Shown piece after piece: positions 1 to 45,905 of a DNA stretch of 45,905 nt. The stretch comes from Planctomycetota bacterium. GTDB lineage: Bacteria; Planctomycetota; Planctomycetia; JALXBF01. Made by a program: the position numbers and the translations under genes. The stretch lies in the NCBI GenBank assembly GCA_026991575.1, contig JALXBF010000136.1, positions 1 to 45,905 of the forward strand, written 5' to 3'. The notes under the pieces were generated by a model, which saw only the letters and a list, made by a program, of their open reading frames with translations, searched no databases and was not told the DNA's origin. Position 1 is the stretch's first letter; every line of letters starts with the position of its first letter.

Positions 1-1
1 C

Positions 2-313
2 GGGGCGGTCGGGGGGGGGGGTGGGGGAGGGGGCATGGGCGCGGGACGGGGCGTGGGCGCACGGCCGGAGCAAGCGGACCAAGTGGCCACGTACGACACG
101 CGCGTCCGGGGCCAATTGCATCGTGGCGGACGGGCGGAAGTGAGTCCCACGCCGTTCGGACCGGTGGTTCCCGGCGATAGCGTCGCGATCCCGACCTTGC
201 CCGGCGAGCAGACCAAGACGGTGGTCGATCCGGGAGCCATCGACCGCGAGGTGATCCCGCGGCTCTACAAGCAGCACGCACGACAGTACATCGACGCGCT
301 GAACCGTCCGTAG
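2..313 (+). CDS. C-terminal part of a hypothetical protein (5'-truncated by the window edge)
   Basis: The frame is open from base 2 (GAVGGGGGGGG-MGAGRG...) to TAG at 313. A Gly-rich linker is followed by an 'IPRLYKQHARQYIDAL' tail of the kind seen at the C-termini of planctomycete coiled-coil proteins. Convergent with the next gene. Confidence 0.55.
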   Translation, partial: GAVGGGGGGGGMGAGRGVGARPEQADQVATYDTRVRGQLHRGGRAEVSPTPFGPVVPGDSVAIPTLPGEQTKTVVDPGAIDREVIPRLYKQHARQYIDALNRP

Positions 314-323
314 CCGACCGGGC

Positions 324-2132
324 CTAAGGCGTGCGCGGTTCTGCGATGGGCCACTCTAGACTAACCCACCAGATACCGCAGTCGTCGTACGAGCCGGGCT
401 CGTCTCGCTGAGGCCGCTGCTTGAGAGCCAGCGTGTTGTCGCCTACTTTGAGCAGTTCGCGAGGCAAGGTGATCCGGACACGGGCAGGTCGCCCGCGCTG
501 CCGTGGGAGATATCGGTTGACGAAGTCCACTTCCTTGCCGTTGACGTAGACGCTTGTCCGCAGGAAGCCGTCGCGGAGTTCGGCGTAGTAGGTCGCGCCT
601 GGATACATCGGCTCCATATCCACAACATCCATGACCAGCCAGATCGTCTTGGGAACCTCTTCCAGTTGGAAGTGCCAGGTGACTTGGTTTCCCTCTGGGT
701 ACGGCCGCTGCATGTGCAGCTCGACTGCATCACCCAGGTGATGGAACCCGGAATCGACGAGCAGCCAGTTCCCGTAGCGGCCGGGCATGATCGCACGGAC
801 CTGATCGATCGGCACACGCAGGCGCCCGAGCGTGGGGTGTTCCAGCAGGAACGTGTCTGCCTCGACGCCCTGTAGGACTCCCTCCAGGTTCGCTCCCCGT
901 CGCACGCTGGTGCTTTCGGAAGGGGCCAGAAGGTTCGGCGTCTTCAGCAGCAGGCGGGCCCGCTGGCCGACCAGCCGAACCGGCTGCGTCTGGGATGGCC
1001 TCAAGAACACGCGGTGCACGACGCGCCAGGGGAACCGAAGCACACCGTACTCGGTGCGTAGCGACACATGGCGTGCGTCGAGGTTGGTGAGCTCCCCATA
1101 AAACTGTGTTCCGCCATACAGCAGCACCTCGTCCTGGTCCGCCGCCGGTTGACGGGGCAGCTGGGTGCGCCGCCTCGTACGCACTTCGATGTCGTCCACC
1201 ACAAGCGGCTCGTCGCGGTTGGCTGCTGCTGCAGGTGGCCCGTCGGGTCGAGCGGCCGCGAGAGCCTCGGGCACGGCCACCGTGCATTCCACCAGCTCCC
1301 CCAGCGGTTGGTGGAACGCCGCCAGCAGTGCATCGTCAACCGTGACGACCACACCGTCCTCGTCCTGGGCCACGACCAGCCGGTGCCAGCCGATGGAGCG
1401 CTCGATCGGCTCGACCGCCACGGGGGGGCCTTCGGGCATAGCCAGCGCGACCATGGCCGATCGTGGCAGCAGCAGTACCTGCAGTGGCACCCGGCGTGCC
1501 CCGCGACGGAACGTGAACTCCATCAGGTACCCGCGGCGGTGGCGTGCTGGCCCGGGATCGAAGTAGGCCAGCTGAGCAACCCCCTCGGCCACCGCCGGGT
1601 CAACCGTCACGGTGGCCTGGTCGCCGACGTTCTGCAGCACCAGGCCCGCGGTGCCGGCCACTCCTTTGCCGGGCCGGACGGCTGCGTCACCAGCCAGACG
1701 GGGCAGGTCTTCGTCCCGGTCAAAGTCGGAGTTGAACACCGGCGCAAGCTCGCGGAAGTGTGTGACCTGAGCGATGCTGGTCAGCGGCACGTGGAACCGA
1801 TCACCGAGAGCGTGCACGAGGAGTTTCCCATCGACGAGGCGTTCGATCTGCACCGGCACGCGCTCCACCCCCCACAGCCTCAGCTCATGGTCAGGGCTCT
1901 GATGGCGGAGCGATCCCTGTGGGTGCTCCAGGATCACGAGCGGGTAGGCGGCCAGCGGTGAGCGGTGGCCGTCGGCCGGTTCGATCCACCAGCGTTGCTC
2001 GGCGGCATCCCACGTCAGGCGGCCGCTGATGCTGGCTCCGCGCGCGTCGGTCGCTTTGACGGGCAGCTGGCCAAACGCCGGCCCCTTGAGCAACCACGGC
2101 ATCAAGGCAAGAATAAGATAGGTTCGGTTCAT
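324..2132 (-). CDS. Secreted hypothetical protein with beta-rich domains
   Basis: Long ORF (648 aa in the track). The ATG at 2132 gives a Sec signal peptide (MNRTYLILALMPWLLKGPAFG-Q). There is a central LamG/ConA-like stretch (GWHRLVV...VTVDD) and a C-terminal beta-sandwich (VYVNGKEV...LKVGDNTL). Confidence 0.75.
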   Translation of the reverse strand: MNRTYLILALMPWLLKGPAFGQLPVKATDARGASISGRLTWDAAEQRWWIEPADGHRSPLAAYPLVILEHPQGSLRHQSPDHELRLWGVERVPVQIERLVDGKLLVHALGDRFHVPLTSIAQVTHFRELAPVFNSDFDRDEDLPRLAGDAAVRPGKGVAGTAGLVLQNVGDQATVTVDPAVAEGVAQLAYFDPGPARHRRGYLMEFTFRRGARRVPLQVLLLPRSAMVALAMPEGPPVAVEPIERSIGWHRLVVAQDEDGVVVTVDDALLAAFHQPLGELVECTVAVPEALAAARPDGPPAAAANRDEPLVVDDIEVRTRRRTQLPRQPAADQDEVLLYGGTQFYGELTNLDARHVSLRTEYGVLRFPWRVVHRVFLRPSQTQPVRLVGQRARLLLKTPNLLAPSESTSVRRGANLEGVLQGVEADTFLLEHPTLGRLRVPIDQVRAIMPGRYGNWLLVDSGFHHLGDAVELHMQRPYPEGNQVTWHFQLEEVPKTIWLVMDVVDMEPMYPGATYYAELRDGFLRTSVYVNGKEVDFVNRYLPRQRGRPARVRITLPRELLKVGDNTLALKQRPQRDEPGSYDDCGIWWVSLEWPIAEPRTP

Positions 2133-2322
2133 GTTCCTGACATGTCGGCGGTTCGTTTGCAGAGGCGTACCCGTCACGGTCACGATCCTGAGCGGGGGCA
2201 AGCTGAGTCGGCATTCGGTCTGCTGGAGCAGGTGGCAGCTCGCGCCGTTGGTTAATCTTAGTCCCGGCATTGTGCCGAGTCAGGAACAGGAGCTAGACTA
2301 GTGTGTAGGGCACCGTGACGCG

Positions 2323-4071
2323 ATGGTCCGGAGAGTGGGCTTGACTGAGGCGGACGTCGAGATCCTGGTTGTGGGAGACCTGGAAACGGTTCGGCGGCTC
2401 GTTGATGCGGGCATCCATCGCGGGGAAGCCTGCCGATGCGTCCCGAGCCTAGCGGAGGCGTTGCAACTACTGTGTCGCAGATCGGCCTCGTTTGAGGCCG
2501 TTGTTTTTGCGCCCCAGGACCAACAACAGCGTCAACAGCTGCACATCGTTCTGGAAGCCCTGCCAATCCTGGACGCTGTGCCGGACGGCGTTGCACTGGT
2601 CGACGAGCATGCACGCATCCGGTGGGCAAACGCTGCCTTCGCAGAGCAATCGGTGCTGGAGGATCCAACAGGTGCAGATTTCTATGGGGCGCTTGGCAGA
2701 CCGGAGTTCGAAGGGCCGTTTGCCTGTCCGATTACCCGTGCCCGCGAGACGATGCAGCGTTCCCACAGCGTGCTTGCGCGCGACGACGGCCGCTATTACC
2801 AGGTGACAGCCGTTCCGCTCTGTGGCGGCGACGGCACGCTGGCCGCCATCATCGCGATCACGCGGGACATCACCAACGAGGTGCTCCAGCGGCAGAAGCT
2901 GCATGCGGTACACCAGGCGGGCGCCGAGCTGGCCGATCTCACGCCCGATACGCTGGCAGAGATGGACGTCAAGCAGCGGATCGAGCTGTTGAAGAGCCAG
3001 ATTCTGCGACACACGAAAGACATCCTGCAGCTCGACTCGATCGAGATTCGCTTGCTGGACAAGGCAACCGGCCGGCTCGACCCGCTGCTTTGCGTCGGCA
3101 TGAACCCCGAGGCAAGCCAGCGGCCGCTGTACGCGCGCACCGAAGGCAATGGCGTCACGGGCTACGTGGCGGCTACCGGTCGTAGCTACCTGTGCCAGGA
3201 CACGGCACACGATCCGCTCTATCTGCCCGGAGCGCCGGGCGCGAAGAGCTCCATCACAGTACCGCTGATCCTGCACGACGAGGTGATCGGCACGTTTAAC
3301 GTGGAAACCCCCCAGCCCGGCCGGTTCACCGAGGACGACGTGCTGTTCCTGGAACTATACGCCCGCGATGTCGCCAAAGCCCTGCGGACGCTAGAGCTCC
3401 TGCATGCCGAGAAGCTCACGGCAGCAAGCGAGTCGGTGGAATTGATCAGCCGCGAAGTGTCGATGCCGGTTGATGCAATCCTGCGCGAGGCGACCTGGGT
3501 ACTGGACCGCTACATCGGACACGACCAGGAGCTCTCTGAGCGGCTCCGCCGGATCCTGGCTGCCGCGCGGGAGATCAAGCATCTGATTCAGCGGGTAGGC
3601 GAACAGGTGGCACCCTCGGATGCGATCCCGGTCCAGCGGATCCGTCCCCCGCGCCATCCGTTGCTGATTGGCAAACGGATCCTGCTGGCCGACGCGGACG
3701 AGGCGGTGCGCCAGGCAGCTCACGCGCTGCTGGAGCGATACGGCTGCACGGTCGAGGCGGTTGCGAGCGGTGCCGAGGCAATAGCAATGGCGCGAGTTTC
3801 ACCGTACGACGTGTTCATCTGCGACATCCGCCTGCCCGACATGTGCGGCTACGACATCTTCCGAGCGTTGCGCGAGATTCAGCCCGAGACACCGGTGATC
3901 CTGATGAGCGGCTTTGGTTATGACCCGTCGCATTCCATCGTCCGGGCACGTCGTCTGGGACTGACCAGCGTCCTGTACAAACCCTTCCGTGTCGATCGTC
4001 TCATTGCGGCAATCGAGTCTGTGCTGACGAAGCCCCCCTGCTCGGAAGCGCCCCCGTCCAGGCGTGGCTGA
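2323..4071 (+). CDS. PAS-GAF-receiver signal transduction protein with a degenerate HisKA-like helix and no HATPase domain
   Basis: PAS (ILDAVPDGVALVD...WANAAF...ITRDIT), GAF (GNGVTGYVAATG...SSITVPL...VIGTFNVE), and C-terminal REC (RILLADAD...DVFICDIRLPD...ILMSG...LYKPF). Confidence 0.85.
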   Translation: MVRRVGLTEADVEILVVGDLETVRRLVDAGIHRGEACRCVPSLAEALQLLCRRSASFEAVVFAPQDQQQRQQLHIVLEALPILDAVPDGVALVDEHARIRWANAAFAEQSVLEDPTGADFYGALGRPEFEGPFACPITRARETMQRSHSVLARDDGRYYQVTAVPLCGGDGTLAAIIAITRDITNEVLQRQKLHAVHQAGAELADLTPDTLAEMDVKQRIELLKSQILRHTKDILQLDSIEIRLLDKATGRLDPLLCVGMNPEASQRPLYARTEGNGVTGYVAATGRSYLCQDTAHDPLYLPGAPGAKSSITVPLILHDEVIGTFNVETPQPGRFTEDDVLFLELYARDVAKALRTLELLHAEKLTAASESVELISREVSMPVDAILREATWVLDRYIGHDQELSERLRRILAAAREIKHLIQRVGEQVAPSDAIPVQRIRPPRHPLLIGKRILLADADEAVRQAAHALLERYGCTVEAVASGAEAIAMARVSPYDVFICDIRLPDMCGYDIFRALREIQPETPVILMSGFGYDPSHSIVRARRLGLTSVLYKPFRVDRLIAAIESVLTKPPCSEAPPSRRG

Positions 4072-4460
4072 CGCGTTCACCGCAGGGCCGGCCGACGCGC
4101 AGGACGGCACGCGTACGCGCCCTTTGCGTGAGGACACGGCGGTCGAAGTCAGATGGCTGATCCGTTCGTGCGCGCTGTTCGCTTGGGGGTGGCGGGCCGC
4201 CACGTGTGGTTCTCGCCGGTGGTCCCGCCGGTGGTGTTCCCCGGAAGGCAGCTGCAGAGTAACACGAGCCTGCGCCCCGCGTTGCGCGACCGTCTGACCA
4301 CAGCATCATGGCGCGCAATCCGTTGCGCCAAATCACCGCTGACCACCCCGTTTCCGTCCGCCGCCCCACCTGTAACGAGCACTACTGCCCGCTGAGGCAA
4401 CCTGCGGGGGCCGCCGTGCGCGGCTCGTCGGTCCGTGTACCGCGCCGGCTCGATTCGCTA

Positions 4461-4490
4461 TTGACAGGGCCATCCGGGTAAGCCTAAAGT
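4461..4490 (+). promoter_or_regulatory. Sigma-70-type promoter candidate for ispE-spoVG
   Basis: Perfect TTGACA (4461-4466), an 18-bp spacer and TAAAGT (4485-4490), in an AT-richer patch ~130 bp upstream of ispE. Confidence 0.6.
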
Positions 4491-4623
4491 AAACAATGCC
4501 TTACGCAGCAGGGACGAGTGCGTCAGGCAAGACTCGCATCGAACGCACTTCGTCTCGCTTTCTCGACCGACACGTTAGCGCGCAATCGATCAACGAGAGT
4601 GGCAGCAGAAAAGCGGTGGCGTC

Positions 4624-5517
4624 TTGGGACGGCGTGCAACGGGGCAGCGTGGCGATCGGTGGCTCGTGCGAGCACCCGCAAAGCTGAACTTGTACCTGGC
4701 CGTGCTCGGCGAGCGAGCCGATGGTTACCACGAGCTGTTGACCCTGCTTGTGGCCGTTGACCTGAGCGATACGTTACTGTTTCGATCCGCGCCCGGACAG
4801 CAGAAGCCAGTGGAGCTTCGCTGTAACGTTGCGGCGCTGGAGGCGGCGGACAATCTGGTGCTCCGGGCTATCGAGTTGATGCGTGCTCGGTGTGGGGTGC
4901 CGGATGAGCCGTTATCGATCTGGTTGCACAAACGCATCCCGTCGGGTGCTGGGCTGGGTGGCGGCTCAAGCGATGCAGCGGCGACGTTGCGTACAGTGGC
5001 GGACCGCTATGGCGTGGCGTTGTCTCGGGAGCAGCTCGTTGCCTGGAGCGCCACACTCGGCAGCGACTGCCCGTTTTTTGCCGCCGGGGAGCCGGCGGCG
5101 GTCGCGCGGGGCCGTGGCGAGCGGCTAACAGCAGTACGGCTGCGTCGCAAGATGGACATCGTCGTCCACTGGCCCGGCGTGCACGTTGCCACGGGTGACG
5201 TGTTCGCACGCGCAACGCCGCGGCCCGCCGAGGAGTCCGAGGTTCGAAGGCTAGTGGAAGCAATCGAAGCCGAAGAGCCTGCCGAGGTGCTGGTGCCGCT
5301 CTTGCGAAACGATCTGCTGGAGCCGGCTTGCTCTCTGGCCCCGGTCATCGGCCGCTCGGTAAGGATGATGCGCGACGCCGGGCTGGCCGCTACCATGACC
5401 GGCAGTGGCTCGGCGGTCTTTGGCATCGCACGGAATCGCCAGGAGGCAATACGCGTTGGCAAACAACTCCGCAAACATCTTCCGGGCTTGGTCACCATCG
5501 TTCGCAACTTGGGGTAG
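4624..5517 (+). CDS. ispE: 4-diphosphocytidyl-2-C-methyl-D-erythritol kinase
   Basis: APAKLNLYL...RADGYHEL, GHMP kinase motif KRIPSGAGLGGGSSDAAA, LGSDCPFF, MTGSGSAVF. Confidence 0.95.
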   Translation: MGRRATGQRGDRWLVRAPAKLNLYLAVLGERADGYHELLTLLVAVDLSDTLLFRSAPGQQKPVELRCNVAALEAADNLVLRAIELMRARCGVPDEPLSIWLHKRIPSGAGLGGGSSDAAATLRTVADRYGVALSREQLVAWSATLGSDCPFFAAGEPAAVARGRGERLTAVRLRRKMDIVVHWPGVHVATGDVFARATPRPAEESEVRRLVEAIEAEEPAEVLVPLLRNDLLEPACSLAPVIGRSVRMMRDAGLAATMTGSGSAVFGIARNRQEAIRVGKQLRKHLPGLVTIVRNLG

Positions 5518-5540
5518 AGCCGCTGGAAAGGAGCAGCGTC

Positions 5541-6083
5541 GTGCGAGTCACAGAAGTGCGCATCAAGCTCACGGACGAGGCAACGCAGCAGGGCAACGAC
5601 CGGCTGCGTGCCTTTTGCTCGGTCACCTTCGATAATGCGTTCGTCGTACGAGACATCCGACTCATAGAGGGAGGGCGTGGGCTGTTTGTTGCCATGCCCA
5701 GCCGGAAACTCACCGATCGTTGTCCTGCCTGCCGGCAGAAAAACCCGCTGACCGCTCGCTACTGCAACAACTGCGGTAAACGTTTGCCCGAGGGTCGTGT
5801 GCCCCGCGATGCCGATGGCCGCCCCCGGCTTCACCAGGACGTGGCTCACCCGATCAACCAACGCTGTCGGGACATGATCCAGGAGGCGGTCATTCAGGCG
5901 TTCTACGAAGAGCTGGAGCGGGCCAAGCAGCCCGGATACGTCTCACGCTACGACGACCCGTTCGACGTGACCCGGTCGCCGCATCTGAGCAGTTGCCCGC
6001 CACCGGATCCTTCGTTCGGCCCTCAGCATCCGACCGGTGGCAACAACGCCGCCGCGGACCAGAGGCACCCTGAGTCGGCTTAA
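5541..6083 (+). CDS. spoVG: SpoVG family nucleic-acid-binding protein with a zinc-ribbon insertion
   Basis: GTG start at 5541 after RBS AAGGAG. VTEVRIK...LRAFCSVTFDNAFVVRDIRLIEG...GLFVAMPSRK and DVAHPIN are SpoVG hallmarks. A CPAC-x10-CNNC insert is present. Confidence 0.9.
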   Translation: MRVTEVRIKLTDEATQQGNDRLRAFCSVTFDNAFVVRDIRLIEGGRGLFVAMPSRKLTDRCPACRQKNPLTARYCNNCGKRLPEGRVPRDADGRPRLHQDVAHPINQRCRDMIQEAVIQAFYEELERAKQPGYVSRYDDPFDVTRSPHLSSCPPPDPSFGPQHPTGGNNAAADQRHPESA

Positions 6084-6874
6084 CCAGCCCGCAGCCACCG
6101 CACGGCGTTCTCAAAGATCCGGCGTCCGCTGCCCAGCGGGCCGCGATCGGGGTCGGATCGGGTCCACCGGGGGTGATGGTGGTCGAGGACGTGCCGCTCC
6201 GGGTGCGGCATCAGCCCGAGGATCCGACCGGTGCGGTCAGCCAGGCCCGCGACGTCGCCCTCGGAACCGTTCGGATTCCATGGATACGGTACGCCGTCGG
6301 CCGAAACGCCCGGCGGCGCGCTGTAACGCAACAGCCCGCGAGAGCCATCCTGGAGAATCTGCGTCAGGTCCTCAGCGGTCCGTACCGTGAATCTCCCTTC
6401 GGCATGAGCCACCGGCAGATGCAGCCGGTCCAGCCCGGCAAGGAACGGACTGTTGCCCGCGCGCACCTGCAACCACACCCATCGGTCTTCAAAGCGGCCC
6501 GAATCGTTGAAGCTCAACGTCACGCGACCTGCGCCCGTGTCTGGGTCGGGCAGCAGACCGGCCTTGACCAACACTTGAAACCCGTTGCAGATGCCCAGGA
6601 TCAGGCCGCCGCGGGCATGGAGCCGCAACACCGCATCCTTCAAGTAGCGGCTCAACTCCAGCGCGAAGACCTTGCCGGCCGCAATGTCGTCACCGTAGCT
6701 GAAGCCACCCGGGATGACCAACAGCTGAAACCGGTCCAACTGCTCCGGTTGCTCCCGCAGCGCAAAGACATGTCGACGCTCCACATCCGCCCCGGCCTGC
6801 TCCAGCGCGTAGGCCGTTTCAACGTCGCAGTTCGTGCCGGGCGCTCTCAGCACCAACGCTCGCACCGTCGCCAT
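6080..6874 (-). CDS. purQ: Phosphoribosylformylglycinamidine synthase glutaminase subunit
   Basis: PGTNCD, PGGFSYGD, catalytic GICNGFQ, PVAHAEG, NPNGS, GLMPHPER. ATG at 6874 lies just after the purL stop. Confidence 0.95.
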   Translation of the reverse strand: MATVRALVLRAPGTNCDVETAYALEQAGADVERRHVFALREQPEQLDRFQLLVIPGGFSYGDDIAAGKVFALELSRYLKDAVLRLHARGGLILGICNGFQVLVKAGLLPDPDTGAGRVTLSFNDSGRFEDRWVWLQVRAGNSPFLAGLDRLHLPVAHAEGRFTVRTAEDLTQILQDGSRGLLRYSAPPGVSADGVPYPWNPNGSEGDVAGLADRTGRILGLMPHPERHVLDHHHPRWTRSDPDRGPLGSGRRIFENAVRWLRAG

Positions 6875-6876
6875 GG

Positions 6877-9852
6877 TCACCAATCCAGGGGAGCTTGCCA
6901 GGCCGCCTTGATCCGCTCAATGCCTACATCCAGCACGATCTTTCCGGCCGCGTCCTCTACGACGACCCGTGGCCGGTCCGTTACTTGACCGAGCAGTCGG
7001 TAACTGATCCCGCCAGCAGCGGCCGCTTCCTCGACGGTCGCAAGCGACCGCTCGGGGACTTCGAGCAGGTAACGACTGGGGGTCTCGGAGCAGAGCCATC
7101 CGAGCCGGAGCTGTTCGGCTGTGGCGTTGTCGGCTTCCAGCTCGCGTACCAGCTCCTCATCGCCAGGCAGCCGGACCGTTACGCCCAGTCGCCCGGCCAG
7201 CGCCATTTCGGCAAGTGCCACCAGGATACCCCCCTCGCTGATGTCATGACAGGCGCGCACTGCGCCGGAGCCGATCAACCGACTCACCACACGCGCCGCG
7301 GCCGGGCCTTCGGTCAAATCCACCGTGGGCACATCACCGCCGTCCCAGCCCAGCAGCCGTGCCAGTGCGCTCTGCCCCAGCTCGGCCCGTGTCCGGCCGA
7401 TCAGCACCAGCAAGTTTCCCGGTTCCTTCAAGTCCATGGTCACACACCGCGCCACGTCGGGCACGATGCCCACAGCGCTGATGAGGATCGTTGGAGGGAT
7501 CACCAACTGCACGGGCTGGCCATCCAGCTCGCCGCGGAATTCGTTATTGAGGCTGTCCTTGCCCGAGATAAACGGCGTGCCGTAAGCCAGCGCACCGTCG
7601 TAACAGGCCAACGCCGCCCGTACCAACGAACCGAGCTGCTCGGGACGGTTCGTGTTCCCCCAGCAGAAGTTGTCTAGCAGGGCAATCCGCTCAGGATCGG
7701 CTCCGACGGCAACGCAGTTGCGCACCGCCTCGTCGATCGCGCAAAGCGTCATCCGATACGGGTCAACTCGGCCGTACCTGGGGTTGATGCCACACGCCAG
7801 CGCCACACCGGCAGGCGACTCAGGCACCGGGCGCAGCACAGCCGCATCCGAGGGGCCATCCTGCACGCGCCCCACCAGCGGCTTCACAACACTCCCCCCC
7901 TGCACCTCGTGGTCGTACTGCCGGATCACCCACTCTTTCGAACAGATGCTCCAATCCGCCAACAGCTCCAGCAGCACCTCCGACAGCGACCGGGCCGACG
8001 TCGCTCCCGGCGGCGGCAGCCGCCGGTCCGCTGCACCGGCAGGCAGCCGAAACTCCGCGCGCCGCAACTTCCTGGGACAGCCCTTATGCAAAAACTCCAA
8101 GTCCAACTCGCCGACCACCTGATCGCCATACTTCAACACCAACTTACCACTGGCCAGAAACCGACCGATCACCGTCGCCTCGACGCCTTCTGCACGACAT
8201 AACCGCTCCAGCTCCGGCCAGCTTTCCTCGGGCACGGCCAACACCATCCGCTCCTGCGACTCGCTGATCCAGATCTCCGTGTAGCTCAGCCCGGCGTACT
8301 TCAGCGGTGCCCGCTCCAGCCACACCTCAGCCCCCAGTCCTTCCGCCATCTCGCCCACGGCCGAGCTGAACCCGCCTGCGCCACAATCAGTGATCGCGTG
8401 GAACAGCCCGCGGTCCCGTGCCGCCAACAGAACGTCCAACATCTTCTTCTCAGTAATCGGATTACCGATCTGAACAGCCCCCCCGGAAAACTCAGCCGAT
8501 TCGCTGTGCAGCTCCACCGACGAGAACGTTGCGCCATGGATGCCGTCACGGCCGGTGCGACCACCGACCGTGACGATCAGATCGCCTGCCTGAGGCGCTT
8601 TGTGCTCCTTGCCCGCCGGAATCAGGCCCAGGCAACCACAGTACACCAACGGATTGCCCAGGTACTCCGGCTCGCTGAGAATGGCGCCGTTAACCGTGGG
8701 GATACCCATGCGGTTGCCGTAGTCACGGACACCGGCAACGACGCCCTTCAGCACCCTTCGGGGATGCAGCACGCCGGCGGGTAGCCGTTCGGGCGCAAGC
8801 GTCAGATCACCCACGCAGAAGACGTCCGTGTTGGCGATCGGCTTTGCACCCAGGCCACAGCCGAGAATATCGCGAATGACACCGCCAACCCCGGTACTTG
8901 CCCCGCCGTACGGTTCGATCGCCGAAGGATGGTTATGCGTTTCCACCTTAAAGCAGAGGTTCCAGTCGCCATCGAAGCGAACGATGCCAGCATTGTCGGC
9001 AAAGACCTTGACACACCAGTCGTGTTGCTGGCCCCAGCGGCGGCGCAACTCCTGGGTTGCGCGAAAGACAGTCTCGCCCAGCAGGGTGTCGAACCGGCGT
9101 GTGCGGTGCGGTCGGCCGTCCGGCCCGTACTCCACGTAGTCGACCGGTCCCTTGAGCGTCTTATGGGAGCAGTGTTCTGACCAGGTCTGTGCGAGCGTCT
9201 CCAGTTCGATGTCCGTGGGCTCGCGACCAAGCTGCCGGTAATAGGCCTGGATAGCCTTCATTTCATCCAGGTCCAGCGCCAGCATTCCGTCGCGGCTAAC
9301 GCGCAACAGCTGCTGTTCGTCCGCATCGCGTAGTGGGACCGTAACTAGCCGAAACTCGTAAGGGGCTGCTTCCTGGAAAACCTCGGCCGGCAACCGGCCC
9401 CAGTGGACCTGCTCGATCGCGTCGTTGGCCAGCACGCGATACGCGACTGTTCGGCGCAACCGGTCGGCAACGGGCTGTTCGAACCGATACGCGCGACCCG
9501 TCCGAACCGCTTCGACCGCCAGTCCCATCTCCTGGAGCGCATCCAGGCAGGTCAGGGCGACCGGGTCCATGACACCGGGGTGGTAAAGCACGTACGCGCA
9601 CGTCGGATCCGGCTCGGTGTGCCGATCCAGCGGCCTAAGCTTGTATACGTCGGCTACGGGATCAGCCAGCAACTCTTCCGCAGCTCGGCGTGCGTCGCGT
9701 TCTGAAAGATTGCCCGCGATGACGTAGAGGCGGCAAAAGCGGACCGGCTCGGGCATGGCCAGGTGCAGCTCGGCAGCCGTTTCCCGGACGCGAGCCCGCT
9801 CAGCATCGTGCAGCCTCGGCTGCAGAGAAACCTCAATGACCCACGTCGTCAT
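6877..9852 (-). CDS. purL: Phosphoribosylformylglycinamidine synthase PurL with N-terminal fused PurS-like domains
   Basis: QTWSEHCSHK, KVETHNHPSAIEPYGGA, GRDGIHGATFSS, DCGAGG, SESQERM, SGKDSLNN, HDISEGG. ATG at 9852 chosen. Confidence 0.95.
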   Translation of the reverse strand: MTTWVIEVSLQPRLHDAERARVRETAAELHLAMPEPVRFCRLYVIAGNLSERDARRAAEELLADPVADVYKLRPLDRHTEPDPTCAYVLYHPGVMDPVALTCLDALQEMGLAVEAVRTGRAYRFEQPVADRLRRTVAYRVLANDAIEQVHWGRLPAEVFQEAAPYEFRLVTVPLRDADEQQLLRVSRDGMLALDLDEMKAIQAYYRQLGREPTDIELETLAQTWSEHCSHKTLKGPVDYVEYGPDGRPHRTRRFDTLLGETVFRATQELRRRWGQQHDWCVKVFADNAGIVRFDGDWNLCFKVETHNHPSAIEPYGGASTGVGGVIRDILGCGLGAKPIANTDVFCVGDLTLAPERLPAGVLHPRRVLKGVVAGVRDYGNRMGIPTVNGAILSEPEYLGNPLVYCGCLGLIPAGKEHKAPQAGDLIVTVGGRTGRDGIHGATFSSVELHSESAEFSGGAVQIGNPITEKKMLDVLLAARDRGLFHAITDCGAGGFSSAVGEMAEGLGAEVWLERAPLKYAGLSYTEIWISESQERMVLAVPEESWPELERLCRAEGVEATVIGRFLASGKLVLKYGDQVVGELDLEFLHKGCPRKLRRAEFRLPAGAADRRLPPPGATSARSLSEVLLELLADWSICSKEWVIRQYDHEVQGGSVVKPLVGRVQDGPSDAAVLRPVPESPAGVALACGINPRYGRVDPYRMTLCAIDEAVRNCVAVGADPERIALLDNFCWGNTNRPEQLGSLVRAALACYDGALAYGTPFISGKDSLNNEFRGELDGQPVQLVIPPTILISAVGIVPDVARCVTMDLKEPGNLLVLIGRTRAELGQSALARLLGWDGGDVPTVDLTEGPAAARVVSRLIGSGAVRACHDISEGGILVALAEMALAGRLGVTVRLPGDEELVRELEADNATAEQLRLGWLCSETPSRYLLEVPERSLATVEEAAAAGGISYRLLGQVTDRPRVVVEDAAGKIVLDVGIERIKAAWQAPLDW

Positions 9853-10807
9853 GTTGCCCGGCCCGTGGATGGTCCGTGTCGTTGTCCTGTGCTGGCGTGT
9901 CAAGCTGTTGCCTGCGGACGCGTGCAGCCCGCCACCACTCAATCAACGCTTGCATGTCGTCGCCGCCTTGCTCCAGCGCGCGGCGGGCCCCGTCAAGCTT
10001 CTCCAGGAACGCGCTCAGTGCATCGATCAGTTGGTGCCGGTTCAGCTTCAGGATCGGCATCCAGACCTCCTCGCTGCCCCCGGCCACACGGGTCGTGTCC
10101 AGGAATCCACTGGCCACGAACGCCTCTGCCTCCTCTGGCAGAGCGTGCACCAGAGCGGCAGCCACCAGGTGTGGCAGGTGGCTGGTGTGGGCCAGGAACC
10201 GATCGTGCGTTTCCGGATCCAGTTGCACGCAGCGCGCTCCAATGGCTTGCCAGAGTTGTTCCACGGCGGTCAGCGCCTTCGGACTGGTGAGCTCGGTGGG
10301 CGTAAGCACACACAGTCGGGAGCGGAACAGGTCAGCACGGGCGTGTTCGACGCCGCTCCGCTCCGAGCCGGCCAGCGGATGCCCAGGCACGAACCAGGCT
10401 GCTCGCTCTGGGGGAACCGCCGCCTGGACGGCCTCCACGATCGCCTGCTTAACACTCCCGCAATCAGTTACGATCAAGGGCCTTGGCCCGCAACGCTCAC
10501 CCAGTAACGCGATCGCCTGTGACGCGATAAGGTCCACGGGCGTGCACAGGACAACCAGATCAGCCGTGTTGGCCGCCTCCTGCAAGTCACGCGTCCAGCA
10601 ATCGATCGCACCGAGTTGCCGGGCCCGCTCCAGACGCTCCTGGCTCCGGTCCATGCCGAGAACCCGGCGTGCAAGCCCCTCTTGGCGCAGGGCCTGGCCA
10701 AGGGAACCGCCGATCAGGCCGACACCCACAACGGCGATTGTGTCCCAGGGGCTCTGGCTCACGCTTCCGACCGGGCCAGGAAGGTGGACGTTACGGTGCT
10801 CTGTCAC
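9833..10807 (-). CDS. tyrA: Prephenate/arogenate dehydrogenase
   Basis: Rossmann motif VVGVGLIGGS, TDCGSVK, HPLAGSERSG, HDRFLAHTSHLPHL, GFLDTTRVA. The exact start is uncertain. Confidence 0.9.
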   Translation of the reverse strand: MTEHRNVHLPGPVGSVSQSPWDTIAVVGVGLIGGSLGQALRQEGLARRVLGMDRSQERLERARQLGAIDCWTRDLQEAANTADLVVLCTPVDLIASQAIALLGERCGPRPLIVTDCGSVKQAIVEAVQAAVPPERAAWFVPGHPLAGSERSGVEHARADLFRSRLCVLTPTELTSPKALTAVEQLWQAIGARCVQLDPETHDRFLAHTSHLPHLVAAALVHALPEEAEAFVASGFLDTTRVAGGSEEVWMPILKLNRHQLIDALSAFLEKLDGARRALEQGGDDMQALIEWWRAARVRRQQLDTPAQDNDTDHPRAGQHDDVGH

Positions 10808-10817
10808 GCGGACCGCA

Positions 10818-10823
10818 ATTATA
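10818..10823 (-). promoter_or_regulatory. Consensus -10 box (TATAAT) for the tyrA-purL-purQ transcript
   Basis: The plus strand reads ATTATA, i.e. TATAAT on the minus strand, 10 nt upstream of the tyrA GTG. This hexamer is rare at this GC content. No clear -35 was seen. Confidence 0.5.
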
Positions 10824-10991
10824 GCGACGTGCCCCGTGGGCGCCGCTTTAGACCCACTCAGCGCAGCAGTTCGCTACTGACGGGAGCCAGCCACCAATTC
10901 GTCCGGCACCGTTGCCGGCGGTCGCACGGAAACGTGCAAGCGACCAATAATGCTTGGGGAGCCTACCCGCCCTAAGCTAAGGAGGTGACCG

Positions 10992-11705
10992 ATGTTCAGA
11001 CACGCGCTGATCTTCGCCACCGCGATCGGGTGCCTGGTCGCAGCTTCGGTGCTGGTTTGCGTTCAGTCGGCTGCGCGCGGCCAGATTGGCTCCCGCGGTA
11101 CGGACCTTTCCCGGCAGGAGCGTCAGCTTATTGAGGAATTCGTCAACCGGGCACTGCGGCTGGCGGCTCAGTACGAGGCCTCGGGCAACTACGACCGCGC
11201 CAAGAGGCTGCTGAAGACCGTGCTGGACGTAAGCCCGGAGGAGAAGCGGGCACGTGACCGGCTGAAGGAACTGGAGCAGCGGGAATTGAGCCAGAACCGC
11301 GTCGTGTTCCGGGTGCAGGCAAACAGGGGCTGGCAGGATACCGGGGTTATCGTCTTTGCCGGTCGCCCGGTGGCCATCGAAGCGCGGGGTGAGTGGGTAT
11401 TCCGTATGACGCACACCGTTGGCCCCGACGGGATGCAGATCCCGAAAGAATGGCGTGAATTTCCGCTTGGCGCGCTCATCGGAGCCATCCAGCCGATCAC
11501 TATGGAACGGCCGGGGCCGCGCCGCGGCGCGAAGAAGGCCAAGCGTGACATGCCCCAGGTGAAGCCGTTCCTGGTCGGCAGCAAGAAGGTGATCACGCCC
11601 GAGTACACCGGGAGACTGTTCCTGAAGATCCACGACTCGGACGAATCAGACAACGCGGGTAATCTGGTCGTTCAAGTGTCGGGCTACCTGCAAAGCCAAC
11701 GCTAG
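10992..11705 (+). CDS. Secreted protein with a TPR-like helical region and a C-terminal LecA/PA-IL-like beta-sandwich
   Basis: Strong RBS AAGGAGGTGA and a signal peptide. GNYDRAKRLLKTVLDVSPEE is TPR-like. VQANRGWQDTGV...G..V.I.A.GEW...GALIG...DN.G...V.V matches the PA-IL-like pattern. Confidence 0.75.
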   Translation: MFRHALIFATAIGCLVAASVLVCVQSAARGQIGSRGTDLSRQERQLIEEFVNRALRLAAQYEASGNYDRAKRLLKTVLDVSPEEKRARDRLKELEQRELSQNRVVFRVQANRGWQDTGVIVFAGRPVAIEARGEWVFRMTHTVGPDGMQIPKEWREFPLGALIGAIQPITMERPGPRRGAKKAKRDMPQVKPFLVGSKKVITPEYTGRLFLKIHDSDESDNAGNLVVQVSGYLQSQR

Positions 11706-11781
11706 GATCCGGGGCGGCGCTGCCTGTGGCAAAGCTCCCTGACGCAGACGCCCGCCGCGCGGTCACCCCCAGACTGATCCC

Positions 11782-12588
11782 ATGACGGCAATCGTGACAC
11801 TGACCACCGATTTCGGTACCACCGGCAGCTATGTCGCCGAGATGAAGGGGGCCGGTCTGAGCATCTGCCCAGAGATCTGCTTCGTGGATGTTAGCCATCA
11901 GGTCCCCCCTCAGGACGTGCGCTACGCGGCCTTCTTGCTCCGCCAGATCTTGCCCCACTTCCCGCCCCAAACGATCCACGTGGCAGTGGTAGATCCGGGC
12001 GTGGGCACGCAGCGCCGGATCCTGTGCTTTCGAGTGGCCGACCAGTTCTTGATCGGTCCGGACAACGGGGTCCTCACCTGGGCCGTGCGTCTGTTTCCTG
12101 CGGCCGAGGTAGCATGTCGCGTCGTGACGAACCGCAGTTGGTTTCGCGACGAGGTGACCAGCACGTTCCACGGCAGGGACATCATGATGCCGGTAGCGGC
12201 CCGTCTGGCAGCGGGCGAAGCGTTCGAGGAGGTCGGGCCCGAGTGCAACGACTGGCTGGAGCTGCTCTGGCCCGAACCGACACGGTCCGGCACCACCATT
12301 CGCGGGGAGATCGTCTTCCGCGATCCGTTCGGCAATCTGATCTCGAACATCGATTCGTCACGGCTTGACGAGCTGGGCACTTCCGGCCCGTACGAGGTCA
12401 TCGTGGGCAATGGCCACCGAGCCCGTTGGGTGCGCACGTATGGTGAGGGCACCGTCGGCGAGCTGGTTGCGCTGGTCGGCAGCAGCCATCTAGTCGAGGT
12501 TGCTGTCGTTCAGGGCAGTGCAGCCGCCCTGCTGAAGGTCGGGCCGGGAACGCCCATCACGATCGCTCCTGCACAGCGAGGTACCTGA
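11782..12588 (+). CDS. SAM hydrolase / SAM-dependent halogenase family protein (DUF62)
   Basis: TLTTDFG...YVAEMKG, DVSHQV, VVDPGVGTQRR, GPDNG, STFHGRDI, DPFGNLISNI. Confidence 0.92.
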   Translation: MTAIVTLTTDFGTTGSYVAEMKGAGLSICPEICFVDVSHQVPPQDVRYAAFLLRQILPHFPPQTIHVAVVDPGVGTQRRILCFRVADQFLIGPDNGVLTWAVRLFPAAEVACRVVTNRSWFRDEVTSTFHGRDIMMPVAARLAAGEAFEEVGPECNDWLELLWPEPTRSGTTIRGEIVFRDPFGNLISNIDSSRLDELGTSGPYEVIVGNGHRARWVRTYGEGTVGELVALVGSSHLVEVAVVQGSAAALLKVGPGTPITIAPAQRGT

Positions 12589-12589
12589 C

Positions 12590-14056
12590 ATGCCAGCCAT
12601 CTGTCCACATTGCGGCAAGGAGATCGGCCAGGACGCACCGCAGCATTGCCCGCACTGTGGTACTGCGGTGCCGGCGGCCGTCGAGGCGAACAACGCCACG
12701 TCGTCAGGCGAGTATGAGATCGAACCAGCGTCGACGTCACACAGCAGCGATTCCCTCATGCATTTCTTCCAGTCCATGCAAGGCGTTGATCACGGCGACA
12801 GCATCGTCGTCGAGGCGGACTCATCCGACGACGACGTTGGAGAACCATCGTCCAGCGAAATGAGCGTTCCGCCGGGGGAAGACGCAGCACAGCAGGATAC
12901 CGATCAACAGGAGCCGCCATCGGCCATTCAGGTACTCCAAGCACTTCGTGCCGATTCGGCGCCGAGCGAGGCAGAGCTGCCCGAGACCGACCGTCCGTCG
13001 GCACCAGGCCAGGACGGGGCCTCGCCAGACGTAGGCGAAGCGGTCCAGCACACGGCGGATGGTGGTGAGTACGCTGGCCCAGGCTCGATCGCTTCCGCTC
13101 ACCAGGAGGAGCTCCCCGCTCAGCATGGCGACCATGACCGCGGCGGCGAGCCGCAGGAGGTCACGGCCGAATCGCCAGGCGGTGCTGAAGCGGACAACCA
13201 GGAGAACGCGGAGGCTGTCGCCGAGCAAGAAACGGACGTCAGCGAGCCAGGCGAACCGCAGGAAGTGGGCGCGATCTGGCAGCCGCCGGCTGTAGCGGCC
13301 GATGCCATAAGCAGCGAAAGCTTCTCGCGGCGACCGCAACGACAGCAGTCTTCCACGTCCTTGATCGCTATCATTGCCACCTACATCTGCGGCGCGATGA
13401 CCGGCTTTGTCATTGGCAAGCTGGTGTATGGTCCGGCGGCCACCAGCCCGCTGCGGAAGATACCCGACTATGGCGTGCACCAGGGGGGCCGAGAATGGCG
13501 GCTGCCCAGCCCCGATGCGGCCGTGCCACGTGGTCAGTGGCTGGAACCGGGCAAGAAGCTCCGCGTGGGCGACCTGGAAGTCGAGGCTGTGGCACTGACC
13601 GTGCGACCGATCCGTCTGACTCGGATCGATCCGATCACTGGCCGGCTGGAACGGCGTGACACGGGCGAACAGTCACTGGTTCTGGTGCTTCGTATCCGGA
13701 ATCTGTCCGAGAATCTCGCGTTCGTCCCGATCGACGAGCTGTTCCTGCGCGAGAGTGAGTTTCCGGAGTACAGCTACATCGAGCTGCCCGATGGCCGACA
13801 CATTGGGATGTACCCGTTGCCGAAGTTCAGCGAGTTCAACCTGGAACAGCAGACGTTCGAGGAACTACCGCCGGGCCAGACGCGCACCTACTGGATCGTG
13901 GCGGATCCTGAGGTACTTGCCCACTTAGAGGATACGATGACATGGCGGGTTCAGTTGCGCGTCGGTGGCAGCATCGACCGAACCTACTCGACCGTGATCG
14001 CCGTACGCTTTCACGTCGATGACATTCAGCGGTCTGACGGTGACTCGACGACATGA
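12590..14056 (+). CDS. Membrane-anchored protein: double zinc ribbon, acidic disordered linker, TM helix and C-terminal Ig-like domain
   Basis: CPHCG...CPHCG at the N-terminus, ~200 aa of D/E/S/P-rich sequence, hydrophobic LIAIIATYICGAMTGFVIG, then a beta-rich domain (LVLVLRIRNLS...ELPPGQTRT). Confidence 0.75.
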   Translation: MPAICPHCGKEIGQDAPQHCPHCGTAVPAAVEANNATSSGEYEIEPASTSHSSDSLMHFFQSMQGVDHGDSIVVEADSSDDDVGEPSSSEMSVPPGEDAAQQDTDQQEPPSAIQVLQALRADSAPSEAELPETDRPSAPGQDGASPDVGEAVQHTADGGEYAGPGSIASAHQEELPAQHGDHDRGGEPQEVTAESPGGAEADNQENAEAVAEQETDVSEPGEPQEVGAIWQPPAVAADAISSESFSRRPQRQQSSTSLIAIIATYICGAMTGFVIGKLVYGPAATSPLRKIPDYGVHQGGREWRLPSPDAAVPRGQWLEPGKKLRVGDLEVEAVALTVRPIRLTRIDPITGRLERRDTGEQSLVLVLRIRNLSENLAFVPIDELFLRESEFPEYSYIELPDGRHIGMYPLPKFSEFNLEQQTFEELPPGQTRTYWIVADPEVLAHLEDTMTWRVQLRVGGSIDRTYSTVIAVRFHVDDIQRSDGDSTT

Positions 14057-14637
14057 GCGGCACGTCGTGCTCGGCTAAGCGGGCGCGTGCGGAGGCGGAG
14101 ACCCTCCGCGAACGGATCGAGCAGAGGCTGGCCCCCGGGGAGGCGGTCCTCGTCAGTGCGTGTCTGCTGGGCGTTCATTGCCGCTACGACGGGAGCACGA
14201 ATCCGGCAACCGGCCTGCAGCAGCTTGCTCGCCGGTACCGGATCGTACCGGTCTGTCCCGAGCAACTCGGCGGCCTGCCGACGCCACGGCCACCGGCGGA
14301 ATTCTCAGGCGGTGACGGGCGCGCGGTACTGGAGGGCCGAGCCTGCCTGCAGACAGCTTCCGGAGAAGACGTCACGGAAGCTTTTCTTCGTGGCGCTCGC
14401 GAGGCTGTGCGTCTTGGTAAACTAGCCGGGGCGCGCGTGGCAATCCTGAAGGAACGCAGCCCATCGTGCGGCGTCTGCCATGTGTACTGCCGAGGACGCC
14501 TGATCGAAGGACAAGGCGTCACCACAGCCCTGCTGGTCGAGCATGGGTTTGAAGTGATCCCGCTGGACCCGCCGAAGCAGCGTGAACGAGCGGATGGCAC
14601 GGGAGATGACGAGCCCACTGGAACTGAGGCCGGATGA
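14053..14637 (+). CDS. DUF523 family protein (2-thiouracil desulfurase TudS/YbbK-like, Fe-S)
   Basis: VSACLLG.HCRYDG, PVCPEQLGGLPTPRPPAE, DVTEAF, LKERSPSCG, GQGVT. ATGA overlap with the upstream gene. Confidence 0.9.
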   Translation: MSGTSCSAKRARAEAETLRERIEQRLAPGEAVLVSACLLGVHCRYDGSTNPATGLQQLARRYRIVPVCPEQLGGLPTPRPPAEFSGGDGRAVLEGRACLQTASGEDVTEAFLRGAREAVRLGKLAGARVAILKERSPSCGVCHVYCRGRLIEGQGVTTALLVEHGFEVIPLDPPKQRERADGTGDDEPTGTEAG

Positions 14638-15241
14638 AATCACGGCGCTGCTGTCGATCGCCCGTCGCACGCTAGAGAGCGTTGTCTCGGGCGGACCGGC
14701 ACCGCTGTTCATGCCGCCGCCGGAGATGCAGAATCTGTACCAGCCTTGCGGTGCGTTCGTCACGCTGCGCGGGCCCGGCACTCGGCTGCGCGGTTGCATC
14801 GGACGGCTCTCCGGCGACATCGAGCTACACCGCATTGTCCGAGAGATGACCGTGGCAGCCGCGACGCAGGATCCACGGTTCGCTCATGAACGGATCACCC
14901 CCGCGGAGTTACCACTGGTGTTCGTGGAGATCTCGGTGCTCTCACCCCTGGAGCGGGTCAACGACCCGCTGAATGACATCCGCCCGGGAGTGCACGGCGT
15001 TTACGTCCGTAGGGGCAATCGTACCGGCTGCTTCCTGCCACAGGTCGCTACCGAGATGCGCTGGGACACGCGCCAGCTGCTCGAACACTGCTGCGCGCGC
15101 AAGGCCGGGCTGCCGCCGGACGCCTGGCAGGCGGCCGACGTGGAAGTGTTCCGGTTTACGAGCCAGGTCTACGAGGAGCCACGGCTTGGCATCACGCTAC
15201 CTCAGGAACCGCCGGGGCCGGTCTACGTGCAGCCGTGTTGA
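14594..15241 (+). CDS. AMMECR1-domain protein (AmmeMemoRadiSam system protein A)
   Basis: GAFVTL...LRGCIG, AAATQDPRF, EISVLSP, G.HG.Y, FLPQVA, KAGLPPDAW. Start could be 14582, 14594 or 14606. Confidence 0.9.
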   Translation: MAREMTSPLELRPDEITALLSIARRTLESVVSGGPAPLFMPPPEMQNLYQPCGAFVTLRGPGTRLRGCIGRLSGDIELHRIVREMTVAAATQDPRFAHERITPAELPLVFVEISVLSPLERVNDPLNDIRPGVHGVYVRRGNRTGCFLPQVATEMRWDTRQLLEHCCARKAGLPPDAWQAADVEVFRFTSQVYEEPRLGITLPQEPPGPVYVQPC

Positions 15242-15291
15242 TTTGCTGGAGGTTGCTCTGGCCGTCCACCACCGACTCCGGATCGACCACC

Positions 15292-16221
15292 ATGGACCGA
15301 CGACGATCTCGACGAGACTTCCTGAAACTGACGACGACGACCGTGGCGGCGGCCGCCGCCGCTGCCGGTGCGCTTCGGCAACGGACCTGGGCCATGCCGG
15401 ACGGCGCTTCCGGCTCGAGCAGACGGTTTCTCAAAGCGGTGAAGTACGGCATGGTCGGCCCGGGCAAGACGCCGCTTGAGAAGCTAGCGCTGCTGAAAGA
15501 GCTGGGCTACGACGGCGTGGAGATTCCCAGTCCCACGACCCTGGATCTGGAGGCGCTGCGTGCGGCGAGCGAGAAGACGGGCATCCGGGTCCATGGTGTG
15601 GTAAACAGCTACCACTGGCGGTATCCGCTAAGCCATCCAGATCCGGCTGTGCGTAGCCGGTGCCGCAAGGCGTTGGAGCAATCGCTGCGTGACGCCCACT
15701 TCCTGGGTGCCAGCTCAGTACTGCTGGTGCCCGCGGTTGTGCGCAAGGACATCCCGTACGACGAAGCCTACCGGCGGTCGCAGGCAGAGATCCGCAAGGT
15801 GCTGCCGTTGGCCGAAGAGCTCAAGGTGAGGATCCTCTTGGAGAACGTCTGGAACAACTTCCTGCTGAGCCCGCTGGAGTTCGCGCGCTACGTGGACGAG
15901 TTCGAAAGTGACTGGGTTGGTGTCTACTTCGACGTGGGCAATGTCGTCGTTTACGGCTGGCCACAGCACTGGATCCGCATCCTGGGCAAGCGGATCGGCA
16001 AGCTGGACATCAAAGCCTTTAGCAGGCGTATTGCGCGCAGTGAAGGCTTGAGCAAAGGCTTCCGCGTGCCGATTGGGGAAGACGACTGCGACTGGCCCGA
16101 AGTGCGCAAGGAACTCATCGCGCTGGACTACCGTGGCTGGTGCACCGCTGAAGTGCGCGGCGGCGGCCGTGAACGGCTAGCCGAGCTCCTGGCCCGGATG
16201 AATCGCGTGTTGCCGGATTGA
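15292..16221 (+). CDS. Tat-exported sugar phosphate isomerase/epimerase (xylose isomerase-like TIM barrel)
   Basis: Twin-arginine signal SRRDFLK. GYDGVE, LLENVWNNFL, YFDVGN, LDIK and AEV metal-binding motifs. Confidence 0.88.
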   Translation: MDRRRSRRDFLKLTTTTVAAAAAAAGALRQRTWAMPDGASGSSRRFLKAVKYGMVGPGKTPLEKLALLKELGYDGVEIPSPTTLDLEALRAASEKTGIRVHGVVNSYHWRYPLSHPDPAVRSRCRKALEQSLRDAHFLGASSVLLVPAVVRKDIPYDEAYRRSQAEIRKVLPLAEELKVRILLENVWNNFLLSPLEFARYVDEFESDWVGVYFDVGNVVVYGWPQHWIRILGKRIGKLDIKAFSRRIARSEGLSKGFRVPIGEDDCDWPEVRKELIALDYRGWCTAEVRGGGRERLAELLARMNRVLPD

Positions 16222-16278
16222 TCCGTGCGATGGGTCTGAAGGCCGAACGGTTCTTGGCGGCTTTATCCGTGGGGGGCT

Positions 16279-17295
16279 TTGTCAATGCCGACACGCTACC
16301 GCGTCGTGGTGACGGACTATCTGAACGACGAGCTCGGGCCCGAACGGGTGGTGCTGGCCGGGCTGGCAGAAGTCGAAGCCCTGTGCGCTCGATCTGAAGA
16401 CGAGCTGCGTGGGCGTGTCGAGGATGCCGATGCGTTGCTCGTATACCACTACATCACCATTGGTCCGGCGACCATCGCCCGGCTCCGCCGCTGTAAGGTC
16501 ATCGTGCGTTGCGGCGTGGGTTATGACAACGTGGACCATGTCGCCGCCGCCCGTCGCGGCATCCCCGTAGCGCACATTCCGGACTACGGCAGCGAGGAGG
16601 TGGCTGATACGGCCATCGGCATGATGCTGGCCCTGACCCGTGGCATCACGCTGGCCAACACCCTGCTGCGCACGGGCAGGGCTCCGTGGAACCACCAAGC
16701 CGTCGTCCCGCTCCGACGACTTCGCGGTCGGGTGTTTGCCATCGTTGGGCTTGGCCGGATCGGGACCGCAGTAGCCCTGCGGGCCCGGGCAATCGGCATG
16801 GAGGTCATCTTTTATGACCCGTACAAGCCCAGTGGCTACGAGAAAGCGCTGGGCATCCGGCGCAGCAACACGCTGCGCGAATTGCTCGACCAGGCGTTCG
16901 TGCTGTCGTTGCACTGTCCGCTCACGGAGGAAACCTACCACATGATCGACGCCGGCGCGCTGGCACAGATGCCGCCAGAAAGCTATCTGATTAACACCGC
17001 GAGAGGGGCCATCGTGGACAGTCGTGCCCTGTTGGCCGCGCTGGAGAGCGAACGGCTGGCCGGGGCAGCACTCGACGTGCTTGAGCAAGAGCCACCTGCA
17101 GCGAACGACCCACTGATTGCCGCCTGGCGTGACCCGACGCACCCGGCACACACCCGGCTGATCATCACCCCTCACTCGGCCTTCTACAGCGACGAGAGCA
17201 TCCTTGAGATGCGAGTCAAGAGCGCTACTGCCGTCAGGCTTGCCCTATCCGGCGAACCGATCCCGAACGTCGTCAATCAGCCGGTGACAGGCTGA
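16279..17295 (+). CDS. CtBP-like D-isomer-specific 2-hydroxyacid dehydrogenase
   Basis: RCGVGYDNVD, PDYGSEEVAD, NAD motif GLGRIG, SLHCPL, INTARG, LDVLEQEP, TPHSAFYS (R/E/H catalytic triad). Confidence 0.9.
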   Translation: MSMPTRYRVVVTDYLNDELGPERVVLAGLAEVEALCARSEDELRGRVEDADALLVYHYITIGPATIARLRRCKVIVRCGVGYDNVDHVAAARRGIPVAHIPDYGSEEVADTAIGMMLALTRGITLANTLLRTGRAPWNHQAVVPLRRLRGRVFAIVGLGRIGTAVALRARAIGMEVIFYDPYKPSGYEKALGIRRSNTLRELLDQAFVLSLHCPLTEETYHMIDAGALAQMPPESYLINTARGAIVDSRALLAALESERLAGAALDVLEQEPPAANDPLIAAWRDPTHPAHTRLIITPHSAFYSDESILEMRVKSATAVRLALSGEPIPNVVNQPVTG

Positions 17296-17381
17296 CCGTC
17301 GTCAGGCAGGCCGGCGTGACAGAGCGCCGCCTCGCTGTCGGTGCGCCCCGCGCTGATGGCGCTCGGCACAGCGGGTGCCGG

Positions 17382-17768
17382 TCAGGAAAGGTCGGGAAGC
17401 TCTCGAATCAGCACCAGAATCGCGGCTTGAGGCACGACGATGAATTCGCGGCCGTCGATCCGGACGTCGACGGCCGGTTCGCGCAGGAAGAGCGCAAGGT
17501 CGCCGACCTGGGCCTGCATTGGAATGTAGTGCTCCCTGCGCACGTGCTCCTTCCAGGGCTCGTCCTCGAACGCCTCAGGACTGGGGATCGGGATCCCCGG
17601 CCCGGTAGCAACGACTCGGCCCGAACCAACCGGATGTTTGCCCACGGCGCTCTGGGGCAGGTATAGGCCAGAGTGCGTGCGCTCCTCGGGCGTCTCGGGT
17701 CGCATGAGGACGCGATCCCCCACGAGGATCACTTCTTTCGATCCGAGACGCAGTGGTTGTTCGCTCAT
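17382..17768 (-). CDS. GroES/Cpn10-family co-chaperonin-like protein (stand-alone)
   Basis: GDRVLMRP...EERTHSGLYLP...GRVVATGPG...VGDLALF...IDGREFIVV....IL is the GroES pattern. ATG at 17768. No groEL adjacent. Confidence 0.85.
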   Translation of the reverse strand: MSEQPLRLGSKEVILVGDRVLMRPETPEERTHSGLYLPQSAVGKHPVGSGRVVATGPGIPIPSPEAFEDEPWKEHVRREHYIPMQAQVGDLALFLREPAVDVRIDGREFIVVPQAAILVLIRELPDLS

Positions 17769-17860
17769 CGTCTCGTGCTGTCTCCCCCGGCGCAAGCTAG
17801 CCCTTCTGTCCACCCGACTGATCCGTTAAGTGTACGCCGCTTGGTGCCCGCCGCGCCACC

Positions 17861-18463
17861 TCATCGGCCGTACGTCCCCATCAGTTCTCCCCCGGCCAGC
17901 ACGTGCCCCTTCATGGCGTCTTCCAGTTCCGCACGCCGCGCCCCGGCCGGAAGCTCAAGAACCGTGTCCAGCGCGTACAGCCGGAAGAAGTAGCGGTGCG
18001 GTCGGCCAGGGGGCGGCGCGGGACCGCCGTAGCCAATGCGACCAAAGTCATTCGTGCCCTGCCGCGCGCCGTTGGCGAGCTCCTCGCGCGGCGGTACCGC
18101 TTCCGGTAACTCCCGCACATCAGCCGGGATGTTCCAGATCAGCCAGTGCACCCACGTACCACGTGGGGCGTCCGGATCGTCGCAGATCAGGGCGAAGGAC
18201 TTCGTCCCTTCCGGCGGCTCGCTCCAGCGCAGCGGTGGCGACACATCCTGGCCGTCCGCCGTGTACTTGGCCGGGATCCGTTCGCCCGCCCCAAAAGCGG
18301 TGCTTTCCAGCGTCAGGCTCATAGGAAACTCCTCCACCCCCGATGCTGCCCCGCGGCCGGGCCCTTGGCGCTCAGTCCCGCTGCACGCCAGCAACATCAG
18401 GCACAGGATGCCGATCGTTAGCCGCACATGCAGACGGCCTGTTTCAGATAGGCAAGCATTCAC
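17861..18463 (-). CDS. YbhB/YbcL family PEBP (Raf kinase inhibitor-like) protein, probable lipoprotein
   Basis: SPPLRW...SFALICDDPDAP.GTWVHW, GYGGPAPPPG.PHRYFFRLYALD. An upstream hydrophobic stretch has an LLAC lipobox. An alternative start is ATG 18323. Confidence 0.9.
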   Translation of the reverse strand: MNACLSETGRLHVRLTIGILCLMLLACSGTERQGPGRGAASGVEEFPMSLTLESTAFGAGERIPAKYTADGQDVSPPLRWSEPPEGTKSFALICDDPDAPRGTWVHWLIWNIPADVRELPEAVPPREELANGARQGTNDFGRIGYGGPAPPPGRPHRYFFRLYALDTVLELPAGARRAELEDAMKGHVLAGGELMGTYGR

Positions 18464-18537
18464 GCCTGGTACCTCGGAGAAGCCTCACCCCGCGATCAGG
18501 TCGCGGCAAACAGCGCAGTCCTAGGTGTACTGCCCGG

Positions 18538-18954
18538 TCATAGCTGCGGCCCTGAGCGGCGTCGAGCCGGCACGAACACCGACCCCTCCGGCGCTCCCCA
18601 TGGCCGATTGCCCTCTTGGCCCTTGCGCCGCTTCCACACCCTCGGCCGGCTTGACTCGGCCTCACCGGCCCGCTTTCGTTTGCGCCGCCGCCACCAGCGC
18701 TGCCACCAACGCCGTTGTGTCCTGGGCTTCGTTTGCAATGGCACGTCAACCGAACTGGGCTGTCGTAGCAGCGACAGGGGCAACAGGCTAAGTGTGCCGA
18801 AGAACAAGCTCGCCAGCAACAAGTCACGGCCAGGGCGTTCGGATGCGACGACGATCGCCATCGCCGTGAACGCATAGCCGGCGGTGATCACGAAGCCAAC
18901 CGCCAAGATGCTGGCAAGCGAAACCGTTCGTCGTGCCATACGTCTCTCGGTCAC
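18538..18954 (-). CDS. Hypothetical small membrane protein
   Basis: Two hydrophobic segments followed by an Arg/Trp/Lys-rich tail. Co-oriented with the ybhB-like gene. Confidence 0.5.
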   Translation of the reverse strand: MTERRMARRTVSLASILAVGFVITAGYAFTAMAIVVASERPGRDLLLASLFFGTLSLLPLSLLRQPSSVDVPLQTKPRTQRRWWQRWWRRRKRKRAGEAESSRPRVWKRRKGQEGNRPWGAPEGSVFVPARRRSGPQL

Positions 18955-19236
18955 ACGCAGCGCCCTACAATCCCTACCGGTTCGGACCCGGCGGGACGCG
19001 CCATCAGGATAAGGACTCCAGGGCAGCTATGCAACGGGCGTGCCCGTCGGCCGCTCAGCCGGCCGGCCACCGGCTTACTGGGCACCGGCCCGGTCCGTGC
19101 AAGCTAAGAGGACCACCGTGGTATTCTGTCGGCTTGGGCCCTCTGGGTGACGTGTTGCGTGCCGCCGACTACGGTCAAGAAGTTGCCCCATTTGCACTGC
19201 GGCACAGGCGACGGACACCACACAAAGCGCAGACCA

Positions 19237-19776
19237 ATGAACCGCTCCGTGCTCGCTCACCGCATAGCCCGCGCTTCGCGCCTGAGCGGCCAGTTCCGCC
19301 TGCGCTCGGGCAAGACAAGCAACGTGTACTGGGACAAGTACCGGTTCGAGAGCGATCCGGTGCTGCTGGCTGCCATCACCGACCAGCTCCTTCAGCTTGC
19401 CGCCCACTGCACCTTCGACCGCTATGCCGGGCTGGAGCTGGGCGGTGTGCCGCTGGCCACAGCTCTGTCGCTGCGTAGCGGCGTCCCGTGCGCGTTCGTG
19501 CGCAAGAAGCCGAAAGAGTACGGCACGTGCAACCTGGTCGAGGGTGGCGCCCAGCCGGGAGAACGCCTCCTGGTGGTCGAAGACGTCATCACCACGGCGG
19601 GTCAGGTCGTAGCTTCGGTCAGAGCGCTGCGCGAGCTGGGCTTTGAAATCACCGACGTGCTGTGCGTGATCGACCGCGAAGCCGGTGGTCGGGAGAAGTT
19701 GGCCGAGATCGGCTGCAAGCTTCATCCACTGTTCACCATGCGCGAACTGGAGGCCGCCTGGAACCAGACCACATGA
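19237..19776 (+). CDS. pyrE: Orotate phosphoribosyltransferase
   Basis: GQFRLRSGKTSNVYWDK, GLELGGVP, VRKKPKEYGT, PRPP motif VVEDVITTAG, VIDRE. ATG at 19237. Confidence 0.92.
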   Translation: MNRSVLAHRIARASRLSGQFRLRSGKTSNVYWDKYRFESDPVLLAAITDQLLQLAAHCTFDRYAGLELGGVPLATALSLRSGVPCAFVRKKPKEYGTCNLVEGGAQPGERLLVVEDVITTAGQVVASVRALRELGFEITDVLCVIDREAGGREKLAEIGCKLHPLFTMRELEAAWNQTT

Positions 19777-20041
19777 CCGGCCCGTACAAGGTTTGGGCAT
19801 CGCCAGGGATGCCCGCGTTGAGCAAGAGCGCAGCGTGGCGTTCGCGGCCGGCCGCAGCGAGGGTCATGAGCCGGTCATAGGAGTTGGCTCCCTTGCATCC
19901 CCCTAGATCACCGCCGCGCGCTGTCGGTGCCACTTCGTGCGTTGCTGTCAGGCACGGGCGAGCTAGGTTTCAGTAGGCGGGCGTTCCGGCCGCCTTCGAT
20001 GGCAAGTCCGGTTATGCGGAAGATGGGGGCTGAACTGGGGG

Positions 20042-20611
20042 ATGAGTAACGTGTCTGCGAAGCGTTCCCTACAGCGGCGCACGGCCTTCAGCCTGATCGA
20101 AGTCGTGGCCGCCACGGTCGTGGCCACCTTGCTGCTGGCCGGAGCAGCCGGATTCTTGTCCTTCTTTGCGCGCTGGTCTGCTCGGGCAAACGACCGCATC
20201 GAGCAAGCACTGGGAACGACCATTGCGCTGGAGCGACTGCATCTGGAGCTGCAGCAAGCAACGGCGTTCTACACCATCGAGCAAGCGGTTGTCGAGTTCC
20301 GCCACCCCGATCTAGACGGCGACGGCCAGGACGAGGTGATCCGCTGGTCCTGGAGCGGCACTGCGGGCGATCCCCTGGTCCGAACGGTTCTGCGGAACGG
20401 GGTGGTCCGACAGCAAGCCGACGCGTCGCCCCCTCTTAGCAACTTTTCCCTGGAATACTGGATCCGCCAGGAACAGGATCAGACCACGGGCAGCACGAAG
20501 CAGTACCTGGTACTCGTGCTGGCGACGGCTTCGGATACGCTCATCCCTGAGCCTCGTGAGTTTCGCAAGGCCACGGTGTTGCTGAACCGCGTGGACGTAA
20601 CGGGGCTATAG
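20042..20611 (+). CDS. Minor pilin/pseudopilin (PilW/GspJ-like)
   Basis: Class III signal peptide KRSLQRRTA|FSLIEVVAATVVATLLL. First gene of a four-gene minor pilin operon. Confidence 0.8.
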   Translation: MSNVSAKRSLQRRTAFSLIEVVAATVVATLLLAGAAGFLSFFARWSARANDRIEQALGTTIALERLHLELQQATAFYTIEQAVVEFRHPDLDGDGQDEVIRWSWSGTAGDPLVRTVLRNGVVRQQADASPPLSNFSLEYWIRQEQDQTTGSTKQYLVLVLATASDTLIPEPREFRKATVLLNRVDVTGL

Positions 20612-20613
20612 CG

Positions 20614-21156
20614 ATGCGCTTGCCTCAGCGTGCCGAGTCGCTGCGCCATTGCCGACCGGCTGGGCGGCGTGCAGCGCTGAGCTACTTGGAAACCATGGTC
20701 TCCGCGGCGCTGATCAGCATGGTGGTGATCGCTGCATGCCGCGTGCTTGCCGGGAGTGCGCACGGTTTGCTGGTCTCGGAAGCCCTGCTGCACGGCGCGC
20801 AGCTTGCGGACGAGCTGATGGCCGAGGTGCTCACGCAACCATACGAGGATCGGGACGAACCAGGTGGGTTCGGGTTGGAAGCGGGGGAGTCGGGCACGAG
20901 TCGCAGCGAGTTCGACGACGTCGATGACTACAACGGCTGGGACGCATCGCCACCGCAGGCAAAGAACGGCAAGCAGCTCGCTGGCTACGGGGGGTACCGC
21001 CGCACTGTCGTGGTCGAGCAGGTGTCGGACTCGGATCTGCAAACGGTGGTCCCTGTGGGGTCTAGCTCATTCAAGCGGGTCACGGTCTGCGTGTACTACG
21101 GCAGTCGGCTCGTGGCAAAACGGCAAGTGGTGATGAGTCGTAATGCGGAGAACTGA
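20614..21156 (+). CDS. Minor pilin/pseudopilin (PilV/GspI/MshD-like)
   Basis: RRAA|LSYLETMVSAALISMVVIA. A..LA.ELMAEV...PY and the FDDVDDYNG motif are MshD-like. Confidence 0.8.
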   Translation: MRLPQRAESLRHCRPAGRRAALSYLETMVSAALISMVVIAACRVLAGSAHGLLVSEALLHGAQLADELMAEVLTQPYEDRDEPGGFGLEAGESGTSRSEFDDVDDYNGWDASPPQAKNGKQLAGYGGYRRTVVVEQVSDSDLQTVVPVGSSSFKRVTVCVYYGSRLVAKRQVVMSRNAEN

Positions 21157-22438
21157 TCCAGCCAATCAGGGGCATGCTTCCCGTGACGGGATAGGGCCAG
21201 TCTGTTCGATGGTTCCGCGCGCCGGGGCCGTTACGTTCTTCCTGGTCATGGTGCTGGCGGCCCTCACCCTGGCCACCTCGATTGCCCTGGTTACCGGGAC
21301 TATGGCTGGGCGTGAGGCGTGCGCGGCATTGCAGGAGGGTGGTCAGTTTGATTGGACGCTGCGGTCGGGAATCCAGTGGGCGTTATGGCGTGTTTACGGT
21401 GATGCCAACTGGAGAACAACCTTGCCGGTCGGCCCTGACGACGCCTGGCTGACAGCCCCGATGAGCGTGGGTGGAACGACGTTTATGGTCTATGGCTTCG
21501 ATCCCGTGGACGGTGACTTCGCCGACGATCCTACGGATCCGGTAGCGCTGAGGGTGCAAGCGGCGCTGGGAGAGACAACGGCCGAGTGTACAGCAACGCT
21601 CGAACCGTATCCTCACCCGGCACTTGCTTATGCCGTGTTCTCATCGGAGAACCACATCCTGTTCAAGAACGGGCCGGTGCTTCAGGCTCCGGTGCGGGGC
21701 AACGCAGCGTTGGATGATGACGGTAAGACGGTCGTGGACGTCTCAGCCGGGGGCAGGCTTGAGACCGTTCAGGGCGCCTCGGTCAAGGGCAACCTCTTGC
21801 CGTACACTACGTTTGTGCCGCAGGCCATGCCGGAGGTGAAGCCGGATTTTGGCTGGTATGCTGCTCGCGCGACCGTGTTACCGGACACCTCAATCAGCCG
21901 CGCCTCGCTGACCGAGACGGCATTGATCATCGATGGCAACCGGTTCGCACCGAACCCGAACGGCATCTACTTGATCGACGGAGGATACGACTCCGTCAGC
22001 TTGAAGGACGTCTACCTCAGGGGCACGCTCCTGATCCGGCACGCCGAAGGCGTCTCTATCACCGGCGGCTTTCGCTGTGACATTGGACCACTCGGCGGTC
22101 CCACGCTCCTGGCCAGAACGATGGCGCGCACGATGGTGAAGATCGACATCAGTGTCGGGCAGCTGGACGAGGCGGCCGACCAGGTGGACTACAACGGGGA
22201 CGGCGATAGGCGGGACGTGATCCCGTGCCAGCTCACCGGCATGCTGTGGACCAATCGGAAGCTACAGCTTCAGCCCAGCGTTCCGATCGTCAGCGAGGGG
22301 CTGCTGGTGGGGAAGCACATTCACATTTACGGGCCCGTAGAGCTGCGGAAGTTCCCGGGTCAGGAAAGCTGGCGTCAGCCGGGCATGCTCGGGCCCGGAC
22401 TCCGTCTGCGTCCCGGCAGCGTGAGGCGAATCCGATGA
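21143..22438 (+). CDS. Large minor pilin (PilX/GspK-like)
   Basis: RAGAVTFFLVMVLAALTLA N-terminal helix without Glu5, SGIQWAL (PilX-like), and a large beta-rich C-terminal domain. Overlaps both neighbours. Confidence 0.7.
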   Translation: MRRTDPANQGHASRDGIGPVCSMVPRAGAVTFFLVMVLAALTLATSIALVTGTMAGREACAALQEGGQFDWTLRSGIQWALWRVYGDANWRTTLPVGPDDAWLTAPMSVGGTTFMVYGFDPVDGDFADDPTDPVALRVQAALGETTAECTATLEPYPHPALAYAVFSSENHILFKNGPVLQAPVRGNAALDDDGKTVVDVSAGGRLETVQGASVKGNLLPYTTFVPQAMPEVKPDFGWYAARATVLPDTSISRASLTETALIIDGNRFAPNPNGIYLIDGGYDSVSLKDVYLRGTLLIRHAEGVSITGGFRCDIGPLGGPTLLARTMARTMVKIDISVGQLDEAADQVDYNGDGDRRDVIPCQLTGMLWTNRKLQLQPSVPIVSEGLLVGKHIHIYGPVELRKFPGQESWRQPGMLGPGLRLRPGSVRRIR

Positions 22439-22965
22439 ACCGAGCACGGTCGCGACCGCTTCGCTCCGGTTTCACCTATGCCGACGTCATGGTCGCGCTC
22501 TTGATGGTGGCGATCCTGGCCGCCGTCGCCTGGCCTTCGCTTCATAGCTATGCGTCTCGCCAAAAGCTGGTCCAGGCGGGCCGGCGGCTGGCAGCCGATC
22601 TGCGCTGGTCGCGGTTGCGTGCGGTGCGCAAGCGGCAAACGATCACGGTGAGGTTCTCGATCCGCGAAAACAGCTACACCTTCCCAGGACAGGCCGACCC
22701 GCTCCGCAAGCAGACTCCGTACCGCGTGGTGCTAGGGACTTTCAGTCCCGGCGTCCGGATCGCCGCCGTCTCCTTTGCCAACCTCCGTCTAAGCTGGTCT
22801 CCGCAGGGGCTGCCGTCACAGGCTGGCGAGATCCTGCTGCGTTACGGCAGCTGGCGGATACGCGTCACCGTAAACCCAGCCGGCACGGTGAAACTTAGCG
22901 AGGTGTGGACCGAACAGAGCACGGCGTCTGACTCGACGCCGATGCCCATGCGCATTGGCCCATGA
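22435..22965 (+). CDS. Minor pilin/pseudopilin (FimT/GspH-like)
   Basis: ATG at 22435 (ATGA overlap). RSG|FTYADVMVALLMVAILAAVAWP, LAADLRWSRLRAV, SPQGLP, VNPAGTV. Confidence 0.82.
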   Translation: MNRARSRPLRSGFTYADVMVALLMVAILAAVAWPSLHSYASRQKLVQAGRRLAADLRWSRLRAVRKRQTITVRFSIRENSYTFPGQADPLRKQTPYRVVLGTFSPGVRIAAVSFANLRLSWSPQGLPSQAGEILLRYGSWRIRVTVNPAGTVKLSEVWTEQSTASDSTPMPMRIGP

Positions 22966-23092
22966 CGCTCGGCCGCGACGTGTCGGACAGCGGTTAGCTT
23001 CAGCGCTGGTCTCTGGTGAACGCGGCAGGCGGTGGCGGTACGACACTCTCGAAAGCCGTTCTGAAACGGGCAGACAGTGCTGTCGACGGCGA

Positions 23093-24601
23093 TTACTGTG
23101 TCTGGCCAGGAGCATGGACCGATACGACCGCTGCCGGTGTCTGCTGCTCAGCCGGCTCCTGACCTGGCGGCCGAACCGTTACCGGGACAGAGGCGTCCTG
23201 TTCCCACGTTTGGATTTCTTCGAACGAGACGTGGCCCTTTAGGTTCTCCGCCCAAACGACGAGCACATCATCCAGAGCACGGAAGAACGCATCCACAACG
23301 GTGCTGTCCCACTGCGTGCCGGCGCCTTCGCGCAGGATCGCGTAGATCTTCTCAAGCGGCATCCCCTGGCGGTACGGGCGGCTGCTGGCCATGGCGTCGA
23401 AGGAATCGGCCACGGCGATAATGCGGGCAATCAGAGGGATTTCGTTTCCTTTCAGCCCTTCCGGATAACCGCGTCCGTCGACGCGTTCGTGGTGGTACAG
23501 CACGCCGGGCAAGGCAAAGGAAAGCTTCTTCAGGTGGCGCAGGATGCGGTAACCCACGGCGGGGTGCTTCTTGATCTGATCGAATTCCTCCTCGGTCAGT
23601 CGTCCGGGCTTCAGCAATATGCTGTCCCGTACTCCGATCTTGCCCACATCGTGCAACAGGCCCGCCATGTAGACCTGGTCGCATTCCTCCTCGCTGAGCC
23701 CCATCTCCTCGGCGATGATGCGGGCGATCAACGCAACGCGTGCGCTGTGACCGCAGGTGTACGGATCTTTGGCGTCGATGGCCGACACCAGCGCCTGCAC
23801 CATCTTGAACATGAATTCCCGCTGTTCCCGCAGCAGGGCCATGTTGCTGGCGTGCACGCCGAGAATCTGGGCCGTCGTACGCAACAGCGACGCTTCCACT
23901 GTGCCGAACCCCTCCGGACACGTGCTGTTGACGGCGAGGATCCAGCCGTAGGTGGTCGTCCCGTAGACGATCGGGACAGCAATGGCAGACCGTACGCGGC
24001 CGCTGCCCAGTGCCAGCTGGTTGTTGAGCACGAGGCTACCGGCGCGGTGGCTGTCCGGATGTTCCCGAAGGGCCGCCAGGACTTCGTCTAAAAAGTTCTC
24101 CTCCTGCTTCGTGCCCTCACAATGCCAGCAGACGCGTTTAGCATCTTCGGTATGCTTCAGTGCAAGCGTCTCAGCCTGCAGCAATCTGTGCAACGACGGG
24201 GCAAGCTCACAGGCAATGTCCCATGTCGAGCGCTGCTCCTTAGACAGCTCCATGAGCACGGCCAGCTTGCGGAGGTAGTCGAGTTCCTCCAGCTGAAACG
24301 TCATCTGCTCGGCAAGGGCCCGGACCTGGTAGTCCTTCCGCTGGCTGGAGGAGGCTACTCGACTGACGAAGGTGAGCAGCTGCTCGATGATCGCTTGGAC
24401 CTGTTTCGGATCCGCTTCGAAGCTGACTTTCAGCGACACCCCTTCGCCGACTGGTACCGAGCAAGATAACGTTTCGCTCGTCCGAGTCGCTGCTGCCTGG
24501 TGCGGTCGTGCCAGCGACAGCGTTGAGTCTCCCTCTTCCAGCTCAAGGCACACGGTGCCGCAGCCGCGGAGCGTGTTCACCAACTGCTTCACGAAGTCCA
24601 T
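23093..24601 (-). CDS. GAF + HD-GYP domain c-di-GMP phosphodiesterase
   Basis: AIDAKDPYTCGHSARV, LLHDVGKIG, KPGRLT.EEF..IKKHP, HHERVDGRGYP, IIAVADSFDAM...RPYR. A GAF domain lies upstream (SAIAVPI...GWILAVN). Confidence 0.93.
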   Translation of the reverse strand: MDFVKQLVNTLRGCGTVCLELEEGDSTLSLARPHQAAATRTSETLSCSVPVGEGVSLKVSFEADPKQVQAIIEQLLTFVSRVASSSQRKDYQVRALAEQMTFQLEELDYLRKLAVLMELSKEQRSTWDIACELAPSLHRLLQAETLALKHTEDAKRVCWHCEGTKQEENFLDEVLAALREHPDSHRAGSLVLNNQLALGSGRVRSAIAVPIVYGTTTYGWILAVNSTCPEGFGTVEASLLRTTAQILGVHASNMALLREQREFMFKMVQALVSAIDAKDPYTCGHSARVALIARIIAEEMGLSEEECDQVYMAGLLHDVGKIGVRDSILLKPGRLTEEEFDQIKKHPAVGYRILRHLKKLSFALPGVLYHHERVDGRGYPEGLKGNEIPLIARIIAVADSFDAMASSRPYRQGMPLEKIYAILREGAGTQWDSTVVDAFFRALDDVLVVWAENLKGHVSFEEIQTWEQDASVPVTVRPPGQEPAEQQTPAAVVSVHAPGQTQ

Positions 24602-24663
24602 ACTACAGATCCGAGGCCAACTCAGGTTACCCTCAGTCGTCTGGTACCGCGAGCTGTTTGCTC

Positions 24664-24746
24664 AACTATAGCTTCCCGATGCGGTTGCGCCGCTGGTGTT
24701 TTTTTGACCGCTGTGGTTTGTCACGCCCAAGAGGGAAGCTATGGTT
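24664..24746. repeat. 14-bp imperfect inverted repeat in the divergent HD-GYP/pilin promoter region
   Basis: AACTATAGCTTCCC (24664-24677) and GGGAAGCTATGGTT (24733-24746) are reverse complements with 1 mismatch, separated by 55 bp. Confidence 0.75.
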
Positions 24747-24931
24747 TGATGACCGGCTCGAAGCCGGTTCATTCCCGGACCGGGTAGTCCAGCGGGAGAC
24801 AGCCGCTGGCCATTTCGCCGGGGGGCACGCATCGACCGGAAAGCGGTCGACCAGGGCTCTCGCGATCGGACAACAACGTGAGGTCGGGACAAGAGCAAGC
24901 GGCCAGGTCTTGAGCGTTTCGGAGGTGAGCA

Positions 24932-25447
24932 ATGCGGAGTCGTAAAGCGTTCACGCTCATCGAACTCGTGGCGGTGGTGCTGATTTTGGGCATCCTGGCA
25001 GCGATCGCCGCGCCGAAGGTGTTCCGCGGATCGGATGACGCCGGTGAAGCCGCGTTGCGACAAAACCTTGCGGTCATCCGCGACGCGATCGAGCTGTACG
25101 CTCTGGAGCACGGTGGCCGATTCCCGGGTTCCACTTCCGACGGCACCAACCCGGCCGGTACGGAAGCAGCATTCAAGAACCAGTTGCTCATGTACACGGA
25201 CGCCAACGGCAACGTCTCACCCACTCGCGACGCCGCCCATCCGTACGGTCCTTATCTGCGGAAGACGTTCCCTCCGGCCCCGGTCGGGCCCAAGAAGGGT
25301 TCCAACGATGTGGCGGTGGTGGGTGACGGACAGCCGCTGTCGGGTGACAACACGACCGCCTGGAAGTACGACTACACGACCGGCGAGTTCATCCTCAACA
25401 GCAACGCGGTCTCCAGTGACGGTACCACCACGTATGACGACTTCTAG
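24932..25447 (+). CDS. Major pilin/pseudopilin (PilA/GspG-like)
   Basis: Strong RBS GGAGGTGA. MRSRKA|FTLIELVAVVLILGILAAIAAP, L..IRDAIELY..EH.GRFP, YGPYL, W.YD..TG. Confidence 0.9.
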   Translation: MRSRKAFTLIELVAVVLILGILAAIAAPKVFRGSDDAGEAALRQNLAVIRDAIELYALEHGGRFPGSTSDGTNPAGTEAAFKNQLLMYTDANGNVSPTRDAAHPYGPYLRKTFPPAPVGPKKGSNDVAVVGDGQPLSGDNTTAWKYDYTTGEFILNSNAVSSDGTTTYDDF

Positions 25448-25538
25448 CTCGGTTCGCTCGTGACGATCGTAGGGATTTTGTCGACCGTACGGCGGTGGCT
25501 GCCGATAGTTGCCAATGGGGGTGCCCCGGAGGACCGGG

Positions 25539-25925
25539 ATGAAGGTGTTGATTGCCGAGGACAATCCGGCCCTGGCGGCGGTGCTAGAGTTTAATCTGGC
25601 GAAGGTCGGTGCGGAGGTAACCTGGGCGGCCGACGGCCAGACGGCGATCGAAGAGTTGCAGCGGACAGCGTTCGACCTGGTCATTACCGATTACCAGATG
25701 CCCGGTGCAACCGGTGTGGAAGTCCTGGAGGCGGCACGAGCGGACGGTCCCAACACGACAACCCCGGCAATCCTGCTGACCGCTCGCGAATTGGAGCTGG
25801 ACGTGGCCGCGTTGCGCGAACGGCTTGGGCTGGCCGCCGCGTTGCCCAAGCCGTTTAGCCCGCGTGAGGTGGTCGAGCTGTCACAGCGGCTGGCGACCCA
25901 GCGGACGCCTCAGCCACACGCGTAA
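25539..25925 (+). CDS. Single-domain CheY-like response regulator
   Basis: RBS GGAGG. MKVLIAEDN, phosphoacceptor in LVITDYQMP, ILLTA, KPFS. Confidence 0.92.
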   Translation: MKVLIAEDNPALAAVLEFNLAKVGAEVTWAADGQTAIEELQRTAFDLVITDYQMPGATGVEVLEAARADGPNTTTPAILLTARELELDVAALRERLGLAAALPKPFSPREVVELSQRLATQRTPQPHA

Positions 25926-25940
25926 CATCGGCGGAGAACG

Positions 25941-27749
25941 ATGGCGGCACGGAGCGCCACGATACGACGACGCATCATCGCTTGCTTTGTCCTTAGCGGC
26001 GCGATCATTGCCATCGGTTCTGCTCTGGGCACTGTCCAGTTGGCCCGCTCGGTCTTGGCCGACCATCGCGTGGAAACGGCGCTGAACCGACTCGGTTGGG
26101 CGGCCCGTCAACTGGAGCAGGCGTACGCTCAGGGTGGCATCGAAGCGGTGCGCAATAAGCTGCCCGAGATCCGCCGCACCACGCTCGCGCTCTACTGCGG
26201 GGTCGCCAATCCCGACGGCACCTACGTCGCCCACACCATCCCCAGTCGTATCGGCGAGCCGATGGAAAGCCACGACGGAAGGCTTCAGCGGTGGGGCAAC
26301 ATTCAGCGTGTGCGCTTCAGCAGTGAACAGGGGCCGGTCGAAGAGTACCGACTGCCGCTGCGCCATCGAGGCCGCTTCATCGGCACGTTCTGCATGGCCG
26401 TCCGCCTGCCATCGTTTCGAGCACTTTCCTGGCAGCTGCTCCGCAAGCCCGCTCTGCTGCTGGCCGTGCCCCTGCTGGTCACCTTGCTGGGTGGTCTCTG
26501 GCTGACCCGATCCCTGGGGAGCACCGCCGCGGTTATTGCCCAGTTGGAAACGCTGGCCGACAGCGACGCGCCCCAGGCGAACCGGCTGGTAACGGTCCGA
26601 CCACAGGACCGCGCCACCATCGGCTGGAACCGGCTGGTCCGCCAGCTCGGGCGGGGGTCAGCCGCTGAGGGGACCAGCAGCGTCGCCGACGCACTGAAAC
26701 GCTACCAGGAATACCGCAGCAACGAAGTGCTCAACAGTCTCCCGGACGGCATCGCGGTCACGGACGCAGCAGGACGGGTACGTACCGCAAATACGGCATT
26801 CGCTTCGTTGGTGGGCCGCAGTGAGGATCAGGTGCGTGGGGAGGATATCCACGTGCTGCTGAATCTGCGAGCCCATCCGGACGTGCTCGCCCGGTTTCGC
26901 GATGAACACACGCTGGGTCGTCAGGTCACGGCCGAGCTGGAAGAGGACCGGGGCGGCAACGTGATCACGCTGAGGATCCAGCGGCTGCCGCTGCGGACCG
27001 GCTCGGACGAGGGCTACCTGTGGATCGTTCGGGACGTGACCCAGCAGGTACTCGCCCAGAAGATGAAGACGCAATTCGTCTACGCCGCCACTCACGAACT
27101 GCGTACCCCGCTGTCCAACATTCGCGCCTATGCCGAGACGCTGGCGCTGGCCGAAACGCTGGACACGGCCAAACAGCGTGAGTTCTGCAACATCATCAAC
27201 AGCGAAGCTATGCGGCTAGAGAAGCTGATTGAGGACTTGCTGAACCTCAGTCGGCTTGAAGCGGCCGCGTTGAGCCTGAACGTCGGACCGGTCGACCTGC
27301 AGCGGCTCGTTGAGGAGGTTATTACGAACATCCGGCCTACGGTGGAGAAGAAGCGGCAGAAGTTGCGGGTGCGGCTGCCGGAGAAGTACTTCCCGGCCAC
27401 GCTCGACAAGGACAAGATCATTGTCACGCTGGTCAACTTGCTGGGCAACGCCGTGAAGTACACTCCAGAGGAAGGCGAAATCCGCTTCGAGGTGTATCAG
27501 ACCGAGAGCCACATCCGCTTTGTGGTGGAAGACACCGGAATCGGGATCGCGCCGGAGGATCTTCCTCACGTGTTTGAGAAGTTCTATCGCAGTCGCGACC
27601 CACGCGTGGCCAAGATCTCCGGTTCAGGTATTGGCCTGGCACTGGCAAAAGAGATTGTCGAGCTACACGGTGGTCGAATCACCGTCGAAAGCGAGCTCAA
27701 TCGGGGCACGCGGTTCACGGTGGTACTGCCAGCGGTGGCGGCTTCGTGA
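25941..27749 (+). CDS. Membrane-bound PAS sensor histidine kinase
   Basis: Two TM helices around a periplasmic sensor, PAS (LNSLPDGIAVTD), H-box THELRTPL, N-box NLLGNAVKYT, G1 DTGIGI, G2 GSGIGL. Confidence 0.93.
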   Translation: MAARSATIRRRIIACFVLSGAIIAIGSALGTVQLARSVLADHRVETALNRLGWAARQLEQAYAQGGIEAVRNKLPEIRRTTLALYCGVANPDGTYVAHTIPSRIGEPMESHDGRLQRWGNIQRVRFSSEQGPVEEYRLPLRHRGRFIGTFCMAVRLPSFRALSWQLLRKPALLLAVPLLVTLLGGLWLTRSLGSTAAVIAQLETLADSDAPQANRLVTVRPQDRATIGWNRLVRQLGRGSAAEGTSSVADALKRYQEYRSNEVLNSLPDGIAVTDAAGRVRTANTAFASLVGRSEDQVRGEDIHVLLNLRAHPDVLARFRDEHTLGRQVTAELEEDRGGNVITLRIQRLPLRTGSDEGYLWIVRDVTQQVLAQKMKTQFVYAATHELRTPLSNIRAYAETLALAETLDTAKQREFCNIINSEAMRLEKLIEDLLNLSRLEAAALSLNVGPVDLQRLVEEVITNIRPTVEKKRQKLRVRLPEKYFPATLDKDKIIVTLVNLLGNAVKYTPEEGEIRFEVYQTESHIRFVVEDTGIGIAPEDLPHVFEKFYRSRDPRVAKISGSGIGLALAKEIVELHGGRITVESELNRGTRFTVVLPAVAAS

Positions 27750-27770
27750 GCGTAGTGGGGCGGAAGGGCG

Positions 27771-28106
27771 ATGGTACGAAGCAGTCGGCAAGGTGCCGTG
27801 TGGGTCATTGCGCCGAGCGGCGCGGTGGCTGACGAGTTGCTGGATGAGCTTCGTGCGCGGTTGGCCGAGGCGGCTGGCAGCAGCAGCCCGCGCGTCGTGC
27901 TCGACTTCAGCGCTGCAACTCTGATCAACAGCGCCGCGCTGGAGGCACTGCTGGATGCTCAGGAGGAGTGTCGTGCCCGAGGGGGGGACGTTAAGGTCGC
28001 CTGCCTCTCGGAATTGCTCACGGACGTGTTCCGAGTTACCGGACTGGACAGCCAGTTCGACGTGTATGCCAACGTGCCGGCTGCGATCGGGAGTTTTGCC
28101 GCTTAG
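27771..28106 (+). CDS. STAS domain protein (anti-sigma factor antagonist-like)
   Basis: VVLDFS...INSAALEALL (conserved phospho-Ser position), GGDVKVA, VFRVTGLD..F.VY. Confidence 0.88.
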   Translation: MVRSSRQGAVWVIAPSGAVADELLDELRARLAEAAGSSSPRVVLDFSAATLINSAALEALLDAQEECRARGGDVKVACLSELLTDVFRVTGLDSQFDVYANVPAAIGSFAA

Positions 28107-28108
28107 CG

Positions 28109-29848
28109 ATGCCAACGCACCCCGCTAGCCAAATCGCACCGGACCGTTCCGCCGGCGGCAGCGAGCGGCTGCCGCTGGGTGAGCGACTGCTACGCGCCGG
28201 GCTCATCAACGACGAACAACTCCGCACCGCGCTCCGCAAGCAAGCCTCCCTGGGCGGCCGACTCGGCGAAGTGCTCGTGCAGCTCGGCTTCGTGCCCGAG
28301 GACGCGCTGCTGCCGTACATCGAGGAGCAACTCCGGGTGCCGGTGGTCAAGCTGCGCGAAGGCCTGATCGACCCGGCCGTCGTGCGGTTGATCCCCCGGG
28401 TCAAGGCGGAACAGATCCATGCTCTGGCGTTGTTCAAGGTTCGCGGCGTGCTCAGCGTGGCCATGGCTGAGCCGCAGAACCTGCAGCAGATCGACGACCT
28501 GGAGCGACTCACCGGCCTCCGTGTCCGCCCCGTGTTCGCCTTCCGATGGGCAATCGACCGGATGCTGCAGCGGGTCTACGAGGAGGACTTCGCCGTCGAG
28601 GCGGTCACGGCCGACTTTGACGAGTCAGCCATCGAAGTCCAGAGCGAATCGCTCGATTTCGACCTGAGCAGCATCATCAGCCAGGCAGACGAAAGCCCGA
28701 TCGTCAACCTCGTCAACTTCCTGATCATCAGTGCCGTGCGCCAAAAGGCCAGCGACATCCATATCGAGCCGTCACGCAATCACTCAACGGTCCGCTTCCG
28801 CGTCGACGGTCTGCTCAGAGAAGTGCTTCGGCCCCGCCGCGACGTCCACCCGGCACTGGTCTCGCGCATCAAGGTCATGGCCAAAATGGACATCGCCGAA
28901 CACCGCGTGCCGCAAGACGGCCGCGTCCATGTTGTGGTTGACGGCCGCCCGATCGACCTGCGCGTTTCGACCCTGCCCACGGTCATGGGTGAGAAGGTGG
29001 TCATCCGGATCCTGGACCGCCAGCGGCTCACCTTCGACCTGGAACAACTCGGCTTCTCCGAAGAACAGCTCGAAACTGTCAAAGAGATGCTAGCTGCCCC
29101 CTACGGGCTGATCCTCGTCACCGGGCCAACCGGCAGCGGCAAGACCACGACGCTCTACAGCGCGGTCGAGCTGATCAAGTCCGTGCACCGCAACATCGTC
29201 ACCGTAGAGGACCCGGTGGAATACCAGCTGGAGCTGGTCAATCAGGTGCAGGTCAACGAGGTAGCCGGCTTGACGTTCGTCAGCGCCCTACGTGCCATCT
29301 TGCGCCAGGACCCGGACGTGATCATGGTCGGTGAGATCCGGGACGCGGCGACCGCCCAGGTGGCCGTGCAGGCTGCGTTGACCGGTCACCTGGTGCTGAG
29401 CACGCTTCACACGAACGACAGCGCCTCGGCCGTGACCCGTCTGGTGGACATGGGAGTCGAGCCGTTCAAGCTAGCTGCGTCGCTGGTGGGCGTCATCGCT
29501 CAACGACTCATCCGCACGATCTGTCCGTCCTGCAAGGCGCTTTACTACCCGCCCCAGCGGATGCTGGCTCGGATTGCGTATCAGGGCGACGAGCAACGGC
29601 CTTTCTGGCGTGGCCTGGGCTGTGAGGCCTGTCACGACACCGGCTTCCAGGGCCGCACAGCAATCTATGAGATCCTGCGCGTGGATGAGCAGTTGAGACG
29701 GGTGATTGCCCAGGGGGCAGACGTAGCCGAGTTGCGCCGGTTGCACCGCCAGCGCGGAGGCCGGCCGCTGTTTGACCAGGCGTTGCAGATGGCAGAGGCA
29801 GGCAGGACAAGTCTGGAGGAGGCGGTTCGCGTGGCGTACGTGGAGTAA
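28109..29848 (+). CDS. Type IV pilus / T2SS assembly ATPase (PilB/GspE) with an N-terminal MshEN domain
   Basis: ASDIHIEP, RFRVDG, Walker A GPTGSGKTTT, TVEDPVE, Walker B LRQDPDVIMVGEIRD, TGHLVLSTLHTN, CxxC/CxxC zinc motif. Tandem MshEN repeats at the N-terminus. Confidence 0.95.
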   Translation: MPTHPASQIAPDRSAGGSERLPLGERLLRAGLINDEQLRTALRKQASLGGRLGEVLVQLGFVPEDALLPYIEEQLRVPVVKLREGLIDPAVVRLIPRVKAEQIHALALFKVRGVLSVAMAEPQNLQQIDDLERLTGLRVRPVFAFRWAIDRMLQRVYEEDFAVEAVTADFDESAIEVQSESLDFDLSSIISQADESPIVNLVNFLIISAVRQKASDIHIEPSRNHSTVRFRVDGLLREVLRPRRDVHPALVSRIKVMAKMDIAEHRVPQDGRVHVVVDGRPIDLRVSTLPTVMGEKVVIRILDRQRLTFDLEQLGFSEEQLETVKEMLAAPYGLILVTGPTGSGKTTTLYSAVELIKSVHRNIVTVEDPVEYQLELVNQVQVNEVAGLTFVSALRAILRQDPDVIMVGEIRDAATAQVAVQAALTGHLVLSTLHTNDSASAVTRLVDMGVEPFKLAASLVGVIAQRLIRTICPSCKALYYPPQRMLARIAYQGDEQRPFWRGLGCEACHDTGFQGRTAIYEILRVDEQLRRVIAQGADVAELRRLHRQRGGRPLFDQALQMAEAGRTSLEEAVRVAYVE

Positions 29849-29863
29849 GGTGCAATCACGACG

Positions 29864-30982
29864 ATGAGCACCGCAATTGCCGGGGAACAAGCCGGCCGTT
29901 GCACGGCACAAGCTGCACCAGGGGCCGGCGCGGGCTTGGCTGCCTGGCGCTGCCGCAGCGCGCTGCCGGCAATCGTGCGTCAGCTCGCGATCATGATCCG
30001 CGCCGGGCTGGACCTCAGCACCGCCCTGGAGACACTGAGCCGCGGGGCAAGCCGGCCCGAAGTTCGGCAGCTCGTGCAGAGCTTGCATGAGCAGGTCGAA
30101 CGGGGCGTTTCGTTTGCCCGCGCCCTGGAAGAGCGGCGGGACATCTTCCCGCCTGTGCTCATCGCCAGCGTCGCCGCCGCAGAAGCTTCCGGCACCCTGG
30201 CACCCGCACTGGAGCGGGCCGCAACGGCACTGGAAGAAGAACGCCGCCTGCGTCGATCCGTTCTCGGTATGCTTGCCTACCCGATCGCACTGGTGGTCCT
30301 CTCGATCCTCGTGCTCACCGCGCTGTTGATCTTCGTGCTGCCGCGGTTCGAAGACATCTTCGACAGCGCCGGCGTACCGCTGCCATGGACCACCGCTTTC
30401 CTGCTGGCCTGCTCCAACGCCTTGACCGCCCACCCGCTCATGGTCCTCGGTGCCGCGGCCATCGCCGGCCTGGCCGGCTACTTTCTGGTCAGCTCGCCCG
30501 GGGGGCGCCGGTGGCTAAGGCAGCGGCTGCTCTACAGCCCCGCTCTGGGTGAAGTGCTCCGCAACATCGAGCTTGGGCGACTGCTGCATGGCATCGGCAC
30601 CATGCTCGATTGCGGCGTCCCGCTCCTGGAGGCACTGGACCTGGCTGGCCGGACAACGAGTTACGAAGATTTCCGCGAGCTAACCGGTCGCCTCCGTGAG
30701 TCGGCACTGAAAGGTCAAGGACTGGCGCAGCCGCTGCGCACCAGCCCGCTTGTGCCGCTGGAAGTGGCCGAGATGGCGGCTACGGCCGAACGCACTGGAT
30801 CCCTTGCCTGGGTCTTGCAATTCGTCGGCAAGCAATACCAGGAAGCGGCCGAGGCGCGACTAAAAGTGCTCGTGCGCCTGGCCGAGCCGGTGCTGATCCT
30901 CTGTCTGGGGGGACTGGTGGCAATCATCGTCGCCAGCGTCATGCTGCCCCTGTTCGATCTGTCGCAGGTCGCAGCTGGCTGA
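29864..30982 (+). CDS. Inner membrane platform protein (PilC/GspF)
   Basis: RQLAIMIRAGL.L..AL, G.SFA.AL, AEASGTL, YP...LPRF...LP..T, GVPLLEAL, ERTGSL, EP.LI. Confidence 0.93.
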   Translation: MSTAIAGEQAGRCTAQAAPGAGAGLAAWRCRSALPAIVRQLAIMIRAGLDLSTALETLSRGASRPEVRQLVQSLHEQVERGVSFARALEERRDIFPPVLIASVAAAEASGTLAPALERAATALEEERRLRRSVLGMLAYPIALVVLSILVLTALLIFVLPRFEDIFDSAGVPLPWTTAFLLACSNALTAHPLMVLGAAAIAGLAGYFLVSSPGGRRWLRQRLLYSPALGEVLRNIELGRLLHGIGTMLDCGVPLLEALDLAGRTTSYEDFRELTGRLRESALKGQGLAQPLRTSPLVPLEVAEMAATAERTGSLAWVLQFVGKQYQEAAEARLKVLVRLAEPVLILCLGGLVAIIVASVMLPLFDLSQVAAG

Positions 30983-31006
30983 ACCGCATTGGAGGCACTT
31001 GTAGCG

Positions 31007-31273
31007 ATGGAGCGCAGTCGATCAAACAGCTGGCTTGTGCCGCTGGGCATCGGCCTCCTGTTGGGCTACGCCCTGGCCTGCGGTAGGGCTGGCGGATGGC
31101 AACCTGAGCAAACCGCGCAGGCCCAGAGCCGCAAGCCTCTGTTCCGCGGCCAGAGCGCCGTACTCCTGGAGCGAATCGCTCAATCCGTCGATCAGATCGC
31201 ACGCAGCGTGCAGCACATCGAACGCCAGCTCCGCGGCAAGGACGCACGACAGCAACACGGCAGCAAACGATGA
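31007..31273 (+). CDS. Small membrane-anchored coiled-coil protein within the pilus operon
   Basis: N-terminal hydrophobic helix, then the heptad-like LERIAQSVDQIARSVQHIERQL. Its stop overlaps the pilM-like start (ATGA). Confidence 0.65.
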   Translation: MERSRSNSWLVPLGIGLLLGYALACGRAGGWQPEQTAQAQSRKPLFRGQSAVLLERIAQSVDQIARSVQHIERQLRGKDARQQHGSKR

Positions 31274-32307
31274 TCTCCTGGCGCAAGCCCAACATGGTCG
31301 GCATTGATCTGGGCTCATCCCGCGTCAAGCTCGCCCGGCTGGACCGGCACCGTGCCGATATCGGGGCGCGGGTCGGCATGGCCCCGGTAGACCTTCAGCC
31401 GGAACCGTCGCCGGAGGTCTGGCTGGACCTGGTCCAAGGCGCCGTGCAACTTGCCGCCGAGCGTGCCGGCACGGAGCTACATGGGCAGCGGGTGGCGTTC
31501 CTGCTGCCGCCCCAGTGGACCGAAGTCCGATCACTGCCCGCAGTAAACCTGACCAAAGAGACGGCACCCGCCGAGGTGGCGGCGTACGTCGAACGGGAGC
31601 TGGGCAGCGACCTGGCCGGGTGTGTCTGGGATTACTGGTTCGCCGAAAAGGATGGCGAGCCCATCGAGCTGTTGGTGGTGTTTGCCCGCATGGCCTACGC
31701 CGATCGGATTGCTCGCCTGGCGCTGCGGCTCCGCTGTGAGCTGGCCACCGTGGATGCCCTGCCCTGGGCACACTACCGCCTGTTCCGGCTCGCCATGCCG
31801 CAGTGTCCGGAAGGGGGTGTCGTGCTGGAATGGGGATTGACCCAGGCGTGGTTCACGCTGGTCGGCCGCCACGCACCGTTGTACTGCCGCCGGCTGCCCC
31901 GCGTCCGTTTCGTTGATGTCGTGGATCGCCTGAGCGAAGCGCTTGGCATAAGCCCGGACGTCGTGCTCGCTGCGCTCCGCGAAGAGGAGCAGGGCGGACC
32001 GCAGGCAAAGCTGTGGCACGAACTGTTGGATGAGACAAGCCACGCGGTCGTGCACCGCTTCAGCGAAGAAGTCCAGCGGACGCTTGAGTTCGCGCGGAGT
32101 CGTTACGGGTCCGGATCGACCGACATCATCCTTGCGACCGGAGGAGTGTTCGCACTGGCACCGGTGCGTGAGCGTGTGACTGCACTGCTTGGTCAAGCCG
32201 TGCACGGCCCCCGCTGCAGTAGCTGGCAGCGCTGGCCGTTGTTTCCACTGTACGGTACGGCTTGTGCGCTGGCCGCACTGGACGTAGCCGATGCGACAGT
32301 ACTGTAA
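31270..32307 (+). CDS. PilM-like actin-fold alignment protein
   Basis: VGIDLGSSRVKLA, EVQRTLEF, ILATGG, and position before pilN/pilO. Confidence 0.8.
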   Translation: MISWRKPNMVGIDLGSSRVKLARLDRHRADIGARVGMAPVDLQPEPSPEVWLDLVQGAVQLAAERAGTELHGQRVAFLLPPQWTEVRSLPAVNLTKETAPAEVAAYVERELGSDLAGCVWDYWFAEKDGEPIELLVVFARMAYADRIARLALRLRCELATVDALPWAHYRLFRLAMPQCPEGGVVLEWGLTQAWFTLVGRHAPLYCRRLPRVRFVDVVDRLSEALGISPDVVLAALREEEQGGPQAKLWHELLDETSHAVVHRFSEEVQRTLEFARSRYGSGSTDIILATGGVFALAPVRERVTALLGQAVHGPRCSSWQRWPLFPLYGTACALAALDVADATVL

Positions 32308-32869
32308 CTTGACCACAAGCCGGGGCTACTGGATCGCGCGCGGCAGCCGTCTGCTCTGGCGCGGCCTGCCACCGGCAGCGGTCGTGCTGGCTACCACGCT
32401 GCTGATCCTCGGCCTGCAGGCCTGGGAACTACGCCGGCTGGCAACCCAACGCGACAGTTGGCAACAACAGGCTGACCAGGTCGCCCGGCTCAGAGAGAAA
32501 GTCAGCCGGTTGCACAGGGAGCGCGAAGAACTCCAGCAAAAGGTACAGGCGGTTGGCAGCGTCAGTCGGGGACTACCGCCCGCCTGGCTCCTGGCCCTGC
32601 TCGGCGAGGCGGTCGATGCTGCCCACCGGAACGTGCTCGTTCGTGAAGTGCAGTTCACCGAGGGGCCCGACGGGCCGAGCTTCTACGCCATCAACGTACG
32701 GGGATGGGCTCGGGGCCATGCCGACGTGGCCAGCTTCGTGGCACGGCTGCGGCTGGACCCGGCAACTCGGCACATCGAGATCGAAAGAGTCGCCGCCCGT
32801 CCGGATGAACAGCTCGTTGAGTTCACGGTCTCGTTTGCTGTGGGCAAGCAGAGGCGGGAGGAGAGGTGA
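32291..32869 (+). CDS. PilN-like protein
   Basis: NL motif near the N-terminus, TM helix, coiled coil, then INVRGWA....VASFVARL...VEFTV ferredoxin-like domain. Confidence 0.78.
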   Translation: MRQYCNLTTSRGYWIARGSRLLWRGLPPAAVVLATTLLILGLQAWELRRLATQRDSWQQQADQVARLREKVSRLHREREELQQKVQAVGSVSRGLPPAWLLALLGEAVDAAHRNVLVREVQFTEGPDGPSFYAINVRGWARGHADVASFVARLRLDPATRHIEIERVAARPDEQLVEFTVSFAVGKQRREER

Positions 32870-33465
32870 TGAGCGAGTGCGGCACGATCAACGAGGCGCG
32901 GTGGCAAGCGGTGCAGAAATGGCTGCGCACCGCCCTGGTGGGATCTGTCGTGCTCACGGCCGTGGCCGGATACGTGGCCAGCCGCTGGCTGGAGGGGATC
33001 GCCAGGAGCTGGCAACGCGAGCTGCGCGAAGCACAGCGGAAAGCCCTGGCCAAGCAACAGGTGCTGGCCGCCTTGGAGCGGGCTCAGCAACAACTCCGCC
33101 GCGCTCACGAGCGATGGCGCGCGATACGGCGGCAGGTGCCCGAACGAGCCGACAGGCCTGGTTTCTTCCAACAACTGGTCTCGCTGGCCGACCGCTGCGG
33201 CCTTGCACTGGCAAACCTGGCTCCGGCCGGCGAAAGGAAGCGCGATCGCTATGCCGAGTTCTACCTGAAGGGAGACGCGACCGGCGACTACCGGGCCGTA
33301 GCACAGTTCCTGTGGCACTTCAGCCGGCTGGAGCGTGCGGCCCGCATGACACAACTGACCTTGCGCCGCGAAGGTGAGCTCTATCACATCACCTTCACGG
33401 TCGCCGTGCCCTACGGACTGGCACGCGCCGAGCAGACGCAGCAACACTTGAAACCGGGCACGTGA
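32866..33465 (+). CDS. PilO/GspM-like protein
   Basis: TM helix, coiled coil, VP...LA..CGL, GDYRAVAQFL..FSRLER. Follows pilN. Confidence 0.8.
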   Translation: MMSECGTINEARWQAVQKWLRTALVGSVVLTAVAGYVASRWLEGIARSWQRELREAQRKALAKQQVLAALERAQQQLRRAHERWRAIRRQVPERADRPGFFQQLVSLADRCGLALANLAPAGERKRDRYAEFYLKGDATGDYRAVAQFLWHFSRLERAARMTQLTLRREGELYHITFTVAVPYGLARAEQTQQHLKPGT

Positions 33466-33474
33466 GGAGAAGCC

Positions 33475-34020
33475 ATGGCCATTTCGGAACGCACGAAGTG
33501 GCTGATTGTCGGTGTGCTTGCGGTCATCTTAATCGGAGTGGTCTGGTACCAGGTCAACCGGGCCGATGAGCCACCGGCGGCGCTGTTGACCCCGCGGCAG
33601 GCGGTGGTCCGCAAGGCTCGCGTGCGGTCGGCCGAGCCTATACCAGCGGTGTCGATCGAACCGCCTGAATCGCTCGCTCCCCTCCTTGCGCGCAACCCGT
33701 TCGACAACCCGAAACTCGTGGCCAGCACCGCGCAGGATGAGCCGCAGGCGGAGCCAGAGCCAGTCGACCCGATCAACCTGGTTCCCGAATGGCTAAGGAC
33801 CGGAAGAATCGAAGCTGTGATCAACCGCAACGACGAGCGGATCGCCATCATCGCGGGTCGCACCGTGCGTGAAGGCCAACAGATCGGCGGCGTCGAAGTA
33901 GTACGGATTACCGAACGGGAGATTGTGCTGCGGCCGATCGAAACCCCCGCAGCATCGCCGGCCCAGTCCGGCAACGAGCCGGGCAAAGCTAGCGGACGGG
34001 ACAACGCCCATGAGAACTAG
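33475..34020 (+). CDS. PilP/GspC/MshK-like accessory protein
   Basis: RBS GAGGAG, N-terminal TM, RNPF motif, AIIAGRTVREGQQIGGVEVVRITEREIVL. Immediately before the secretin. Confidence 0.7.
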   Translation: MAISERTKWLIVGVLAVILIGVVWYQVNRADEPPAALLTPRQAVVRKARVRSAEPIPAVSIEPPESLAPLLARNPFDNPKLVASTAQDEPQAEPEPVDPINLVPEWLRTGRIEAVINRNDERIAIIAGRTVREGQQIGGVEVVRITEREIVLRPIETPAASPAQSGNEPGKASGRDNAHEN

Positions 34021-35518
34021 CGTCTTTGCCAGTTCACGACCGCATATCGTCCTGATCGTCCTGATCGGCGCGTTCGCGGTAACGTCTGCGTGCTGCTGTG
34101 GCGTGCGCGCCGCACGGGCGCAGGCCCCCGATGCTGACGGTCGTCTGGCGCTCGAGCTCAACGAAGACGGTACCTTCACGCTCCCGCTGCGGACTCAGCA
34201 GCAGGACGTCCAGGTGGACACCGCTTCAGGCACCGTGTCGGTGCGGGCTGAGGGAGTGGCAGCGGGGCGGGTCGTACAGCTGATCGCGGAAGCCGCGGAC
34301 CTGAATGTGGTCGTGGTTGGCGACCTGAGCGAACCGGTGACCCTGCACCTGAAGGACGCACCGGTCGATCGCGCCCTGAACGCAGTCCTTGAGCTCACCG
34401 GCCACGTCGCCCTGCGTGAAGGCAATCTCATCAAGATCGTGCCCGTGACAGCAGCCAACAACCAAGCGCTGCCTGGCACGGTGGTCCGCGTTTTCCGTCT
34501 GCGCTACGTGCGCGCCAGCAGCATTCGCGCCGGACTGGACGCCCTAAAATCGCCCCGCGGGATCATCCAGGTTCTCGAAACCCCCGCCGTGCCAAGCGTT
34601 GATCAACCGGTCTCCGACGTACTGCTGCCGCGCGACACCATCGTCGTCTCGGACCTGCCCGAATACGTGGCACGTATTGCCGCCTACATCCGCCAGGTGG
34701 ACGTGCCGCCGGAGCAGGTGATGCTGGAAACCCGCATCCTGGAGGTCAAACTCGCCCGTGGCATCCGTACCGGCTTTCAGTTCCTAGGTGAGTTCGAACC
34801 AGGCAGCAAGGTGGTCACATTCCGCTTGAACGGGTTTGCTTCGTCGAATCCAACGGAAGGTTTCGCGTTCACGATAGAAGGTAGTGAGCTGAACACGATT
34901 CTGGACATGCTCGAGACCACTGCGGATGCGAAGACGCTGGCCGCGCCGCGACTGATGGTGACCCACGGCCAACAGGCGCGCATTCAGATCGGCCGCAGCA
35001 TCAGCTACCGGGTTACAACGGTCACGGAAGTCGCACAGCTCGAGGACGTTCGCTTTCTGGACACGGGCATCGTGCTGCGGCTGATCCCATACATCGACCG
35101 TGACGGCCGCATCCTGATGCGTCTGCGTCCGGAAGTGTCCCAAGCCGAAATCAACGAGGACACGAAGCTGCCAGACAAGACGACGACTGAAGTAGAGACG
35201 ACCGTGCTGGTGCACGACGGCGAAGGCCTGGTGATCGGCGGACTGATCCAGGAAAAGGACGTGGACAATCGGAGCAAGTTGCGGAAACTGGCAGATCTAC
35301 GATGGATCGGACATCTATTCCGGCGAACGGAAGTCGACCGCGAACGGCGGGAGATTATCATCGCGCTGGTGCCATACCTGTACCCGGGTGACGAGTCCCG
35401 TCAGGCGGAGAACCAGGCCCAGGTCGAGCGTGTAAGCTATCCTCTGTTAGAAGAGGACCTCAGGCCAACGCCACGTCCCTGGGAGCCACGGCTCCATCAG
35501 CCTGAGGCGCCGAAGTAG
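34010..35518 (+). CDS. Outer membrane secretin (PilQ/GspD family)
   Basis: Signal peptide, N0 (VTLHLKDAP...AL), N3 (VFRLRY...I..VDVP), QVMLETRILEV, LAAPRL, GIVLRLIP, TTVLVHDGE.LVIGGLI, IGHLFR...REIII...P. ATG at 34010. Confidence 0.93.
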   Translation: MRTSVFASSRPHIVLIVLIGAFAVTSACCCGVRAARAQAPDADGRLALELNEDGTFTLPLRTQQQDVQVDTASGTVSVRAEGVAAGRVVQLIAEAADLNVVVVGDLSEPVTLHLKDAPVDRALNAVLELTGHVALREGNLIKIVPVTAANNQALPGTVVRVFRLRYVRASSIRAGLDALKSPRGIIQVLETPAVPSVDQPVSDVLLPRDTIVVSDLPEYVARIAAYIRQVDVPPEQVMLETRILEVKLARGIRTGFQFLGEFEPGSKVVTFRLNGFASSNPTEGFAFTIEGSELNTILDMLETTADAKTLAAPRLMVTHGQQARIQIGRSISYRVTTVTEVAQLEDVRFLDTGIVLRLIPYIDRDGRILMRLRPEVSQAEINEDTKLPDKTTTEVETTVLVHDGEGLVIGGLIQEKDVDNRSKLRKLADLRWIGHLFRRTEVDRERREIIIALVPYLYPGDESRQAENQAQVERVSYPLLEEDLRPTPRPWEPRLHQPEAPK

Positions 35519-35555
35519 GCAGGTCTGTCAAGTCAGGCTTTCGCGGGGCAGAGCT

Positions 35556-35774
35556 ATGACACAGTCGGGCAATCCCCTTCAAGTGCCGCCTGAACTGCTG
35601 CCGCTTATCGAGAAACGCTCCGGTAAGGACCGTCGCTCCGGCCGCGACCGCCGTAGACTAAGTCGAGTGGACCGGATCGAGTCGGCCATCAAGGCGCTGA
35701 ACGGAGTGCTGCACGACCGTCGTTCCGGCGTCGATCGCCGCTCAGGTAAGGACCGACGCAAGCAGAACAGCTAG
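35556..35774 (+). CDS. 72-aa arginine-rich microprotein with tandem (D/E)(R/K)RSGxDRR repeats
   Basis: The ORF fills the gap between the secretin and tatD exactly (37 and 35 bp spacers). The repeats vary at synonymous positions, consistent with coding. Confidence 0.75.
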   Translation: MTQSGNPLQVPPELLPLIEKRSGKDRRSGRDRRRLSRVDRIESAIKALNGVLHDRRSGVDRRSGKDRRKQNS

Positions 35775-35809
35775 GTGGTCGCGCAGCGTGCAGGAGCTTC
35801 CCAGCAACG

Positions 35810-36598
35810 ATGAACCAACCTCTGTGGGACACGCACGCCCACCTTGTGGACGATACGTACGAGTCGGACCTGGAGGAGGTGCTCGAACGGGCACGCGACC
35901 AGGGCGTCCGCAACATTGTCGTCATCGGCTATACGGCCACCACGAGCCGCCGGGCGGTTGACCTGGCCCATCGCTACAGCCTCTGGGCCGCTGTCGGTCT
36001 GCACCCGAACTACTTGGGCAACGTCACCGGAGCCGATTGGGATGAGATCGTGCGGTTGCTGGAGGACCAGCCCAAGGTTGTGGCGATCGGCGAGACCGGG
36101 CTGGACGGTTATCGTGACCTGGTACCGCTGGAGGTACAGAAGGAGTGGTTCGCGCGGCACCTGCAGCTGGCAGCGTTGCTGCACAAGCCGGTCGTGATCC
36201 ACTGCCGTAATGCCGGCTCGGCACTGCTGGATGTTCTGCATTCGGTCCATCCGTTGCCCCAGCTCATCATGCACGCCTTTGGTGAGGACGCCCGGGTGCT
36301 GCGTGAGGTGCTGGAGCTTGGTGCGTACGTCTCGTTTGCCGGGAACATCACCTACCGGAACCGGAAATTCGACGCGTTGCGTGCGCTGGTGCCGCTAGTT
36401 CCCGATCAGCGACTACTCATCGAAACCGACGCGCCGTACCTGGCACCGGAGCCGATGCGAGGCAAGCGTAACGAGCCAGCCTACCTGGTGCACACGCTGC
36501 GGCGCATGGCGGAGCTGCGTGGCACAGACGAGCAGTCGCTGCGTGCGGCGATCGCTCGAAACGCCAGCCGCGTCTTTGGGTTAGATTCCCTCCGCTAG
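35810..36598 (+). CDS. tatD: TatD family metal-dependent DNase
   Basis: DTHAHL, GLHP, AIGETGLD, VIHCRNA, MHAF, IETDAPYLAP.P.RGKRNEP. RBS AGGAG. Confidence 0.93.
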   Translation: MNQPLWDTHAHLVDDTYESDLEEVLERARDQGVRNIVVIGYTATTSRRAVDLAHRYSLWAAVGLHPNYLGNVTGADWDEIVRLLEDQPKVVAIGETGLDGYRDLVPLEVQKEWFARHLQLAALLHKPVVIHCRNAGSALLDVLHSVHPLPQLIMHAFGEDARVLREVLELGAYVSFAGNITYRNRKFDALRALVPLVPDQRLLIETDAPYLAPEPMRGKRNEPAYLVHTLRRMAELRGTDEQSLRAAIARNASRVFGLDSLR

Positions 36599-36711
36599 CT
36601 GCATCCGGCCCTCTTCGGGTCTGGACTACCGACCGTGGTCGGACAACCCAATGAACCGGCGACGGGCGGGCGGCGGGTGGAGGCGAAGAATCTGCAAAAG
36701 CGAGCAAATCC

Positions 36712-36726
36712 TTGTAAAGCGTACAA
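36712..36726. promoter_or_regulatory. Palindromic candidate upstream activator site for a sigma-54 enhancer-binding protein
   Basis: TTGTA-aagcg-TACAA, centred ~135 bp upstream of the predicted sigma-54 start site. Confidence 0.45.
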
Positions 36727-36829
36727 CGGGTGCGGGCTCCTGGGTGGAGGGCGACGTCCAAGCGGCAAGCGATTGTCGCCAAAGGGGTTAACGGAACAAG
36801 CGCTAGGCTCCGGGCGCCGGCAGCAGATC

Positions 36830-36845
36830 TGGCACGCCGTTTGCA
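36830..36845 (+). promoter_or_regulatory. Sigma-54 (RpoN) -24/-12 promoter
   Basis: TGGCACGCCGTTTGCA exactly matches the consensus TGGCACG-N4-TTGCW and lies in an intergenic region. Confidence 0.8.
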
Positions 36846-36855
36846 GGCAGAAACC

Positions 36856-37014
36856 GGTACGCGGCCGGCTGGACAACCTCACCGGGCGGCCCTAAAAAGA
36901 GAATGGATACCGCAGAGACGAGCGAGGATCGAGCAAGACCCTCCTCCTGCCTCTGTCCCCTTCCCTCCGTCGCGCCGGAAGCGCGTCCTGGCCCGCGCTT
37001 CCGGCAGTTTTTTT
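36856..37014 (+). ncRNA. Candidate sigma-54-dependent small RNA (~160 nt)
   Basis: Bounded by the sigma-54 promoter and an intrinsic terminator, with no listed ORF contained in it. Predicted 5' hairpin (GGCCG 36863-67 / CGGCC 36887-91), A-rich linker, second stem (CAGAG/CTCTG) and a CU-rich tract at 36939-36968. Confidence 0.6.
36974..37014 (+). terminator. Rho-independent terminator
   Basis: Perfect 12-bp stem GCCGGAAGCGCG / CGCGCTTCCGGC with an 8-nt loop, followed by AG-TTTTTTT. Confidence 0.85.
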
Positions 37015-37067
37015 GCGCGCTAGCCCACACCGCATCAGGTGCCGTCGCCGTACGGCGGGCACCACAG

Positions 37068-38576
37068 CTATTCCAACGGAACGCCCGTCCGGGCAACCAG
37101 TGCTTCGTTGACCAGTCGCTCCACAAGCGCCGCGTCGGCGCGCCCTTTGGTCTGGCGCATGATCAGCCCACGGACAAAGCCGGCCACCTGCTTTCGTTTC
37201 TTGCCTTTCTTCTTCTTGAAGTCTTCCAGCACCTTTGGATTCTCATCGAGCACCTGGTCCACAATGGCCTTCAACTGCTGCTCGTCGCTGACCATCGTCA
37301 GGCCGCGTTCCGCGATGATCGCTCCCGGATCACGGCCGCTTTCGATCATCTCGGCAAACACTTCGCGGGCCGCATGGGTGTTGATCTCGCGCCGCTCGAT
37401 CCTGCTGACCAAATCGGCCAGCTTCTCGGGTCTGACCGGGAACTGTTCAATCGTCCACCCTTTGGCGTTCAGCGTGCGTTGCACGTCTTGGAGCATCCAA
37501 TTGCTGGCGTTCTTGGGGTTCTCTAGACCGCGTGCGAACTGTTCGAAGTAGTCCGCGAACGCCTTGCCCAGTTCGACGATGACCCGCGCGTCGTACTCGG
37601 GAATGCCGTACTCGGCGGCCAGCCGCAGGCGGCGCTGCGCCGGGAACTCACCGATCTGGCTGCGCACCTCTTGGAGCATCTGCTCCGACACCACGACGGG
37701 CACCAGATCCGGCTCCGGGAAGTACCGGTAATCGGAGGCTTCTTCCTTACGCCGCTGTGAAACGGTCACCGCTCGATTCTCGTCCCAGCCCCTGGTCTCC
37801 TTGGGCACCTCGCCGAGTTTGGCCCCTGTTCGGAGCCATTCCTCGTACTGCCGCCTGGCTTCGTAGGCCATGGCTGCTTCAACAGCCTTGAAGCTGTTCA
37901 TGTTTTTGACTTCTACAATGGGCGTGGCCACCGTTTGGCCGTTGTGCTGGACGTGCAGGTTGATGTTCGCATCGCAACGGAGACTGCCCTCCTGCATGTT
38001 GCAGTCGGAGACTTCCAGGTAGCGGAGCAACAACCGCAGCTCTTCCAGGAAGGTGCGCGCTTCCGCCGGGCTGTTCATGTCCGGCTTGGTCACAATCTCC
38101 AGCAGCGGCGTACCCGCTCGGTTCAGGTCCACCTGGCTCTTGCCCCCTCGTTCGGCGTGGAGCAGTTTCCCTGCGTCCTCTTCCAGGTGGACCCGGATGA
38201 TGCCCACCCGCTTGGTGCCGCCGTCGGCAGTGGGGATCTCCAGATAGCCGTCGTGGCTGAAGGGCAAGTCGTACTGGGAGATCTGGTAGTTTTTGGGGAG
38301 ATCCGGGTAGTAGTAGTTCTTGCGGTCCCACTTGGTGAAGCGGGCGATCTGGCAGTTCAGGGCCACCGCAGCGCGGAGGGCCAGCTGAAACGCCTTCTGA
38401 TTCATCACGGGCAGTACACCGGGCATGCCCAGGCAGATCGGGCAGACGTTCGTGTTGGGCGGGTCACCGAAGCGGTTCCGGCAGCCGCAGAAGAGTTTCG
38501 TTTCGGTGAGTAGCTGCACGTGGACTTCGAGTCCGATGACGATGGTATAAGGGGTTGCTTCCGTTGACGTCGCCAT
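37068..38576 (-). CDS. gatB: Asp/Glu-tRNA amidotransferase subunit B
   Basis: IGLEVHVQL, CLGMPGVLP, RKNYYYPDLPKNYQISQ, HLEEDAGK, NRAGTPLLEIV, EGSLRCDAN, DYRYFPEPDL. Confidence 0.97.
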   Translation of the reverse strand: MATSTEATPYTIVIGLEVHVQLLTETKLFCGCRNRFGDPPNTNVCPICLGMPGVLPVMNQKAFQLALRAAVALNCQIARFTKWDRKNYYYPDLPKNYQISQYDLPFSHDGYLEIPTADGGTKRVGIIRVHLEEDAGKLLHAERGGKSQVDLNRAGTPLLEIVTKPDMNSPAEARTFLEELRLLLRYLEVSDCNMQEGSLRCDANINLHVQHNGQTVATPIVEVKNMNSFKAVEAAMAYEARRQYEEWLRTGAKLGEVPKETRGWDENRAVTVSQRRKEEASDYRYFPEPDLVPVVVSEQMLQEVRSQIGEFPAQRRLRLAAEYGIPEYDARVIVELGKAFADYFEQFARGLENPKNASNWMLQDVQRTLNAKGWTIEQFPVRPEKLADLVSRIERREINTHAAREVFAEMIESGRDPGAIIAERGLTMVSDEQQLKAIVDQVLDENPKVLEDFKKKKGKKRKQVAGFVRGLIMRQTKGRADAALVERLVNEALVARTGVPLE

Positions 38577-38581
38577 GGACG

Positions 38582-40084
38582 TTACCCCGCCTTGCTCACC
38601 GCCGCCACAGCCTGTTGCAGGTCAGCGCGCCGGCGATGCCACTCGGTCTCGCGCTCATACATGCGCGCCGCACGCAGCAGCCGCTCTTCTTCGAAGGGCG
38701 GCGCCAGGATTTGCAGGCCGATCGGCAAACCGTCCTGCGTGAAACCACAGGGCAAGGAGATGCCGGCAATGCCGGCCAGGTTCGCGGTCACCGTGTAGAT
38801 GTCCGACAAGTACATGCTCAGCGGGTCCGCCAATCGCTCACCGAGCCGGAATGCCGGCGTGGGGGATGTCGGTCCGATGATCACGTCCACTTGTTCGAAT
38901 GCCCGATCGAAGTCCTCCCGGATGACCCGGCGCACCTTCAGGGCCTTCAGGTAGTACGCATCGTAGTACCCAGCCGACAAGGCGTAGGTGCCGAGCATGA
39001 TCCGGCGCTTCACCTCGGCACCAAACCCCTCGGCTCGCGTGCGGCAGTACATGTCGATCATGTCTTCGTATCGGGCGGCCCGGTAACCGTAATGCACGCC
39101 GTCGTACCGTGCCAGGTTACTGGACGCTTCCGCAGGTGCGACGATGTAGTAGGCGGGGATCCCATATTTGGAGTGAGGTAGGGAGATATCGCAGACGTCT
39201 GCACCAAGCTTCTCGTAAACCGCCACCGCATCGCGCACCGCAGTCGCCACCTCCGGATCCACCCCCTCGCTCAGCCACTCACGCACCACGCCAACCTTCA
39301 GCCCCTCGAGCGGCTCCTCAACGCAGGCCAGGTAGTCTGGCACGGATCGGGCAACGGAGGTGGAATCGAGCGGATCGTGTCCGGCGATAACCTTCAACAG
39401 CAGCGCCGTGTCCCGCACGTCGAACGCAAAAGGACCGATCTGGTCAAGTGAGCTAGCAAAGGCAACCAGCCCGTATCGGGAAACTCGGCCGTAGGTCGGC
39501 TTCAGCCCCACAACGCCGCAGAGCGCTGCAGGCTGCCGGATCGAACCGCCCGTGTCGCTGCCGATGGCCAGCGGGGCAAAGCAGGCAGCTACGGCCGCGG
39601 CTGACCCGCCGCTGGACCCGCCAGGCGCACGGGTTAGGTCCCACGGATTACGGGTTACCTGGAAGGCGGAGTTTTCCGTGGACGAGCCCATGGCGAACTC
39701 GTCCATGTTCGTCTTGCCGATCAGGACGGCATCCGCCTCCTTAAGCTTGCGCACGACGGTGGCGTCGTAAGGGGGGATGAAGTTTTCCAGGATCCTGCTC
39801 GCGCACGTCGTCCGCTGCCCTTCGGTGCAGAGCACGTCCTTCACCGCAACAGGTACGCCGGCCAGCGGTCCAAGTGGCTCGCCCCGGGCACGCCGCTCAT
39901 CCACCTCGGCAGCCTTCTTCACCGCCCCGTCAGCATCGACCAGCAGAAAAGCCTGAACGTGGCCGTCGAACCGTTCGATCCGCTCCAGGTAAGCCTGCAC
40001 CAGTTCGCGTGCCGACAATTCCCCCTTGGCCAGCGCGTCCAGATGCTCCAGGGCGGTGCGACCAACCAACGACTCGCCACTCAT
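38582..40084 (-). CDS. gatA: Asp/Glu-tRNA amidotransferase subunit A
   Basis: [60 protein letters not shown]. Confidence 0.97.
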
Positions 40085-40124
40085 CGGCAACAGCCCTCGT
40101 TGCTCCTCAGACAGGCAAGAAGCG

Positions 40125-40412
40125 CTAGTCTAACACGGGCGGAACGAGGAAGAACTCCCCATCAGTGTCCGGTGCGTTCCGCAGCGCAACGTCACGCGGT
40201 AGCGAGGGCCGGAGGCGGTCTTCGCGGAAGACGTTGGAAATCGGCAGCGGATGGGCCAGCGGCTCAACGTCCTTCGTGTCCACCTCGTGCAGCTGCTCGA
40301 CGTACTCGACGATCTTGTTCAACTGGCCCGTCATCACGGCCAGTTCTTCGTCCGTGAGCCGCAGGCGAGCCAAGAGAGCGACCGCTTGAACTTGCTCAGC
40401 ACTCAGCGCCAT
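40125..40412 (-). CDS. gatC: Asp/Glu-tRNA amidotransferase subunit C
   Basis: VALLARL, L.EVDT.DVEP, NVFRED, NAP...GEFF.VP.V. Confidence 0.95.
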
Positions 40413-40438
40413 CGTCATCCCCCGCCGCACCGATGAGG

Positions 40439-40699
40439 CTAGACCTTGGGGATCTCAAAAGCGGATCGCTTCACAGGCCGCTGCACCCGGCCAGAACGCA
40501 AACACTGAGCACAAACACGCACGCGACGCACCGTGCCGTTGATCACCGCCTTCACCCGATGTAGGTTCGGCTTGAACTTGCGGCGGGTCACACCCGTAAC
40601 CTTGCGGCCCACGCCACCCAGATACTTGGCCTTACCGCGGCGAGAAATGCTATTACCCACCGACGGCTTCTTGCCACAAATCTGACACTGCATCGCCAT
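40439..40699 (-). CDS. rpmB: 50S ribosomal protein L28
   Basis: CQICGKKPSVGN...RRKFKPNL...RVCAQCLRS. Has the RGKAKYLGGVG insert. ATG at 40699. Confidence 0.93.
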   Translation of the reverse strand: MAMQCQICGKKPSVGNSISRRGKAKYLGGVGRKVTGVTRRKFKPNLHRVKAVINGTVRRVRVCAQCLRSGRVQRPVKRSAFEIPKV

Positions 40700-41149
40700 G
40701 GGAACCGTCTCCGGAGAACGTACGCCCAGAGTGCTAACACTGGAAGGATACGGCCAGAGCACTACCTGAGACAACCTCGACCACCCGCCCGAACCGTCCC
40801 TGGCCCAGAGCAATCGGTATCGGGCCTCGCTTGACCCGCCCCTGTTGCTGCTGCGCGCTACCTGATCCCTACCGGCCCTGTCGCGCCGGCGCACAGGGTT
40901 ATCCTCAACACAGCCGTTGACCGGACCGATCTGCCCGGATAGCGATTCATAACCCGGCACCGAATCATCAGATGTGCATCACAGCCCGTGGCAGACGATG
41001 TGCCCGCCAGCTGGTGTTACGGTCACCTAAGTCCGAGACCGCACCTCACGCACGGACACGCCTGGTGGTTTGAGACCGCCACGGTCTCTCGAGGCCCGCG
41101 CCGCACTCACCCGTCGCTGTGCGATTGGCGCGGTTTCCCCCGAACGGCG

Positions 41150-41580
41150 GCTGCGGACGGGCAGCGCGACGTTGCCTACGAGAGGCTCCTTTCGCACCGG
41201 GGACTGGCGGCGAAAGTGTTGCGGAATCACCTCAACGAGGCATGCGGGCAAACGCTGCCCCTGGAGCTACCGCCGCAGCCGTGGGACCTGAACGCGGCGA
41301 CCGAGCAGGTGCGCCCCCACAGCTAGCGGACACGCTGTGGTCGCTCGACGTGGCGGGACAGTTCGTGGTGGCGGTTGAGCTCACCAGGCCGTCGAAGCAA
41401 AGGATGTCCAGAGCAGATGCGGAAGAGCTGGAGCGCTGGGTCCGGATAGCGGCAACGGCGGAGTCGCTCAAGGAGCGTTTGAGAAGGCCTGAGGCGGGTC
41501 CTGGGGGCCAGGCCGAGAAGTGTCTGGGCCGCCGCAGCTGGGACGTAAATCACCGAAGTGCTTGTAAGGGAATCGGCTAG
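41150..41580 (+). pseudogene. Decayed Rpn/YhgA-like (recombination-promoting nuclease / putative transposase) gene remnant
   Basis: One frame gives RDVAYERLLSHRGLAAKVLRNHL...WDL, resembling the Rpn N-terminus HD..YK.LFSH....LL...L, and stops at 41326. A shifted frame continues ADTLWSL (Rpn aD.lw) and then ADAEELERWVRIAATAESLKE, resembling Rpn C-terminal helical tails. The middle of the gene is missing. Confidence 0.5.
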
Positions 41581-41694
41581 CAAACCCACGTTGCGGTCCC
41601 GACACGATTTCCCAGCAAGGAAAGCTCGGCCAACGGGAGTAGCGTACCTCCGCGGCTCACCGATAGCGACACCGTCGATCCCGTTTGGTCGGCC

Positions 41695-44490
41695 TCATTC
41701 GCGGCCACCGGTTCCTGCAGCCGCCGGTGGCGTCAGGGTCGTAAGCCAGGCCACCAGATCACGGAGCTCCTGGTCCGTTAACCGATCCACCAGGTCCTGC
41801 GGCATGATGGAAACCGGCACCGACCGGCGTGCCTCCAGCTCACCGGTACGGATCACAAATGGTTCGCCGAAGGCATCGACATACGTATAGCTGTCCAGGT
41901 GGGTACGGACGAGGAGCCCCGTCTGCACTCGGCCGTCTTTGCGGAGCAAGAGCCAGCTCTGGTAAGCGGGCGCCACCGTCGCCGATGGGTTGATCAATGA
42001 CTCCACGATGTGCGCCCGTCCTGATGCACCAATGAACGACAGGTCCGGTCCATAGCTGGCCCCGCGGCCATGAACCCGGTGACAGCGGAAGCAGCCGCCG
42101 AGACGCCGGTGGTAGAAGACCCGTTCGCCTCGCGCAGGCGAACTGCTCGAGCGGCTCAGCCAGTTCAACCACAGTTCCGTGCGGTCCCGCGGCGGCCGTT
42201 TGACCGGTCGCCACCGGCCAAGAACGCGGTCCCGAAGCGGCAACAGGTCGGGCCGGTCGACGACCTGCATGAGTTGCTGTTGCTCGGTCGGGTTCAGCGA
42301 CACCCCCACGAGTGCCCTCAGCGCCTCGGCCGCAAGCTGCGGCGGACCTGAGCCGGCAAGCTCGACGAGCAATCGTCGGTACTGCTCAGGCGCGGCGGCC
42401 AGCCCCACCAGCGCCCAGGACCGCAGTTCGCTCGGGGCATGCCGATCAGCCGCAACGCTGGCCAGAAACGCCACGCCCTCCGGCTCGCCTCGCACCGCCA
42501 GCGTCCGCAGCACCTCGCGCCGCAGCCGCTGCCCACCGCTGCGGTACAGCCGGCTCAACTCAGCGAACCTCAGCACGGGCGAGTCGTCCGGTATCGCTAA
42601 CAGCGCCTGGATCCGCTGAGTCTCCGCCAGGCCCGGATCGGCAGCTCGCCGAAACAACTCGCGATTGATCCGCCGGCGGTCCGCCGGCTTGCCGTCGATG
42701 CGAGCCAGAGCAGTGACACAGCCGATGACCATGTCCACGTCCGCAGCAGGGTCCTCCAGAAGCTGCTTCACGTGCTCGCGGTATCGCTTAAGCCTTCGGT
42801 CCGCGATCCATTTCACAGCAAGGAAACGGACCGTACGGTCCGAGTCCGCCAGGAACTGCGCGACTTTCCCCCGCCGGTCTTCCGGATCCAGCCGGCGCAG
42901 CACCAGCAGCTGCGTGCAGCGATCGCGTGCCACCACTGGCCGGAACGCGCCCAACAGAGTTGGATGCTTGACGAACTGCCACCGGGCTGCGTGTGCCAGG
43001 AACGGGTCGGCAGACCTGGCAAGCTCCTGAAGCACGGGCACATCCCGCAGGTCGCTGAGCGCTGAGACGGCAGCACGCCGTACAAGCCCGGGCTGTTCTG
43101 GATCCAGCCAGCGGCGCACGTTCACGCCTCGACGTGCCAGCAGCCGCACCGCCAGCGCGCGCAGCGACACATCTGGATCGCGGTCTGCAACTTCCTGAAG
43201 AACCCGGTCCGTGATCAGCTCGCTGCGTGCGCACAGCAGAGCACTGCCGCGCACCAGAGGGTCCGGATGCTTCAGCGCCGGCTGTACGTTCGAGGCTTCC
43301 TTCAGCGCCCGTTCCCGCAGGACCCGGTCTGCGGACGTAATGCCCGTTGGCTTCGGGTCAGACCCTGGGGGCCGGTCCCGCCAGCGGACTTGCCAGATCG
43401 CCCCCCTGCCATGAAGCTCGTAGTTGCTCAGCACCCAGTCGCTCACAAAGAGCGATCCGTCCGGGGCCACTGCCAGGCCCACGGGCCGAAAGTCCACCGG
43501 CCCCCGCACCAAAGGTTTCGCCTCCGCACGATAGCTCGCACCGTGCGGAATCAGCTCGAACTGTTGGATTTGGTGGTCCGCCCAAGCGGTCACGAACACC
43601 CGACCGCGGTACTCGGCAGGCAGGCCGTCGGAGTCGTAGACCAGCACCTCGCACGGTCCCTCGCCGGTCCCCCCAATACCAGGCAAGGTACCGGGCAACT
43701 CCCCATGCCATGCTTGAAACGGATGCCGACCCGCGCGGCCATAGCGAAACTGAAAACCGTAGTCACCACCTTCCAGAACCTCAACCAGGCGGCAGGGCGG
43801 TGAAGCGTCCGGATCGTTATCGACTGCAAGCAACCGCCCGAGTGCATCGCGATGGATGCCGAACGGATTCCAGAACCCAGTCGCTACGCGGTGCAGTTTC
43901 TTCCCGTCGGCCGTACAACGAAAGATGCTGCCACCTTCGCCCCCGCCCGAGAGCGTGACGCCATCGGAGCCCACCAGCTTGTATGGCTCGCCAAGGTTCT
44001 CGCCAAGGCCAAAAACCAAGCTGCCATCTGGCTCGAAGCACAGGCCGCTGAGGCCGTTGTGCGGATAGGTACCCGGCGTTCGTAGCTCGATGATCCGCTC
44101 CACTTGGTCCGCCTTCCCGTCGCCATCTATGTCTTTCAGGCGCAGGATCTCGGCGCGGGTAGCCAGGTAAACCCAACCATCCGGGGATGTGGCCAGGTCC
44201 ATCGAGTGGCGGGTCCCCTCATAGAACGTCTCGAACCGGTCAGCCCGACCGTCACCGTCGGTGTCGGCCAAGAGGCGAATCCGGTCCGCCTTGGGACCAG
44301 CATAGTCCTCAGGCGGAAAGTGGGTGTGCGACTCGATGACAAGCAGCCGCCCTCTGGAATCGAAAGTCAGCCCGATGGGGTGGACAATGTTCGGATCGCG
44401 TGCAAACAGGACCACTTCCAGCCGCGGATCAACCGCTTCAGGCCGAGCTTGTGCAACCAGCAGAAAGGCACAGAGTACCGGGCCGGTCAT
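41695..44490 (-). CDS. PVC-type heme-binding CxxCH protein (sorbosone dehydrogenase-like beta-propeller, HEAT repeats, cytochrome c)
   Basis: LFA.DP.IVHP, DTDGDGRAD repeats, GFWNPFG, FRPVGLAVAPDGSLFVSDW, HEAT-like helices, GERVF...GCFRCH...GPDLS...SIMP. Confidence 0.9.
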   Translation of the reverse strand: MTGPVLCAFLLVAQARPEAVDPRLEVVLFARDPNIVHPIGLTFDSRGRLLVIESHTHFPPEDYAGPKADRIRLLADTDGDGRADRFETFYEGTRHSMDLATSPDGWVYLATRAEILRLKDIDGDGKADQVERIIELRTPGTYPHNGLSGLCFEPDGSLVFGLGENLGEPYKLVGSDGVTLSGGGEGGSIFRCTADGKKLHRVATGFWNPFGIHRDALGRLLAVDNDPDASPPCRLVEVLEGGDYGFQFRYGRAGRHPFQAWHGELPGTLPGIGGTGEGPCEVLVYDSDGLPAEYRGRVFVTAWADHQIQQFELIPHGASYRAEAKPLVRGPVDFRPVGLAVAPDGSLFVSDWVLSNYELHGRGAIWQVRWRDRPPGSDPKPTGITSADRVLRERALKEASNVQPALKHPDPLVRGSALLCARSELITDRVLQEVADRDPDVSLRALAVRLLARRGVNVRRWLDPEQPGLVRRAAVSALSDLRDVPVLQELARSADPFLAHAARWQFVKHPTLLGAFRPVVARDRCTQLLVLRRLDPEDRRGKVAQFLADSDRTVRFLAVKWIADRRLKRYREHVKQLLEDPAADVDMVIGCVTALARIDGKPADRRRINRELFRRAADPGLAETQRIQALLAIPDDSPVLRFAELSRLYRSGGQRLRREVLRTLAVRGEPEGVAFLASVAADRHAPSELRSWALVGLAAAPEQYRRLLVELAGSGPPQLAAEALRALVGVSLNPTEQQQLMQVVDRPDLLPLRDRVLGRWRPVKRPPRDRTELWLNWLSRSSSSPARGERVFYHRRLGGCFRCHRVHGRGASYGPDLSFIGASGRAHIVESLINPSATVAPAYQSWLLLRKDGRVQTGLLVRTHLDSYTYVDAFGEPFVIRTGELEARRSVPVSIMPQDLVDRLTDQELRDLVAWLTTLTPPAAAGTGGRE

Positions 44491-44860
44491 GGTGATTCAC
44501 GCCGTCGTTGCCGTTGGTTGGGGTGTCTGTTGCAGTTTACCACCACCGTCGGATCGGGGATGGTCGAGACGCGGCTGCGCTAGTGCGGTGAAACCGCTCA
44601 CGGACAACCCTGCTACGCTTCTAGCCGAACCAGCAATCTCAGCCCCGCTGTGGACGATAGGCCTGACGAGCCACCGGGCGGAAAAGCTGCATCGCCTCCG
44701 AGCACGCGGGGGCGAACTGGCCTGAGGAGCAGCGGTGATGGTCGCGCGCACGGCCCCCGCTTACCGAGGAACGCGTTTCGCCCCGTGCGATGCCGGCCAA
44801 CTCCCCAGACCCGATCGAGTTTGCGGTCGGATTCGCCAGTGGTGGTTGGGCGCACCGAGC

Positions 44861-45904
44861 TTAGAAGTGGTACCGCATGGTCCCTTCGACGCGGAACGCC
44901 TCACCCGGTGCAAGCCCTTTGTACCGCGTCTCCCACCAGCTCAGTTCGATGCCAACTTCTAGCTCCGGGCTGACGTTCCAGATCAGGTTCGCGAAGTAGA
45001 AATGATTCTGGGTCCGCCGGCCGGGCGAAAGGTCGTCGTCGTTTGGGTCGTCGATGCCAAAGCCCACATGGGTGTGTAGATCGGAAGTCCAGTAGAGCCA
45101 CAGCTCCACCCAGCCTCCCATCGCCCGGATCGCCTCACGTTCCACCGGGTCGATCCCCTGATTGATCCCGCCCAGAAAAGTGCCCAGCGCCTGGCCCATG
45201 AAGAACTCCCCCTGAAAACCACACCGCTCGCTAAACGGGTACCGCACATCGATGTTGAATGACCAGCTCAAGAAGCGGCGATCGTCCTCTGCCGGCGGCG
45301 TCCTGAAGTCGGTACCGTGCTGGGCGATATGCCCCGAGACACCGAACTGAGCCGGCTTGCCCGTGCCGTACCGATCCGGTCCAACATAGCCAATACGCCC
45401 CATGAGTGTAGGCCAGCCAGCGTCCTCCCCCTGGATATCTGGAGCGCCGACAAAGTCGCTGACGATCGTCTGGTTGATCGATGCCTGGGCAAGCCACTTC
45501 GAACCGTCCTCGGCTCTGAATGTGCGTTCGAGTCGAACCTGGGCACGGCGGTAGCCGATGTTGCCCGCCGCCCAAGCGACGGTGTAGTTGAGCACGTTGG
45601 GCCAGAGCGGCGAGATGAGATCCCAGGTCTGGCCCCCGAGGATGCGCCACCCGTCGCGGTAAAACTCACCGTAGGCATGCCTGAGAAGAACACCAGTGCG
45701 GTTCGCCGTCAGCGCGAAGCCGTGAAAGTCGAACTCGATCCTGCCACCGCTTTGCCCGCCTTGAATCTCCGGCCCGTAGATCTGAAAGCCCAGGCGAGTC
45801 GCGCGTGCGCTAACGCTGAAGGAGGGCTCCCCCTGAGTATCGTCCGAGTGCACGAACAGGACGAACGGTCCGGACACGGTGCGGGACGTGTCATAGGAGG
45901 CGTG
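44861..45904 (-). CDS. Outer membrane beta-barrel / porin-like protein (DcaP-like), 5'-truncated
   Basis: The frame stays open to the window edge (HASYDTSRTVSGPF...). TRLGF, IEFDF, LRHAY, GQTW, alternating beta-strands and a C-terminal aromatic (MRYHF). Confidence 0.8.
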   Translation of the reverse strand, partial: HASYDTSRTVSGPFVLFVHSDDTQGEPSFSVSARATRLGFQIYGPEIQGGQSGGRIEFDFHGFALTANRTGVLLRHAYGEFYRDGWRILGGQTWDLISPLWPNVLNYTVAWAAGNIGYRRAQVRLERTFRAEDGSKWLAQASINQTIVSDFVGAPDIQGEDAGWPTLMGRIGYVGPDRYGTGKPAQFGVSGHIAQHGTDFRTPPAEDDRRFLSWSFNIDVRYPFSERCGFQGEFFMGQALGTFLGGINQGIDPVEREAIRAMGGWVELWLYWTSDLHTHVGFGIDDPNDDDLSPGRRTQNHFYFANLIWNVSPELEVGIELSWWETRYKGLAPGEAFRVEGTMRYHF

Positions 45905-45905
45905 C

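Follow-up and report, generated by a model that had tools for sequence, protein, structure and literature searches.

Activator-dependent small RNAs (sRNAs) and anti-Shine–Dalgarno sRNAs are both well-known kinds of regulator. Among the former we count Qrr1–5 (LuxO), GlmY (GlrR), CrcZ (CbrB), NrsZ (NtrC) and Pxr, from the Proteobacteria and Myxococcota, all of which we take to be dependent on sigma-54 and an activator; Qrr also needs Hfq. The C/U-rich anti-Shine–Dalgarno sRNAs include CcsR1–4 (the ‘cuckoo’ RNAs) of Alphaproteobacteria, RsaE/RoxS of Firmicutes and sX13 of Xanthomonas. To our knowledge, RNA regulators of Planctomycetes are almost entirely uncharted. A table in a 2022 review gives, for the PVC group as a whole, 8 distinct sRNAs with an annotation (PMC9029176), and our full-text literature search, with subscription journals and supplements outside its scope, found no paper on sigma-54-dependent or CsrA-linked sRNAs of Planctomycetes.

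Here we analyse a candidate sRNA gene in a 45,905-nt stretch of DNA (referred to here as the window) from the genome of an uncultured planctomycete, of 4.96 Mb and 97.8% completeness (G000). We read the unit as a member of a new family of a known kind, that of activator-dependent sRNAs, with an anti-Shine–Dalgarno-like tract. Like Qrr, GlmY, CrcZ, NrsZ and Pxr, it has the form of a stand-alone sRNA gene with a −24/−12 promoter, its own terminator and no protein product, and has a candidate upstream activator site approximately 100–140 nt away. Unlike them, it comes from a different phylum, has no match in Rfam and lacks a conserved IHF site; unlike that of Qrr, its function would have to do without Hfq, which was not detected in the genome. 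The resemblance to CcsR, RsaE, RoxS and sX13 lies in C/U motifs that are complementary to purine-rich ribosome-binding sites, present in the window as CCCUCCUCCU and UCCCCUUCCCUCC. In contrast to those RNAs, the tract is one linear stretch ahead of a terminal hairpin rather than a set of repeated hairpin loops, the promoter is of another type and, again, no Rfam family matches. Like CsrB, CsrC and RsmX–Z, the unit is linked genetically to the Csr system, through the adjacency of csrA in four of eight members, but it has no repeated exposed GGA, and its conserved tract is instead the complement of GGA.

Layout of the unit

The features of the unit and its flanks are listed in Table 1. The initial annotation had described a palindrome, an IHF-like motif, a sigma-54 box and a hairpin with seven T residues, and all were found in place when positions 36300–37400 were read again; the observed sequence elements of the unit are confirmed. 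The next gene, gatB, is indeed convergent, as had been stated, with gatA behind it. We set the start of the predicted RNA by the usual distance from the GC of the −12 element and its end by the T-run. This RNA has a predicted folding energy of −66 kcal/mol (z-score −2.1). Comparison of the window with DNA runs showed only the probable source contig and a close strain with two base differences in the unit, G>A at 36785 and T>C at 36858.

Table 1 Features of the candidate sRNA unit and its flanking genes (window coordinates)
Feature	Position	Strand	Remarks
tatD, flanking, outside unit	35810–36598	+	Pfam TatD_DNase, 2.3e-73
Candidate upstream activator site, TTGTA-AAGCG-TACAA	36712–36726	+	Conserved core TTGTAA, 36712–36717
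IHF-like CAAGCGATTG	36766–36775	.	Motif match; probably outside unit
Sigma-54 box TGGCACGCCGTTTGCA, TGGCAC-N5-TTGCA	36830–36845	+	GG at 36831–36832, GC at 36843–36844
Predicted RNA, ~159 nt	~36856 to ~37014	+	Predicted start and end
Predicted 5′ stem-loop	36863–36891	+	Fold prediction; specific to G000, not conserved
C/U-rich tract	36939–36973	+	Candidate pairing region; 87% C+U in last 30 nt
Terminal hairpin	36974–37005	+	12 bp, 10 of them G-C; 8-nt loop UCCUGGCC
U7 tail	37008–37014	+	AG between hairpin and T7
Conserved GCGCGC	37015–37020	+	Directly 3′ of U7 tail
gatB, flanking, convergent, outside unit	37068–38576	−	Pfam GatB_N and GatB_Yqey

A search of Rfam 15 with positions 36500–37200 returned only mir-207, at 15 bits against a threshold of 88 bits (E = 9.7). 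Neither the loci of the seven relatives introduced below nor three loci of a second sRNA family gave a relevant match at E ≤ 1, in agreement with the proposal that the RNA is new: no catalogued family covers the window or its relatives, with Qrr, GlmY/GlmZ, CrcZ, Pxr, cuckoo/CcsR, CsrB/Rsm and 6S among those that gave no match.

A family of eight related loci

To define the family we combined several searches, which together gave eight members: G000, G001, G002 and G003, which are genomes, and L132, L141, L143 and L195, which are metagenome contigs. When the whole unit was compared by blastn with 41 genomes (its own and 40 relatives), the 3′ part of a locus in G001 and the hairpin of a locus in G003 stood out. 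G001 belongs to a different genus of the same family, and it matches the unit over the final 69 nt with 97% identity; the 5′ half was missed because it is too diverged. At this locus TTGTA-ATCCC-TACAA is followed 135 nt downstream by TGGCATGGGAGTTGCA, and the predicted RNA of approximately 117 nt ends with the same C/U-rich tract, hairpin and T-run. G003, from another family of the same order, has TTGTAA, then TGGCAC-N5-TTGCT 115 nt later, an open reading frame (ORF) of 65 amino acids and a C-rich stretch, with the same hairpin at the end but no T-run.

Scans for a 19-base word of the hairpin gave 175 loci, 78 in a genome collection and 97 in a metagenome collection. Only 8 of the 175 also have the 5′ arm: four new members, three duplicates of G001 or G003, and one match (L077, a Nitrospirae contig) that was dropped as chance, as the word lies inside a coding region there. 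A covariance model built from the 3′ module and run against genomes gave one match of 73–83 bits in each of the four genomes of the order, by which G002 was gained, so that all four genomes searched in this order (G000–G003) have one copy each. No score exceeded 37 bits in the other 147 genomes of the class. The nine weak matches at or below that score, in eight class genomes, were rejected: none has a sigma-54 box upstream, and those that could be assigned are two tRNA 3′ ends with terminators, terminators of genes and a different sRNA-like pair in G082. A further 150 genomes of the phylum yielded nothing at E ≤ 1e-4. An 18-base word from the C/U tract, searched with up to two mismatches in 401 class genomes, was found exactly in G000 and G001 only; inexact matches were about as frequent as those of the reversed control word and are attributed to chance. 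The family is small, and its members are related to one another.

The genes that flank the unit differ across members (tatD and gatB in the window; in G001, a methyltransferase gene that diverges from the unit and hemA convergent with it; csrA and a gene for a HAD hydrolase elsewhere). The 3′ 69 nt that are 97% identical between G000 and G001 compare with 76% identity for gatB and 67% for tatD; the 3′ part of the RNA is thus far better kept than an essential gene. The box, the upstream element and the hairpin have all been retained in relatives despite changed flanking genes and a changed 5′ half of the RNA, which supports the sigma-54 reading that had been proposed from the window.

Promoter and upstream element

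The window has a single exact match to TGGCAC-N5-TTGCW. Allowing one mismatch raises the count to 2, compared with 1.83 expected from shuffles, so the box alone is not beyond chance. Exact boxes number 24 in G000, compared with 1 to 13 for control patterns (the reversed motif, swapped halves and other spacings); given this two- to threefold enrichment, a lone box could still be a chance occurrence. The case beyond chance rests on conservation in relatives, not on the motifs of one sequence. In all seven members for which upstream DNA is available, a correctly oriented GG-N10-GC box lies 108–295 nt upstream of the 3′ arm of the hairpin (L143, truncated by a contig end, was left out of these and all other promoter counts). 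The weakest version is CGGTAC-N5-TTGCT in G002. A consensus scan of positions 35500–38800 detected no sigma-70-like promoter. G000 encodes RpoN (C36, 208 bits) and approximately 18 strong Sigma54_activat genes. The presence of rpoN and the retention of the −24/−12 box in relatives agree with the earlier sigma-54 reading.

None of the activator genes lies on the contig of the unit. One of them, which codes for a short protein of about 365 amino acids, is conserved across all four genomes. An activator gene is found 2.8 kb from the unit in G001; there is no such linkage elsewhere in the family. The pattern TTGTA-N5-TACAA occurs once in the 4.96-Mb genome, with approximately 0.5 occurrences expected from base composition. 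Its first half is the better conserved: TTGTAA precedes the box by 115–135 nt in 7/7 members with upstream DNA, and by 118 nt from the −24 element in G000. As second half-site, G000 and G001 have TACAA, and the other members TTCCA or a similar sequence. An HPr-like gene on C87 of G000 shows the same TTGTAA spacing. The palindrome originally described therefore holds for one half-site across the family, whereas the other varies between lineages. We infer that the TTGTAA-containing element is a putative binding site for an activator.

The IHF site that had been proposed as part of the unit was not sustained. Between the upstream element and the box, the loose motif YAA-N4-TTR was present in one of seven members, the window itself, and the strict consensus in none. 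G000 has a single gene of the HU/IHF family.

A variable 5′ half and a conserved 3′ module

In the predicted RNA, the 5′ half evolves fast and the 3′ module is strongly conserved. Its length ranges from approximately 110 to approximately 300 nt across the family; the 5′ halves cannot be aligned among members, and no consensus structure was found for them in relatives, the terminal hairpin alone being common to members. A C/U-rich tract is located immediately 5′ of the hairpin in all eight members, with 67–87% C+U in its last 30 nt, and UCC triplets occur at about twice their expectation in every member. The tract is unpaired in the consensus fold. In single-sequence folds its mean unpaired probability is 0.35–0.70, and part of it pairs with a purine-rich run upstream.

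The hairpin, of 11–12 bp and near-invariant, is present in 8/8 members. Homologues could be gathered for the covariation analysis that had been envisaged, yet they yielded a compensatory change at just one of the 11 pairs counted (G-C to A-U, in G002); nine pairs are invariant and one has a one-sided change. The hairpin is thus kept in sequence and not by covariation, which suggests a role beyond termination, although its invariance is partly a matter of ascertainment because seven of the eight members contain the exact word used for scanning. The invariance of hairpin and tail may mark a protein-binding site.

As a terminator, the 12-bp hairpin with T7 described earlier stands in the window, but a long T-run follows the hairpin in only three of the eight members (G000, G001 and L143). 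The other five have CUCUUYAU-like or CUCUUCCU tails, and without a long U-run termination is less certain in them. A conserved GCGC(GC) closes the tail of every member, and conservation ends at that point.

Proposed mode of action

On the combined evidence from the window and its relatives, positions 36712–37020 very probably constitute a functional sigma-54-driven non-coding RNA gene. The earlier reading of the locus as an activator-dependent sigma-54 RNA is consistent with the absence of an Rfam match, the presence of rpoN and the architecture kept in relatives. A bacterial enhancer-binding protein would dock on the TTGTAA-containing element, ~118 nt upstream, and activate sigma-54 RNA polymerase at the −24/−12 box; transcription would end at the strong 3′ hairpin.

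The unit has features of a trans-acting sRNA, namely a conserved pairing tract that is accessible in the consensus fold and no conserved ORF. Because the tract is conserved, mostly unstructured and complementary to purine-rich ribosome-binding sequences, pairing in trans is the best-supported mechanism. The C/U-rich tract would pair with ribosome-binding regions of the GGAGG or GGA type and block translation of the mRNAs, and it would do so without Hfq, for which no gene was found in G000 at 97.8% completeness. For this putative anti-Shine–Dalgarno mode of action taken separately, we see about an even chance. A target scan of G000 scored 916 seed sites by duplex energy; the top sites were generic purine-rich sequences and no convincing target emerged. 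For the joint reading, a sigma-54-driven non-coding RNA gene that acts by anti-Shine–Dalgarno pairing, we would put the probability at roughly two in three.

Coding potential and alternative explanations

The annotation of the unit as free of protein genes is supported by the lack of any ORF contained within it and of any ORF conserved among members. Within 36856–37014, the ATG at 36903 is the sole start codon that opens at least 10 codons; its frame of 207 codons continues across the hairpin into gatB, to which it is antisense, and Pfam gives no match for it. If the unit were a small-protein gene or a decayed remnant of one, the purine-rich run and this ATG would be a past or present translation start. 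A purine-rich run followed by AUG can be read in the sequences of six of the eight members, and the first codons of the 65-amino-acid ORF in G003 resemble those of the window. However, the ATG of the window is ACG in G001, neither G001 nor L132 has any ORF of at least 10 codons, and in the remaining members ORFs extend from 6 codons to read-through without a stop inside the RNA, with frames across the conserved block that vary from member to member. The ORF of G003 is itself an orphan with no relative among 5.8 billion proteins, and we regard a coding origin as hardly credible. Action in cis is highly improbable in our judgement: sigma-54 transcription into the convergent gene (gatB, csrA or hemA) would cause antisense or transcriptional interference, or the hairpin would serve as a shared terminator. 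Wherever the downstream DNA can be read, the unit does face a convergent gene, and the U-poor tails of five members would perhaps terminate poorly. Nevertheless, the identity of that gene varies among members, G000, G001 and L143 combine a strong hairpin with a T-run, conservation ends a few bases 3′ of the hairpin and, as read from the sequence of L195, csrA there has a separate terminator between both genes. A protein-binding or decoy RNA seems very unlikely to us; here a protein would recognize the near-invariant hairpin by its stem, its loop CCUGGCC and the GCGC tail, and the C/U tract would have a secondary role. The nine invariant pairs of 11, the loop kept across two taxonomic families and metagenome contigs, and the similarly conserved tail 3′ of the hairpin would all fit such an RNA. 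Against it, the C/U tract is conserved as well as the hairpin, no candidate protein gene is linked to the unit in all members, and the exact 19-base scan word in seven of the eight members inflates the apparent invariance.

The genomic neighbourhood points to a further alternative, in which the RNA either cooperates with the RNA-binding protein CsrA or opposes it. In G002, L132, L141 and L195 the unit is flanked on one side by a divergent gene for a HAD hydrolase and on the other by a csrA paralogue convergent with it (called by Pfam in three members and by reading the translation in L195). The neighbouring CsrA proteins of L141 and G002 are 59% identical, showing that the linkage has lasted. 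In G003 the hydrolase neighbour alone is retained, and G000, G001 and L143 have other neighbours, so csrA is not adjacent in half of the family. G000 has two csrA genes, one of them convergent to rpoN. Three routes can be pictured: the UCC-rich tract might mask GGA-rich CsrA sites on mRNAs, CsrA might replace Hfq as a chaperone, or the RNA might control the adjoining csrA paralogue. In favour of such a connection, in addition to the synteny and the csrA next to rpoN, UCC is the complement of the GGA motif of CsrA and is about twofold over expectation in all members, and Hfq was not found in G000. Simple versions fared less well. Each RNA has 1–8 GGA, no more than expected. When seven members were folded by minimum free energy, a fully unpaired GGA occurred in G003 alone (1 of its 8); with GGA not enriched and so rarely exposed, a sponge of the CsrB/RsmZ type is rejected. 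The csrA leader as a direct target was also rejected, as in three of four cognate pairs the pairing of the C/U tract with its own csrA leader did not exceed that with shuffled versions; the pair of L195 stands out, with 15 of 300 shuffles as good. Among the best 30 csrA loci from 151 class genomes, only that of G002 has the unit, and because the four csrA-linked members are related their synteny may simply be inherited. The proximity of csrA suggests some tie to Csr regulation, yet the simple versions of it are unsupported by these tests, and we consider a CsrA-linked RNA unlikely.

A second candidate sigma-54 sRNA family in the same genome

G000 contains another family of candidate sigma-54 sRNAs, in three places (C103, C113 and C138); G001 has six. 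The copy on C138 is the long member and lies between comEA-like/uvrB and a DUF1559 gene, and the two other copies in G000 are shorter. As in the unit described here, an exact sigma-54 box, an own terminator, a C-rich motif and no ORF are found, in the same genome. Unlike the unit, this family is multi-copy and unrelated in sequence, with an upstream motif of the TTTTGCAACACC type, and its C-rich motif is displayed inside the terminator loop. In its display of a C-rich motif, it offers a parallel to the unit.

Implications

Beyond the preferred reading, of a sigma-54-driven sRNA that acts by anti-Shine–Dalgarno pairing, a broader scheme can be imagined that we think quite unlikely. In an order without apparent Hfq, several sigma-54 activators would each drive their own C-rich sRNA, and the present family would be tied to csrA and act as a CsrA antagonist. 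The tie of this family to a csrA paralogue would be ancestral. Its UCC-rich tract would occupy the GGA-rich sites of CsrA on mRNAs, and CsrA or another protein partner would hold the RNA by the invariant hairpin.

Independently of that scheme, the linkage to csrA together with the apparent absence of Hfq leads one to ask whether a protein assists such RNAs and, if so, which one. For a phylum in which so few RNA regulators have been described, the unit is a conserved candidate with clear bounds, for which the promoter type is defined and both an activator site and a pairing region are likely; given a member organism or a heterologous reporter, it is directly testable.

A second predicted sigma-54 sRNA family

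Three units in G000, the genome from which the window derives, are predicted from their sequences to form a second family of sigma-54-driven sRNAs (on contigs C103, C113 and C138; see the table). All three carry an exact TGGCAC-N5-TTGCA box, the common core ACAGCGACCC and a terminator hairpin with the loop GUGCCCCCUCCAC followed by a T-run, and each is preceded by the motif TTTTG(C/A)A(A)CACC. A blastn search placed the family at three sites in G000 and at six in G001, a genome of the same order that carries a copy of the predicted window sRNA unit, and detected none in 19 other relatives; no Rfam family was matched by the three G000 units. The C138 unit is flanked by comEA-like/uvrB on one side and by a DUF1559 gene on the other.

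The genome G082, which belongs to a different planctomycete family from G000, contains two paralogous short units (L231 on C11 and L239 on C104). Common to both are CCCGGUCCUC and a hairpin, its core CCUGCCCCGCCCUG, that is followed by a long T-run, and a sigma-70-like promoter (TTGAC..TATTTT) lies upstream of one of them. They may represent another sRNA pair.

Variation and complementarity of the predicted window sRNA

Comparison of the window unit with a close strain (same study, second run) revealed two base differences: G>A at 36785, between the upstream element and the sigma-54 box, and T>C at 36858, at the predicted sRNA start. The box and the C/U tract to 36970 have no further listed differences in this strain, the contigs of which end before the hairpin. 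The G003 member of the window sRNA family contains a 65-aa ORF (MDTTMTRE...) between the sigma-54 promoter and the conserved 3′ module, and this ORF had no relatives among 5.8 billion proteins searched.

A complementarity scan of G000 ranked the motif TTGACAAGGAGGAGGAGGAG(GA) among the top complements to the CCUCCUCC part of the window sRNA. The motif is present at four places in this genome, at two of which TAAT comes next, and could be either a promoter whose spacer is rich in GGA or a leader with strong ribosome binding. Whole-genome searches of G000 (97.8% complete) gave no match to Hfq and only one HU/IHF-family gene.

Features identified outside the window
Feature	Location	Strand	Remarks
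Second-family unit	L282 357-456 (G000:C103)	+	Exact sigma-54 box, core, terminator
Second-family unit	L283 about 156-252 (G000:C113)	-	Exact sigma-54 box, core, terminator
Second-family unit	L284 293-431 (G000:C138)	+	Exact sigma-54 box, core, terminator
TTGTAA-spaced locus	L294 189-194, 303-318, 479-763 (G000:C87:21400-25400)		From relaxed-box survey of G000
csrA	G000:C36:12289-12444	+	One of two in G000; within L250 (G000:C36:10789-13944)
rpoN DNA-binding domain	G000:C36:12850-13326	-	Within L250
TGGCAT-N5-TTGCA box near csrA	L254 1423-1438 (locus G041:C1:974983-978156)		Starts ~80 nt ahead of csrA start codon
TTGACAAGGAGGAGGAGGAG(GA) copies	G000 C63:21268, C63:7465, C39:18401, C74:14059	- (all)	
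65-aa ORF	L004 1565-1762 (G003)	-	In window sRNA family member

Possible sigma-54 co-regulation, and csrA loci

Relaxed sigma-54 boxes number 132 in G000, that of the sRNA and 131 others, and only one of the latter (on C87) has TTGTAA at the sRNA-like distance (-114). The ORF behind this box is 94 aa long and matches PTS-HPr weakly, at 22.5 bits, slightly below the cut-off; the next gene encodes a xanthine/uracil permease. The locus may be co-regulated with the window sRNA; about one such spacing is expected by chance.

One csrA of G000 adjoins rpoN in convergent orientation. In G041, from another planctomycete family, the csrA that most resembles the sRNA-linked paralogue (the one convergent to the sRNA unit elsewhere) is preceded by the box listed in the table, and may itself be under sigma-54 control.
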